Below are positions 1 to 64,000 of a DNA stretch of 64,000 nt, one piece after another (position 1 is the first letter of the stretch; every line of letters starts with the position of its first letter). Location: positions 1,054,001 through 1,118,000 of the forward strand of contig JAYWIR010000019.1 of the NCBI GenBank assembly GCA_036172245.1, given 5' to 3'. Made by a program: the position numbers and the translations under genes. The notes below the pieces were generated by a model. That model made no database searches and was not told the DNA's origin. It saw nothing but the letters and a program-made list of their open reading frames with translations. This stretch comes from Raillietiella orientalis. Lineage: Eukaryota.

Positions 1-303
1 CGGGTCACAGAGACCGGGTCCTCTTCCTGCTGCTGGTCGTTCCATTTACAGACACGCACACAGGCGCGAAAGCGTTTTGCTTCCAAAGAAGCCCGTTCTT
101 TGCCAGTTCGAAACGCGGGGTGGGCGGGAGGAGGACGAACGAAGCGCGGTACAAAAGGAACGTTTCGGGGGTTGCTGCGGTTTCCCGTCTCCTCCTCCAC
201 CTCGTCCAACGAGATTTTTCCGCAGCCTCCGCGACAGCTCTCCGTTCGGTACTCCCTTTACGCGCGCCGGCGGCGTCGCTCCCGAGTCGGCGCTGGTCGC
301 GAG

Positions 304-3300
304 ATGGTGGCGGCGAAGTTAGCCTCGACGTTCCTGCTGCTCGCGGGACTCGGAGAACCCGTCTTCCCCCAGGGTGGTGGCACCGTCCTCGACCTGACCT
401 ACCCGTTCAACAACGAGACGATCTACTGGCCCAAGCACCAGAAGTTCGAGCTGAGGGTGGATTTCAAAGGCATGACGAGCGGGGGCTTCTGGTGAGTGTC
501 GCAGCAGACGTGCGAGCACCAGCGGCGGGCACGGACGGGGGGGGGGGAGGCGAGGGGACACGTCCCGCCCGCACCTGACCTTGAAATCCGGGTCGATGCG
601 TTTTTCGCGCGGACACCACCTCGAGGCGGGGAGGAGCGGGTGAAAGGAAGGGGAAGGAGGGGATGGGGAGGGGGAGGAACACATCTACGCGTGGTCGCCG
701 AGCGTGGGGGAGGCTGCGCTGCCAAGCCGGCTGCGTGTGCACTACGCGCGACGCGGGCGTACGGACGGGAGCGAGGAGGGGTGCTCCGTACACGCCTTGG
801 TGCGCGGCGACACTTTCTATCTGCGTTCCCCCGTTTCGCCACCGGCGCGCGCGCGTGCGTGCGTCGTGCGCGCTGCTACGGGACGCGCGCTCATCTCGGC
901 ACGCGTGTTGGACTGACGGGCGACGACACGCTCCCGCGTATGTGCTCGCGCGCGTGGTTTCATCGGGGCGGGATGGGGTGGGGGACGCTTCCCACCCCTT
1001 CCACCACTCGTCCCTACCCCGCGATGGCGCATGCGCGTGTTTCGCCACAGACGGCAACGCCGACGTGCGCGACGTCCAGTGTGTGTGTGTGCATGTGTGT
1101 GTGTGTGTGTGTTTTTTTTTTTTTGGCGAGCACGCCGGGCGAAGACGGAACCTGTCTGCGCGGAGAACAACGGCACTCGGTACACATTCCGGGAGCGGAA
1201 GCACAGCAAAACAGGGATGAAAAAAAAAGGGAAAGTCACTCACCCGAGGCCTCAGTCGCGCCGTGCCTCTATCCTCGAAAGAGGGTGCTGTTTTGATCCC
1301 TTCGACCCTGGGAAGCCTCGAAGTGGGTAAAAGTGGCAACACAGTTCCTCCACGTCGCCCGGCATTGTTACTTTTCCTTGGAGACGGGGGCGCTCGCGTC
1401 ACCGCTCACGTGACCCCGCGACGTTGTGGCCCGGCGCTCGGCTTTTCCCGACGCCCGGCGAATAAGGTCAGCATCGGGGCGCACAAGCGCGAGCCGATCT
1501 CCGCGTTCCTCCGGGTCGGGAACGAGGAAGGAAGGGTGGCGGAGGAGAGAGCCCGCGCGCGCCACCTCGGAAGGTTCCCCGCGCTCCGGCTCGTCCCTCC
1601 CTCCAGCTCTCGAGGGAGCCCCTCCCAGGCCGGGCGCGACGCGCAAGCCCTCCCGTAGTCCTCCTCCCAGGGAGCCTCCAATCACAGGGAGCTTCTCGGT
1701 AGCGCGCCTGCTGCTGCTACCGCGGTGGTTCTTCTTTCGACCCTTCCCTCGTCCGCGGCGCGTCGTCAGCACTCGAGGGGCTCGGTGACCTCAGCGAGCG
1801 TGCGGGTCCAGCTGCGCACCGGGGCTGCGCGCGACCCGGGCGAGGAATACTCGGGTCGCTCCTAACGGACGCGCGCTCCCTCTTAGAGGGGGAAAAAAAA
1901 ATTCTTTCCCGTTGTTCCGGGAGCAGCCGCTTCGCGCGCGAAGATCGCGTTCCTCCTCCGCCATCTCCGGCCGTCGCTTGCCCCGAGCTGCTGCTCGCCC
2001 TGGACCGGCCCGACCCGCGTGCTCGCTGCCTGCGGTGACCTCGCCGCCTCGGCGAAAGCGAGGCCGGCCGAGCGCTCCGCGATTGGCGGGGTCGCTCGCG
2101 GCCGCTCCGTCGCCTCGAGGGAGAGCGGGTGGGTTTAATCCCGGCCCGCGTAAGCCGGGCGGGAACGGAAGGCGTTGAGCCTGCCACTTTCTGAGCGACT
2201 CCCGATCCAGGATGGCGACGCATACGCTGACGACGTCGGAGCACGGCGGGACGCACCTGGATGCCCCGTCCCACTTCTCTGTCACGGGGAGGACGGTGGA
2301 CATGATCCCCGCGGGTGACCTCATCAGCGAAGGTCGGCGGCACCTCTCCGTCCACCGGAGACCCGCCCTACCCGCTTCTTCTCCCCCCCTCTTCTTCCAG
2401 GCATTGTGCTGAGTACAAAGGACGAGGACCGGGCGTCTCCCGACGCGGAACTCCGCGTCGCCGACATCGCGCGCTGGGAGGCTGCGCACGGGAAGATCCG
2501 CAGCGGCGTCATTGTACTGGTCCGCACAGGATGGGGACGCTTCTGGGGCAACAAAAGCGCCTACCTCGGGTCTTCCGCCGACAGCGCCCACGACCTCCGC
2601 TTTCCAGGCGAGTTCTGCTGCGGGAACCGCCCTGCGCCTCTTCCGGCAGTACCATGGGCGGGGCGGTCCTACAGCTCTAGCCTCCCTTTCCCCGCCGTAG
2701 GCGACGCCCCGCCTGCGGGCAGAGGTCCTCCTCGGCGGCCCCAGGCGTCCGGTCCTCTCCGAGCGGCGTTGCGATGCGACGGAAGTGTCTTCACCGCTCC
2801 TCCTGCAGCCGCGGAGGAGTTCGGGGCGTGGGAGGGGAGAGAGGAGGATTCTGAGAGCAGGGCTGGCCCCCCTGCCCTGGCTTGGAAGATGCTCCCCGAG
2901 GTGGGAGGGGGTGAACTCTCCCCTTGACCCCGCAGCCGCTCGAGGGCGGGAAAAGTTGCGCCCCGTCTCCTCCTCCTGTTGCTGTGATTTTTCCCTCCTC
3001 CTCTTCCTCGTCCATTCCTCTTCTTCCTTCCCTCTCTCCCCGTACTGCACTGAGTCCCCTCTTCCTCCCTTTTGCAGGAGTGTCGTACGAGGCCGCCAAG
3101 GCGCTAGTTCAGAGGTCGGTACGCGCGGTGGGCATCGACACGGCGTCTCTGGACCCCGGGAGGTCCAGGGACTTCCTAGTCCACCAGGCGCTCGCCGCAG
3201 CCGACATCTACGGGATCGAGAACGTCGCCAACATGCATTTGCTGCCCGAGACGGGCTTCCGGCTGGTGGTGGCCCCGATGAAGATCGAGGGAGGCAGCGG

Positions 3301-3475
3301 AGGGCCCTGCCGGGTGCTTGCCATCATGGACGGGGACCTTCTGCAGCCCTCTTCGGGAGTGCGCTTGGTGCTTCTCGCACGCCCCTTCTCGGCTACCCAG
3401 TCCTCGCTGCTGCTGCCTCTGCCACTGCTTCCGTATGGAGTTCAGTGGATCGCCTGGAGGTCGCTCACACCGTGA
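304..3475 (+). CDS. Cyclase-family metal-dependent hydrolase (kynurenine formamidase KynB/isatin hydrolase-like) with signal peptide; 4 exons
   Basis: Exons 304-491, 2211-2332, 2401-2607, 3078-3475 join in frame. Motifs: DLTYPF...TIYWP, the family signature SEHGGTHLDAPSHF, VLVRTGW, FPG, VGIDTASLD, YGIENVANM and PMKIEGGSGGPCRV. N-terminus MVAAKLASTFLLLAGLG is hydrophobic. Intron 3 is GC-AG. Confidence 0.92.
1079..1124. repeat. Interrupted (GT)n microsatellite followed by poly-T, in cyclase intron 1
   Basis: Directly visible gtgtgt...gt followed by a T run. Confidence 0.85.
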
Positions 3476-3557
3476 TCACCGGCAGCAACCTCTCTTCTCC
3501 TCCTCCTCCCCCACCGGAACCCCCTCCCCGGCGCCGGGACGCTGCCTACTCTCCCCT

Positions 3558-3584
3558 AATAAAACCTCTTGTGGAATAAAACCT
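3558..3584 (+). terminator. Duplicated polyadenylation signal (AATAAAACCT x2) of the cyclase gene
   Basis: AATAAA at 3558 and 3575, about 80-100 nt after the TGA ending at 3475, each within the repeated 10-mer AATAAAACCT. Confidence 0.6.
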
Positions 3585-5588
3585 ACCCCGGGATGCGCGG
3601 GAGGGAACGATCTCTCAGCTCCTCATACTGCTCCCAGCACGTCATGGCTCCGGGTCTTTGGGACACGGAGAGGTCAGTGGGGTCACCACCCCTGCCAGAG
3701 GTAGGGGTGTGGTGCGAAAACCTGGACTCGGCTCCAGCCTGGACTCCGATCTTTCACCACTCCAGCTATCTTCGGTCCGCCTCTCACGCGATCCGGCAGG
3801 GAGTAACTCTCTCTCCAGCGTGTGCACAGCAACTCTTTGTCGAAGGATAACCCTTGAGCACCTCCGGGTCCTCAGTGCCCAGAGTCTCTTCTGATGTCGG
3901 ATATCAAAGATGAGAGGGGCCTCCGTACTGTTGGCAGAAAGCATCCTGCTCCATGTCGTCTTGCAAGACAGAAACGTGCCTCCGAGACGTTGCTGCTTCC
4001 CTTGCCCTCGTGAAGCCAAAGGGACCTTTCGAGACATCGCTTGCACATCTCGAGAAGACATCGATGCGCCGCCCGCACCTTTTGTCGAGTGGTTACTTAC
4101 TTCCAGGGTGCGTCCCTCGCTTACGGGTAGCAGAAGTCTGCCCGCTTCCGGCGTGTCTTCGACTCGTAGTCCGCCGCCGTCTCTGTGTAGAGCGTCTTCT
4201 CTCTTCACCCGTTCTCTCTTCACGTCCTCTCGACTTCGCCTTGCCTCCTTCCCTCCCTCGCTGTTTCAAGCACTGATTTTGGTCTTGCATCTTTTACCTG
4301 CCTCCCTCTTGGAGGTTTCGGAACCTCTTGTTCTATCCCGTGCGTCGGACACTTCTTGCGATCGTAAAATCCCTATCACCTCCGTCAACTCTCTAGGCAG
4401 ATCGACACTATCTTGAGATTGTGTTGAGATGATCAAAGAGGGTCTCTTCTTGGTTGCTCTGAAAGATTCCCCGGGGAACGAGGACTCCAAAGCTTCTTTT
4501 CGGATTCAGAATTCTCCGGTCCTCATCCTCCCGTTTCCGAGTGGCGAACATACAAACAGTAGTTGCATGGAGAGGGCGCGAGGGGATGCAGTGAGCAGAT
4601 AGTGGTTGGTAAGCGGAATTCAGACACAGATGTACTTAAAGAACAAACGCAAAACCAGTTTTAATTGCGAGTTAAAAAAAAAAAAAAAGCTATCCGGAGG
4701 ATGCATCGAAAAGATAGCCGTGCTTTCAAATCACAAGCGGGAATCTGTGCTATTCCTCTTCACATATTCGCTTACGTGAATGACTCCTGTTGCAATTGTC
4801 AAGATCATCATCCCCAGGTTTCAAAGGATGTTCTCACTTCAAAATACAACGCAACTAAACACGAATCATGCCCTGTTTACTTGAGCTGTATTTTTTTTTC
4901 TTGTTCAGCAGAAATACATCCATTATTCATGGACAAAAAGGGACAAAAAAATACAAAATAAAACCATTCAGAATTACTCAAGATAACAGATGCATTAGCG
5001 AGACAATGTCAGTACTTGATTTGGGGAAGACGGATGCTTCTTTTAGCAGAAATTCCTTATGAATAAGTTTGTTAAACCTAAAAGTTTGCCTGAGAATGGA
5101 AATCTTGAATTCACACAGCCCAGAAAACACACACGAAAAAAAATGAATTCTTCAGCAAGTCTCCTGTTGTCGAACATCACAATGAGTTAGCAATCTATTG
5201 AATTCTATGTTTCTTGTTTTTTGTTCTGTAATGAGATCTTGGAATTTACATAGTTACTCAAACATAAAACACCACGGAACTAACATCGAGTGAATACCGG
5301 CCAAGATGTGATTAATGATGAAATCATGCGATGCGTTAATTTTACGTATTTCATTTCATTCGGTTATTAATGTAATTCTGTCCATTTGTTAGTAAAATTT
5401 ATTTAATCGGTTCACGCTTGTGCTAATAGATTGCAGAATTTTTAACATACATCAGGAACTACGCAAGCTTCGGGTTGATAGAGGATTTATCTAAAAAAGG
5501 TATATTCTTGTATCTTGTTTTTTTTAGGCCATAATGGGTACCCCTACCAGAGGAGAATTTTTTTCTTGCTGGCAGGCACGAGATTAAC

Positions 5589-8500
5589 ATGGCCAAGCGA
5601 CTATGTACTAGCGATCTGGATTTGGACAATTTAGATGATGATGAACCGGAAGAAAAAGGAACCTATACACTTGCTTCAGAAGAAGAAATATCCCACAGAA
5701 TTATTAAACGAGCACGTAGGCGCTTTTCAAATCAAGTGAGTTGAAGGGACCCCTTTTTTTTTTACGTGCTTTCTTTCACCCTTTAAGTAGTAGTTCCGTG
5801 CGTAAAAGTGTTGAACGTTTCGAGTTTTTCCTGAAGGATATGCGGTCTTGACGGCTGTTTTGCTGGTTATTGGGGAATTAGGATGAGAGAAGTCATTTTT
5901 TGACGTTTCCGTGCACGAGTCCGCCGAAACGAATCTGTATTTTTGGATGCGTTAGCTACTTAGATCAAGCCTTTGGCTTGCAAAAGGTTCTGATCTCGTA
6001 TGTCGTTATCAGAAAATATGAAAACTTCCAGGAAAGCTGTTTACAGAAGGTGTTCCTGACACTTTTTAATTTCCTAATCATTGGTAGCATGCATGGCAGG
6101 ATTTGTCAACATTTTTAAATTGAGGTCATGTTTGTATGAGGTATTTTGCATTGTAAGAGTTTCATTTTGCTTTAAGTTCGGTGTGCAACGAGGTTCTGCA
6201 AAACTGTAGAATGCAGTGGTTTCTTTGGCTAAAGAAGTGAAGATAGTGTAGTGTAGACTTGTAGACGTTTGAACTTTTTTTCTTTTCTTTCCTGGACTCA
6301 TATTTTTATCTCCGTAGGGTTGTTGGCCTCCCAAACTAGATCCTCGTATAAGGAACTTGGATGAAATTTTTAAAACTTTTTCCTAATGATCGATTGTATT
6401 TTGTCAAGACTTCAGTTTGATGAATAGCTGCCTGCTTTCTGAAAGTGAAATGTTTGCAAGCAGTTAATTAAGCATAGTTGCAAAGGTCAATATCATGTTG
6501 CACCCAATGATCCGGAATTTCCCTCTAGTTTCAGTTTCTTATGGCTTGAATTTTGCACACCAGTAATGTGAGAGAGTGCTAAAATAGTTCTTAGGTTAGT
6601 ATACTTTACTTGACGGACCTTCATTTCATTTGTACTTCATAGTCACATCGTTCTGATTTTCTTTTCTTGTTTATTGTAGAGTGGTTGTGCAGGAATTAGT
6701 GATCGAACATCATGAGTTTAGCTTTTGACAATGTTAAAGAATTCCATAGCAGTTGAATTTTTGTATTTTGGCCTCCCATGAGCAAGTACCATGTACTTCT
6801 GGCCTGATATTTGTGTTGACTAGAAAATAGTTCTTATCTTCAAACTGATCTTGTTAACAAAGTATGTGCTGAAATTATTCAGGTGTAAGGAATTTAAATG
6901 TCATCATGAAACTTACTTTGTTATAGCGTAGAAATAATGAAGTGTTTAATTTACTTGGTTATAATGAATTTTTTTTATGAAATATGAATTAAACAAAGCT
7001 GTATGTCTGTGATGCATTTATATGTACATAAATCTTTCACTCAATTATCTGGATTTATGTATAGAAAAAGTCTTCCAATTCTGCATCGAGTCATTACCAA
7101 ATTTCCTTACAAGTAACACCCTAAGTATTTGGAGGTGGGATTGTTTATACTGAGGTCACTTGTTCAATTCCAATGCAAAGTGAAAGCCAATATCTCAAGC
7201 AACGTATTTAATATTTCACGTGGATTGTGTGCATGATGTCGAATTAGACGAGCAGCTTGCCTATTGAATCAATACACATTTAACTATATATAAAGGAAAG
7301 CTATTGATTATGTGTGGGCAGAATGGTATTTTAAAATATCTCCATAAAAACTCAAATGTAAACTGCATACAAAAAAGATAAACCAGATCTTTTGAGGCTT
7401 TTTTTATATGTCTATTAATCCGTACATCGCATTTAGTGGCTACTTTATTGTACAGACAAAAATTTGTATTAGAAGGCAACTGGTATATAAAGTATAGTTT
7501 GACTATATCAAAGAAATCATAATACAGGATACAGAAGTATCATCACAGATCATAATGCAGCAGAACTTTTAAAACATTTAAATATTCGTTTATGCTTCAT
7601 GTGAATATAGTTGTGACTGTGTAGAAATGAATATGTAATGTTTAATGCACTTCTAACATTAACACAGTTTATTCGGGAGTTTGAAAAAGACATGTTTTCC
7701 AGAACAAAACAAATGCCGTTAATCCTTTTCAAAATTTCTCCAGTTTCGTTTTGCCATCAAGTTCCAATAGCACACCTAACACAGGTTTTGAATTTTTGAA
7801 ATCCATGAAAATCAACCAGAGTGGAATGAGTACATCAGATCCAGATGTTAACAAGGAATCAGTAAAAGACTCGGAACCTGCAACTGCACAATCTGATGGG
7901 TTCTTGCATATGTTGAGAGCCTTGAATGAGGGTTTGCTATTGTGGATTAAGCAGCACTTAGATAAAAATCCGTACTGTGATTTGACCCCTGTATTTAATG
8001 ATTACAAAAAACATCTTAGTGACTTAGAAACAAAATATAAAAGTTCATTAAAAAATGATAATGTGGAGTTAATTAAACCAAGTGCTGTAGAAGAAAGCAA
8101 AGTTTCTTCTGAGTCTTCACAAAAATTTTTTACAAGCCTTCGTAGTACTGAAGTTCAAATAAAGTAAGTTGGATCAGTTTATACTTTGTTTTTTAACATA
8201 ACATTTAAGAGACAGCACAAATAAAGAAGCAGAGTGTGGACTTCCAAAACAACCTGTAAGGTAACAGCTTTCAAACTTTGGTGAATACATCATTTTAATA
8301 GTGCTCATTTTAATTTTTGATTTATAGTTTTTTTAACACATTGGAAAGGACTCAGAATATTGATCCTCTGGACAAAGCTGTATTGCAGAAGTCAGCATTT
8401 TCGTTTGTGAGGTTGGTAGTTTGTGAAACAATTAATGTTTTTACACATTGAGTATATTACATTTGTATTTAATTTACAATTTTGTGGTTTTTAAAATAGT

Positions 8501-11240
8501 TTATGTTTGAATTTTTAAAATAGTTTATGTTCAGCTTTTAATGTGATTCTTCACAATGATTATGGCATCCTGGGTTTTTTACATAGTGGTTTTTGTTGTA
8601 GCATTTAGGTGTGTAGTGAGTATTGTGGGGTGCTTAAATATTAAGAACTGAATCAAACATGAGATTGCAAATGTAACAGCAGATTTAACTTGTGAGTGTG
8701 TAAGGGAAAGTGTACACTTTCTGACAGAACAGTAATTTAGGATCTAAACATTAAGTGTAATAGCTTGTTGTCTGGTCATCTTATTCTTTCAATTGTCCAA
8801 AATATATTATGGAATGAAGTAGTCAAATGAAGTAGTCATTTGAAGTTCTCTGCTGGAAGACCTGGAAATTTATTAACATTAGGAACCTACTTCAAAAACT
8901 GCATGTAAGAAAAACCTTGTGAGATGCCAGTTAGGCATAATCAACATGGCTCAATGCTTTAAAATACACTGGTGCAGGAAAAGATGAAAAATGTTTTATC
9001 TTCCTCTTAAATATTCTTAGGATGTAGCTCTTATAAAAAGCAAAGATCCGACTGATGCCTCTATAGTTTTTTTTTTTTTTTTTTTTTTCAAAATAAAAGA
9101 TTTGCGACATTTGTATTAGTTACTCCATTACAAGAGAGAATTCTTGATATTAAGCATCGTGTTTGCATGCAAGATTGAACTAAGTACATCAGCTGCATCA
9201 CACATGTAACTCATTCATTGAATTTAATGGTTTAATACCTTATTCATTGAAAAAATAATCAATGTTCACTGACAAGTAATATTTTAGGATTCACTAATGA
9301 AAATAGACATTTGTCTTTCTTTTCCTGAAAAGATTATGTGCTTTTTGAAATGTGCAATTTGCGAAACACTTAGTTCTTGCCAATTTAGGCTATTGCAAAT
9401 GCAACAAGTGGAAAGAGAATCATAGCAAATATGTGGTTGCAGTTGTGATTGAGAAGTGAATTAAGAATTATTTTCGTTCACATTCTGCTTTTTGGTTAGT
9501 TGAGAAAAACACGTTTATAGTCAACTTCGGTTTTTAAAGATATCCAATTTATATTTGTCTAAGTTTTTTTGTCACGTGGAGCATTTCTAGATGCCTGCTT
9601 CTTTTTAAGTGCAGTGCCACTTCACTTAAAATGGAATACAGTTAAAGCAAATTCCAGATAGACAATGCAAATTTTGTTGCTGGTTATTCTATGAAACCTA
9701 GAGCAGAAAACTAAGTAACCTTTTCACTGGACTGCAAAACATGAATGCAGTTTTACGATCCTCAGTTGTGATTGAATCCTCAGTTCAGTTTGTTGTTGCC
9801 ACCATGCATGACACTGAACCTCTAACAAGCATGGAATGTGTACATTGTATTGAAAGTGTGTGATAACCATACTTGCAATCACCATAGGTAGGGTGGCAGC
9901 AGATCAGCACTTGAATGAGATGATACATCAGGTGCTTAATACATCATGTTCTTAACCTTCCTTCCTTGCTAGTCCCAAGAATTTCCTGAGGTATGCAAGT
10001 CATAAATAGAAAATATACCATGCCCATCTGTGAAAAATTATGATACAGAAGTTCAGGTTTCAGTTACTAGACAATAGTGGCAAGATAAAAAGGAGCATCT
10101 TATGTTTGGTCACAGGGAAATAAACCTTTTGAGCTTACCTCCTGCAATGAAACTGTCCTCTAGTAAATTGGAAATTTTGATTTATTCCTGGTTCTAGCTC
10201 TTTGATTCGAAAGTGTGCATCTGTTTTTGTTTCAAAAGCCATATTTTGTGATGTTGAAGGACCCAGACTGTAGTTTTTAATTTTATTGTGTGGAACTTAG
10301 ATCAGAGTTCTAACTTTTGCTCCACAATAAATCAATTTGAAAAGAAAATTTAATGTATTTCGTTGTTTCAGTGTGTCCGAAGGAAATGAAAGATTGCTGT
10401 TTTAGCTAGCAGTTGTACTGTTTTCAAACATTATTCATGAACTTTCAGTGACAGTAATAAGTTTTAAAGAAATAGCTCCATAAATTAAGAAAACATAAAC
10501 ATGCATTTTTGCATTGTAGCTCTACAAAGTAGATGTAGATTGATATCCAGAATGAAATTCTTGTAGTTATTAAAGGGTAACTGGGTCTGCATAAACAGAG
10601 AATTACAGATTCAAACTGAATTCAAATTGAAATATTCAAATTGAATTTGAAAATTTGTACTAGTTTCCATGTTTTTTGTGTTTGACAATTTTCAGCCAAC
10701 ATGATTGGATGATTTGTGCTGTTACTTTCTTAATTGTCATGCAGATTGAACTGCACACTGTTTATGTTTCAGCGACAATTGTACTCAAGAGCACAGACCA
10801 GAAACAGAAGAAACAGAGGAACCTCCCAAGGTGCAGGAAGTTCAGATCAGTGAAGACGATGCTTTATTTTCTCAGAGGTAGCTTTATATGACTGAATATG
10901 TAGTTCATTTGTGTGCTTAACCAGGTGTAAACTGTATTATAAGAAAGATGATGCTTTCATATCCAAAGGAATTGGCATGTTACATGTTAAAAAAACAAAC
11001 ACAGAAAAGGTTCAGTTATTGATGCGTGCCAATACTGGTCTGGGCAATATATTGTTGAATATTTTGCTACAGTCAGATATCCCTATTACGCTGAAAGACA
11101 ATAATATTATTTTTGTGTGCATTCCTAATCCTCCCTTTTTTGCAAGTGATGAACAAAAACCAATGCCCTTATTATTCAAAATGAAAACTGAAGAAGAGGC
11201 AAACAATTTATATCAGCAACTATTGAAATTTAGACAATAA
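5589..11240 (+). CDS. NUP50: Nuclear pore complex protein Nup50; 6 exons
   Basis: Exons 5589-5735, 7703-8163, ~8209-8260, ~8328-8411, 10773-10877, 10925-11240 with consistent phases. N-terminal importin-alpha-binding segment MAKR...GTYTLASEEEISHRIIKRARRR; central LRALNEGLLLWIKQHLDKNPYCDLTPVFNDYKKHL; C-terminal RanBP1-like domain EPPKV...CKLYYKKD...KGIGMLH...QLLMRANTGLGNILLN. Confidence 0.93.
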
Positions 11241-11280
11241 ATATGTATTTCATTTTCATCTTTATCTACTGGTCCTTATA

Positions 11281-14200
11281 TTAGGATTTACAAGGACCAG
11301 GGTACATTAGCTGTACCCACAATCCTTTTTGAATATGTGCCATGTGGACTTCCACATTATCACGGAAAACACTTAGATTGCAAGTATGTAACTGAGCCTT
11401 GATGCCCTCCATGGATTCTGTTAAGGATTCCAGCTCATAAGCATGATCACAAGTATTTGCTAATTCCTAAGAAAAAAGTTTTGCAACTGTCATTTCTTGA
11501 TATTATTGCATACCTTAATTTTTAGCAATAATATGATCAAATGTAATATCAATGGAGGGCATGTTGTAACACCTGTAACCTTGTCAATAATTTGAATGGC
11601 TTCATTTTTACAATGATCGTGTAGCATTTCAACACCAAGACGAATTTCATTTGGTGCTATCTACACACACAAATGCATACTTCACCACAAATATTAGCAC
11701 ATTACCTTCCCTAGCCCATCTTCTAATTGCTTGACCAATTCTCTCAAATTTTTGTTTAACTTGTCCAAATCGAGAATTATCGTTGCATAACGACAGCGGA
11801 ATTCCACAGATAACATATCGTCGTATGATTGCAATTTTTCAGCTTCAGAATTCATCTGCTTCAACTCTTGAATCTTCTGTTTTTTTGTTCTTAACAATTT
11901 TGTGAAACGGATCTAGTGCAATTATAAATTCAAGCTGATGTTGGACATTCAAGACTTACCATCTGTACTAAGAAAGCTACAGAATATTTGCCTAAAGTAC
12001 CATCCATATTTAATAATTTGGACTGAATTTGTGAACTACCAAGTAAGGGATCATTGTCTATAATACTGTTTGGTGTTTTCATTGGACTCAAAACAAACTG
12101 CGTTTGTGGTGTATGATGTTTAGTAATCCCATGGATAAAGGATGTGAGTGGTTGATTTTCAACCAGTTCATCAGCCTTCAAAGTGGATCTCAATAACATG
12201 GTGGAGGGATAATGTTACATACCACCACTTCAAAATCACACACTGACTGTGTTCCTAAAGTGGGATGATCAAAAGTTATTCTATATGAGTTGTTTACTGT
12301 ATCTACTGCATCAATACGTCCGGAAAATAGCCCATCTCTTGGAAGCCTGAGTCGGGCTGTTACTCTAGTACCTGATAAACGTACAGATATGAGGAAAGTG
12401 ATGAATTCTCACCAATGCAAAGAATGCTGGGTATTTCATCTGGCATTTCGGAACAATATGCTTCATCTATTGGTTTCCGCAACTGTAGAGCTCGTATTTT
12501 CTTACGTTTCAAGTCAAGTGTAGCACATTCTTCATTAAAAAACATCTACAGGATACGATTTACTATCCGTACAAAAGAAATTAGTTACCTCTGAACAACG
12601 TCTTGGTTTGCCCATAACTTTTCGGATCTTACACCATTCAACACGAGTCAACATTCTTGTTTTCAAATTTGGAAATTTTTGTTTCAAACATATTTGAAAA
12701 TCATTTTCATTTTGAAAGAGGACCCTGAACAATTGTAAACAAATGTAGTAGTTCAGTTACTAAGATTAATGAGCAATCTAATCTTATCAGTGCTATGATG
12801 ATTAACTTTAAAATTCAGTGATATGTGGGCAAATTCAATGCTATTTCAGATTTCTCATTTAATCTGCAAGGTATGGAATGCACAGTGCATAAGTAAGGGA
12901 TATACACATACTTTTATAATTATTTTATGCCAATCTTTTAGCTAATGTTACAAAAGTGAATACATTAATTGAAGAAAACAGTGCAAATGGTCAATAATAC
13001 AGAAAGCACACAAATTAGAAAAAATAAGCAAAACATTGGAAAACTTAGTACTCACATCAAAAATAAAGTTTTAAAATAGCAATTTATAAAACAGCATTAT
13101 TGTTTTCAAAATTAAAATTATGCAAATAATTTTAATTTCAAAAGCTGGACTAATGCAGTTATAATTGCACACATTTCATTGCACCTTGAAATAGTTCACA
13201 AATACCGATAAAAAGAAAGACTGGATGCAGAGCACAGGGAAAGGAAATTAATCCATGAATTATGTAAGTATCATTCTTTAGTTCTGAAACTTAAGTGGCG
13301 ATTTTCTAAATGAATCCAAAAAGTAAATGTTTTTGTAAAATCGTAATTTACGCATTTCTTTCATGAATGATAAGCAAAAGTTATGATGCTGTAAGGCTTT
13401 TAATCAGACATACGATAAAAACATGGACTTGGATAGAACAAAATAAAAATTGTACCTACTTGTCCAGATGACTGTAAAACCATTCAAAACAAACCCATTT
13501 ATGGGCTTTGGGTAATTTAAGTAAATTTTTTAGTCTCTGTCCATTTTCTTCCACAATGGTGCTCAAATTAACTTGACAGTCAAAATCTAATTTCCTATGT
13601 ACATTTGACTTTTTTTCAAACTTGTGGAGCATGAAATTTGTTTTTGCATTAGGTGCTTTTATAGATTTTTGAGATCTTCTGATTAAATTACGTCGTGAAG
13701 GAGAATCTCCAGGATGGGACTTATTGACAGGCTTCAGTTTGATTCTTAAGTATTTTTTTGAAGTCACTTTGCAAGTTGTGGTATCTTCATCAGTATCTGC
13801 ATATATCTTATCATCATAATCATTACTTTCTTCATCAGTATCATTCCATTTATTGCTGGCAGACTTAGGTTCTAAAGGTACTTTACTGCAAGGTGACTGG
13901 ACATCTTCATACAGTTTGGAATTACTTCTTGTATTCCTCACATTATATTTGATTACAGAATTATCTGCTTTGGGTTTTCTTGAAACATCCTGTGCATTTT
14001 TAATTTTGGGGGATATTCTCTTCAAATCACTTTCTTTGAAATCCTCCTCCTCAACTATGCCAAAAGTTTGTTCATCAGCCAATGCTTTTTTGGGAGAACG
14101 ATACAGATCATTTCCACTTACATAGTTGATGTCATAGAATAGTTTGTTTTTCTTTAGAATTCTTGCTGGCTGAAAACACACAGAGAGAAGGGAGAAACAG

Positions 14201-14383
14201 TATTAGAATCAAAAAGATGTATCAGGCAATAAAACGTCATATTATTATTCACTTAGAAAAGGTTCTCACAGTTCCTCTCTTATTTATGGCATATTTTGGT
14301 GGTGATCGTCGCCTTTCTTCTCCAACCCTTTGCAAGCCAAGCAATTCAGGATTAAGAGTAAGGGGTTCATCTACTACATCCAT
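11281..14383 (-). CDS. LIN9: LIN-9 / Mip130, MuvB (DREAM/dREAM) complex subunit; 9 exons
   Basis: Exons 14383-14270, 14169-13460, 12724-12589, 12545-12413, 12371-12223, 12175-11960, 11912-11706, 11660-11514, 11466-11281. Motifs: LKNLLKLPKAHKWVCFEWFYSHLDK; DIRP domain LTRVEWCKIRKVMGKPRRCS; Tudor-like GTRVTARL...DGLFSGRIDAVD...YRITFD; C-terminal FRDNVEVHMAHIQ. Confidence 0.94.
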
Positions 14384-15699
14384 TTTCTCCAAAATATTTG
14401 GCACAGTCAACAGTTAATAAGTTTACATTTTCAGTAACCCTAGTCTTCTAGAAACAGTCTTTTCAGTCCATGTGAATGCACAGGATTTTCTTCATGTTTA
14501 CTACGAAATACTGCAATAAAAAACGATAACACCTTTTTCGACGAAGGATGGTCTGTGCTTTGCTTGCATTTGCAAATGGAATCCAATTTCGATTAATTCT
14601 GCAAATAAAATGTTTTCCATTAACACCAGCAAGGAAACAAAAAACACCCTCTCGACAGTCGTGAAATCTCAATTCTTACTGAAAGAAAGAAAGAAGCCAA
14701 AATAGCAAATATCGTTTTTTTTTTTTTTTTTTATGTTGTCCGCAATTTTTTTCACATTTTGATCTCGGGAACGGTTTGGTTTCTTTCTTTCTCGGCACGC
14801 GTTGGAATCAAAATATTTGGGTTTTCAACTCCGTGCGTCACTTTGCAGCGCTTCTGTTGCACGGAAAGCCCGCGAGCGCACGCAGCTCACCGAAGAGATG
14901 CTGCTGGACGAAAAGGGATCAGCCATCTTTGCTGATCACGCGCGGAGGTGCAACCATGGGGCAATCCGGGAGCACGGCTCCGACTCCGGTGGGGTCGCGA
15001 GTGTTCCCAAACGCCAAAAAACAAACAAACAAAAAATAAAATGGCCCCACTCGACAACCGCGTAATCGCTGACATGGCTCGACGTGAGCAGGGGAGGAGG
15101 AGGGGTCCTCTGCTTGACTCCAGGCAGGGGGTCCAGGAGTGCTTTCCAGCATCCGAGCACCGTGAATCTCGCTGAACCCGGCCGATACGAAAGGAAAGAG
15201 CGAGATCGATCATCACGGCAGCGGCGAGGCCTGGATCCGTTCGGTTTGGTGCACGTTCCCGGTGAAGACACCCTTGGAGGAGCAGAGACCCTTATAGGGT
15301 TTGCAATCCGAGTCAGCTGTTCCGAACTCAAGATCAGCCCTAATGAAGGCGCATCCATACCACTTGTTTCTTTCGTCAGCTTTCCTCGGGTGTCGATTAC
15401 TTCCCTACCCTTAATAACGTTATTTGAAAAGGAAGTGCGTACGCGTGCGTGTATGTGTGTGTGTGTGTCTTTTTCCAGTATATTTTCAGCTTCACTTCAT
15501 CAAGGAGACGTTCCCAGCACAAAGACGCAAATAACACTCCGTTACACTTGAAGCCTTCACCGTGGAAAGCTTTTCCTATAAAAGGCCTCTCTGTCCATCT
15601 TAAAGGCAATAACGATTTTTGGGTTTGGTTAGACACAGCTTCTGCAGAATCAGTCACAGACGAGCGAAAGTTCTTCCTTTTATACAGTTTTGTAGAAAA

Positions 15700-16170
15700 T
15701 TCAAACTTTACCACGAGGTTCACATTCGCAGCATGATTCATGAGATCCATAAGCACTGCCGTAGATCCTTTCTCTGCAGCAATATGCAGGGGAGCAACCC
15801 CAAATCTGTCTGTAGCATCGACGAACGCCCCTCTTCTTGAAAGCAATCTCGCTATCCGCAGATGGTTCCGCAGTACCGCAAAATGGAGCTCAGTGCATCC
15901 GAGACCATTCCGGGACTTCCGCCCCTCTGTTCAGAAATTTTTTCACAGTCGTCTCGTCAGCAGGAAGAGTCGCCAAATGAAGCAATCTGTGCACTCTGCC
16001 GTCGAATCTCAAAGCACCACACCGATGTTTCGAAAGGCGCTCTTCAATGGCGGAACGCTGCTCCCAGGCCCTGGGTCTCCATGTGCTCCTCACGTTTCAA
16101 GGCCAAATACAACTTTTGACGTAAACGAGCACTTCTCACTTTCAAATGGCTTCAAAGAATTCTTTTTGTC
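15700..16170 (-). pseudogene. Disrupted ankyrin-repeat gene fragment
   Basis: Consecutive ankyrin repeats LLHLATLPADETTVKKFLNRGAEV / RNGLGCTELHFAVLRNHLRIARLLSRRGAFVDATDRFGVAPLHIAAEKGSTAVLMDLMNHAANVN are split by a frameshift at ~15913. A further upstream repeat-like segment QKEFFEAI*K*EV has two TGA stops (~16136-16144). True gene boundaries are unknown. Confidence 0.65.
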
Positions 16171-18264
16171 AAACAAATTGTCGACGTTCACACGCCACGG
16201 TCTGGCTGTCTTTTTTTTTTTTTTGCACCTTTGCGTGAAGCTGGGCAGTGCTGCGGGATTTTGTACGGATGATTTTTCAAAAAGTGACGAAACGAACCTT
16301 ACTGGAAATAATCCACTACCATTACTTATTTTCTTTGAAAAAGCGACAATTTCGGATACTATGGATTCAGCAAGATTAAGGAAGGATGAGGACCGTTGGT
16401 CTATTCAATTGATTTGATTGATGGTGTTAGTAGTAAATTTGCTTTCTTTGTTTTTCCTTTGTGGAACGCAGACCGAAAGGGTCCATCAAAACATGAAAAG
16501 GGGGGGGGGGAGATCGCAGGGACGAACACCTCATAAAGAAACATGACACGAAGTCCAGATAGCGACCACGCTAGGGGCGTAGGTAAATGGGCCACGGGAT
16601 CGTAAAGGTAAGCACGAAGCATTTGGATCTCTGGAAGCTTTCCTTCTGATATCCGTTTGTTTGGATGAAGAGTAAGCAGTGCGTCGCATCACAAACACCA
16701 AACATAATCTGCAGAATCTGTTTCTTAACCCAAAAGATTGATGATCACCCAAATCAAAGCGAATGAACATGATGAGGCAGTTTCTCTGCAGTTTGCACAT
16801 GGCAGTGTTCGAGAAAGACGAAAGACAGAAAGAAGGAGGGAGGAGAGAAAGGGAAAAGAGAGGAAGAAAAATACACCGTGCCTGAAAACCCTATTCAGCT
16901 TTATTCGAATTTGATCAAGCATGTTTCAAAGCTGAAGAAAGGCTCTGAGAGCAGCCAACCATTCGGTACACTTGATGCTAAAGAAAAATGCTGCTCAGGA
17001 AGGGCAAAATAAAAACTCGAGCACGAGCATACTTTATTTATAAACGAACAATCCGAAGACCTCTGTAAGTGAACGACCACATAAGGTGCTCGATGTCCGT
17101 GAGTACGTTCCCCACTCCCAAAGGATACGAAAATGCAGAGGATGTACACCCGAGGGAATGTAAATTATTGCTATCGGAGTTTAGGTAAGCAAAAGACTCC
17201 GAAATGCTCTGCGGAATGCATAAAAGTTTCTTAAAAGTCTTCCAGCTTGTAGGTACATCCAGCCACTTTCAAGGAATCATCTGTTGACTGTTCGTTTTTG
17301 AGGTCCGTATAGGACACTGAGAGTAGACACCTCTTCATTCAGCCTTTTGTGGAAGTCTTCCGGATTTATTCGTGGTGGATCTAAGAGGTCCTTAGCGATG
17401 AAGGCTTCGATTGTACTGGAAATCTGGAATTTTTACTGGAATTTTTTAGCATGGGGAATCGCCCATCGTTTCCGGGAATCACCCAAAGGCATTCCAGAGA
17501 TCCAAGCACAGCGCGATGAAACCTGTCCTCGGAAAGGAATTTTTGGGCTAGATGAAAATACCTGCTGCATATCTACAACTCCTGGAAATATCTTTTTTAG
17601 AATTAATAAAAATTTGATCTTGGATTTTCTCAGGCATGTCTTTCGGGTGTGTTTCACAGTGTCAACTTAGTAAAGGCCGATTGGCCTCGTTTTGGCCCTC
17701 TTTAACGATCCGAATCCATCCAACAGACCAAACACCGGGTGCTTCTCCACGTGTTTACACCATTCTGATGCCGTTTATGTCGACCAACCTATAAATTATT
17801 CCACATACTTCGAAGAGAAGAGAAAATATGCACTGATCGCCTCAGTATGTCAGTTCAGCCTCATAAGCGAATTTGGGAAATCCCAATTCAAGTTCCTTGT
17901 TTGGGATTTTTCAGCAAACTACACAATCAAACTCCAACGCGTTTCTTGTGACCTGCCACTGCTGCAAGTTGATGTCCTCTTCGATAACGGCAATGAAGTC
18001 CCAAAGAATTCTTTTTCTTTAGCTTCATAGGCAGGAAGCAATAAAATTCAAATCGCTTCCTAGTAGGAAATCGGATTTGATTTTGGTTTCAAAAAAAAAA
18101 AAAAACTGTATTGTGGAAAACGGTCTGTATAATATAATATGATATTTATTGTTGGATACTGTTTAAATCGCGTATTTCAGTAGAATTGACTCTACTTGCT
18201 CGATTCACTGGATGGAATAATGGAATTTATGGTGCTGAGTTTCCACCGTTCAGAGCGATGGTAA

Positions 18265-18276
18265 CGCGCATGCGCG
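18265..18276. promoter_or_regulatory. Perfect NRF-1/Erect-wing type palindrome CGCGCATGCGCG
   Basis: Matches consensus YGCGCATGCGCR and sits just after an AT-rich stretch, at the start of an exon-like block; function unverified. Confidence 0.3.
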
Positions 18277-20308
18277 CTCGCTGACAGGAGTGCGTACAGA
18301 TAATCGTGTAACTATCCAGATATCCAACTTAACGAAGAATGACCCCCCCCCCCCCCCAAATGAAATTTTGGACCCATTAGGGTTAGTTCTGGAAGAATTA
18401 CTGCAAGTGTCTAACGTGCCAGCGGTGATTCTAGAAATTCTCAAGGTGGAAACTGGAAGTTGTTTACGACCTCTGCATGCAAATGTAACTCAAAATTTGC
18501 ATACGACAACAAAAATTTTCGTGATCTATGAATTCCTCATAGGTTGGTCAAATGTCGAGAGTGGATTGTGGGGGGAGGTTCGGAAGCTCCTGGACCCACA
18601 TCACCACTCGGAATTCCACAAAGAATCTGCGCTGTTGATGCCGACATTCTGCAACCTTAGGGCAACTTACCCTCATATTTTGAAACTGCATTTCTCTTTT
18701 TAGATGCAGCAAAGATCATTTCTCATTCTCTAATGACGATTTAAAACTCATTGAAATGCAGAAAGACTTTTTGGTGGCGCAAAGGAATAAAGCAATGTCT
18801 ACTATCCGATCCTGAAATGCTGGAAATCTTCAATGAATGAATAGTTTGTGGGATTTCAGCTGACAGCCTTCCCAACTGTGCCATTTTGTTCGATTTGCAC
18901 AAAACCCGCTTGCAGGGACCGTAGGACCCACAGATTGAGCCATGTGAGATGAACGCCGCTTCGGCGTTCTTCGCGGTACGAAGCCGAACTTCTCTCTACC
19001 TCTTCCAGGCACCTCTTCAACCGTCCTTTCTTCTACCACACCTACCCACGCAGGATCTGGCTGCAAGAACGCACGTTCACAGGGTGCTTTCAGCGATGTA
19101 GATGAGAGATGCGTTTCTAGTGTTACCAACGGCAGTCTCAGAATAAGTGGCACACGGCAACTGAGTGGGCGATTTCTGAGCTGAAGTTCCCATTCGACTT
19201 GGAGACACTATGCGGGAGCGACGTCCAAGTCTGGCACAAGTAAACAAAGAGAACATTCTCGACGCCATGTTTGTTTTTTAGTAGCTCGAGAACCTTCTGC
19301 ACAGCACCATCTATCCTTTCCATTTTTCCCGTAGGAAGGGCTGGTGAAACGAGTACGGAGATCTCGTGCACTTTCTGGGATGCACGTTCAGATGTGCACG
19401 AGACCCCCTCGGATGAAGTCCCTGAAGCGGGAGGCCAAGCCAACAGTGGGTGCGCGCCGTCACAATTTGGGGGGACTCGGTGTGGTTTCGACTTGTTGAA
19501 AATCGGTCCGTACCCTGCATCAGAAACCGATCCGCAGCAAGGGGAGGACAAGAAGGCTTCAATGAACTCATCGCCACGTCTTCATCCGCACATCCGATGC
19601 TTCAAGAAAGAAGAGAAAGGTTGCGGCGGCGATTCGTATAAAAAAGATTCCCACTTGCGTGGATCCGAAGGGTAACCATCCACATTTAACCCATTACACA
19701 TCTGAGGTACAGAGGACTGGCATCCTCCTCAGTCATCTTCATCCGCGACCTGAATCTTTTACTGCAGCGCGTCTCCAAAATGCAGTCAGTCCATATCACT
19801 TAGAATACTTGGCCTACCTCCTGCCACTTTGTAATTATTTAATTGCTCTGGACCGACAAAAGTCATTTCGGTATCGTACTTCATTCTAACTCTTCCCGCA
19901 GGATGAAGGTGGACAGTGATTTTTGGTTCCTCCATGCTGCCAACCAGATCTCAAAACTGCGTCATCGTGAGCAGCAGGAAATCCCATCATGTTTTTTTCC
20001 TCTGTCTGCTCACCATCTTCCGAGTTCATCTTTGTTAACTGGGCTGTAGATCACTGTGGTCGTGGACTCGCAGTCAACAGAGAGCAGAACTCTTTTAGGA
20101 GGGAATAATCCAAGCGCCAGATGGAATAGGAAATGTACTCCAAAGCAGGCGAAGATCTGGCAAGGTAATTTCGCAAAATTTGACGAGCACTCTGAGACCA
20201 CGCTGCTTCGTCGTCTAATTCGTCAACTTTTCTCATTTCAGATTCCAACTCAGAATGCTGTTTTTGTTCGTGACAAACTCCGAAAGGCATCGGTCTGTAG
20301 CGCGCATT

Positions 20309-20339
<31 letters not shown>

Positions 20340-21947
20340 TTTTGATCCTGGCAACTTCATCCCTATGCAAGGAGACCTTTCGGGCAGGCTTTTGTTTATT
20401 ACCAGTGCATCCAGAAATCCTTATTTGTTTGCAAGAACAGCTCTTTCAGAGGAAACAGTGTTCAAGGGAAAATCTCTTTTATGGATTATTCACAGCTGCT
20501 CTCCGTCTTCCGTTTTTAAAGGATAGGTGTCACCAGGATTTGCTTCGCGTAAACATAGTCTGGAAGCCATGTAGCCACCATTTTCAGGTTCGGATCTTCC
20601 CTTTGTCTGAGTCACCACCACAGCGCCAATCTGGAGCTGCTTCTTGGTACTTCAACAGCTCGTATGAACCATCCGTAGATGCCTGTCGTCTGTCGATTCA
20701 GCGTTATACTGCAAGGAACTAGCTAATATCTAAAAATCCATCATGGCAATTTCTTTATTTTCAAATTATCAGCTTGCAATAAGGCCATCAACTTTGAGTT
20801 ATGAAATTTTAGGAGCATCGCCAACCAGAAATGCATCTTTGATTGTGATAAGGATTTTTCCCTAAGGATTCGAAAGGATTTCTCGTAATTTTCACTCTTA
20901 GGCAGGAGAATTCTGTTTTACGAAAAGTTCATTTACCTAGCAGGGAATCAATCGAGCTATGACTATATGGGCAGGTAGTCTCATATGTGGTCCTTGCAAA
21001 GCATTTCAGGCCCTTGAGATCACGGAGTTGCCGCCACCTTTCTTTTGCACGACGTCGGCGAATCTCAGAGCTCTCTGATTTCGACAAGCCGGAAAACCAG
21101 AACCAAGAATACGTGGAAATGTGAGAATGCACGGAATTAAGCACCGAGAAAAAGGTTTAGTAATAATAATACTATTCATAAGAGACCTTGGGACACAGGA
21201 AGAGAGCCTTCCGAGGCTAGAAGACAGTTTGGAAGCCATGCAGTTAACAAGGCCTGCATCCTTGGCTTGTGCCTCTGCCAAAACACTAACAAGGGAAGGA
21301 ATCGAAAGACCAGGGAACTAAGCCCTACGATTTGAAAACAGGGTCAACTTTACAACAACGGCACCCATTTGGAGTAACCCGCGAAGTCGTGCAAGCGCTT
21401 GGCGCTTGCACACGGGGCATCAGTGCAGTGTGCAAACCCCATCCAAGCAAGAGAGGTGCAACAACACGGGCACAGAACCTTCAGGCAGAAACAGCACCAT
21501 CGGAAATCATTTCTGCTCCAGTGGAAAACTTCCCAGAGCTTTCAGATGTGTATCGGATCCACTTCGTTTCCAAGGGTTACACACTACGTGAGACGCACCG
21601 CGCCCCTACCTTTGCCTTGTTGTCTTGCAAAGTGACATTTTTGGAAACATTGGCAGGAAACGAACGATTCCGAACATTCGAGATCGTCCGCTTCCTGCGA
21701 GATCCTGAAGGTGGATTCAGTGCTACGTATGGTGAGTGCGCGTTCGTTACACAGACTTTCCGCCTCTGAGGTCATCAGGGAAGCCAAGGATCTTCAAGAA
21801 AGGAGTCGACAGGATGTTGCTGACTCGTGGATCTCCAGGAAGCATGTAAGGGAGGGGGGAGGGAAGGAGCCCTGACTTCGGGAATTTTCCAGCCAAGATG
21901 GTAGCAGGAAGCTGTGACAGTCATCTCGCGGGGTCGTGCGCGAGGGG

Positions 21948-24050
21948 ATGGTGCCGAGGTCGGCAACCGCCGCCGCCTTTCTCCTGGCGCTAGAGGCGGA
22001 GGCGGATGAGGGACCACCGCGCGAAGGCGGACGGGAAGGGGTCACTGCCTTCCCTACCCCAACCGGCGGGATCGGGAGCGAAACCCGACGGCCAAGGGTT
22101 GCAGCTTCCGCTCCAGGCAAATCCTCCTTCCCTTGCACACGCATCCCCCTTCACCCCATCCCTCCGGACCTACGCGCCACTACGGGCACAGCGCCTCCCC
22201 CGCCGTTTCTCGGAACAGGCGACCCGGCGTTGCCAGGTTCGGGGCGGGGATCTGGAGCCACCTGGAAGGAGGGGGAGGGAAGGCGGTCGACTGTCCACCT
22301 CAGAGTGCGGACGCCCCTCGCGCTACCCTTCGGCGTCCCCTGTTGGAAGGTGGTTGATTTCCTCCGGTCCTGCAGCGAAGGCGCCCGAGGTCGCTCGGCG
22401 CAGCCCACCCTGAACCCTCCTGAGGGGGAGAGACCCAGAGGGAGGAGCGTCCGAGGGCAGGCGCCGCGAGCGAGGAAGGGAACAGCGAGTGGGCGACTGG
22501 GTCGAGATCCCCGCCGGATCTTCGCAGGGAATCGGAGGGTTCCCCCTCGTCGGAAGGATGGCGGAAAACATTCCAGGTTCTTCTGCTTTCCCTCCGGCAT
22601 TGTTCCTTTTTTTTTGGTTCTCAGGGAGTTCTGGAGAGCCGGTCGTCCCTCGGGGGTGGGGTGGGGAGCTCACGAAGCTCTTTGACACCGTTCACTCCAC
22701 CCGGGGGTGCGTGTCAACTCTTCAAGTAAGGAGGTAACCCCGTAGGGACCACCTCTGTGAATCCAGGAAGGCTCCGGAGGAAGCAGTGCGTTCCTCTTAC
22801 GCTTGAAAGGGAAACCCCGAAGGGAACCCTGGTTGTCTCGGGAGGTCACCGTCTCACCCTGGTTGTCTGTGAAGGGACTCCCCGGAGGAAGGGTCCCTCC
22901 CAGGAGAAGAAATGGGGAGTGACCCTATTTCTTCTCCGGAGAACCCCCAGAAAGGATCCGCCCCTGGTTTCTTCCTCTGAAGAAAACCCCAAAAGGACGC
23001 TTCCCGATTTCTCTGAAGGGCCGTTGTACGAAGGGAGCAGCGCACTTCTTGACACTCTGGAGAGGTGTCAGTCAGCCAGCTTCGTGATACGCGACCGAGT
23101 GTGCCAACTGAGGGAGAAAGGGCACGGTTCCAAATTTCCACAACCGGAGGGGGAACCCCAAAGGACTCCTTGGTCCCTGGAACGACCCCGGAGGGTCAGC
23201 TTCCTATCCCGGCTGCTCGGCGGGAACGTTGCTCCGGCTTTCACCAGTGCCGCTCCGGGAGATACTGCAAGATCCCGTGAAGAGTGCGTGGGCAAGCAGA
23301 ACCTCCCTCGCCGCCACGCTGCCCTCCTTTAGGGAGCACATGGGCAGCAGCCTTGCGGCTAGCTGGGAGGTTACTGTGGAAATCTCCGGATGGAGAAGAG
23401 GACTGGGCGAGTGGACGACGGGCCAGCTCACTGCCTCTGCGACCCCGAGTGCTCGACCTCGTGGACTTTTGCGCTGGGGAGTACTACTGGGTATCCCGGA
23501 GGAAGAGCTGCAGTGGTCCCCGGTGCTCACGAACACTCGCACCATCCCCTTAAAGTGGCAGGAGGAGGCACTGCTGCTGCACTGCGACCTCTTGTGCAAC
23601 GCCCGCCGGCGGCCTTGGACCTCTGGCGCAGTCTGCCCGTGCCTGCGAGGATGACCTCCCGTGCACACGGGTGTGTGTGGACCCAAACTGTGCAAGGTGC
23701 GAGGAGCGCGAATTCCTCCAGCACCTTTCGTGGGCTGTGTTGCCCTCCGGTCTCTTTGGGGATGCTTTGCTGCGACCCTTGGAACCCCAGGCGGCAACGC
23801 CAGAGACCTTGTCAAGCGCCTCTTCCGGCACGACGCTCTCATGCCGGCCGCATCCCTAGCAGCACTTTGCTGCCCACGTGGGACCGTGGCTGCAAGGAGC
23901 TGCGCCAGAGGAGGCCGCAACGGCAAGGATGCCATCTATTCTGCTTCATGAGGACAACGTCAAGATGATCCCATCTGGGAGTCTTGAAACCGGAACTTGC
24001 CGGCATCCTTACAACGATGCAGTAGACGCCCTCAAGTACCTGGTGATTCC
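21948..24050 (+). pseudogene. Decayed gene for a secreted protein with tandem somatomedin-B (SMB)-like Cys domains
   Basis: Signal-peptide-like start MVPRSATAAAFLLALEAEA at 21948. At 23340-23920, Cys motifs are scattered across three frames: GYCG...HCLCDPECS / DFCAGEYYW; KSCSGPRCS / HCDLLCN; NCARCEE / GLFGD / CCD; LSCR / DRGCKEL. These fit the SMB pattern SCxGRC...CxCDxxCxxxGDCCxDY only with multiple frameshifts. Linking the start codon to the Cys region is inference. Confidence 0.4.
22810..23185 (+). repeat. Degenerate dispersed/tandem repeat with core GAA(A/C)CCCC(R)AA(A/G)GGA...CC(C/T)TGGT
   Basis: Related copies gaaaccccgaagggaaccctggttgtct (~22811), gaacccccagaaaggatccgcccctggtttct (~22941), gaaaaccccaaaaggacgcttccc (~22982), ggaaccccaaaggactccttggtccct (~23152); accctggttgtct also occurs twice exactly (~22826, ~22856). 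Confidence 0.5.
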
Positions 24051-26455
24051 TTCCCGAACGCCTCCATTCTTTGACTGCATGTTTCGTTTTTTTCTTTTTG
24101 TTCCCCTCGCCTTCCCCTGTGCTGCTGCCGAGGCAAACCCTGCGGGCCAGATCCGGGCAGGTTCTTCCTCGTGGTTATAAGTAAAGTGGCAGGATCACAC
24201 GCCCTGCCACGGACGTGGATGTTTATTTTGTATATATAAATGCCCTGGCGAGACCGGGTGTCAACCGGTGCCGCACCCGAGTGTAAGAGACCAACCAGCG
24301 TCGTTTCGCCGGGGGGGAACTCGAAAGCGATGAGGCACCCCTCATTTCTCTGGCTTCGATTCCTCCCCGTGTGGGATTCGCACCCACGACGCTTGGTACC
24401 GCGTGCGCTGACCGTGGCCACGCAGGCCCCATTGCGCGGTCAGTGATCGGCGTCCTCTTCCGAAAGGCACGAGAGCCACACACCACGAAGGAGAAACACG
24501 TACCACACGAAGGACGGTTTCAAATGAATTGCAACCGCATCGGAGTGATCGTAGCCAGGACCACACAAATCACGTCCTGGTATGAAGGGGTGGAAAGTAA
24601 ACCAGGGTCGAACCCCGCCTGCAAGAACGCGATCGAAGGAAGCCCTGAGCGACAGGAGAATAACGTGGCAGCATAAACAGTTAGAAGCCAGGAAAGCGAT
24701 ACAACCAGCAAAGCCGCAAGAGTGCGAGAAGCGCACCGATACGGCAACAGCAAAATGGACCATGAGTCCGACAGGACCTCGCAGCTGAGAGATGCAGCCG
24801 CGACACTGGCGCAGGGGAGAATGAGCCCAAAGTTCCCTCGTCCATCAGTTGAGCCATTTTGCTGACCACTTCAACGCGGGACGCTTTCCCACTTCTTTTT
24901 CAGTCATGACAGAAGATGAGCTAAGCTTAACAGCACCACCAATTGTATTTTATTTTATTTTTTTTCTCGTGAGCTTCGAAAAAGGGGGCCGGATGACAAC
25001 TGCTCCAGTGGGTTCACGTCGAGTGCAAACGGACTAAGTTCCGTCCGCACACAATCGGTTCGTGTCCAAGCACAGCAGGCAGCTGCTATTTTTTTTGTGG
25101 CTTGGAGATGGGTCCAGCGCCTGGAAACGACGAATCTGCCAGTCGAACCTGCAGGAGTAGCCCGCCTTCCGTTTTTAGTGAACTTCGACGACAGTCTGGG
25201 GGGCATCCGAGCACAGAGACAGCTCTTGAAAAAACCATGCTAGGTAAACACGATTACAGGCCAGCTTCCCATTTCAGTGTATGTATTTTTTTATTTTTTC
25301 GAAGAGGGCGAAAAAGTTCGGAAAGAAGGATGGCTAAAGTGACGACGGCGAGACGAGTCCAACAGCTCGGGAACGTGGTGCAGTGCAACGCAGCATGCCG
25401 GTGCAGCACTCGCATCACGCCTTCTTGCCAGGACTTGGGTGTGTCTTCCATTCGATCCTGCCATCACAGTTTTGGGGATGCTGCGCCAGGGAGCTCGTCC
25501 CGAAAAACGCTTTCCCGTTTTCAACTTGAAAGGAAGAAGAAGGAAGGCAGCTGAAACAACGACGTTCGCGAACAGACCTATGCATGAGAAGGAACAGGCA
25601 ACACTCCGGATCCTCGAGGGTGGGTCGTGCTGGCAGCGAGCGCGTGTGCTGACATGACCTTCGTGACAAAGAAAAAAACACACACAGTTCGTGTCCACAG
25701 TGTGTCGCCTCCGATGTCGAAACAGTAAACACGAGCGTGCAGGCTGAAAAATGAAAATCCTCCGTTCTCGCGCGTGCTCCGGAAAAACGAAGGGCATCCT
25801 CAGATCACGGGCATCACCAAGGGTAGTGATGCAGCAGCAGTCGTTGAAACTTGCAAGGAAAGCAAAAACTGGCCGCAAGACTCGGAGCGAAGGGAGAGGA
25901 CGGAAACGGTGTGGGGGTGGGGTGAACACAAACGAAACCCCTTTCCGTGACAGAAATGCTAAGCGCCTCGCGTCTGCGAGGTGCGAGTGGTCACACACCA
26001 GCTGTGCGCCTGCAGGAAAGTTCGCGATCGAGACTGCCGAACGGAAAGAACGGAAGGAAAGAATCCCGGACGCTTGCCGGTCAGCCAGCTTCCAAGTTCC
26101 GCGTGCTCGCTGCACCTGCGGCGGTCCTGGATGACCCCCCCTGCGCCCCGAGCACAAAGGCACGCCCTCCTCTCTCTCCCTCCCCCGCACGCTCGCGCGC
26201 ACACGCACTCTCGCATCCACGGTTCCGCGTGTCGGTGGCACGCTTCGCCCGCCGAGCACGGGGTGCTTGTGAAACTTGGATCGAGACAGATCACCAGAAG
26301 GGGGGTGCCTCGACATGTTCCGGGATTTCTGCAAATGTGTTTCCCGTGTCTTTTGAGTGCGTGAACCACGTCATGTGTGCTGCGGCGACACGACTGGTGG
26401 AGCGCTGCAGCGCCACTTTTATGAAACGAGGTGTGCCACACAGTTGCGACTGATA

Positions 26456-26510
26456 AATAAAGATTCCGATTTCTTTTTTTCTTTGCTTTGCTTTTTTTTT
26501 TTTTTTAAAT
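26456..26510 (+). terminator. Plus-strand poly(A) signal with downstream U-rich element
   Basis: AATAAA at 26456-26461 followed by a long T-rich tract, exactly at the GC-to-AT boundary; suggests the 3' end of a plus-strand transcript from the GC-rich block. Confidence 0.4.
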
Positions 26511-26913
26511 GCAATTCTTAAATTCAAAAATAACTTAAATGAAAAATTTCAATTTAAAATGTGTATTTAAAAAATCTTGATACATATTGTCAATACGTAA
26601 TACAATATTTAATTATTGTGTACAAAATATTCATTACATACATTTACAGTTTTAAAGTATATCACATCACATTTACGAAAGTTTTGTACCACATTTCTTA
26701 AATATCATAACAAATCGTTGATATAGGTTATTGTGCACTGGTATCTTTATTTATTAAATAAGGAAAACGTTCCACAGGAAAATAGAGATTTCACAAAAAA
26801 TTGAGGAATATAGCATGGATACGATACTATATCAAACGTTATGAATACAATAGGATAACGATCAAATATATAAATAAATACATTACAAACATTTCTTAAA
26901 ATCTATATTGTCA

Positions 26914-29900
26914 TCATCTAATTTTATGCCTACTAGAAGATGAATGCTTTCTGGAAACAGTTTTTTTATTAAGTCTGGCACAGTTTTCAGATAGAGACGT
27001 CTCCATTACATAACCTACGGTGCTCCGGGAGAGTTTTAAACGGATAGGCATGATCTTCTGGTCCACTGGCTGGCTCTTGGCCAGGCTAACTTTCAACTTT
27101 ACAGTCCGGTTCTCGTCTAACGGGTTAATGGCGAATCTGTTCACGTTCTTGCAAAAAGACTTTGCATCGTTCAACGGCAACTTGGATGCAATGGGCTTTG
27201 GCGCGTCGCGGTCACCCTGGTCGTGCTTCTTCCCGAACCGAATGATCAGCCTGGACGCCGACGGCTGCTCCGAGTTTAGGATTTGGAACTCGTGTCTGTT
27301 ATCACTTGGGAACTCGGAGCACACCCCGTTTTCACCGACCGAATACTTTTCTTCCGCGGAGCTTTTTTTCTTGCACGAGATGGAGTGGCGCGAATCCTTT
27401 TTTAATCTTTTCGATCGAGAGCGGAGGTGGACAGAATTCTTCGACGTTTCGAATCTGGACATGATCATGTCCCTGTATTTGAGACTATCTTCTTTGAGTT
27501 TTTCCAATGAGGGTTTCACAGCTACACATTCAGGATAATCGGGAATTCTCTTTTTGGGAGGCTTACCTTTCGTAGAAACGGTTTTGTTCATATCTATCGC
27601 ATTTATAATAGAGGGCACGACATTGTTGTTCTCTACCGAAATAGATCCTTGCACGCTAAACGCGTCTTCCTGCTTACTGGCGTCGTTCATGATTTTATAG
27701 GACAGGTTTTTGTGGCAATTTTTCACTTTCGACAGGTTGATCCTCAATTTGGGAGGGGGGAGGACCCCCTTCTCTCCGTTCTGCTTGATCGTGGGGACCG
27801 ACGGATCAGTCTGCAGCGTTATGGTGTGCTCATATATGGAGTCCGAGTGGATGCAGTTCTTTGAAGAGACGAGCTTTTTCGCTTGCTCGCTGTTTTTCTC
27901 CTTTAGGAGCTTTTCGCAGGAGTTTTGCATCTTCGAAGGCCCACGCTTCTTGGATTTGATTCTGTTTATGTAGCAGCTGTTGAAGGCTTGATAATCCTCC
28001 CGCGTGGGGATGATGGTCATTGAAGCAACCGCTTTGGGCATGGTGATGACGGTTCTGGGAATCATGTTTGGCAGAGTGTGGTTGGAATTCGAAAACGGCT
28101 GCACGTTGTCAGGGTTATCCTGATTCTGGTATTCCCTTATTAGTTCCTTCTTGCGCATCCTCCTCAAACTGCAGATCGTGCTCACAGTGTTGGACGACGT
28201 GTCTGTTGGCACGTGCACCGCAGAAGTGGAAACCGCGTTCGTGGTGTACTTGGAGTCCAAGAACGGCCCCTTGATCTTCACTTTCAGCTGCATCCGCGAA
28301 TCTTCCAAGGAGCTGCACACGCAATTATCGATGACTTTCGCATCGACTTCGACGGCGTCATTAGTATTCGGGACTGGATTCGAAGGCTCCGAACTCTTGG
28401 AAGATTCGTTATTGCTGGCACCGCTCACTTCATTCAAGTCCACCGCAATGGATGGATGGTCCTCGTTCAACAGCCTTGGGTTCGGATCGTCGTAACTGTT
28501 GATGCTATCTTGTGGAATAATCTGAGCACTTTCCTGAAGCGTGTACTCCTCGGGTTTGTGGGATGAAATAGCACTACTGATGTCCACAATGTCTTTACTA
28601 GGGTCTAAGAAACTTGCATATGGGGACACAGGAGGTAACTGTGACGACGGATGTAAATAAGGACTGCTCATGAGATCGTGCAAGGTGGGGGAAATGGGAA
28701 CGTCGGAATTACTGGACACTATGTACGATGAAAACACAGAACCCGGAATCTTCATCTTCAAAACTTTGGTGTCGAAAGTTTTGTTTTCCAGCAACTCGTT
28801 GTTTGTACAGACATGCCGCATCTGCTTTTCAACGGAATAGCTGTTTGAATCCTGCAGCTCGGGTGTGACCTGTACGACATTATTAATTTCATCCATCAAC
28901 GCGCAGGAGTTTTCTACATCGCAAGTATTGGGCACATATTTATCGTCAAACACATCTGGCAGATCCTCGGTGAATTCATACACCGTCCCGGCAAAGTTGT
29001 AATTGGCTTTTGCGAAACTTTCGGAAGATATGCTCACGTTCTGCTTCCGCTTGCCAAATGAGCTTTTATTCACTATTTTCTTGGGAGTCAGATTTTTGGT
29101 ATAGATGGTCCGTGAGATGTTGATTTTGCTCGAGTTCGTTATTTTCCTCTCTTTTATTTTGAGTTCGGGATCTGCGCACTCCCTTGATACGGGAGGAAGG
29201 AGAATTTGGTTTAACATGGGATGCTGATCAACAGGGCAGGTATGGTTTTCGGTTTTCACATGTGAATCCATTTCATCAGGATTAAACAGCTGAATGTGGT
29301 TTTCAGCAAGAAAGGGCTGAATTTCCAAGTCGTTGCCGGGAGGGATGCAGGATGCCGCCGCAGCATCTGCCTCGCATTTTTTCTGACCGAACGGTGATGA
29401 CACAGGCATAATGTTGACAGTGGCCAACTTATTAGGATCAGTGCAGGGAATATCGCAATAGTCCTCATTGGAAACGATTGCTGCGGAATTCAATTCCATG
29501 GGGGTTGCTTGAATACTGTCGTGTTCTTCGGAATATAAGGGATGTGCTGGGGGTTCAAAAGTTGATATTGGGTGATCCAGCGTAATTGGTGTATGATTAG
29601 TTGAATATAGCTGGAGATTTTCTTTGGAATGAAACTCAGACTCATGATTACGATGCAAACTGATATAGGTATCGGTGGCCGCAGATTCCAAGTTGTTGTG
29701 ATAACTTTTCATGTCTGCATTTAGCAAAGTAGCCGGGAAAGTGTCGATGAAAATGGGCTTCTGTGCAACAGGGTCTGGTACTGGTTTGAGTGGCTTCCAT
29801 TTTTCACAGTATGAACTCGTTTCAGCTGAATTGATTGTCTCTGGGGAAGGTTCGATGGGTCTCCAAATGTTTGCTGGTTCCAAAAATCTTTCATTACTAA

Positions 29901-32900
29901 TGTCTCTTCTCTCATAGGTTTTATCACAATTCGGAACTTCTCCATTGTTTTGCAAACAAGTTAGCGATATATTAGGATAGACACAACCAAGTGCACCTGA
30001 CTCGGTGTTCATTAATTGTGATATTTTCGGGTATGACATTTGGGTATCGAAAATTAATGCTTCAGACGGCGTTTTATAACCAGTTGATTGGGCATTATTG
30101 ACTAATTCAGTACAACTCAAGGACAACTGACTGGATCTTTCCTTGCTGGTATCTGGGGCAATGTTAGGTAATGATGAGTTGGAAAGTGGGATGCTATCCG
30201 TGGAAGTAAAATGAGGCTTGTTTTCAAAGGTCTGCTTTTTGATGCAGGTGCTGATTTCTGACGTCAATTTCAGATTTGTTACTTTGGCATACTGAGATCT
30301 GAGCTTTTCAACTAAATGCAAGGTTTCCCTGGCACTATCCTCGAAACTGTCTTCTTTGATGTAATTTCCTTGAGAAAACTTTCCGACAGAATCATTTGTG
30401 GATCCATCATTCAAGCACGAATAGTCGGCAGAGTAAGATGATACATCATTTTCTTCGTCATGTAACATATTTACTGGATTCTGGATGGGTTCATCGTCCT
30501 TAATTTCATATTTTTCAGAACACTTTTCGGGACTCTGTATGCTCAGGGAAACCTCGGAAACAGCCACTGATTCCAAATCAACATCGATGTATTCTTTGCC
30601 AATGCTGACTTGCTCAACGGATAAGTCATTCCTGTCCAATTCATCATCAGAATTTTTGATTACCGGAATGCTCGACACCGCTTCATCTAACTCAGCTGCA
30701 TTGTAAATATCCATCTGTACTTCTTGAAAAGGTTCTGAATCTTTGGAATCCAATGGCCTTTCATCATATTCTACTAAAGCATGGTGCTCTTGGAGATGCT
30801 CATCGATACTTTCGACAGGAGCAGTAGGCAAATCAAGGGAACATTCGTTTACTTTTACATCGTTCTGTGGCGAGGCAACAGCAGAGCTACTGGCGGTTTG
30901 ACTCATATTCAAAGAGTCGATGTTGCTATCGACTGACAAATGGGTGCTGCCCACATCAGCATCAGCGTTATCGTCATCGAGATTAGCGCTTGGGGTTTTA
31001 TCCATATTGTCTGAGGAATCACTACTATAAAGGGAATCCGATGATTTCGCTTTGTCTTCTGTAGCTGTTTGCCTTTTAGATTTCTTCCCTCTTTTGCCAT
31101 ATTTATCGGAATAAAATATGTCTTCCCTGATCTTTTCTTTCAATTCCTCCACACTTAAATCGTGATTGGAAAGGCTCGACTGAGGTTTGTCATGGCTTAT
31201 GGAAACTTTGCTCATTTTTTGTATGAGAGGCATCTGGCAATCATTTTCCTGTTCTTCAGTCTCAACTTGGGGATGTAAGATGTTTTCTTTACAGTCGTTT
31301 TTGTCAGCTTCTTCGATGGGTTTCGAAGATAATATCCTTGGTTGAAAGTAGTCTTCCTGTTGGAAATCCGGTGAATCTTTGGTTGTTTTGCTGTTTTCAT
31401 GGGTGTCGTTCCTTGAGAATCTAAAGTTGTTACTGTTTTCGTCTGAGACGCTCTTGGTCCTAACAGAATCTCTCGACCACTTAGAATTTCTTGATTGAAT
31501 ACTCGATAACGTCTTGCTCTTTGTACCAACACTGGTTCGTGATTTAGTTCTTGGAGAAATCGGCGAACCCTGCATTGTGTCGATGGTCCGCCCTTCAGAA
31601 GTTTTAAGCTTCTTACTAGGCTGGACTGCCCTGGCTGATGCTTCATCAGTATCGTCAGCCAAAGAAGAATCCTTATGGCATGTTACGGCATTCTGATCTT
31701 GTTTTGAAATGCCTAACAGCCTATCAAAAACGTCGTCTCTGCTTTCATCTCGACTATTTGATTCTTTCGCCGCACTCAGACTTTTTGCGTTAGGTGCACT
31801 TCTGTAATTTTCACTGTCGCCAGAATCTTCACTGAAGGAGAATATTGATTTATTGCTGGATTTCAAGCACAACTTATTCGCGCTATGGGCAATGTGCTCC
31901 TTGTTTTCTATGAAATCATCATCACTACTGTCTGAAGTGTCCCAATTTGCACTCAAGTTTCTTTTCCTGATAATTTTCATATTTGATTTATCCTTTATCT
32001 TTTGCTTTTTTCCTTTGTTTTTAGACTTTCCTAATAATTCATCGATCACATCACGCGATTTTGCAATACCACTTATATTTTCGGTGGCCTTTTTTGCTGC
32101 TTGTCTTTGAGGGACATAGGGAAGAACTTCTTTGATTTCCGTGAACTTCGTCTTCAAATTATCGATCTCCCTTTTACGGATGCTGTTTTTTGATCCGTTG
32201 TTACCTGAAGATCTCACATTTTCCAATTCTTGTTGCTTCAACATTTCATGTTCCACAATTCTGCCATCGCTATTTTCCGAACTATTCAAATTTTTATTTA
32301 TAGAGTCTTTGCAAGTGCCCTTCTTCTTCTTCTTTTCTTTTGTTCTCAGGTAGCAAGAACCTTTCTCGAATTTATCACTCATAATTGCATCGTCAGGATC
32401 CGACTTATTGACAGAAAATATTCTGGAATTCTGAGCTGCGTTAAATGATCGATCTGCTTTCTGATACAATGTAGGGGAGGAGGTCCTATTACACTGTGCT
32501 GATCCATCTTTGGGGGATTTTTTGGTAGCAAAATCCTTAACAGATGCTTTAGTCTTCAACAGCCGGTGAGATGATTTGGAAGGGTCCTTTGAGAACTGAC
32601 TTAAAGGAGAACTCACTTCAGAAAGGTTTGTATCAGAATCTGTGTAAATGTTATTTTTATGTTTATGGGATGAACACACTTTGGATATTTCTGAATCACC
32701 ACCATCACTACTCTCATTATCCCTTTCATTTTTTAGAGAGCAAAGAGTTCCTGTAACTCGGGACATTGTTTCATTTTTTGAAAACGCGGATTGGCTATTA
32801 TCTGAATCACTTGTGCACTCACTACTACGACTTTCATAACACAACCGGCGTCTCTCTGAACTATGCACATATGTTTTCTTATATGGATTATGGTATTCTT

Positions 32901-34236
32901 TATAATTGTTGATTCCATTGACATCAACTTTGGATGAATTTTTTAGCTTACCACTAATGTGGGCCAGAATTGCATTTAAATTCTTGGAGCAATCTTCAGC
33001 TTTATCATGGGAATATAACCTATCATATAAGGGAGCCACATGATTTGCTTGATTGATGGCATGTAGCTCAGGAGAAGTTAACTCAGTATTTCTGTTTGAA
33101 TTTATGTGAGATTGTTTTGAGAAAATCTGTTCACGCAACTTGAACAGTGACCTTGTAATTTTTTCTCGCCTTGTCACCATATAACACAAATTTCGCACCT
33201 TTAATAATATATAAAGCATTACTAATTTCTCCCAATCGCAAATCAGTTCTTACCCGTTCTAAATCCTGTCTCAAATGAACAAACATTTTCATCTTTTCCA
33301 AATCCTGTTCTTGTTTATGGTTAAAGGAATCGAGTTCAACACGAGGAGGAAGAAAAGGCTTATTGAAGGTTGCCTATGTATACAGAATAAGTCGAGGTAT
33401 ACAGAATAATTCTAGGATGAGTGAAACATACAATTCTCCTAAGCTTCCAATAATTATAGATGTATTCCACAATCTCCACATTTACTTCCAAACTGTTTGC
33501 TATTTGTTTGAAATTCAAATGCAAAAAAAATTCAGATTCAATTCTCTGCAGCCTGCAAAGCAACATGAACGATATTAATTTTTTTTTATTACAAACTGAT
33601 CCTGAATTCTATATTTTGTATTTTTAATATCGTCAATATGCATCAAATATGAAGCACGAATAAAAAAACTCATATGATTACAACCTTTCCATTTGTGTAT
33701 ATTCTCTCTGCTCATTGATATCCTTTTTTCTTTTAAATACATTTCCTTTGTTTGTCATATCACAGTTAGGGTTGTTCTTATCTGATTTCTTGCAACTATG
33801 CTTTAAACAGTAACTCTGCAAAATAAAGCAATTTCATTTAGCAATGAAATCTAAATGATACAAAATGCAACAGCAACCAGTTATTGGTGTTTATGGCTCT
33901 TTCATTTCAGTGTTCATAATTTGAAGGGAGAAAGATAAGAAAAAGAAAAGCTAAAGCAAAAATGGTTAACGAAAACAAAATTGTGAATGTGAAAACAAAT
34001 ACATGGGGTGAGCAGTTGTATACTTAAATAGATGAATTTGAACAAAACATGAATAGAGAAAGGAAATTACGAATAAATAAATAATCTTTCACGCACATCT
34101 CTGATTTGTGATATACTATCGGAATTTACCACGAAACTACCGGATTATTATTCTCACATGAACCAGAAAAATGCAAATGTAAAATACAAATTTTTTGCAA
34201 GTTTATCCTAGATTTACCCCAAATTTGTATTTAGGT

Positions 34237-34267
<31 letters not shown>

Positions 34268-37200
34268 CTGATTTTATCAAGAATTCCTGCATAAGAGTGC
34301 CTTTTAAATAAATTGTCAAATTTTCTAATGATAAATATGGTTTTAAAATTGATTATTGTATAAATCTTGATCTGAAAAATGAATGTCTTAAGATACTAAC
34401 CTAGTGTTTTGTTTGTGACTCATAACAAACTCGAAAATAACTAATCCTTCCTTTACTACAAGCTTTCACATTTCATGCAGATAAGTTCATAAAGGCCTTC
34501 CAAGTTAAGATGTTTATGGGCAACTTAACCTGGAAGCTACAAGCTTAACAACAATTTCCAACTGAAGTACAATGCCTTTCTGAATACTAATTATTCTTAA
34601 GAAATCATAATCAAAAGATCCACTAATTCAAAATTTGAAAAATAATCTTTGAAAAATTAAACAACTTTCATGAAATATATTTACATGTATTTACAATTTT
34701 TGATAACAACGTGGTGATTAAAATGAACTTTTGTTGTCTTCAGCTCCTCGCACATAGTAGACAGAGTTATTAATAACGTAACAATATGAATACAGAAAAA
34801 GCTATAAAAGCAAACTGAATAATAGCTGAATCCAATAAAAAATTGTCACCTTGATTAAACATTTATATAATTGATACATTCAACTGCGTTGCAATTTAAA
34901 ATACAATAAAAGAAATTGAATAATCATAAGAATTTCACAGAACAAAAAAAACTGAATAATCAGCTGAAAGCAAGCAAGCATAACACATTAAATTACGAAG
35001 TTCTAACTATGAAGAACTACTTACTAACACAATTTGTATCTGATGTCTTGGACAATGTTTAAAAGAGAACAAGGCATTCTTTGGTTTTTAATCATCATTT
35101 GGTACATAATAGTGTTAAATTTTCAAGCACTCTAGGTAAACAATATTGATACAAGAGCTGCCGATTATTGTAATATAAATTATATTCCAACTTGGTTTGC
35201 TCAAAAAAATGTAATATTTGATAGCATTGTTTTTCTTTAAACACAAACAATGTGGCAAGAATCAGATACACTCCAAAACACTATACAAAAGCAATAATTT
35301 GCACATTTTTAAAGCTTTGCATGTGTAATTTTACACCATTCATTGATTTCACGTGCTCTCAATTAGATAGAAATCGAAAATTATCGAAAAATTACAACTG
35401 ACAACTAGGCCAACAGCAACTCAAATTCTTTTGGTTTAGATGATTTTCAAACCTTTCATGAAAGACTTTATCCACTTGTTATGCATCATGCAGAAAACTT
35501 TAAGAGATTAAAGAACTGGGAAAAATAAACTTACATAGGTTCGAGAAACGTAATAAACATTCTCAGTATTTATTTTGACATTGCCAGCATTGTATTTTAC
35601 AAGAATGCTCATTCGAGTGCATAATTAAAACATCAAATACAACAAGTACACAATGACTATAACTAGACAAGAAAATCTTTGAAGTGCATTTAAATGAATG
35701 CCACATGTGAAATTTCAAAGGTGCTTCCAAAGATAACAAAAATGGGAAGACCATGTAATTATCTTCCCATTTTTATTTCAATTACAAAATTGCTATGTAT
35801 TACATATTGTATGAGTATTGTATATTATCAAGCAATTTAAGACTTGTGATCTCTACAGGGTTCTGAAAGAGATGTGTGCATGGTGCTACATAAGGCTACA
35901 GAAAACACACTGATAAGCCATCAAATTATAAACATTCACTATGAGAAAACTACTACTAATGCTACACAAACCAGAAGAAAACATTAAACATGATGTAATC
36001 ACAATTTAACATTTATATAAAGATAAGAGCTTGGCATTTTTGAAATATGCGCATACCAAATGTGTTCATAGCTACAAATGCATCATTTGCATCAACCATG
36101 ATGTACAAAGTATACTAACATCCATTACTACCGCAAATCATATGAGGTCTTTATTGGAGTAAAATAAAAAACAAGAAAATGAAAGCGTTAAAACACATAA
36201 TTTCAACATAAAAAGGAATTCAAGATATTCTTTTTTTTGAGAAATTTTCGATTCTTAGTTATCCTATTTCCTTACATTTACATTCTACTTTGAATATCAT
36301 GTTCTGTCTTTGTGGACTGCAGAATGTCTCCAATAAAATGGCTTAAAAGAATATTTACCTGTAATAATCATCAACATTTAGAGAGAGCAATAGATCAAAA
36401 ATTTTTATAATGTAATATATAATTACAGATAGCCAGATAGCAAACAATAAACTGACTTCTGTGTGGAACAAAACTCCTGAAAACAAATCTAAATCAAATA
36501 GCATTTCCACTTTCAAATATACCGTAGTCATCCACTTTTCTAGAGCAACAAACAAAAAATAATCAATAACCACAAAAACTACAATAAACAATTATAATAT
36601 TTGCCTGGAACAAATCAACAACAACAAGCATAAAGCCAACCACTGAAGAGAACTGACCTTAAGCTTTATTCCATCTTCGGAATTTTCATCCTCTATCACA
36701 GGTTTCATTTCCAAATTATATTTAAAAGCACACGTAACATGATAAGCAACTTTACATGTCTTTACAGAACACTGTATACATGCTCCCGTTCTCTGTCTAC
36801 ACAGAACACACACTAACGCCCAACGACTAGCCTAAAAATGAACATGGAATAACTTCCTGAGGAAATCTTAAACAAACTTACAGGAATATTTGAGATCTTT
36901 GTGATAGGCTCCATTTTTTCAACAGAGCCAATACTAACTTCTGGAATCCAGAGAGCACAACTGACATGTGCCCATTTTTGTCCAGAACGTGTTGATTTCA
37001 TAGCTCCCGATTTATTTGGACACAGAATACAGGACTGTTTAATTCCAAGTGCACATGTGCAGCATAACCATGAGCCCCTGGGAATTGTTGTGATGCCATA
37101 GCAAAATTGATGTACACAAATATTGCATGAGTCACAGAACACCATCTCATTCCCTTCTTCAGAATCTGGCTAATAAACAAAGAATACAATCAATAAGCAA

Positions 37201-38342
37201 AATTACCAGGAACTTTTATTATCAGTAACTTTAAGAGATGCCAGGTACTTACAGATCTACACACATCACATACAACATTTTCATCATATTCAATTCCAAG
37301 TGCACCTTCACTGTTCAGTGTTTTCTGTATTTGTTCCCATGACATTGTCTCTAATTCTTCAATCACATATTCCATTACTGATTCACTAACAGATGGCAAC
37401 CCTATTAAATATAACAATAACTTTCTGAATACTGAAATTAAGTTAACAAAGTTACCCATTCTGGCACGTTCACCATTCAGTATTCGCAACCATTGCATAT
37501 CAGTTTCATCTAAATCATATCTGCAAACCCTTTCTGCACGCCCAGGTGTGGTTGATAATTGATGCTTTTCACTTGAAAAATAGTCATCGTGGTTAATTCG
37601 AATGTACTTATGCTTAGGTCTAAAATTAAAAATAAATTTGGCTTCTCCTGATTGGTAGGCATACAATCTAAAATTATGCTCTTTTTGAAGATGGCTTCGT
37701 TTTACAACTTCAACAACAGAATGTGGCAAATTGTCAGGATCAACAGGAACCTGAACACCCCTTTCCCATTCTTGCTTCCAGTGATCTCCAATAGTCCAAT
37801 ATTCATCAGGAGCAAGAGGTTCATTATCCGGAAGTTTCATTGCACTTATCAAGTCTTTTCTAAAAAGCTATTTTAACTTAGTAAATAGATCTCATAAGTA
37901 AATTTAAGTACCTCTGCAGGAACTTCAGCAGCATTTCTGTTATAAATGCTTGTGGCCTTTAAATCATTTAAATGCCTAGGAGTCCAAAAAGTTCCAGAAC
38001 AATTCTTTTCAGAATCTCTCTCACTATTTGGATTGAACTCATCTTCCGAGTCACTATAGTAGCGCTTCTTTTTCTTAGCAGCTGATGATAGAAACACTTG
38101 TGAAGGAAACTAATTCTTGACAGTTATTAATTCTTAGTTAAATGAATAATGATATTTTCTCAAGAAAAGTTACAGAACTTTAGTTCTAAGCAGTACATAC
38201 ATTACATCCAGCCGATATCCAAACATAACAAAAGATATGAAGTAAACTTATTTCGAACACAAAAGTTACGAATGTGACTGCAAAACTTACTTGCATTGAA
38301 GTCTTCACATTTTTGTCCTCTTTTCGGCTTCATTGATGACAT
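26914..38342 (-). CDS. rno: Jade-family PHD finger protein (rhinoceros/JADE/PHF17-like) with EPC-N, PZP (PHD-Zn knuckle-PHD) and very long low-complexity C-terminus; 11 coding exons
   Basis: Exons 38342-38291, 38096-37912, 37867-37665, 37619-37456, 37401-37253, 37169-36882, 36831-36658, 33815-33685, 33552-33432, 33373-33254, 33198-26914. Motifs: [137 protein letters not shown]. An acceptor just upstream of the ATG implies a non-coding first exon. Confidence 0.94.
34243..34267. repeat. (TG)n microsatellite in rno intron
   Basis: Directly visible tgtgtg run of about 12 units. Confidence 0.85.
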
Positions 38343-40134
38343 ACTTTGAGCTGCAAATAATACAGAACATGATTTGTTTGAAAGCACGCATTACATAGGC
38401 CATGCAAAACTCAAGAACAATTTGTGCTAGGAGCTTGAGCAGAATATGCAAACCATAAAAGGTCAAATATCAAAATCTTTGATTTGAAGTATGCACAAAA
38501 CAAAATGAAAAGATGTACATTGTGATACTGAATAAACCTACAACTGAAGTTGGCAGAATCAAAAATGAACATTAACTGCTATCAATTTCGTTATACATAT
38601 CACATGCCACAAATGAAACCTTAAGCTTAATTACGAAACGCGTAGAATATAATGCATTAGAAATTTAAATAACAGAAAACTATCACACCGGTCAACTCAA
38701 TTTCATTTACTTGCAACAAAACGGCTCTTTTTATGAACGATATCTCACATAGGCAAACTTAGAGATCCATGAATATATACACAACACAAAATTCAAAAAA
38801 GAATCAAACCATGGTACGTACAAGTCTTAAGCCATATTTATTCCACATCTATTTTTTCAAGTTTCCCTTTTTTGAAATAAGGGGGAGCTTCATACAACTT
38901 TCTGCAAATCATTTTAAAACACTTCGCTTTCATTACTAAACAAAACGGAAAACGTCTAATTCGAAACTAGCCTTTAATTGCATCGATGATAAATAGTATA
39001 TACTGTACACAATAAGAACATAGTTTTGGTGGAAACAATATACAGTAACTCAAGGGTATAAGCACTGTGTTACAAATATCCTTCTTCTTTTCATTATTAC
39101 TATTTCTACTAAAATTTCAAGGCATTGAGCTTTCCAACAAAAATCATTGCTATGCAATCATGGGATCTTCTCAATCACATGTCCAAATCAGTTTTTTGTA
39201 ACCATTTTCACTTAAGCATTCCAAAAAACTTTTGGTTTCCTATCCATTTAAGTATCGCATTTCTAGATCATTCTTTAACGAAATGCATTTGAACCTTAAA
39301 AACCAATACTTTTTACATCCTTGGGGAAGTTTCGTTTTATTGATAATACGAAATGAAATGGAAGGAAAAAAATTCCAATACTAACTTTGTTTTTATTTAA
39401 CTACATGAATGGCGTAATATTAATTAAGCTACACTCCATATTGCGTTCAAAACTATCTGATCAGAATTCCCGACTGTTCCTCACTTTTATTTCATAGATG
39501 TTGTGTTTTTGCAAATTGATTAAAAAGTAAACAAATCAAACAATCGGTTCAAGATAATTTAGAGATATAAATACCAAATAAGTTTTCCTAATACTTGAAT
39601 ATATTGAGCAATTAAAGAATATTGAACAATTAAAGGACTATAAATTTGGAATAGTCGCTTTTATACTGTATCACAAAGTTTCTTCGAAATCCTTATATTA
39701 CATTGCTTAATATTCGCTTTTTTTATCTCAAACATTAATCATTCAGATTGAATGTTTGAGATGGTATAAAGTTAATAGTATAAAGATACCACCAAATATA
39801 ATTAATCGAAACTGAAAACTAGAAAGGCTATACTGAAGATTTGATTACATGAATGGAGTTGACGGACAATTCGGTTCCCAAACAAGTTTCACAAATCAAA
39901 TTTATTTGAGTCCATTAAATGTAATTTATGGTTCCTTATCTGTGTATCATGCAATCCTTTAAGCCTTATAGCGCATACTCAAATGTGAAAATAAACAGTA
40001 TTCCTTCAAAACCACTTCACGAAATGTCAAAATCAGCAGAATAATCAGCAATAAAATACTGTAAATCATATTTCCTAAAAAGTGTACTTTATGCACTGGA
40101 ACTATGATTCAACTCATAAGAGCATTTATGCCGA

Positions 40135-41775
40135 AAAATAAATCTCTTCGTTGCTCTGCATCTTATATACCTTATGTATAAAGACATACACACATATATG
40201 TATAGAAAGAGAGAGCAAGAGAGAATCAGCGTAAATTGTAATTAGGTGGAATAATTCACATTGGGAAAATGCAAAATGAAATATGACACTTCATATTTGA
40301 AAGCAGGTAAGGAATATCAAAAAACACTACGCAAAATGATGTTCAAAGTATTTAATCCAATTTATGAACATTATTTATCGTTCTAAACCAATCAAAGTGC
40401 CACTTGCTAATACAAAAAAGTAAAACAATAAGGTGAAAAAAAAAAGGAAACTCCATAGCTCTAATAAACATTACAAAAACAACATTCTTCGGCTTTCACA
40501 TTTATTCTTCAAATTAAAAAAAATCAAAGAAGGAAAGTTAGAACTCGAACTACTTAAGACATTAAAACACATCAAAGCACATTATGAATGAAATTAGAGT
40601 ATCTTTCATTCGTTCAAAAACAGTACTTGTTTTAGAGGTTAAAAATCAAGAAGCTGAAAAACGTGCCACTAATTTTCATGAAAAGTCTGCAATGAACGTA
40701 CGATAATGAGATCTACTGCAGTTTCGTTACAGATTGTTTCAATTAAGTGTAAGTACCAATTTGACGAAGATGCAACATTTCAATTAATCGTGAAGCGTTG
40801 TTGGTTCATAAAGTATCCGTATATACATGAAAGTAAAAAAAAAAAAACTGCGGACTAGAAATACCGAACATCTTTTTTCGTAAACGTTCCTCTATTCCTC
40901 CATAAAGCTGTAGCAATCCTAACCATTCAGATTATTCCATGAATTCTTTGGTTTTTCATTTTTAAAATGAGCACTCTTTTTGGTAAGTAGAGTAGTAAAT
41001 TTCCAATTTGAAATTTTTGGACAATGTGGAATTAGCTCCTAGGACAATTAGCTCCTTGGATTTAGACTGTTTAAAAATTACGTATGGAATACACCAATGT
41101 GTATTAAATCATTCAGCGATCAGTTATTAAATTCATATAGAACAAGAGACTATGGAGCAGAAGTGTTTTACAGTTTTCGTTTATAATGTGATTAGGGATG
41201 GCAGTCATTTTCAAGGTACATTAGTTCGATTAATATTCTCTATCAGACTAATTCTTATGGGAACCGGGCATTTAGTACAATGTAACTTTTACTCGAAGAA
41301 TAAATTTTTCTCTGGCACTGCCAAAAATTAATATAAAACAATCCAAACATGCTTTCAAATTTATCACAGTTCTTGTACGAATTCTCGGGGATACTTCCAC
41401 GAATCTATTTTCTCTAACGCTAATGAATTCTGAGGGTTTTCGTCTCCTTAAAATCATCGGAAAGTAAAAATTGTGTTCTCAATAGAGGAAACACTTTTAT
41501 TTATGAGAGTAATTTTGGATAAATGAAAAGTAAATAAATACGTGTGAAATCATGAGTAAAATACCCGAATCATAAGTTCCCTAGAGGGAAAAAAAAAAAA
41601 AAATTCTAATGAAAGGAGAACTCTTATTACATTTGCATTTTCACAATTATTCCACCTAATTGCAGTCTGTGTTTATTTCTTCTCTCTCTGTATATATATA
41701 TCCATACATCTATAAGGAGTAAGATGAGATCCATTTTGATTTCTGAAAGTAACAAAGAGAGATCTCTTTGAGAAT
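40135..41775. repeat. Pair of diverged ~150-bp inverted repeats (~40135-40290 and ~41625-41775); possible old TIR/MITE-type element
   Basis: AATTAGGTGGAATAATT (~40240) is the exact reverse complement of AATTATTCCACCTAATT (~41645). Flanking blocks gaaaatgcaaa, AT/AG-rich microsatellite-like segment, catctta and atctc(t)tt align in colinear inverted order. No transposase or TSD identified. Confidence 0.55.
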
Positions 41776-44700
41776 TTTTGAGAGAATTTTTCCAGAAACA
41801 AATTATATCAGTGCGTTTAAAAAGACCTTTTATTACTGGCATTTCTCGAGCAATAATTATGATTAATTATCACTGTAGTAAATTCTCGAATAATTGCCGT
41901 TCGAGACAATAAATGCGCAACATCTTCCTGCCTTCTTCCTTGCATGCTAATGCAGTGCTCATAGTTTCTCATTCCCAGAATTTCGAACTGGTAAGATATG
42001 AAAAGGAAAAAATAACTCCCTTTGTAGTTAGTGAAAAGCAAGCTTGTAGGTATATAAAAAATGCAATGAAATGGTCTAAATGAAGGAAAACTCATCTCCA
42101 CCAACATGATTTTGATTTATTTTGTTGGGAACATGTGTTCCCTTTTTATGTAAAGGTTTGTCTCTTTTCCTTCAAAGCGGTTGGACACGGATCCTTTGCG
42201 CAGAATAGTTGCTTTAGAAATTCCGCTTAAAAATAAACGCAGTTTCTAGAAGAAACGGGAAATCATTTGATACCTATGTGGTTCGTGAGGAAGCCATTAG
42301 AAATTAATACCCTTATGCTATTTAAACTGTCAAGCATTTTCAGGCTGCAGGAAGTGCTTTCTCTGGAGACCACTAAAATTAAATGTTCACTTCTTTCTGC
42401 ATCTTGCGAACCAGCACCAGTGCCATATGGACAGCAGTCAAGAGTCCAACACTTCCAGATGGAGGTTTTTAAATAACAAGGCAAAGATAATGATGATGTG
42501 TTATAGAAATATGTGAAACAAAATGGAGGTGATAAAAGATTTTGAAAGTTCTGGTGGTAGACATGAAAGATCATTAATTACAAAGTGACCTTCGATAGCT
42601 ATCGATAGAAATGGGATCAAAAAAACAAATCAGGATCGTGTTTAAGAATGAAAGCGTGAAGAATAAGAACCAAGTTTTGTTTTAATTTTTTAAACACTAG
42701 TTTATATGATTTTAATGTATATTTCCTATTGCAAAAGCAAGAATACTTAAATGCATTTTCATATACGAGCTAGAATCAAAAGAAAAAATATGTGAAACAC
42801 GAATGGTTTCTGTTTAATTATAGGTGGGGAGAATAGGAAAATACGCGACTTTCTCCAGTTAAGGCAAAAAGTGCTTTAACTTTAAAGGGGGTTTAAAAAA
42901 GTAAAGGAACTTTCTTCATATTTCTCTTATTTTTTAGAAATTCTATTGATGCCTCTTCGTTGATACGTGATGCAGTCTGAAGGGAAGGTTTTCCTGCTGT
43001 CTCATATTCTCGGTATTAGTACTATTTTCAATAATTTCACTTACAGAGTTACATAGTTAGGTATAATTCTAGAAAGCAAATAAAGCCCTCACTCTAGTCC
43101 ATAATATGTATTGAGTACTTAATAGCAATTCTGAGAGCATGATTGCTGATGAATATCCACTGGATTAATGCAATGCAATTTGGGATCCTTTTTTTTTTCC
43201 TCCTCTACTGAGATAGCTAGATTCTTCTTTTTGTTCTGAAGAACTTCTGTCTACTTCATTTTTCAATTTCTATGATACTTACTGAACGTTTCTAAAAGAC
43301 GAAATTTCTGTCATCTGCCTCATTCCTTCAGTTCAAGAGACATCTTCATTTGTATATTGTATCTACGCATTATTCATTTTATATTCTACTCGATTCATAC
43401 CAGATGCATCATTTAACGATTCTGGAAGTCAAACAGACTTTTACAATAGAAAGTTGAACCATATGACAGTTGCAAATGACTATCTCATGGTGCTCTCGAG
43501 GGGAGGGAGTTTCAATGCTGCGTTCCAGAATCAATAGCTCACATTTTCCTTAGCTGATGCTGAAGGTACTCCTTTTGTATCTGTGAATTTGTAATGGACG
43601 GCTGACTTAGTTATTCTCCTAGTTTATAAACTTTTGTGAATTCTTTAGTATGTCCTTAATAAAGTCATCAGTTTTTCTAACTATGATTAAGGCATTTTTC
43701 TTTTTTAAAAAACATCATCCTCATGAGTGGCGTTAGAAAAACATGAAAAAAAAGTTCAAGAGATTTCGTCTTGAAACGAACATGTAGGGTCTGTTTCTGT
43801 AAAGACCAAGAAAGCGATTTTTTCCCTCTCATGAACCGAAGGATGTCCAAATACCTTCACTTAATATATACCGAAAAATTCCTATTCCTTAAAAAGCTGC
43901 GAGTGCATTTTTCAATATCAGGAATTCAGTTTCAATTCAAAGAGGGTTTCTACAAAATACGTAATGTCCAATTTTCATCTGATACTGCACCGTACTTTTT
44001 TTCTTAGTTGCAATCACACAATAATATGATCCCTAAACACTTTAATTGCATACAGATATGAATTCATTTTATCTTTCTTATCTTTGTTGAAAGCCCTTCT
44101 TAGTGTCGTATGGTCTATTACTTGTTGGTTCTGCTTGTTACACGCTGTTGAGAGTCACCCATTCTTAGAAAGCAGCAAACCCGGCAAATTTTACGCATTT
44201 TTCAGTAAAAAAGAAAGAAAAAATAAAACACGAATTAACACGAATTGTAAACTTCTAATCTACGTTTTGAAAATACCGTATACCAACAGAGATGTTATGA
44301 ATTTATCACCGAGATGTACAAGTTTCCTCCGGTTTATGCGATTTTTTTTATTTCTACATATTGCAGTCGTATCACTAAAAATTCAATTCAGACTACTAAA
44401 TTTTCGAAACCAAATATCAAAACATTTGTGTACACAAGCACGCATTCACATATCACAAACAATTTCCAACGAAGCTGTTGAATTAACAGTCCATAGGGCC
44501 ATGCACATACATATTCAAGGCATTACCTCACCATCATGAATTTATTGTTTTGACATACAAATTTTTCAATCATAGAAATATATATAAAGCATACATGCAA
44601 GGTTATTCAGATAAAAATCCACTTAGGAAATCGGAATCAAAGAAATCAAGCAGGTATACACTACATAATTGTAAGTATATGTTGCTGGCTCTCGTGTTTA

Positions 44701-45520
44701 ATGTATGTCTCATGCAAAGCTATCAGATATATGTCTCCTATATGGTGCTATATAAATACATATATATTTGTTAGGAATTCAAATTTGTATTCTGATGATT
44801 ACTAAAGTGCTAGTGTTAGAGTAATCACTGGATTTTGTTCTGATGAAATTTGCTTGCTACCTTACCATTTTCATAGTTGGCAATATAAATTTGGCTCATT
44901 TCATGAATTCCAGAAATTATTTAATTCTAAATACATTTATTCTTAGGTTTCCAACTCTAAAAAGAAAATCTTTTTTGTGCGCGCTAAGTTCCTGTGTTTC
45001 TTTCTTAAGTTTTTTCCTATGTTCCTTTGAAATGTCAATGAAAGAAGTTAATTTGATTTTATGAAAGTCAATGGAAATGCTGGCAAGCTTGCATTCTGTG
45101 TTTATATTCTGAAGAACTACGTAATAATTAATATTTTGGATGTGCAGTGTTGCACGTGCGAAGAAGAGTGCAGGTCTGCTTTTACGCAATTGTGTCTGTT
45201 TTAATATGAGTGAGTTGAGTTAACAACAGTGGGTGCAAAATATTTTCGTGAAGGTCAAATATTTATACAAGTCTTTAATAATGCCGCATGCGTATGGTAT
45301 GTAAGATATGTAAAGGATTTATTCTGTATATGAACGGAACAGTGTGAAAAGTGCTATGTTGCAGTTGCGTAAGGCAGCAAATAGGATGGAAACTCTCCGT
45401 GTTTTGCAGTAGTGTTTTTTTTTTTTTTCATGATAGAAAAGTGGGAACAATACTTGCACTGGATTGAGATTTCAATGTCAACATGCATTTGTAAATTCGA
45501 TTCATCTTTCAAAAAATAAA

Positions 45521-48500
45521 ATGCGATCTGCAAAAGCTAGATTCAAGGTACATGATGAAACGTGACTATGTTGACTTATCTCAAGTTTATTTAGGCCTCC
45601 AGTAGTGAAAGAAGTGGATTCGTTCTTGGTTCCAATTCGAACCTAGGTGTTATAGGTTTTGATTCGTTTGAGAAGATTGGTATAATTCCTGCTACTCAAG
45701 GAAATCATGAGATGGATAGTATTATTAGCCCAGAATTCAGGCTTGTTTTAAAAAAATTGACCAAAAAAAGTCTTACTACAAAATTAAAAGTAGGATAATG
45801 AACCAAATATAACGATGTAAAGCTGTTTTGTAGACTCTAGATGAATTCATAGAATTATGTGGTCAACAAGATGATGAGGAAGTTGCAAAAATATTACCGT
45901 ATTGGCCCAAAATTTACAATAGCCTTGCAAGCAGTCCAGAAAGAAGATTACGAGAAGGCATTCAAAAGTAAGAAAATAATGATTTTGTCTTTTTGTTATA
46001 ATAATTCGACTTCCAGAGCTCATTTGAAACTTGTAGGAAAAGTAGATCGAAAACTAGCTCCATGCTTAAAGCAGATAATGGGCATGTGGCTCCTATCACA
46101 GTGCGACAATTTTGCTCCTGCTGCAAGTGTTGCTTGTAAAAGCTTTGAGGTAAGATTCCTTGATGCATTTTCTCTTAATTCTGTTTCACCTTGTCATGAA
46201 ATTGAATGTGTGCTGAAATGTGTGATGGGTCTTCAAATTTCAGATAGGGTTTTTCAAAATGATGTTGATGTAACCTTTGTCTTTTTAGTAATCTTAAAGT
46301 TTAATTGTATCTCCAATTGAGTATTGCATTGTATCAGTGATTTATAATGAAATACTGGTGTGTAGTGTGTGCAAATAATATTAATTATTGCTTTACTACT
46401 GGTAATATGTTACATGCATTGTAACTTGTTATTCATTGAACATTGTCATTCTAATGCATAAATTTTTTTTTTTTTAGTCAACATTCAGTTCTCTCAAACA
46501 AGGTGAAGCATTACTTTATTGTAAAACTGAGGTAGTTGGTTTTTTAAGAAGTACACTCTTCAATTCCGGAAAAACGTTGTTATCAAACTGGTATATCAAA
46601 AAATATAGCTAATATGGAAATTTGTCTTTGATACAGTGATAGTACAAAGGATGATAGACTTGAATTGGAGCGTGTAATTTGTTGTACCTTGAAAGCTTTC
46701 ATTAGGTTTATCCAGTTGATTCCAGAACATTCATCATTAAGTGAAGAGGTAATTAATGAAGTTTTTGATAATAATATGTTCTGGGACTTCCCCAGACACT
46801 TTGGCTCACAGGTATTTATAGGTTATCAAAGAAATTGAAACAATATTTGTTGTATTTCAGATAGCATGCTTTTGGTATAGTTTTGTTGCTGAACTTTTTA
46901 GGAATGTTCCATCTGTTATGTTGAATCAGAATGTATCTTTGCTTTCATCACTTACACTGAATAGGTTAGATGTAAGCGATCCAGCTTTATTTTCTTGTGT
47001 TTGGAATTGCATGGTGTTAATGATTAGATTATCAGAGGTTGGTGAAGTAATTGGCAGTTTATAATAGATAATGATAATCATTCTTACATTAGGAATGCTG
47101 GGAATATGTTGATTCAGAAAAAGCAATGACACAGTTTTGGAAAGTGTGCGAAAAAGGTGAAATGAACATGATTGAAATCATAGCCCCCAATTACATTGAA
47201 TTCTTATCAAGAATTCCAACTCATCTTAAGCTAAAGTTAGATGTCTATCATCAAACCTTGATGCCTTTAAAGAAAAGGTAAGTTTTTTACTATGCAGCTA
47301 CTATCATATTCAATTTGTAGAATTTTTCAGAATGATATAAAGCATCCTGATCATTTCTTTATGTTAGTGTTCATGTACCTAGACTGTCTGCAGTTGATGC
47401 TCATGGAAGACCTGGAAACTCAGCATCTTTGCAGAACTCTGTTATCAGAGCAGGTTTGATGAAACTAGTCTTATTTTTTGACATTTTCTTTTTTTCTCTC
47501 TTTTTTTTTTAGTTTTTCCCTTTATTTCACCTAGCATTTGCCAATAAGGATGAATGCAAACGATTCAGTGTTTCGTTTTTATTTGCAAGATTGCTATATT
47601 TTCTAAATTCAAAGTGCATTAGCTCTCAGCTATGTGCTTTAAAAAAGCAACATTATAGAAATACATTATTATTTATTTGGGAGGAAATATTATCCCTTAT
47701 AGAACTGATAAATGATGAAGTGTGTGCTTCAAAAGAGTACATACTGGATGTCCTTTCAAGTTTTTTGCAAATGTTAAAGGACCCAAATCGAGCTATTGAA
47801 AGGGTTCCAAAGATGATGGAAGTACCAGATGGCAAGGTGGAAACACAGTTGTCTTTCCAGTGTTTTGTGAAGACGGAGATTGAAACAGATACTTTTCCTT
47901 GGGAACAAAACATGGAGGCAATCGTGAAAATTTTGTACACTAAAATACAGTCCACAAATTCCTTTGCCAGTTTGAAATTGCTGTCCAACATTTTGCAAAA
48001 TTATCCACCAGATGAAGCGTTGAAATTTCTTTTTAAAGATTCTAGATTTGAAGTACAAGAATTTGTAATGAACTTGCTACTTCCTCATGTAATTAAGGAT
48101 GATGTAGAAAAACAGCAGACTGTGATGGTTCTTTTTCTTTTATGCTTTGATTCTCTCACTGACAAAAGAGTTGTGTTACTTGAATTGAAGAAGGTTAGTT
48201 GCTTGTTCTGAATTCATACTTTTCATGTAATGTCCCAGAGGATAGTGAGTGTTAATTTGTTTTTGGATAATTTGTTGTTGTGGTATAGCAAAAATCCAGT
48301 TTGTTATAACCTACTAAAACTGGCTAAGGAATCTCAAAGTGTTTGTCCAAGTCTCCAGGATTTCTCATGGAAGATTATCAAGCTTGCAATGACAGGTAAG
48401 AATAATCCTTATGATGACTTTGTTCCAGTGACATATTCCAGAAGAAGCAAGTCAGTCTTTAAGTGAAATCTTTCATCTCTTTATTAATGATCTTCCAAGA

Positions 48501-51500
48501 AGTAATAAATTACTTGATGCTGTCATTGCATGTTTTGCTACCTTAATTCCATGTATGCCTTTTCGGAATGGTGCTGAAATTGAGAATGTTGTGGCCAGTT
48601 TATTTGATCTTTGTCTGCAACAATCGTTTTACAAGAAAGCATGGGAAACTTGCTTTCAAGAGTACCTGAAACATGTTCAAACTGCAGAAGCAGATAAAGA
48701 TCTTACTTATAGTTTACATAAAAAATTGAGAATGCATTTTGACAATTGTCAAAATGTACTACAGCTACAGGATTGTGTTCCTTTTGTTACTTCGTTTTGG
48801 AACCAACTGAGGAATTCCTTCCTGTCAAATTATAATCATTCTGAGCAACCATGTGATCACTGGAAATTTCATAAGTTATTCAAGGATTCTTTATATGAAC
48901 TTACAGTGAAATCCGCAGATGTATGGGAAACTAAAGTTGCAACAACATGCTTAGTTCTGGATGGGTATTTCTATGATGGGTGCCTTCCCTATATTGAGGA
49001 TTTTAATTCCGAGTTTCTGTACTCCACTACTTACGATAGTATTATGTGCATGTGGTTGGTAACAGATGGAAAAGATTTTTTGGATGAGGCTACCTTATTG
49101 GAACATTTCATTTCCTTATGCCATTCATTGGGTTCATATTCTATTCTCTCGAAATTGATCCATGTTCCTGGAAATATCCCATTTTCTTCTTTGCTGAAAA
49201 TGCTAACTACCAATGTGATCACCATTTTGGAAGCTATCAGCAAGCAAACTCTCAGTCACCTAGTTCAACAAATTGTGTCCAGGTAACTGGCCATGTCTTC
49301 TCAATTTGCATGCTTTGAGACTTCTAGATCTATGGATTCACCATCAGCATGGCCAGCAGCCATCATTTGCTTGAGTAATTTGTGTGACGATTTGCAAGAA
49401 CTCTTTAAAACCCATGTCATGGAAAGGTTGACTAATTGCTCAGAGAGTCACAGAGCAGAATGTGTTGCCACACTCCAGGTAGTATTCAAAATTATCTATT
49501 GGCACTAGTAACTGAAATCCTGTAGGCTGTGCTCCCTACATTGAAAACCAAAGGAATTATGGCGATCCTACACATTTATTTTATTCCAGATGAGCCTTTG
49601 GTTCCTTTTGACTATCAGTTGCGCTGCATACTAAATGTCATCAGTTTTGTGATGCAGCACCTGCCCATGGAATATTGGAAATACAAAGATAATGAGATTA
49701 TTTTGCTATTCAGGAAAGTCATTGGTTGGGATACTGAAATTCAAGAAAACTGGAGAATGTGAGTTCATGTTCAAGCAATGGATTTAGCATTTCAGTGATA
49801 TAGATTGGAAGAAACAATTGCAGATACTCTTTTGCAGCAAAGCACTGAAATTATTTTGTTTGCTAATAACGTAGTTTCATATTTGGCTGCAAGCCTCACA
49901 GCAGATGATTGGGATGCTATCTTATGCTGTTTATGTGTATGGGTGCAACCATTACAAGTAGCCCCCCAAGTGATGGATGCATGGTGTCATGCTAGAGCTG
50001 TGTGCTTTCAAAAGAGCATCTTTACTTTAACTGCAACTTGTGTTGGTTTATTTTTGAAACCATCCTCAGCAGTCATCCAGAATATGGTCACAGACTGGAA
50101 TCAGTTTTTTTCTAGTCAAGTCTTCAGCATTTTGGTGCCACTCTTTGTTCATCATTCTCTCTCAGGTAGGTTTCCATACTCACGCTAATGTTTTAGCTAA
50201 TTGGAGTTTTAGAAGAACAGCTGAGAGATGCTTCCTTAGATAAACATTTTTTCACATCGTTTTTAAGTTGTCTTAATCATATTCCTCAAGTTTGGCTCCT
50301 AAATCTTCAGTTGCCTGAAATTTATGTGGTTTCAGTTGAAGAGGATGAGTCTCTTAGCATTCCTCCAGTAGTCCAGAAGCTTTTGAATTATTTACTTCCA
50401 CATGTGTCTTCAGATGATACCTATTTCCAGATTGGTTCCTACTATATTCTTAAGCAGTAATGTGCATAATGTTATCTCTGTGATTGTTCTCCTTTCAATA
50501 CTTTACATTTAGTAATGTCTTCTATTTAATGAATGCGCTTCATCCTTTTGGTCTGCTGATACAGTTGTTTTCCATTGCAATTTTTTTTTCAGATTCTTGA
50601 GAGCAGGTGCAGGGAATATGAAGCTTCCTGAATTGGATAATACTTGGAGAAAATCATTACCTCTCCCACTGAGCTTGCTGTACATCTTGGAAAAAAGTGA
50701 AAGTGCTTCTAATGAGAATTCATCGAATCATGTTGTTGTTGGTCATTTACTAATATGGAATCTCTGTCTAGAATGGTGTTGTAGTTTAGCTCCAAGTAAC
50801 AGAGCTCTGACAGTGCACTTCATTAAGTAAAAAATCGTTGCTTATTCATTCGACATCATGATTACTTACAGAAATGCTGGTCTTGTTAATGTGCTTTTGG
50901 ACACATTGTTTACTAATTTGTCAGCTGATGAACCATGTAGTGTTTCTTTCATTGAAGAACCAACTTTAGCATGCCTCCAGAAATGTGATCAGCATACAGT
51001 CCAGCATTTATCGTGCCACTTATATTTCCGCTGCTGCTGTTCCCTTCCAGTTCTGGTTCGCCAGTGGTGGAATGCACAGGATAAACAAACCAGCCGGTTT
51101 ATCCAAATGTTCACCAAGGAGTGGGTATCCCCTGTTTTATGTATGCAGAATATGAAAATGCTTCATACTTCGAGCCTTGATCTTGATAACATGAATGTAA
51201 GGCTGCATTTGATATAAATGAAATAATACACAGATTCCTAAGATCAAAATCCATACTAACAGTCGTGAAATTTTGGCAGCATATAGTCTAGAGGATGTAT
51301 CTTTGGATCTTAAGATAACTTTGCCAGAGGATTATCCTCTAGGTACAATTATGGTTGAGCATGGCAAGAAAATTTGTATTGACACTGCCAAGTGGAGGAC
51401 ATGGGTCTTGCAATTAAATGCATTTTTAAACCATCAGGTCAATAAGAATGTTTTTTGTAAATATTGGTTGATGTGCTTCCAGAATGGATCCATTCTAGAT

Positions 51501-51765
51501 GGTTTACTGTTGTGGAAACGTAATTTGGACAAAAAATTTGAGGGTGTGGAGGAGTGTTACATATGTTTTTTTGTTCTACATGGTTCCACGTATCAACTGC
51601 CAAAAATCACTTGTCGGACCTGCAAAAAAAAATTCCATGCTTTTTGTTTGGTGAGTTATATCTCTTGTACATAAGTGTAAGTTCATTGAATTTTTTTTCC
51701 AACAGTACAAATGGTTTAATACTAGCAATACATCCTCATGTCCCTTGTGCCGCAATATCTTCTGA
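45521..51765 (+). CDS. LTN1: E3 ubiquitin-protein ligase listerin (ribosome quality control); about 20 exons
   Basis: N-terminal ASSSERSG...VIGF...ISPEFRLVLKKLTKKSLTTKLK, LPYWPKIY, LAPCLKQIMGMWLLSQCD; C-terminal LPVLVRQWW, RWD domain LKITLPEDYPL...[38 protein letters not shown], and RING [51 protein letters not shown]. First coding exon 45521-45547 (MRSAKARFK) is the most plausible start; stop TGA at 51763-51765. Confidence 0.94.
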
Positions 51766-51898
51766 GGACAAGTTAGAGATGGAACTGGAGCTGTTTTGCG
51801 ACAGAATTTATGTGATGAAAGCATGCTTGCTGATTGATTATTTTTGTATAGTTGTTTTATTGTTTTTGTTTTTTTTTTCTATTTAGAAATTGTATAGC

Positions 51899-52555
51899 AT
51901 GTTGAAGTCCCTTGCTAAAATTTGCAAAGCTAAATATTGTACAAGTATTGGAAAAAAGTCAGGCTTTTCATCATTGAATGGTACCATTGTAATGAAATGC
52001 ATTACATCTAAAGTATATTTACAGATGTGCCTGTCACTAAGCTTGATCGTTTGATTCTTGTTTGGACTGGAAAATTCAAGTCCCAAGATGAAGTGCCTTC
52101 TGAAGTAAGGTGAGAGGTTCAGAATTTATTGCATTACATCACAAATTGTCAGTCTTAATTTTGAATGAATTAGAACATAAAATGCTTAATCAGACAGCAG
52201 GTACAATGCATGGATATAGTTCGCATTGAAATGTTTTGCGATTTCTGTACACATGTATATGTGTGTATGTATATCCTTTCATTAATGTTAAATGCCATGC
52301 AAATAAAGTTTTTTTTGAACATTGAAGGCAGTGCAAAATATTTTTTCATAAACTTTTTGCATGCATTTTAGCTGTTCTGTTTTAATGAAAGCTAGAAGCA
52401 AAGCAAGGATTCGACTTAATATAATTACAATGATACTTGGAGGAATTGCCATTGTGGGTGTAATACTTAAAGGCAAATCTGACGCTGCAGAAGGAAAAAG
52501 TGTCATCTCTAAACAGCTTGCCTGGCATGATGAAATGAAAGCAAAAGATAATTAG
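51899..52555 (+). CDS. FAM162A: FAM162 / UPF0389 (DUF1075) small mitochondrial membrane protein, 116 aa; 3 exons
   Basis: Exons 51899-51980, 52025-52109, 52372-52555 total 351 nt in frame. Basic presequence-like N-terminus MLKSLAKICKAKY; family motif KLDRLILVWTGKFKSQDEVPSEVS; KARSKARIR followed by TM helix LNIITMILGGIAIVGVIL and GKSDAAEGKSV...WH. Confidence 0.88.
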
Positions 52556-55500
52556 TAATGCAACAAACTTTTGCTGGCTTTTTTGCTTTTGTAATATGAA
52601 ATTGATTTCATATTTTGGCTTTTATAAATATTTTAGCAATATTTTGAATTTTTTTTTGCCTATTCTGTTCAGTAGTTTGTAATACTTTAGATTCATAGTT
52701 ATTCAAACATTGAAACCATGTAGAAATTTTCATCTTCATGCTGCAGCATTCTTATAGCAACTCACTATAAAAGCCAAGGTAACCACTCATAGGCAGATGA
52801 ACTGAATATCCGTAACCACACTAGAAATAAAAAAAAGGAAAACTTAAGAATAGATAGGATGGCAGGATACATGCTTCATTTCTAGTGAGTGCATGACAAG
52901 CATCCTAAATCCAAAGTATTCTAAAAGTAATCAGTCAATTTGAAGCCTGGAGCACTTTTGTAAGATACATTTTGAAATGAGTTCAAGTTTAACACAATCC
53001 ACGAGAATAAGCCAAGCAAAACAGAGATAAGTAAAACGAGTCAAATAGAACACTTGCACTTGAACACTTCAAGTCTTGAACGAAATTTCCTATTAAATGG
53101 TGTGGTACAACTTGTATACTCCAATTTATATGGACAATTTTTAAATCAAAGCCATTCACATTCGCTTCATCCATTTGGTATTAGTGCCCACCACGGATAA
53201 TGCATGTTTTTAACGTAATCAACAGTAATTGCACTTAATGAGGAGCACAGAGTCTTCTCGATTTTCTTTGTATTATGGTATAAAGATTTCACAATCTTTA
53301 CTTATTAGGGTATTGATTTTAAAAGTCAAAGCTCATGTTTCTTGTTGGAACATATGCCAGTAAATTTAAAAATGACAGTAATACAAAAGAGTTTATTGCC
53401 GGTGTTCACTAATCCAGCCTTGGGCATAAGACGCTCCATTAGCTGTTGTTTGAGCTTATAAGTAATCAAAAACTACATCTAATGCCAAATTTGATGCTAT
53501 TAATTTATTTCCAGTAATTTCCCATTGATGTTGCTTTTGCGATTGCCGATTGCAATGGAGTTTGGCTCCTTTGCTTAGTAATGGAGCTCTTCTGCTACCC
53601 AAGGAGCCATTCTAAGTTCTATCGCCTCTGCAGCCGTGTGGGCTCAGTGCATTTACCTCATTTTCAGAAATCCCTGTAACTTGGGTTTGTTTGAAAGCTT
53701 TCAACACGCGTTGTGTTTTAAAGGGAAAAACTTGTCTGTTTTAAAAATCCTTGTAAGATGTGTCGAGGCGTTTTAACGGACGATTTCTTATTGTAAAGCA
53801 ACGGTGCGTTTTACTTTGCACTGTTCTTTCATTATTCCTTCACCACATGCAGTCTCATCCTCCCAGATAACACAAGAACCGTAATTGCTATAATTGCCAA
53901 TAGCAGGATGAACCGACCGCCTCAAGATCTCAACCCTTTCCCCCCCAGTGCATCCTCCCGTGCGGGTAACGACTCATCACGCCGTAGCGACAGTTAATCC
54001 TTACAGTGTAATTGCAACAGTTTCCAAGTAATTCACAGTTAAATCCGATTTCAATGCATTTTCATTGTATCCACATATCGAAACTTAACATCTTGTGGTT
54101 CGTTTTCTTATTGGACTTCTAATGGGGTAGTTATCCCTTTACAGACCGCTGGAGGAGCCTTTTTGTTTCATGTCCAATGCAGAAAGAAAGAGACAAATCA
54201 TTTTTTTCTCAAAAGGTGGGTATTCCTAATGCTACACATAGGTTAAGGTTGATAACGTTATCTGCCGCATGAGGAAAAGCTGACATCTTCAGTACAGATG
54301 TTCACAAATCTGTCCATATTGAATGTCTCGTTCTCGGTTCTCAAAAACAGCACGAGGAGACTTTTTGTTCCATTCTTTTAAAACCAAGTGACGAAGAGTA
54401 TACTCGTCACGTGTAGACAAGGGAAAATCATTCCGAAGTTTCAGTATGGTACGTTCAAGGTTTACTCCCGCAAGTAGAATCTGTTTGTGCAGAGGAGACT
54501 GTGCAAATAATTTTATTGCGACTGGCAAGCAAATCACAATGGTGATTCAAAAGTTTGCGTATCTGCATTTGCTTTCACCCTTGCGTAGCTACTAATGTGA
54601 AATCAGAGGCACTTTCCCCATGTGATCCACAGATCAGGAAAACGGATCCCTTCCTTGGCTTTGCCCACTTCGCATTACCGATCCAAACGTTGTTTTCCTC
54701 TTTCCAAAAATCATGAGCAGATGCAGTGAAAATGAACTATTTACTAAAATCGAGTCTTACAAAAATACTTTTGAATTTGAACTTTATTGCTTTCACTAAA
54801 AGTAGTCATAACCATTTTTAGGTTATGATGTTTTTTTCAGATTACTGAACCTCTTTTTCAAAGCTTGGATCGATTTCTGTTGAAAACAAATGGAATTATT
54901 TGTGTTTTCACCGGATTTACAGACGTGTAAAAATTGCTTCCATTCATCCGGAACAAGCGAACAGTAGTATGTGCTAATGCATTAGATTCAATTCTGTTCT
55001 ATTCTTAGAGCTCAATTCCAATGAAAACTGATGCGAAAAACAACTAATGGCAAAGTCATTCAGAAATTATTGTACAATAATGTTTTTTTAATAAAAGCTA
55101 CATATTTCTTTTGTAAAGAGGTCGCTTCACCAGTAAGCCAAGAGCTTATAAAAGATCTGTCTTTTAGGTCATCGGATTATAATTTTTTTCAATTTCTAAC
55201 CCTTTTAACTTTAACAGTTTCCATCAGTCCCATTCTTTAGTGCAAAGTTAATCACAAGAAAGCAGTCTTTACTACAAAATCAATAATCAGATCTACTTTT
55301 GTCATAATCGCCCTTCTTCAATGTTCTTTTATTTACTTTCCTTTCACAAGGAAAATGTTCATTGCATAACTGTCATATGCAAGAAGAAAACAAAGATTAT
55401 TCTCTAATTTACGGATAGCATATAGATGATTTCTTTTGGGAATCTAATTCCCCCTCCCCTTTTGTTAATGTTTATTGCTATATTTGAGTACCCTGAAATG

Positions 55501-58500
55501 TATTAGTGACATGTTTACATTGTCTCGACCAACTTAAACTATGGTACGCTATAGGAATGACAAAGAAAATGCTTAAAGAATCCCGAGAAAGACATGAAGG
55601 CTTTCAGCTTGCTTCTTTAGAAATAACTTATACATCTAAAATTCAGCAGTTTATCAAACATAACCCTGGTAACTGTTCATTACTTCATGGATGTAAAACT
55701 GGAGTCCTGATAATCTCCTTTCATTTGGGAGTCTTGGATTTTGGCAAAAAACAAATCCGATAATGAAGATGTGCATCTTAGTTTCCTTTCCACATGCATT
55801 CGATATATTGTTCAATTTAGAATAAAAATTATAAATTTTTTTCGATCCTTTTAAAGTTTTGCTAAGATTTCAATAAGAAATGCTTCCATATCTCTTCGGT
55901 AGATGCTATATTTGAATGCTTCAATTGCTATATGTGATGGTTTTTAGATTATATGATTTGAAATTTCGTTAGACTGAAAAAATAACTACCACAATGGTCA
56001 TAACTGTCTTCGTATAACAAAACAAAGCAAATTTTCTGCTTGAAATTCATCATAATTATTTAAAGTTAAGCTGTTTTTTATTTATTAAATGCACTTAAAG
56101 AAAAATGCTACCATTTTAGTGAAGTCGAGAAATCGATGAAGATTATTTAAATATTCACATTACAAACCTGAAAGCTAACGCAAATAAAATGAAAGTTCTT
56201 TTCATTGCAATAAGAGAATCGCACTACTATGTAAAGAATGAATTCTGATCGAATATCTTAATGAGTATCCTTTTATGTCTATGATAGCTATCAATTAATA
56301 TAACCAAGAAATGGAGGTTTTCTGCTTATAGTATATTTTACTTTTAAAATCATGAATTCCTATCCTTTTATTTAGTGACTGTATGAAAATATTTTTGAGT
56401 ATTTTCCATTGTTTCGAACAAAGATCCTGCTGAGGTTATTTTCTGTGTCTATTTTCATTTCCTTCCCATTTTGTAATAACTCCCTTTCCACAGTGTAGCA
56501 TTTATATTAAAGTAAGAATGAATGATATAGACGTCCATCTAATACCTCTGGAACATATTCATTTCTTCGGAAATATATTTATATCTATATATTTTTGTAT
56601 TTGATTAAGAAATAGAACCAAAATTCAAATGTTAATCTGGCAATTCCTGAATTTTGAAAAAGGTTCCCATGTGCGGTTTACCTTGCGAGGGTTCGGCTCA
56701 CTCGGGTGGAAAACCTTGCGAGGGTTCGAGCTGGTGCATTTGTGGTCTTGTCAATAGTATTGTGACTTGGAAGACAAGATAAGTGAATGTGGGAAAATAT
56801 CACGAGATCCTACGTAGTCCCTGTGCGAAACCTGATCGGAAAAGTTTTTAATTAGACGTTCGTATGGTGTCAAGAGCCGCATTTGTTGTTTTGCAGTGTA
56901 TATTTGGGGATTTTGGTGTTTGTGAGAATGATCACAAAAAAAGTACTTATACCCTTATTACGTAAGTTGTACACGTTGCACAGTTTTGCATGATGTGTTC
57001 TCAGATGTGCTGATAATAGTTTGAATGCAAATATATGGGAGCTTCCGGGAAATCGGTCATTCCTTAGTGTATAATCCCAACTATGAAGTCGATTGTCAGT
57101 CATCACTTTGTAACGCTGTAGAGGTTAAAATTAGGTCTACTTCTCATGAGGATTCCAAATGCTTTCAGAGTTCAGTACGTTGGAGAACGAAAAATTCAAA
57201 TAGTAAATAATAAGCTGCTTAGGGAGTTTAGCTGCAGTAAAAATTTTGCTAAAAGTTGAGAGTGTTGCGCCTATGGATATTTATTTAACTTTTTCTTATT
57301 AACAAAAGACATACACAGACCCAAATACACGCTGATAATTACGAAGTTAGTTACTTAAGAATTTGTCCCAAAAAGGGGTAGTTAAAAATATTGTCCAATC
57401 TTAATGGATTAAAGTATGGATTTACATTTTATAAGTTAGTGAATGCAGCAGCCTAGGTGTTTACATTTGGAATGCGAAATGAATAAGTTTCATGCATACA
57501 AAGGTGAGGATGAAAATTATGTATCCAGTTGCTCATAAATGCATGTGCTGCTTGTTGCTTGTCACAATGCTGTTGGCTGCTGTTGGCTGGAAAGGCACTT
57601 GTCACAGGATTTTCTAAGATTAAATTTCATTTCTGAATGCTAAACTCAAACGCCGAATTAAACACGTGTTAAAGGAAAGGAAGCAAGCAGCTATCTTGGA
57701 GAAGGCACTCTCCAGAACATGTATTGATTGTATTAAAATTTTCTTGTATTTTACCATTTGGTGATCTTTAGCTCCAGTATGTTGGATTACATTGAGTTCA
57801 AGGAAGCATGAAGCCTTCCCCCTCCCCCCATCAATAGTGGACTACTTTTTATTTTGTGCATTTTAAAGTAAATCCCTTTCATTAAATTCCTGTCTCTTCA
57901 GATATTGACGATGGGTGAATAACTGAAATTTAATTCTTAAATTGTACTTTCTGTATTGATCTGGGATGAATTATTTGAATCCACCGTTGTAAATTGTATT
58001 CTCTCCTATGGTCCCATTACAAATTTTCTCAGAGTTTCTAATTTTTCTAAAATTGTTATGCATTTCTGAATTTGTTTTTGTTTTAATTACTTAATCTTTG
58101 GCAATTTTTGGATCTGAATTTCATCGTGTATGTTTGGATTTGTTCCTGGTGTATTGATACTTCGCATTCAAATTCTTTGAAATATTTGTCCATTTTGCTT
58201 ATTACATCTCCGTTATTTTTTGTTTATTTGCAGTGAATCTGTTCTTGTGTGTGTATGTGTTGTTTTCTCAATTGAAAATTGTAGCTTTTATTCAAGGAAT
58301 CTCTGTGCGGAATTTGTGTCACTTTCTGTTGTGTAGTGGGATTTGTTTACATTGCATACTTACATTGCTGATATTTGAAAACTTTTCTTAAAAAGACGCC
58401 ATTGTTGTGAGAATATAAGGGAAAACTAATAAAGTATATAAAACAATCGGAAAATAGGCTAGCAAATTAGTCTACATCTTTGTCAGTATTCATTTATATT

Positions 58501-58506
58501 GTTAAC

Positions 58507-61500
58507 ATGCTTTTTGTCTTAGCCAGGACAGCTGTCTTGAGACTGATTTTTAATTCATGTTGTGTTATCATTCACACTTGGTACACAGTTTCTTGTTTTG
58601 ATTTATTTTGGAAAGTGATTACTCGTTTTGTAGTTCATGTAATTATTTGAGTATGTATATTTTGAGTTCTGTAGGATTGGTGAATCTCTGAGTTCTGAAA
58701 ATGTTTTTGATACCAGAATTGCTTATTTCTAAACATTGTTCTAATTAAAGCATTTCTTATTTTAGGGTGTCGCAATACTAAGTTACCAGCATGTGTTTCT
58801 CAAATCTATGATTTCCCTGGTGTGCAGAACACAGAAAAAAATTATTATTTCACACTAAATTATCAGAATATTAAGAAAAAGTCATGGGTTAAAATAGGTG
58901 TACTTGCCGGTGCACTTGGCATAAGTAGTTTCATAGTATGTGATCAGTCAAACAAGTATTTTGGATTGCTTTCATATCACAAGATGCTCAAAATATAGCT
59001 AAGATTTTGATTTAAGAAAATGCAAGTTTTTCATATTGAATAATACATGTTTTTTGTTTTAATGATATTAAGAAATGTGATGTATTAGTTACTGATTCTG
59101 TTTCCTTAGACTTACAAGTGGCATCATTCAGATTCTGATAACAGGAGTAAACTATATGACTCTTTTGAAAAACATATTTCAAATGAAGAATCTAAACTCA
59201 ATGCAGAAGAAACCAACAAAAGCAAAGGTAAATTTCTTCCTTATGTTGCTGTTTAAAGCTGTTGATAAGAGGATAATTTGCACATGCTGGATATTTGCAA
59301 TGCATATTTTATGCAATTGTATCCGAAGGTACATTAGTGAACATTTTGCTGAGATGATTTGCTTGTAGTAAATCTTGTATCAAGTTTGTTTGCTGAAGTG
59401 AGGTAAACATGCTGATTTGTTTGATAAATTCATATTTTTAGTAACAAAAATGGATGGGCTAGGTTTTCATCTAGAAATCTAGAAACTTGCTTCATCTTCA
59501 ACTTGTATTTTCTTTTTTTCATCCAAAAAATTCATGCTATTTAAAATAAGGATATAGAAATCTTGAAAGTTTTGCAAATGAACTGAAAGTATCATTTGAT
59601 GTAAGGTGCATGTAGATTTATAAGTTCAACTCTGAAAACTTCGTTATGGTATCAGTTTAGTTTTCATTGTCCTGGAGAGCTAGCACCCAAAATTCATAAC
59701 TTCATGATTTATTACATAATGTTTGTTTTCTGCTTTTCTTATATTTTTTATTGGTTTATGTCTGTTTATTATGCATATAGATATGTATTGTATCAAGGTG
59801 TTTTGTTGAAATGTTCATGTGCAGTTTATCCATCATTTAGGTTTTTGATTCTATTATTTGAAAAGCAGTTTTGTTTTTGATGAACCTATAAAGACATTGC
59901 TTTTAATCTTTCATTTTGGGTTATTTGTGCATTGTGAACTATATTCCTTAAAAATATATCATCACATGTTGTTATACTTAAATTTATTTGTGGTACTTGT
60001 CCACATATGAAGTCACACAAAAAATACTGATAAGTTTTTTTAAAAAAAAATTATTATTGCAATGTTTCTAAAAATAGTATGCCATTTGTTTTCTAGTATG
60101 TTTAAATTGTTCTAAGTTTCGAGAAACTGTAATTTATTTACATGTTATATTCACAAGTAAATGGGCACAATAGATAAGTCAAAGAATATGAGGAAGTGGT
60201 TGCCACTGGTTTTTGGTGTACATTAATGTGTATTGTGAAGACTATTTGTTTCATTTACTCTTTCTTGTTTATTGAAGTTTTGATTCTTCCTGTTTTAGAC
60301 AATTTGCATTCAGATCACAACTTGAAATCATCTGGACATGTGCCCTACTTAATTGTTGGATCTGGCACTGCAGCCTTGGCAGCTTCACAGGCTATCAGAG
60401 CAAGAAATCATACAGCAAAGGTGTAGTTAGTTATTTATAATTATTGTAATGTAATATTTGTTTTGATATTTACAAAATATTTGTTTTACAAAAACTTGCA
60501 AAATGATAAAGTGCAGTAAGTAAAGGCTCATAAAATTGTAATATGAAGTACCCTTGAAACCATATTTGTTTGGACTAAAAGTTTTCTTTTTTTAAAAAAA
60601 GCGATTGAGCTGCACATGGCATACGTTAATTTCACTTTATAAAAAGCATATTAAACCTATGTGAAACACATCTTTTGGAAATAATGCTGGTTTCTTTTGG
60701 GGGGTTTCAGTAGTTATGATAGTGGGTGTTTGAGAACTTTGAAAATCACCAATGATTATTCAATTTGTGGCAAGAAAAACCATTATGTTTTATGTTCTTT
60801 GCATATTCAGATTGTGATGATTGGCAATGATCCTCATAAACCATATATGAGACCACCTCTTTCAAAAGAATTATGGTACTCTGATTACTTTGAAGCAGAT
60901 GATTTTAGATTTAAACAGTGGAATGGAAAGGAAAGGAGGTAATTATTAATCTAATCCTTATTATTACATCAGTATTAATACTGTTATTCCAGCATATATT
61001 TTGAGAAAGACAACTATTACTGTTCACTGGAAGACTTAATGATGAAAGAAGATGGAGGAGTGGCTCTCATCAGGAATGAAACTGTAACTCACTTAGATAT
61101 TCAAGGAAGAACCGCGTATCTTGGAAGAGGAGATCAAATAACCTTTGAAAAATGCCTAATTGCTACAGGTTAGTTAAGTTTAAGTTTCATAAAAATTAGC
61201 TTGTTCTTTTTAGGTGGTCACCCAAAACCACTTCCTTGTTTGCAGGATGCACCAAATGAGATATTAGAGAAAGTCACTTATTTTCGTACACTAGAGGACT
61301 TCAAAAAATTAAAATCACTTTCTTCTGAGGCAAAACATGTTCTTGTGGTTGGGGGAGGTTTTCTTGGAAGTGAATTAGCTAATGCTTTCATGTACACAGG
61401 TAATGTGTAAGTATATGGTTGCTTTCTATCATCTTCATTCTAGGCAGAGAAAAAGGTCTCCAGGTTACCCAAGTATGCAAAGAAGGTGGAATAATGGCTA

Positions 61501-62417
61501 AAATATTTCCACATTACCTGAGCTTGTGGGCAACACGACAAATGAAATATAATGGTGTGCAAATTATATCTTCGAGTAGTATTTCTTCCTTAGAGCTAAA
61601 AGATGGTCAACTTTTGGCACGGTTAAACACTAATGAAGAAGTTGAGTGTCCAAATTAGCATTGCGGACTAAATTAAAATTCATTAGCTTATATGTGATCA
61701 CCTTGTGGTTGCTATAGGAATTAAGCCCTCTACAGATTTGGCTAAGCATTCAGGATTAGAAACCGATGAAACACAGGGAGGCATTTTAGCCAATGCTGAA
61801 TTGGAAGTACGCAGTGATGTTTGGGTAGCAGGAGATGTTCTTTCATTTTATAACCCTTATTTCGGTCGCTATCGATCAGAACATCATGATAACGCAGTTG
61901 TATCAGGCCGAACTGCAGGAGAAAATATGACTGGTTCAGGTGATTCCTGTCTTTATTCTAATATGCAATTCCAAATAACATTTAGGCAAACCATATACGC
62001 ACATTCCAATGTTATGGTTTGATCTAAATACAGAAATAAGTTGTGAGGCAGTAGGAAAAGTGGATGCTTCATTGCAGACAGTTGGCTTTTTTGCTAAAGA
62101 TAAGGAAATTGAAACAGAGGTGAGAATGGACCCATACTGCTTCAAATAATGCTTATTTACATGTAGGATGTCAGCACAGAGCCACATGAAGGGTTCAGTA
62201 AAGGTGTTGTATTCTATTTGAAAGATGGACGTATTCTGGGAATTTTACTGTGGAATATATTTAATCAGTTATCTCTAGCCCGCAAGGTAACCCCATCTGA
62301 AAAATGAAAAATGGAACTTCCCCATAATTGTTGCAGATTATTTCCAAGCGGTATACCATTGACGATCTTGATGAATTAGCAAAACTGTTTCACATTTATG
62401 AAACGCAGTCTTCTTAA
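58507..62417 (+). CDS. AIFM1: Apoptosis-inducing factor 1, mitochondrial flavoprotein
   Basis: Exons 58766-58935 (TM segment [14 protein letters not shown]), 59110-59227, 60299-60420, 60811-60938, 60993-61168, 61214-61399, 61444-61640, 61687-61939, 61986-62119, 62167-62286, 62337-62417. Motifs: [93 protein letters not shown]. The start at 58507 ([12 protein letters not shown], presequence-like) is tentative. AATAAA at 62451. Confidence 0.92.
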
Positions 62418-62571
62418 CAGGAACACACAAGAAGGAATAATGAGCAATGTAATAAAGAGTTATTCATGTTATGCCAAACATCCAATCACCAATTTCACCT
62501 AAATGTTATTCTGGATGTTTGTTATTTCAATGTTTTTGATTATTATCAATTTGACACGTATTATAAAACAA

Positions 62572-63394
62572 TCAGTGCACACCAAGTGTCAAAGGGTTAT
62601 GTCTTGTGGTTCTCAAGCATTCTATATCTACTTCGTTGTTGGGACTGGCAGATATACTCAGTGCTAAGGTACGATCAACATCTATAGTAACATAATTCGG
62701 AGATAGAGCTTCAGCATCATCACATGGTGCTTCTTTCACTAACGTTGGAATTTCTGAATGACTGTTATCGAGATCTAATTCTACATAAGTGACACTTTTC
62801 GCTTTAACTGTTGTCTTATCATTAACACTGGTTAATGAATTTGGGGTTGGATGTGTATCACATAAAGGTAATACCTTATTATTTTGTCCATCAGCAATGA
62901 TGTCAACACACATTAGTCTTTCTTCTGCCATGTATGATTCATCGTGATCTAGACTTGTATAACAATCTGTTTTGAGTAAATTGCACAAGGAGGAAATATC
63001 CTGACACTTTGATATAACACAATTTTCGTACAATCCCAAAGTATTATTTGGTGTAGATTGTGAGCTGAGTCCATAAGTCTGTTGCTTTGAAGGAACGCAA
63101 GATGCTATACAAGGAAGGGCGCTAAATCCTTTGTGAGAGTCACAACTGCTTGAATATACACTATGCTCATTCACAGATGATGGCATTCTTGCAAACAGAT
63201 CATTTTCCCCAGAAGAGAGCCTGGAATTTCTCATCTCCTTTTGACTAAGTTCATGAAGACTTTGCTTATGTATATGTTTTTGAAGAGTATTGAAAAGATT
63301 TTCGGCCTTGTGATACCTAAACACATATATTCCTGGACCTGTTGGACATCTGCGTCCAAGCTCAAAACTGAACAAGCGCTTCTCAAATCCATAT
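62572..63394 (-). CDS. FRS2: FRS2/FRS3-like FGF receptor substrate (IRS-type PTB adaptor), terminal exon; 5' exons not found, probably beyond the window
   Basis: Acceptor ttccag ends at 63395. PTB C-half RYGFEKRLFSFELGRRCPTGPGIYVF...AENLFNTLQ; C-terminal VTYVELDL, NYVTIDVDRTLALS and RTTRHN resemble FRS2 LNYIQVDL, LYAVIDIERTAAMS and RKTRHN. Confidence 0.85.
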
Positions 63395-64000
63395 CTGGAA
63401 GTGCTTGAATTAGTGCTACATGTAATCAGCAGCATATTTTGTACTCCCTAATTATTCATTTATTAAAACCAAACTAATAAACTATATTTGTAGATAAATT
63501 CAAACTTAACCATATACTCAAGAGCCATCAAATGTCCAAACAAGCTTCATGCAGCAGATGCATCAAAAGTTTTGCAGCACAAGTGTAGCAAACAGACAAA
63601 AAATTAAATGTTATGCTAAAAATCCTCACCAAGTCTTATGCTGCTGTTCAAATTTTCAACATGTTTCAGGCCAATAACACAATTTTTGCAAGTCACTTGA
63701 GAATTTTTTCACATGTAATGTAGGAAAAGATAATCATGTATAACAAAATGAAATCTAAGTTTATGTATCTTCAATGAGTGATGCATGCTTCATTTCAATA
63801 CTTGGGATGTAACTTCAGGATGTACAAGGCAAAATGATATGGCGAGAATATTATTTTGTAGCATTTAATTATATATCAAAATTAGTTTCATAGAAACATG
63901 CTTCAATTTATGAATTCTGTAAGCGTACAGATTACATAAGTACACTACCTAGTATTCTAGGGATGGTAAAAGTTTGTTTTGCCAACAGTCAAATATCCAA

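Follow-up and report, generated by a model that had tools for sequence, protein, structure and literature searches.

The stretch of Raillietiella orientalis DNA analyzed here (64 kb; hereafter, the window, whose positions we use throughout) carries a predicted LTN1 gene followed closely on the same strand by a FAM162 gene. An earlier note placed the TGA of LTN1 at 51763–51765 and the ATG of FAM162 at 51899, with a gap of 133 nt between them, and all of these coordinates were borne out by re-reading (Table 1). The 3′ end of LTN1 matches PF23009 (106.8 bits), and its matches to RING-like models are weak; on the strength of these matches, together with its sequence features, we take the gene to be LTN1. 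Its last exon (51706–51765), read by eye, is the end of the RING, and no homologues were found for its second exon. PF06388 is matched by FAM162 exons 2 and 3 (29.8 and 27 bits, with a cut-off of 25), and relatives were found at 40–44% identity; none of the papers listed by our literature search mentions FAM162A.

The gap shows no sign of stable folding (fold z-score 0.67, with equal folding in 152 of 200 shuffles). The earlier report that it lacks both AATAAA and ATTAAA is confirmed, and none of six other variant hexamers starts inside it either; one AATACA, at 51727, lies within the last LTN1 exon, and the first canonical signal 3′ of the LTN1 stop is the AATAAA at 52302. This lack is not special to LTN1, since AATAAA or ATTAAA is present within 140 nt at just 23 of the 67 gene ends. 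Because that first AATAAA falls within the long second intron of FAM162, the LTN1 3′ UTR may overlap FAM162. An Rfam search of the 64-kb window gave no matches.

The assembly comprises 210 Mb in 491 contigs, and its genes lie in AT-rich islands among GC-rich DNA. The three best matches to its mitochondrial COI (C282), which put the genome among the pentastomids, are Armillifer (74% and 73%) and Linguatula (73%), followed by insects (68–71%), and 53 further COI matches, mostly partial or interrupted by stops, look like nuclear copies. Elsewhere in the window, a rhinoceros/Jade gene exon resembles insect and crustacean sequences at ~50% identity, and the 3′ part of the gene is one open frame of 2,111 codons (26914–33249), the median length of exons in this genome being 165 nt. 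Two Ku-domain matches with identical scores lie in inverted orientation at C5:3770343 and C5:3792661; around one of them the DNA is GC-rich and the gene finder gave no Ku model. The 5S rRNA genes (C23, C24, C40) form inverted pairs 1.2–1.7 kb apart, not plain tandem arrays. Copies of U1 occur in 5.5–5.9 kb arrays with unrelated upstream flanks, the top U2 matches are missing their 5′ ends and are preceded by AT-rich tails, and tailless U2 and U1 5′ fragments of 25–34 nt are dispersed in the gene islands at about six per Mb sampled.

Table 1. Features of the LTN1–FAM162 locus, in window positions, followed by the other tight tandem junctions, given as gap lengths.
Feature	Position or gap	Strand	Remarks
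NRF1-like CGCATGC	45285–45291		Upstream of LTN1; 4/29 starts, 5/567 background windows, 0/68 gene ends
Candidate LTN1 5′-UTR intron	45297–45436	+	Putative, 140 nt; donor 45297 (score 5.5), acceptor AG 45435–45436 (score 5.5)
DRE-like ATTCGAT	45495–45501		26 nt before LTN1 ATG; 11/29 starts, 62/567 background windows, 4/68 gene ends, 0/7 downstream genes
LTN1/listerin coding span	45521–51765	+	22 coding exons, predicted ~1,630 aa; self-trained gene model and Pfam
LTN1 first coding exon	45521–45547	+	9 codons; followed by a donor at 45548 (phase 0, score 4.4)
Last LTN1 donor	51651–51656	+	Score 4.88, phase 0; join to 51887 gives in-frame fusion without RING end
Intercistronic gap	51766–51898	+	133 nt; unstructured; no poly(A) hexamer
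Donor-like GTTAGA	51772–51777	+	Score 4.06; 115 nt from acceptor
Branch-point-like CTGAT	51830–51834	+	~52 nt before AG; putative, read by eye from its likeness to the consensus
U-rich tract and 3′ splice acceptor	51840–51886	+	AG 51885–51886; score 7.3
Acceptor-to-ATG segment	51887–51898	+	12 nt; open in FAM162 frame
FAM162 (DUF1075) coding exons	51899–51980, 52025–52109, 52372–52555	+	Three exons, 116 aa
AATAAA in second FAM162 intron	52302–52307	+	Intron of 262 nt; T run follows; candidate LTN1 poly(A) signal
AATAAA 3′ of FAM162	52826–52831	+	Candidate distal poly(A) signal, 271 nt beyond the end of FAM162 coding sequence
Clathrin heavy chain to MED21	334 nt	same strand	Found blind
MED21 to NCBP3	137 nt	same strand	Found blind; NCBP3 presumed
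Intronless WD40 gene to NIF3L1	138 nt	same strand	Found blind; WD40 gene presumably CIAO1
PGAP1 to WD40 gene	41 nt to first in-frame ATG		Pre-selected; PGAP1 stop putative; WD40 gene presumably STRAP
Ku80 to histone-fold gene	113 nt	same strand	Pre-selected
Histone-fold gene to third gene	178 nt	same strand	Pre-selected; third gene without Pfam match

An apparently unpaired acceptor in the gap and at other tight junctions

Splice sites were scored as log-odds from a gene finder self-trained on 373 kb of AT-rich gene islands, and the acceptor preceding FAM162 lies above the 95th percentile (7.0) for predicted acceptors (n = 324). The U-rich tract, described earlier as longer than usual, is exceptional in its T content: of the 30 nt before the AG, 25 are T, whereas 240 short introns average 13.0 and reach at most 23. 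Such T content was found in none of 1,299 random AT-rich windows and the acceptor score was matched in 12 of them, while among U-rich 3′ flanks after ordinary stops (n = 67), the fairer comparison, one holds an acceptor of at least 6.0, six hold one of at least 5.3, and 15 one of at least 4.9. There is no donor above 0.8 at 34–62 nt from this acceptor, the 5th percentile of real donors being 1.9. Predicted introns have a median of 47–48 nt, with 437 of 591 at or below 62 nt and 7 of 591 at 100–130 nt; no such donor stands at the normal intron distance, but there is one of 4.06 at 115 nt, and LTN1 has many others further upstream. Judged by these sequence controls, the FAM162 acceptor is a real one, not 3′-UTR noise, and has no partner within the usual range of intron lengths. 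The donor-like GTTAGA at 51772 is present as the earlier note described, and joining 51771 to 51887 does leave 18 nt from stop to ATG in a single frame; the donor is an ordinary one, 47% of random 237-nt windows holding one of at least 4.06.

LTN1–FAM162 belongs to a genome-wide class of tight tandem pairs. DNA around WD40 genes was taken as a sample of housekeeping islands, giving 85 gene models that score at least 10, and seven tight tandem junctions were assembled, three of them found blind to acceptors and four, including LTN1–FAM162, pre-selected because already noticed. Among the genes concerned, Pfam confirmed clathrin, WD40, and NIF3, and the match to MED21 fell below the cut-off. Two runs of three genes are included, one from clathrin through MED21 to the next gene and one from Ku80 through the histone-fold gene to a third.

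At all seven junctions an acceptor (4.9–7.9) stands 12–72 nt upstream of the ATG and the interval 34–62 nt from it holds no donor above 2.0; of the 29 gene starts that stand alone, 4 show this layout (Fisher p = 4e-5, with thresholds chosen post hoc and fitted to the seven). The 29 starts, a small set consisting mostly of WD40 genes, were picked from 65 predicted because their N-termini agree with those of presumed orthologues. When FAM162 is left out, the acceptor scores of the other six junctions are still above those of ordinary 3′ flanks (p = 9e-6). Stop-to-acceptor distances run from 18 to 318 nt, and the upstream genes at four of the seven junctions lack AATAAA. At four of the six junctions other than LTN1–FAM162, the stop of the upstream gene is followed by no donor scoring more than 2.0. 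In-frame stops interrupt the acceptor-to-ATG segment at four of the seven, all among those same six, so the partner of these acceptors would generally be a non-coding leader and not the upstream ORF. At three of the seven intercistronic acceptors a donor-like GT follows 0–1 nt after the AG (scores 5.5, 5.2, and 3.5), possibly marking recursive splice points or simply reflecting plain acceptor consensus.

Close spacing is not confined to tandem genes, because convergent neighbors are as close: eight of ten convergent pairs lie 33–171 nt apart, stop to stop, and their 3′ UTRs must therefore be tiny or overlapping. The window itself has convergent ends at 11240/11281 and 62417/62572.

Promoter marks and rival accounts of the FAM162 5′ end

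Gene bodies in this genome are CpG-poor (o/e 0.39). The 300 nt before the ATG contain 3, 5, 0, 2, 2, 0, and 1 CpG in the seven downstream genes (FAM162 having 3), compared with medians of 7 for the 29 starts (p = 5e-4 versus the seven) and 3 for 67 gene ends. Two motifs, which we label DRE-like and NRF1-like, are enriched at starts: either one is found at 11 of 29 starts, in 67 of 567 background windows, at 4 of 68 gene ends, and at none of the seven downstream genes, a contrast that is inflated because the motifs were derived from the same 29 starts. LTN1 has both, FAM162 has none within 350 nt of its ATG, and one DRE-like motif lies at 50722, inside LTN1. By a leave-one-out composition score of promoter-likeness, five of the seven group with gene ends, and the other two, FAM162 and NIF3L1 (both 1.0), lie where starts (10th–25th percentile, 0.4–1.8) and ends (75th–90th percentile, −0.7 to 1.4) overlap; the 3′ half of LTN1 scores −4 to −13. 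As a group, then, the seven downstream genes appear by these marks to lack local promoters, FAM162 taken alone being ambiguous.

The 133-nt spacing and the strong acceptor without a nearby partner make it probable that FAM162 is processed from the LTN1 transcription unit. Of the operon-like unit proposed in the earlier note, co-transcription and a functional acceptor lacking a nearby donor gain support from genome-level controls; the spliced-leader (SL) trans-splicing that the note attached to it found no positive support, as limited searches yielded no SL RNA candidate and unpaired acceptors at stand-alone genes occur at about chance.

FAM162 could also be transcribed from a promoter of its own within the final exons of LTN1 or its 3′ UTR, the two transcripts overlapping and a long FAM162 5′-UTR intron beginning at 51772 (or 51651/51677), but we think this unlikely. 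The low CpG count, the lack of a motif near the FAM162 ATG, and the negative scores of the LTN1 3′ half all speak against it, as do the rarity of 100–130-nt introns and the four of six other junctions without a usable donor after the stop, although the promoter-likeness of FAM162 itself is ambiguous, a DRE-like motif does lie at 50722, a donor of ordinary strength does follow the LTN1 stop, convergent genes crowd to a similar 33–171 nt, and overlap of 3′ and 5′ UTRs is treated as routine in FlyBase (PMC4528330). Quite improbable, in our judgment, is translation of FAM162 from a dicistronic mRNA, spliced 51771^51887 or unspliced and depending on reinitiation or internal entry, or from an LTN1–FAM162 fusion made by readthrough or by skipping the last exon. 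Both joins are in frame, and the gene finder itself made the one from the 51651 donor, but skipping the last exon would lose the end of the RING, and fusion is not the general purpose of the layout, since four of the six other acceptor-to-ATG segments carry an in-frame stop. Scanning cannot reach FAM162 because 176 ATG triplets precede it in the LTN1 span, introns included; reinitiation after an ORF of 1,600 codons is poor, and the gap is unstructured. The 51771^51887 model in particular does not generalize, as at four of the six other junctions no donor exceeding 2.0 follows the stop. In Drosophila, 159 dicistronic pairs, most of them not explained by simple scanning, are described in PMC4528330, and such loci resemble this one in having two close same-strand ORFs in an arthropod; they differ in that the ORFs here are separated by a selected splice acceptor and the first of the two is very long.

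We also consider it rather unlikely that a polycistronic pre-mRNA is resolved by joining an SL RNA to 51887, with LTN1 ending at or shortly before that position in a Ciona- or nematode-like manner. Same-strand gaps of 41–178 nt (one of 334), unpaired acceptors at seven of seven junctions, low promoter marks, and two three-gene runs would all suit such operons, and those of Ciona intestinalis and Caenorhabditis are alike in their tight same-strand arrangement, apparently unpaired acceptor near the ATG, unrelated members, and frequent lack of AATAAA; according to PMC1488885, upstream cistrons in Ciona are mostly without AATAAA, as at four of seven junctions here, and Caenorhabditis intercistronic regions are cited there as ~100 nt. 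Trans-splicing is known in calanoid copepods (PMC4664967) and cited for amphipods (PMC7986045), crustacean lineages that have the machinery and that form a different crustacean group. In contrast to Ciona and Caenorhabditis, no SL RNA was found here, stop-to-acceptor distances spread from 18 to 318 nt, and unpaired acceptors at stand-alone genes do not exceed chance. This last point is the stronger one: the stand-alone genes show no outron excess (4/29, about the random AT-rich level), whereas in animals known to use trans-splicing the majority of the genes concerned are monocistronic (PMC1488885), which weakens the SL reading. Moreover, the 4.06 donor 115 nt upstream should compete in cis. 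The searches for an SL RNA were weak ones: a donor-plus-Sm pattern, which missed the canonical five-U Sm site, gave 54 genome matches compared with 94 in the reversed control, and the repeated ones among the 20 examined lie in longer repeats; the Rfam SL1 model had no genome matches, but its control was silent too; and no unknown short repeat with a donor and an Sm site emerged from an all-against-all comparison of 1.02 Mb, although it did recover short 5′ fragments of U2 (five unselected loci) and of U1 (one locus). Copepods keep some SL genes beside 5S genes (PMC4664967), whereas none was seen here beside the U1 and 5S genes examined. The upstream flanks of U1 and U2 copies are unrelated, so no common snRNA promoter motif could be derived.

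Among the donor-plus-Sm matches, the best-looking one was rejected, as it sits inside a longer repeat (92% identity over an 800-nt alignment, with no Rfam match of note), and three other repeated families were likewise set aside, their flanks also being common to the copies across the stretches shown. RACK1 (C20:2248838, minus strand) has a start-like motif rich in pyrimidines and a 5′-UTR intron of 36 nt with paired splice sites, and the gene looks cis-spliced, not trans-spliced.

According to PMC7986045 (2021), operons were unreported in copepods and amphipods, and none of the papers listed by our literature search reports SL trans-splicing or operons in pentastomids, so the SL reading would be new. 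That pentastomids evolved SL trans-splicing almost only for operons, LTN1–FAM162 being one of many, strikes us as improbable; if true, SL-resolved operons in an arthropod would be unreported in the literature searched, and stand-alone genes that are not trans-spliced would be unusual.

A possible 5′ exon shared with LTN1

Our best guess, to which we would give not quite an even chance, is that the FAM162 acceptor is cis-spliced from a 5′ exon shared with LTN1, the rest of LTN1 being skipped. This model is missing from the earlier note and fits at least as well as the three models given there. One promoter, upstream of LTN1, would be common to both genes, and a short 5′ exon, either a non-coding leader whose last base is 45296 or the first coding exon (27 nt, closing at 45547), would be joined to 51887, so that the whole of LTN1 would be removed from the FAM162 mRNA as a single intron of ~6.4 kb. 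The LTN1 mRNA would be the alternative product, probably ending in or beyond the gap (the first AATAAA being at 52302), and the 47-nt introns of LTN1 would presumably be spliced out locally and hence would not capture the leader donor. We infer both the shared transcription and the identity of the donor from the DNA.

Two usable donors lie near the LTN1 5′ end, 45297 and 45548, such donors being common by chance, and LTN1's own 5′ acceptor (5.5) is weaker than that of FAM162 (7.3). Joining either donor to 51887 keeps the FAM162 frame, which is weak evidence because 12 of 21 LTN1 donors are phase 0. The WD40 gene upstream of NIF3L1 fits a class of genes with shared promoters, since its lack of introns (319 codons; single-exon models are 2 of 58 complete ones) would be expected for a gene inside its neighbor's first intron. 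Several observations count against a shared exon: the motifs at 45285 and 45495 may place the transcription start downstream of the 45297 donor, that same intronless gene has no clear leader donor (the best being 4.7 at −106), and 21 exons would be skipped at LTN1, more than in the intronless case. Three-gene runs would require a three-way choice, for which an SL operon is simpler. The 5′ ends of PGAP1 and Ku80 lie outside the DNA examined for leader donors.

The proposed cis-splicing from a shared exon has a known parallel in Drosophila, where 130 genes have a common promoter and 5′ non-coding exons (e.g., Ip259/RpS27A) and 11 sets have common N-terminal coding exons (e.g., Su(var)3-9/eIF-2gamma) (PMC4528330). 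The fly pairs with a shared promoter or 5′ exon are similarly unrelated same-strand neighbors whose downstream member has an acceptor without a local donor or a promoter of its own. In the present case, by contrast, a large gene of 6.2 kb with 22 coding exons would be skipped, some of the junctions form three-gene runs, and the shared exon is predicted only. The arrangement also looks commoner here, with 3 blind junctions among 85 gene models as against 130 genes in the fly genome.

Upstream of the LTN1 ATG, 45437–45520 holds 28 open in-frame codons, and an ATG at 45294–45296 is the last codon of the candidate leader exon. An N-terminal extension of LTN1 from 45437 has a negative coding score and Atlas matches of at most 0.78; because of the negative coding score, 45437–45520 is probably UTR. 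A third gene ending at 45412 was considered and rejected, its coding log-odds being near or below zero and 45320–45409 having no Pfam match. A genome search for retrocopies found no copy of FAM162. One processed, exon-joined LTN1 fragment, with neither end of the gene present, lies at C38:1396671-1396925 (80–85% identity), adjoining a U2 5′ fragment; it joins the exon ending at 49478 to an acceptor near 49589, unlike the modeled 49526, which suggests an alternative or corrected acceptor near 49589.

Implications for gene expression and annotation

Nothing supports the functional coupling of LTN1 and FAM162 raised in the earlier note, and the other pairs join unrelated housekeeping genes. The gene finder fused such pairs (LTN1–FAM162, clathrin–MED21, WD40–NIF3, PGAP1–STRAP, and Ku80), and because predictors behave in this way, false chimeras will be present in annotations of this genome.

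Either answer changes the reading of this lineage's genome. If FAM162 is trans-spliced, arthropods would gain operons and SL trans-splicing would gain another origin. Cis-splicing would mean that a parasite whose introns are 47 nt long routinely expresses a gene by leaving out the whole of a multi-exon neighbor, which would be the cis equivalent of an operon and is rare in flies.
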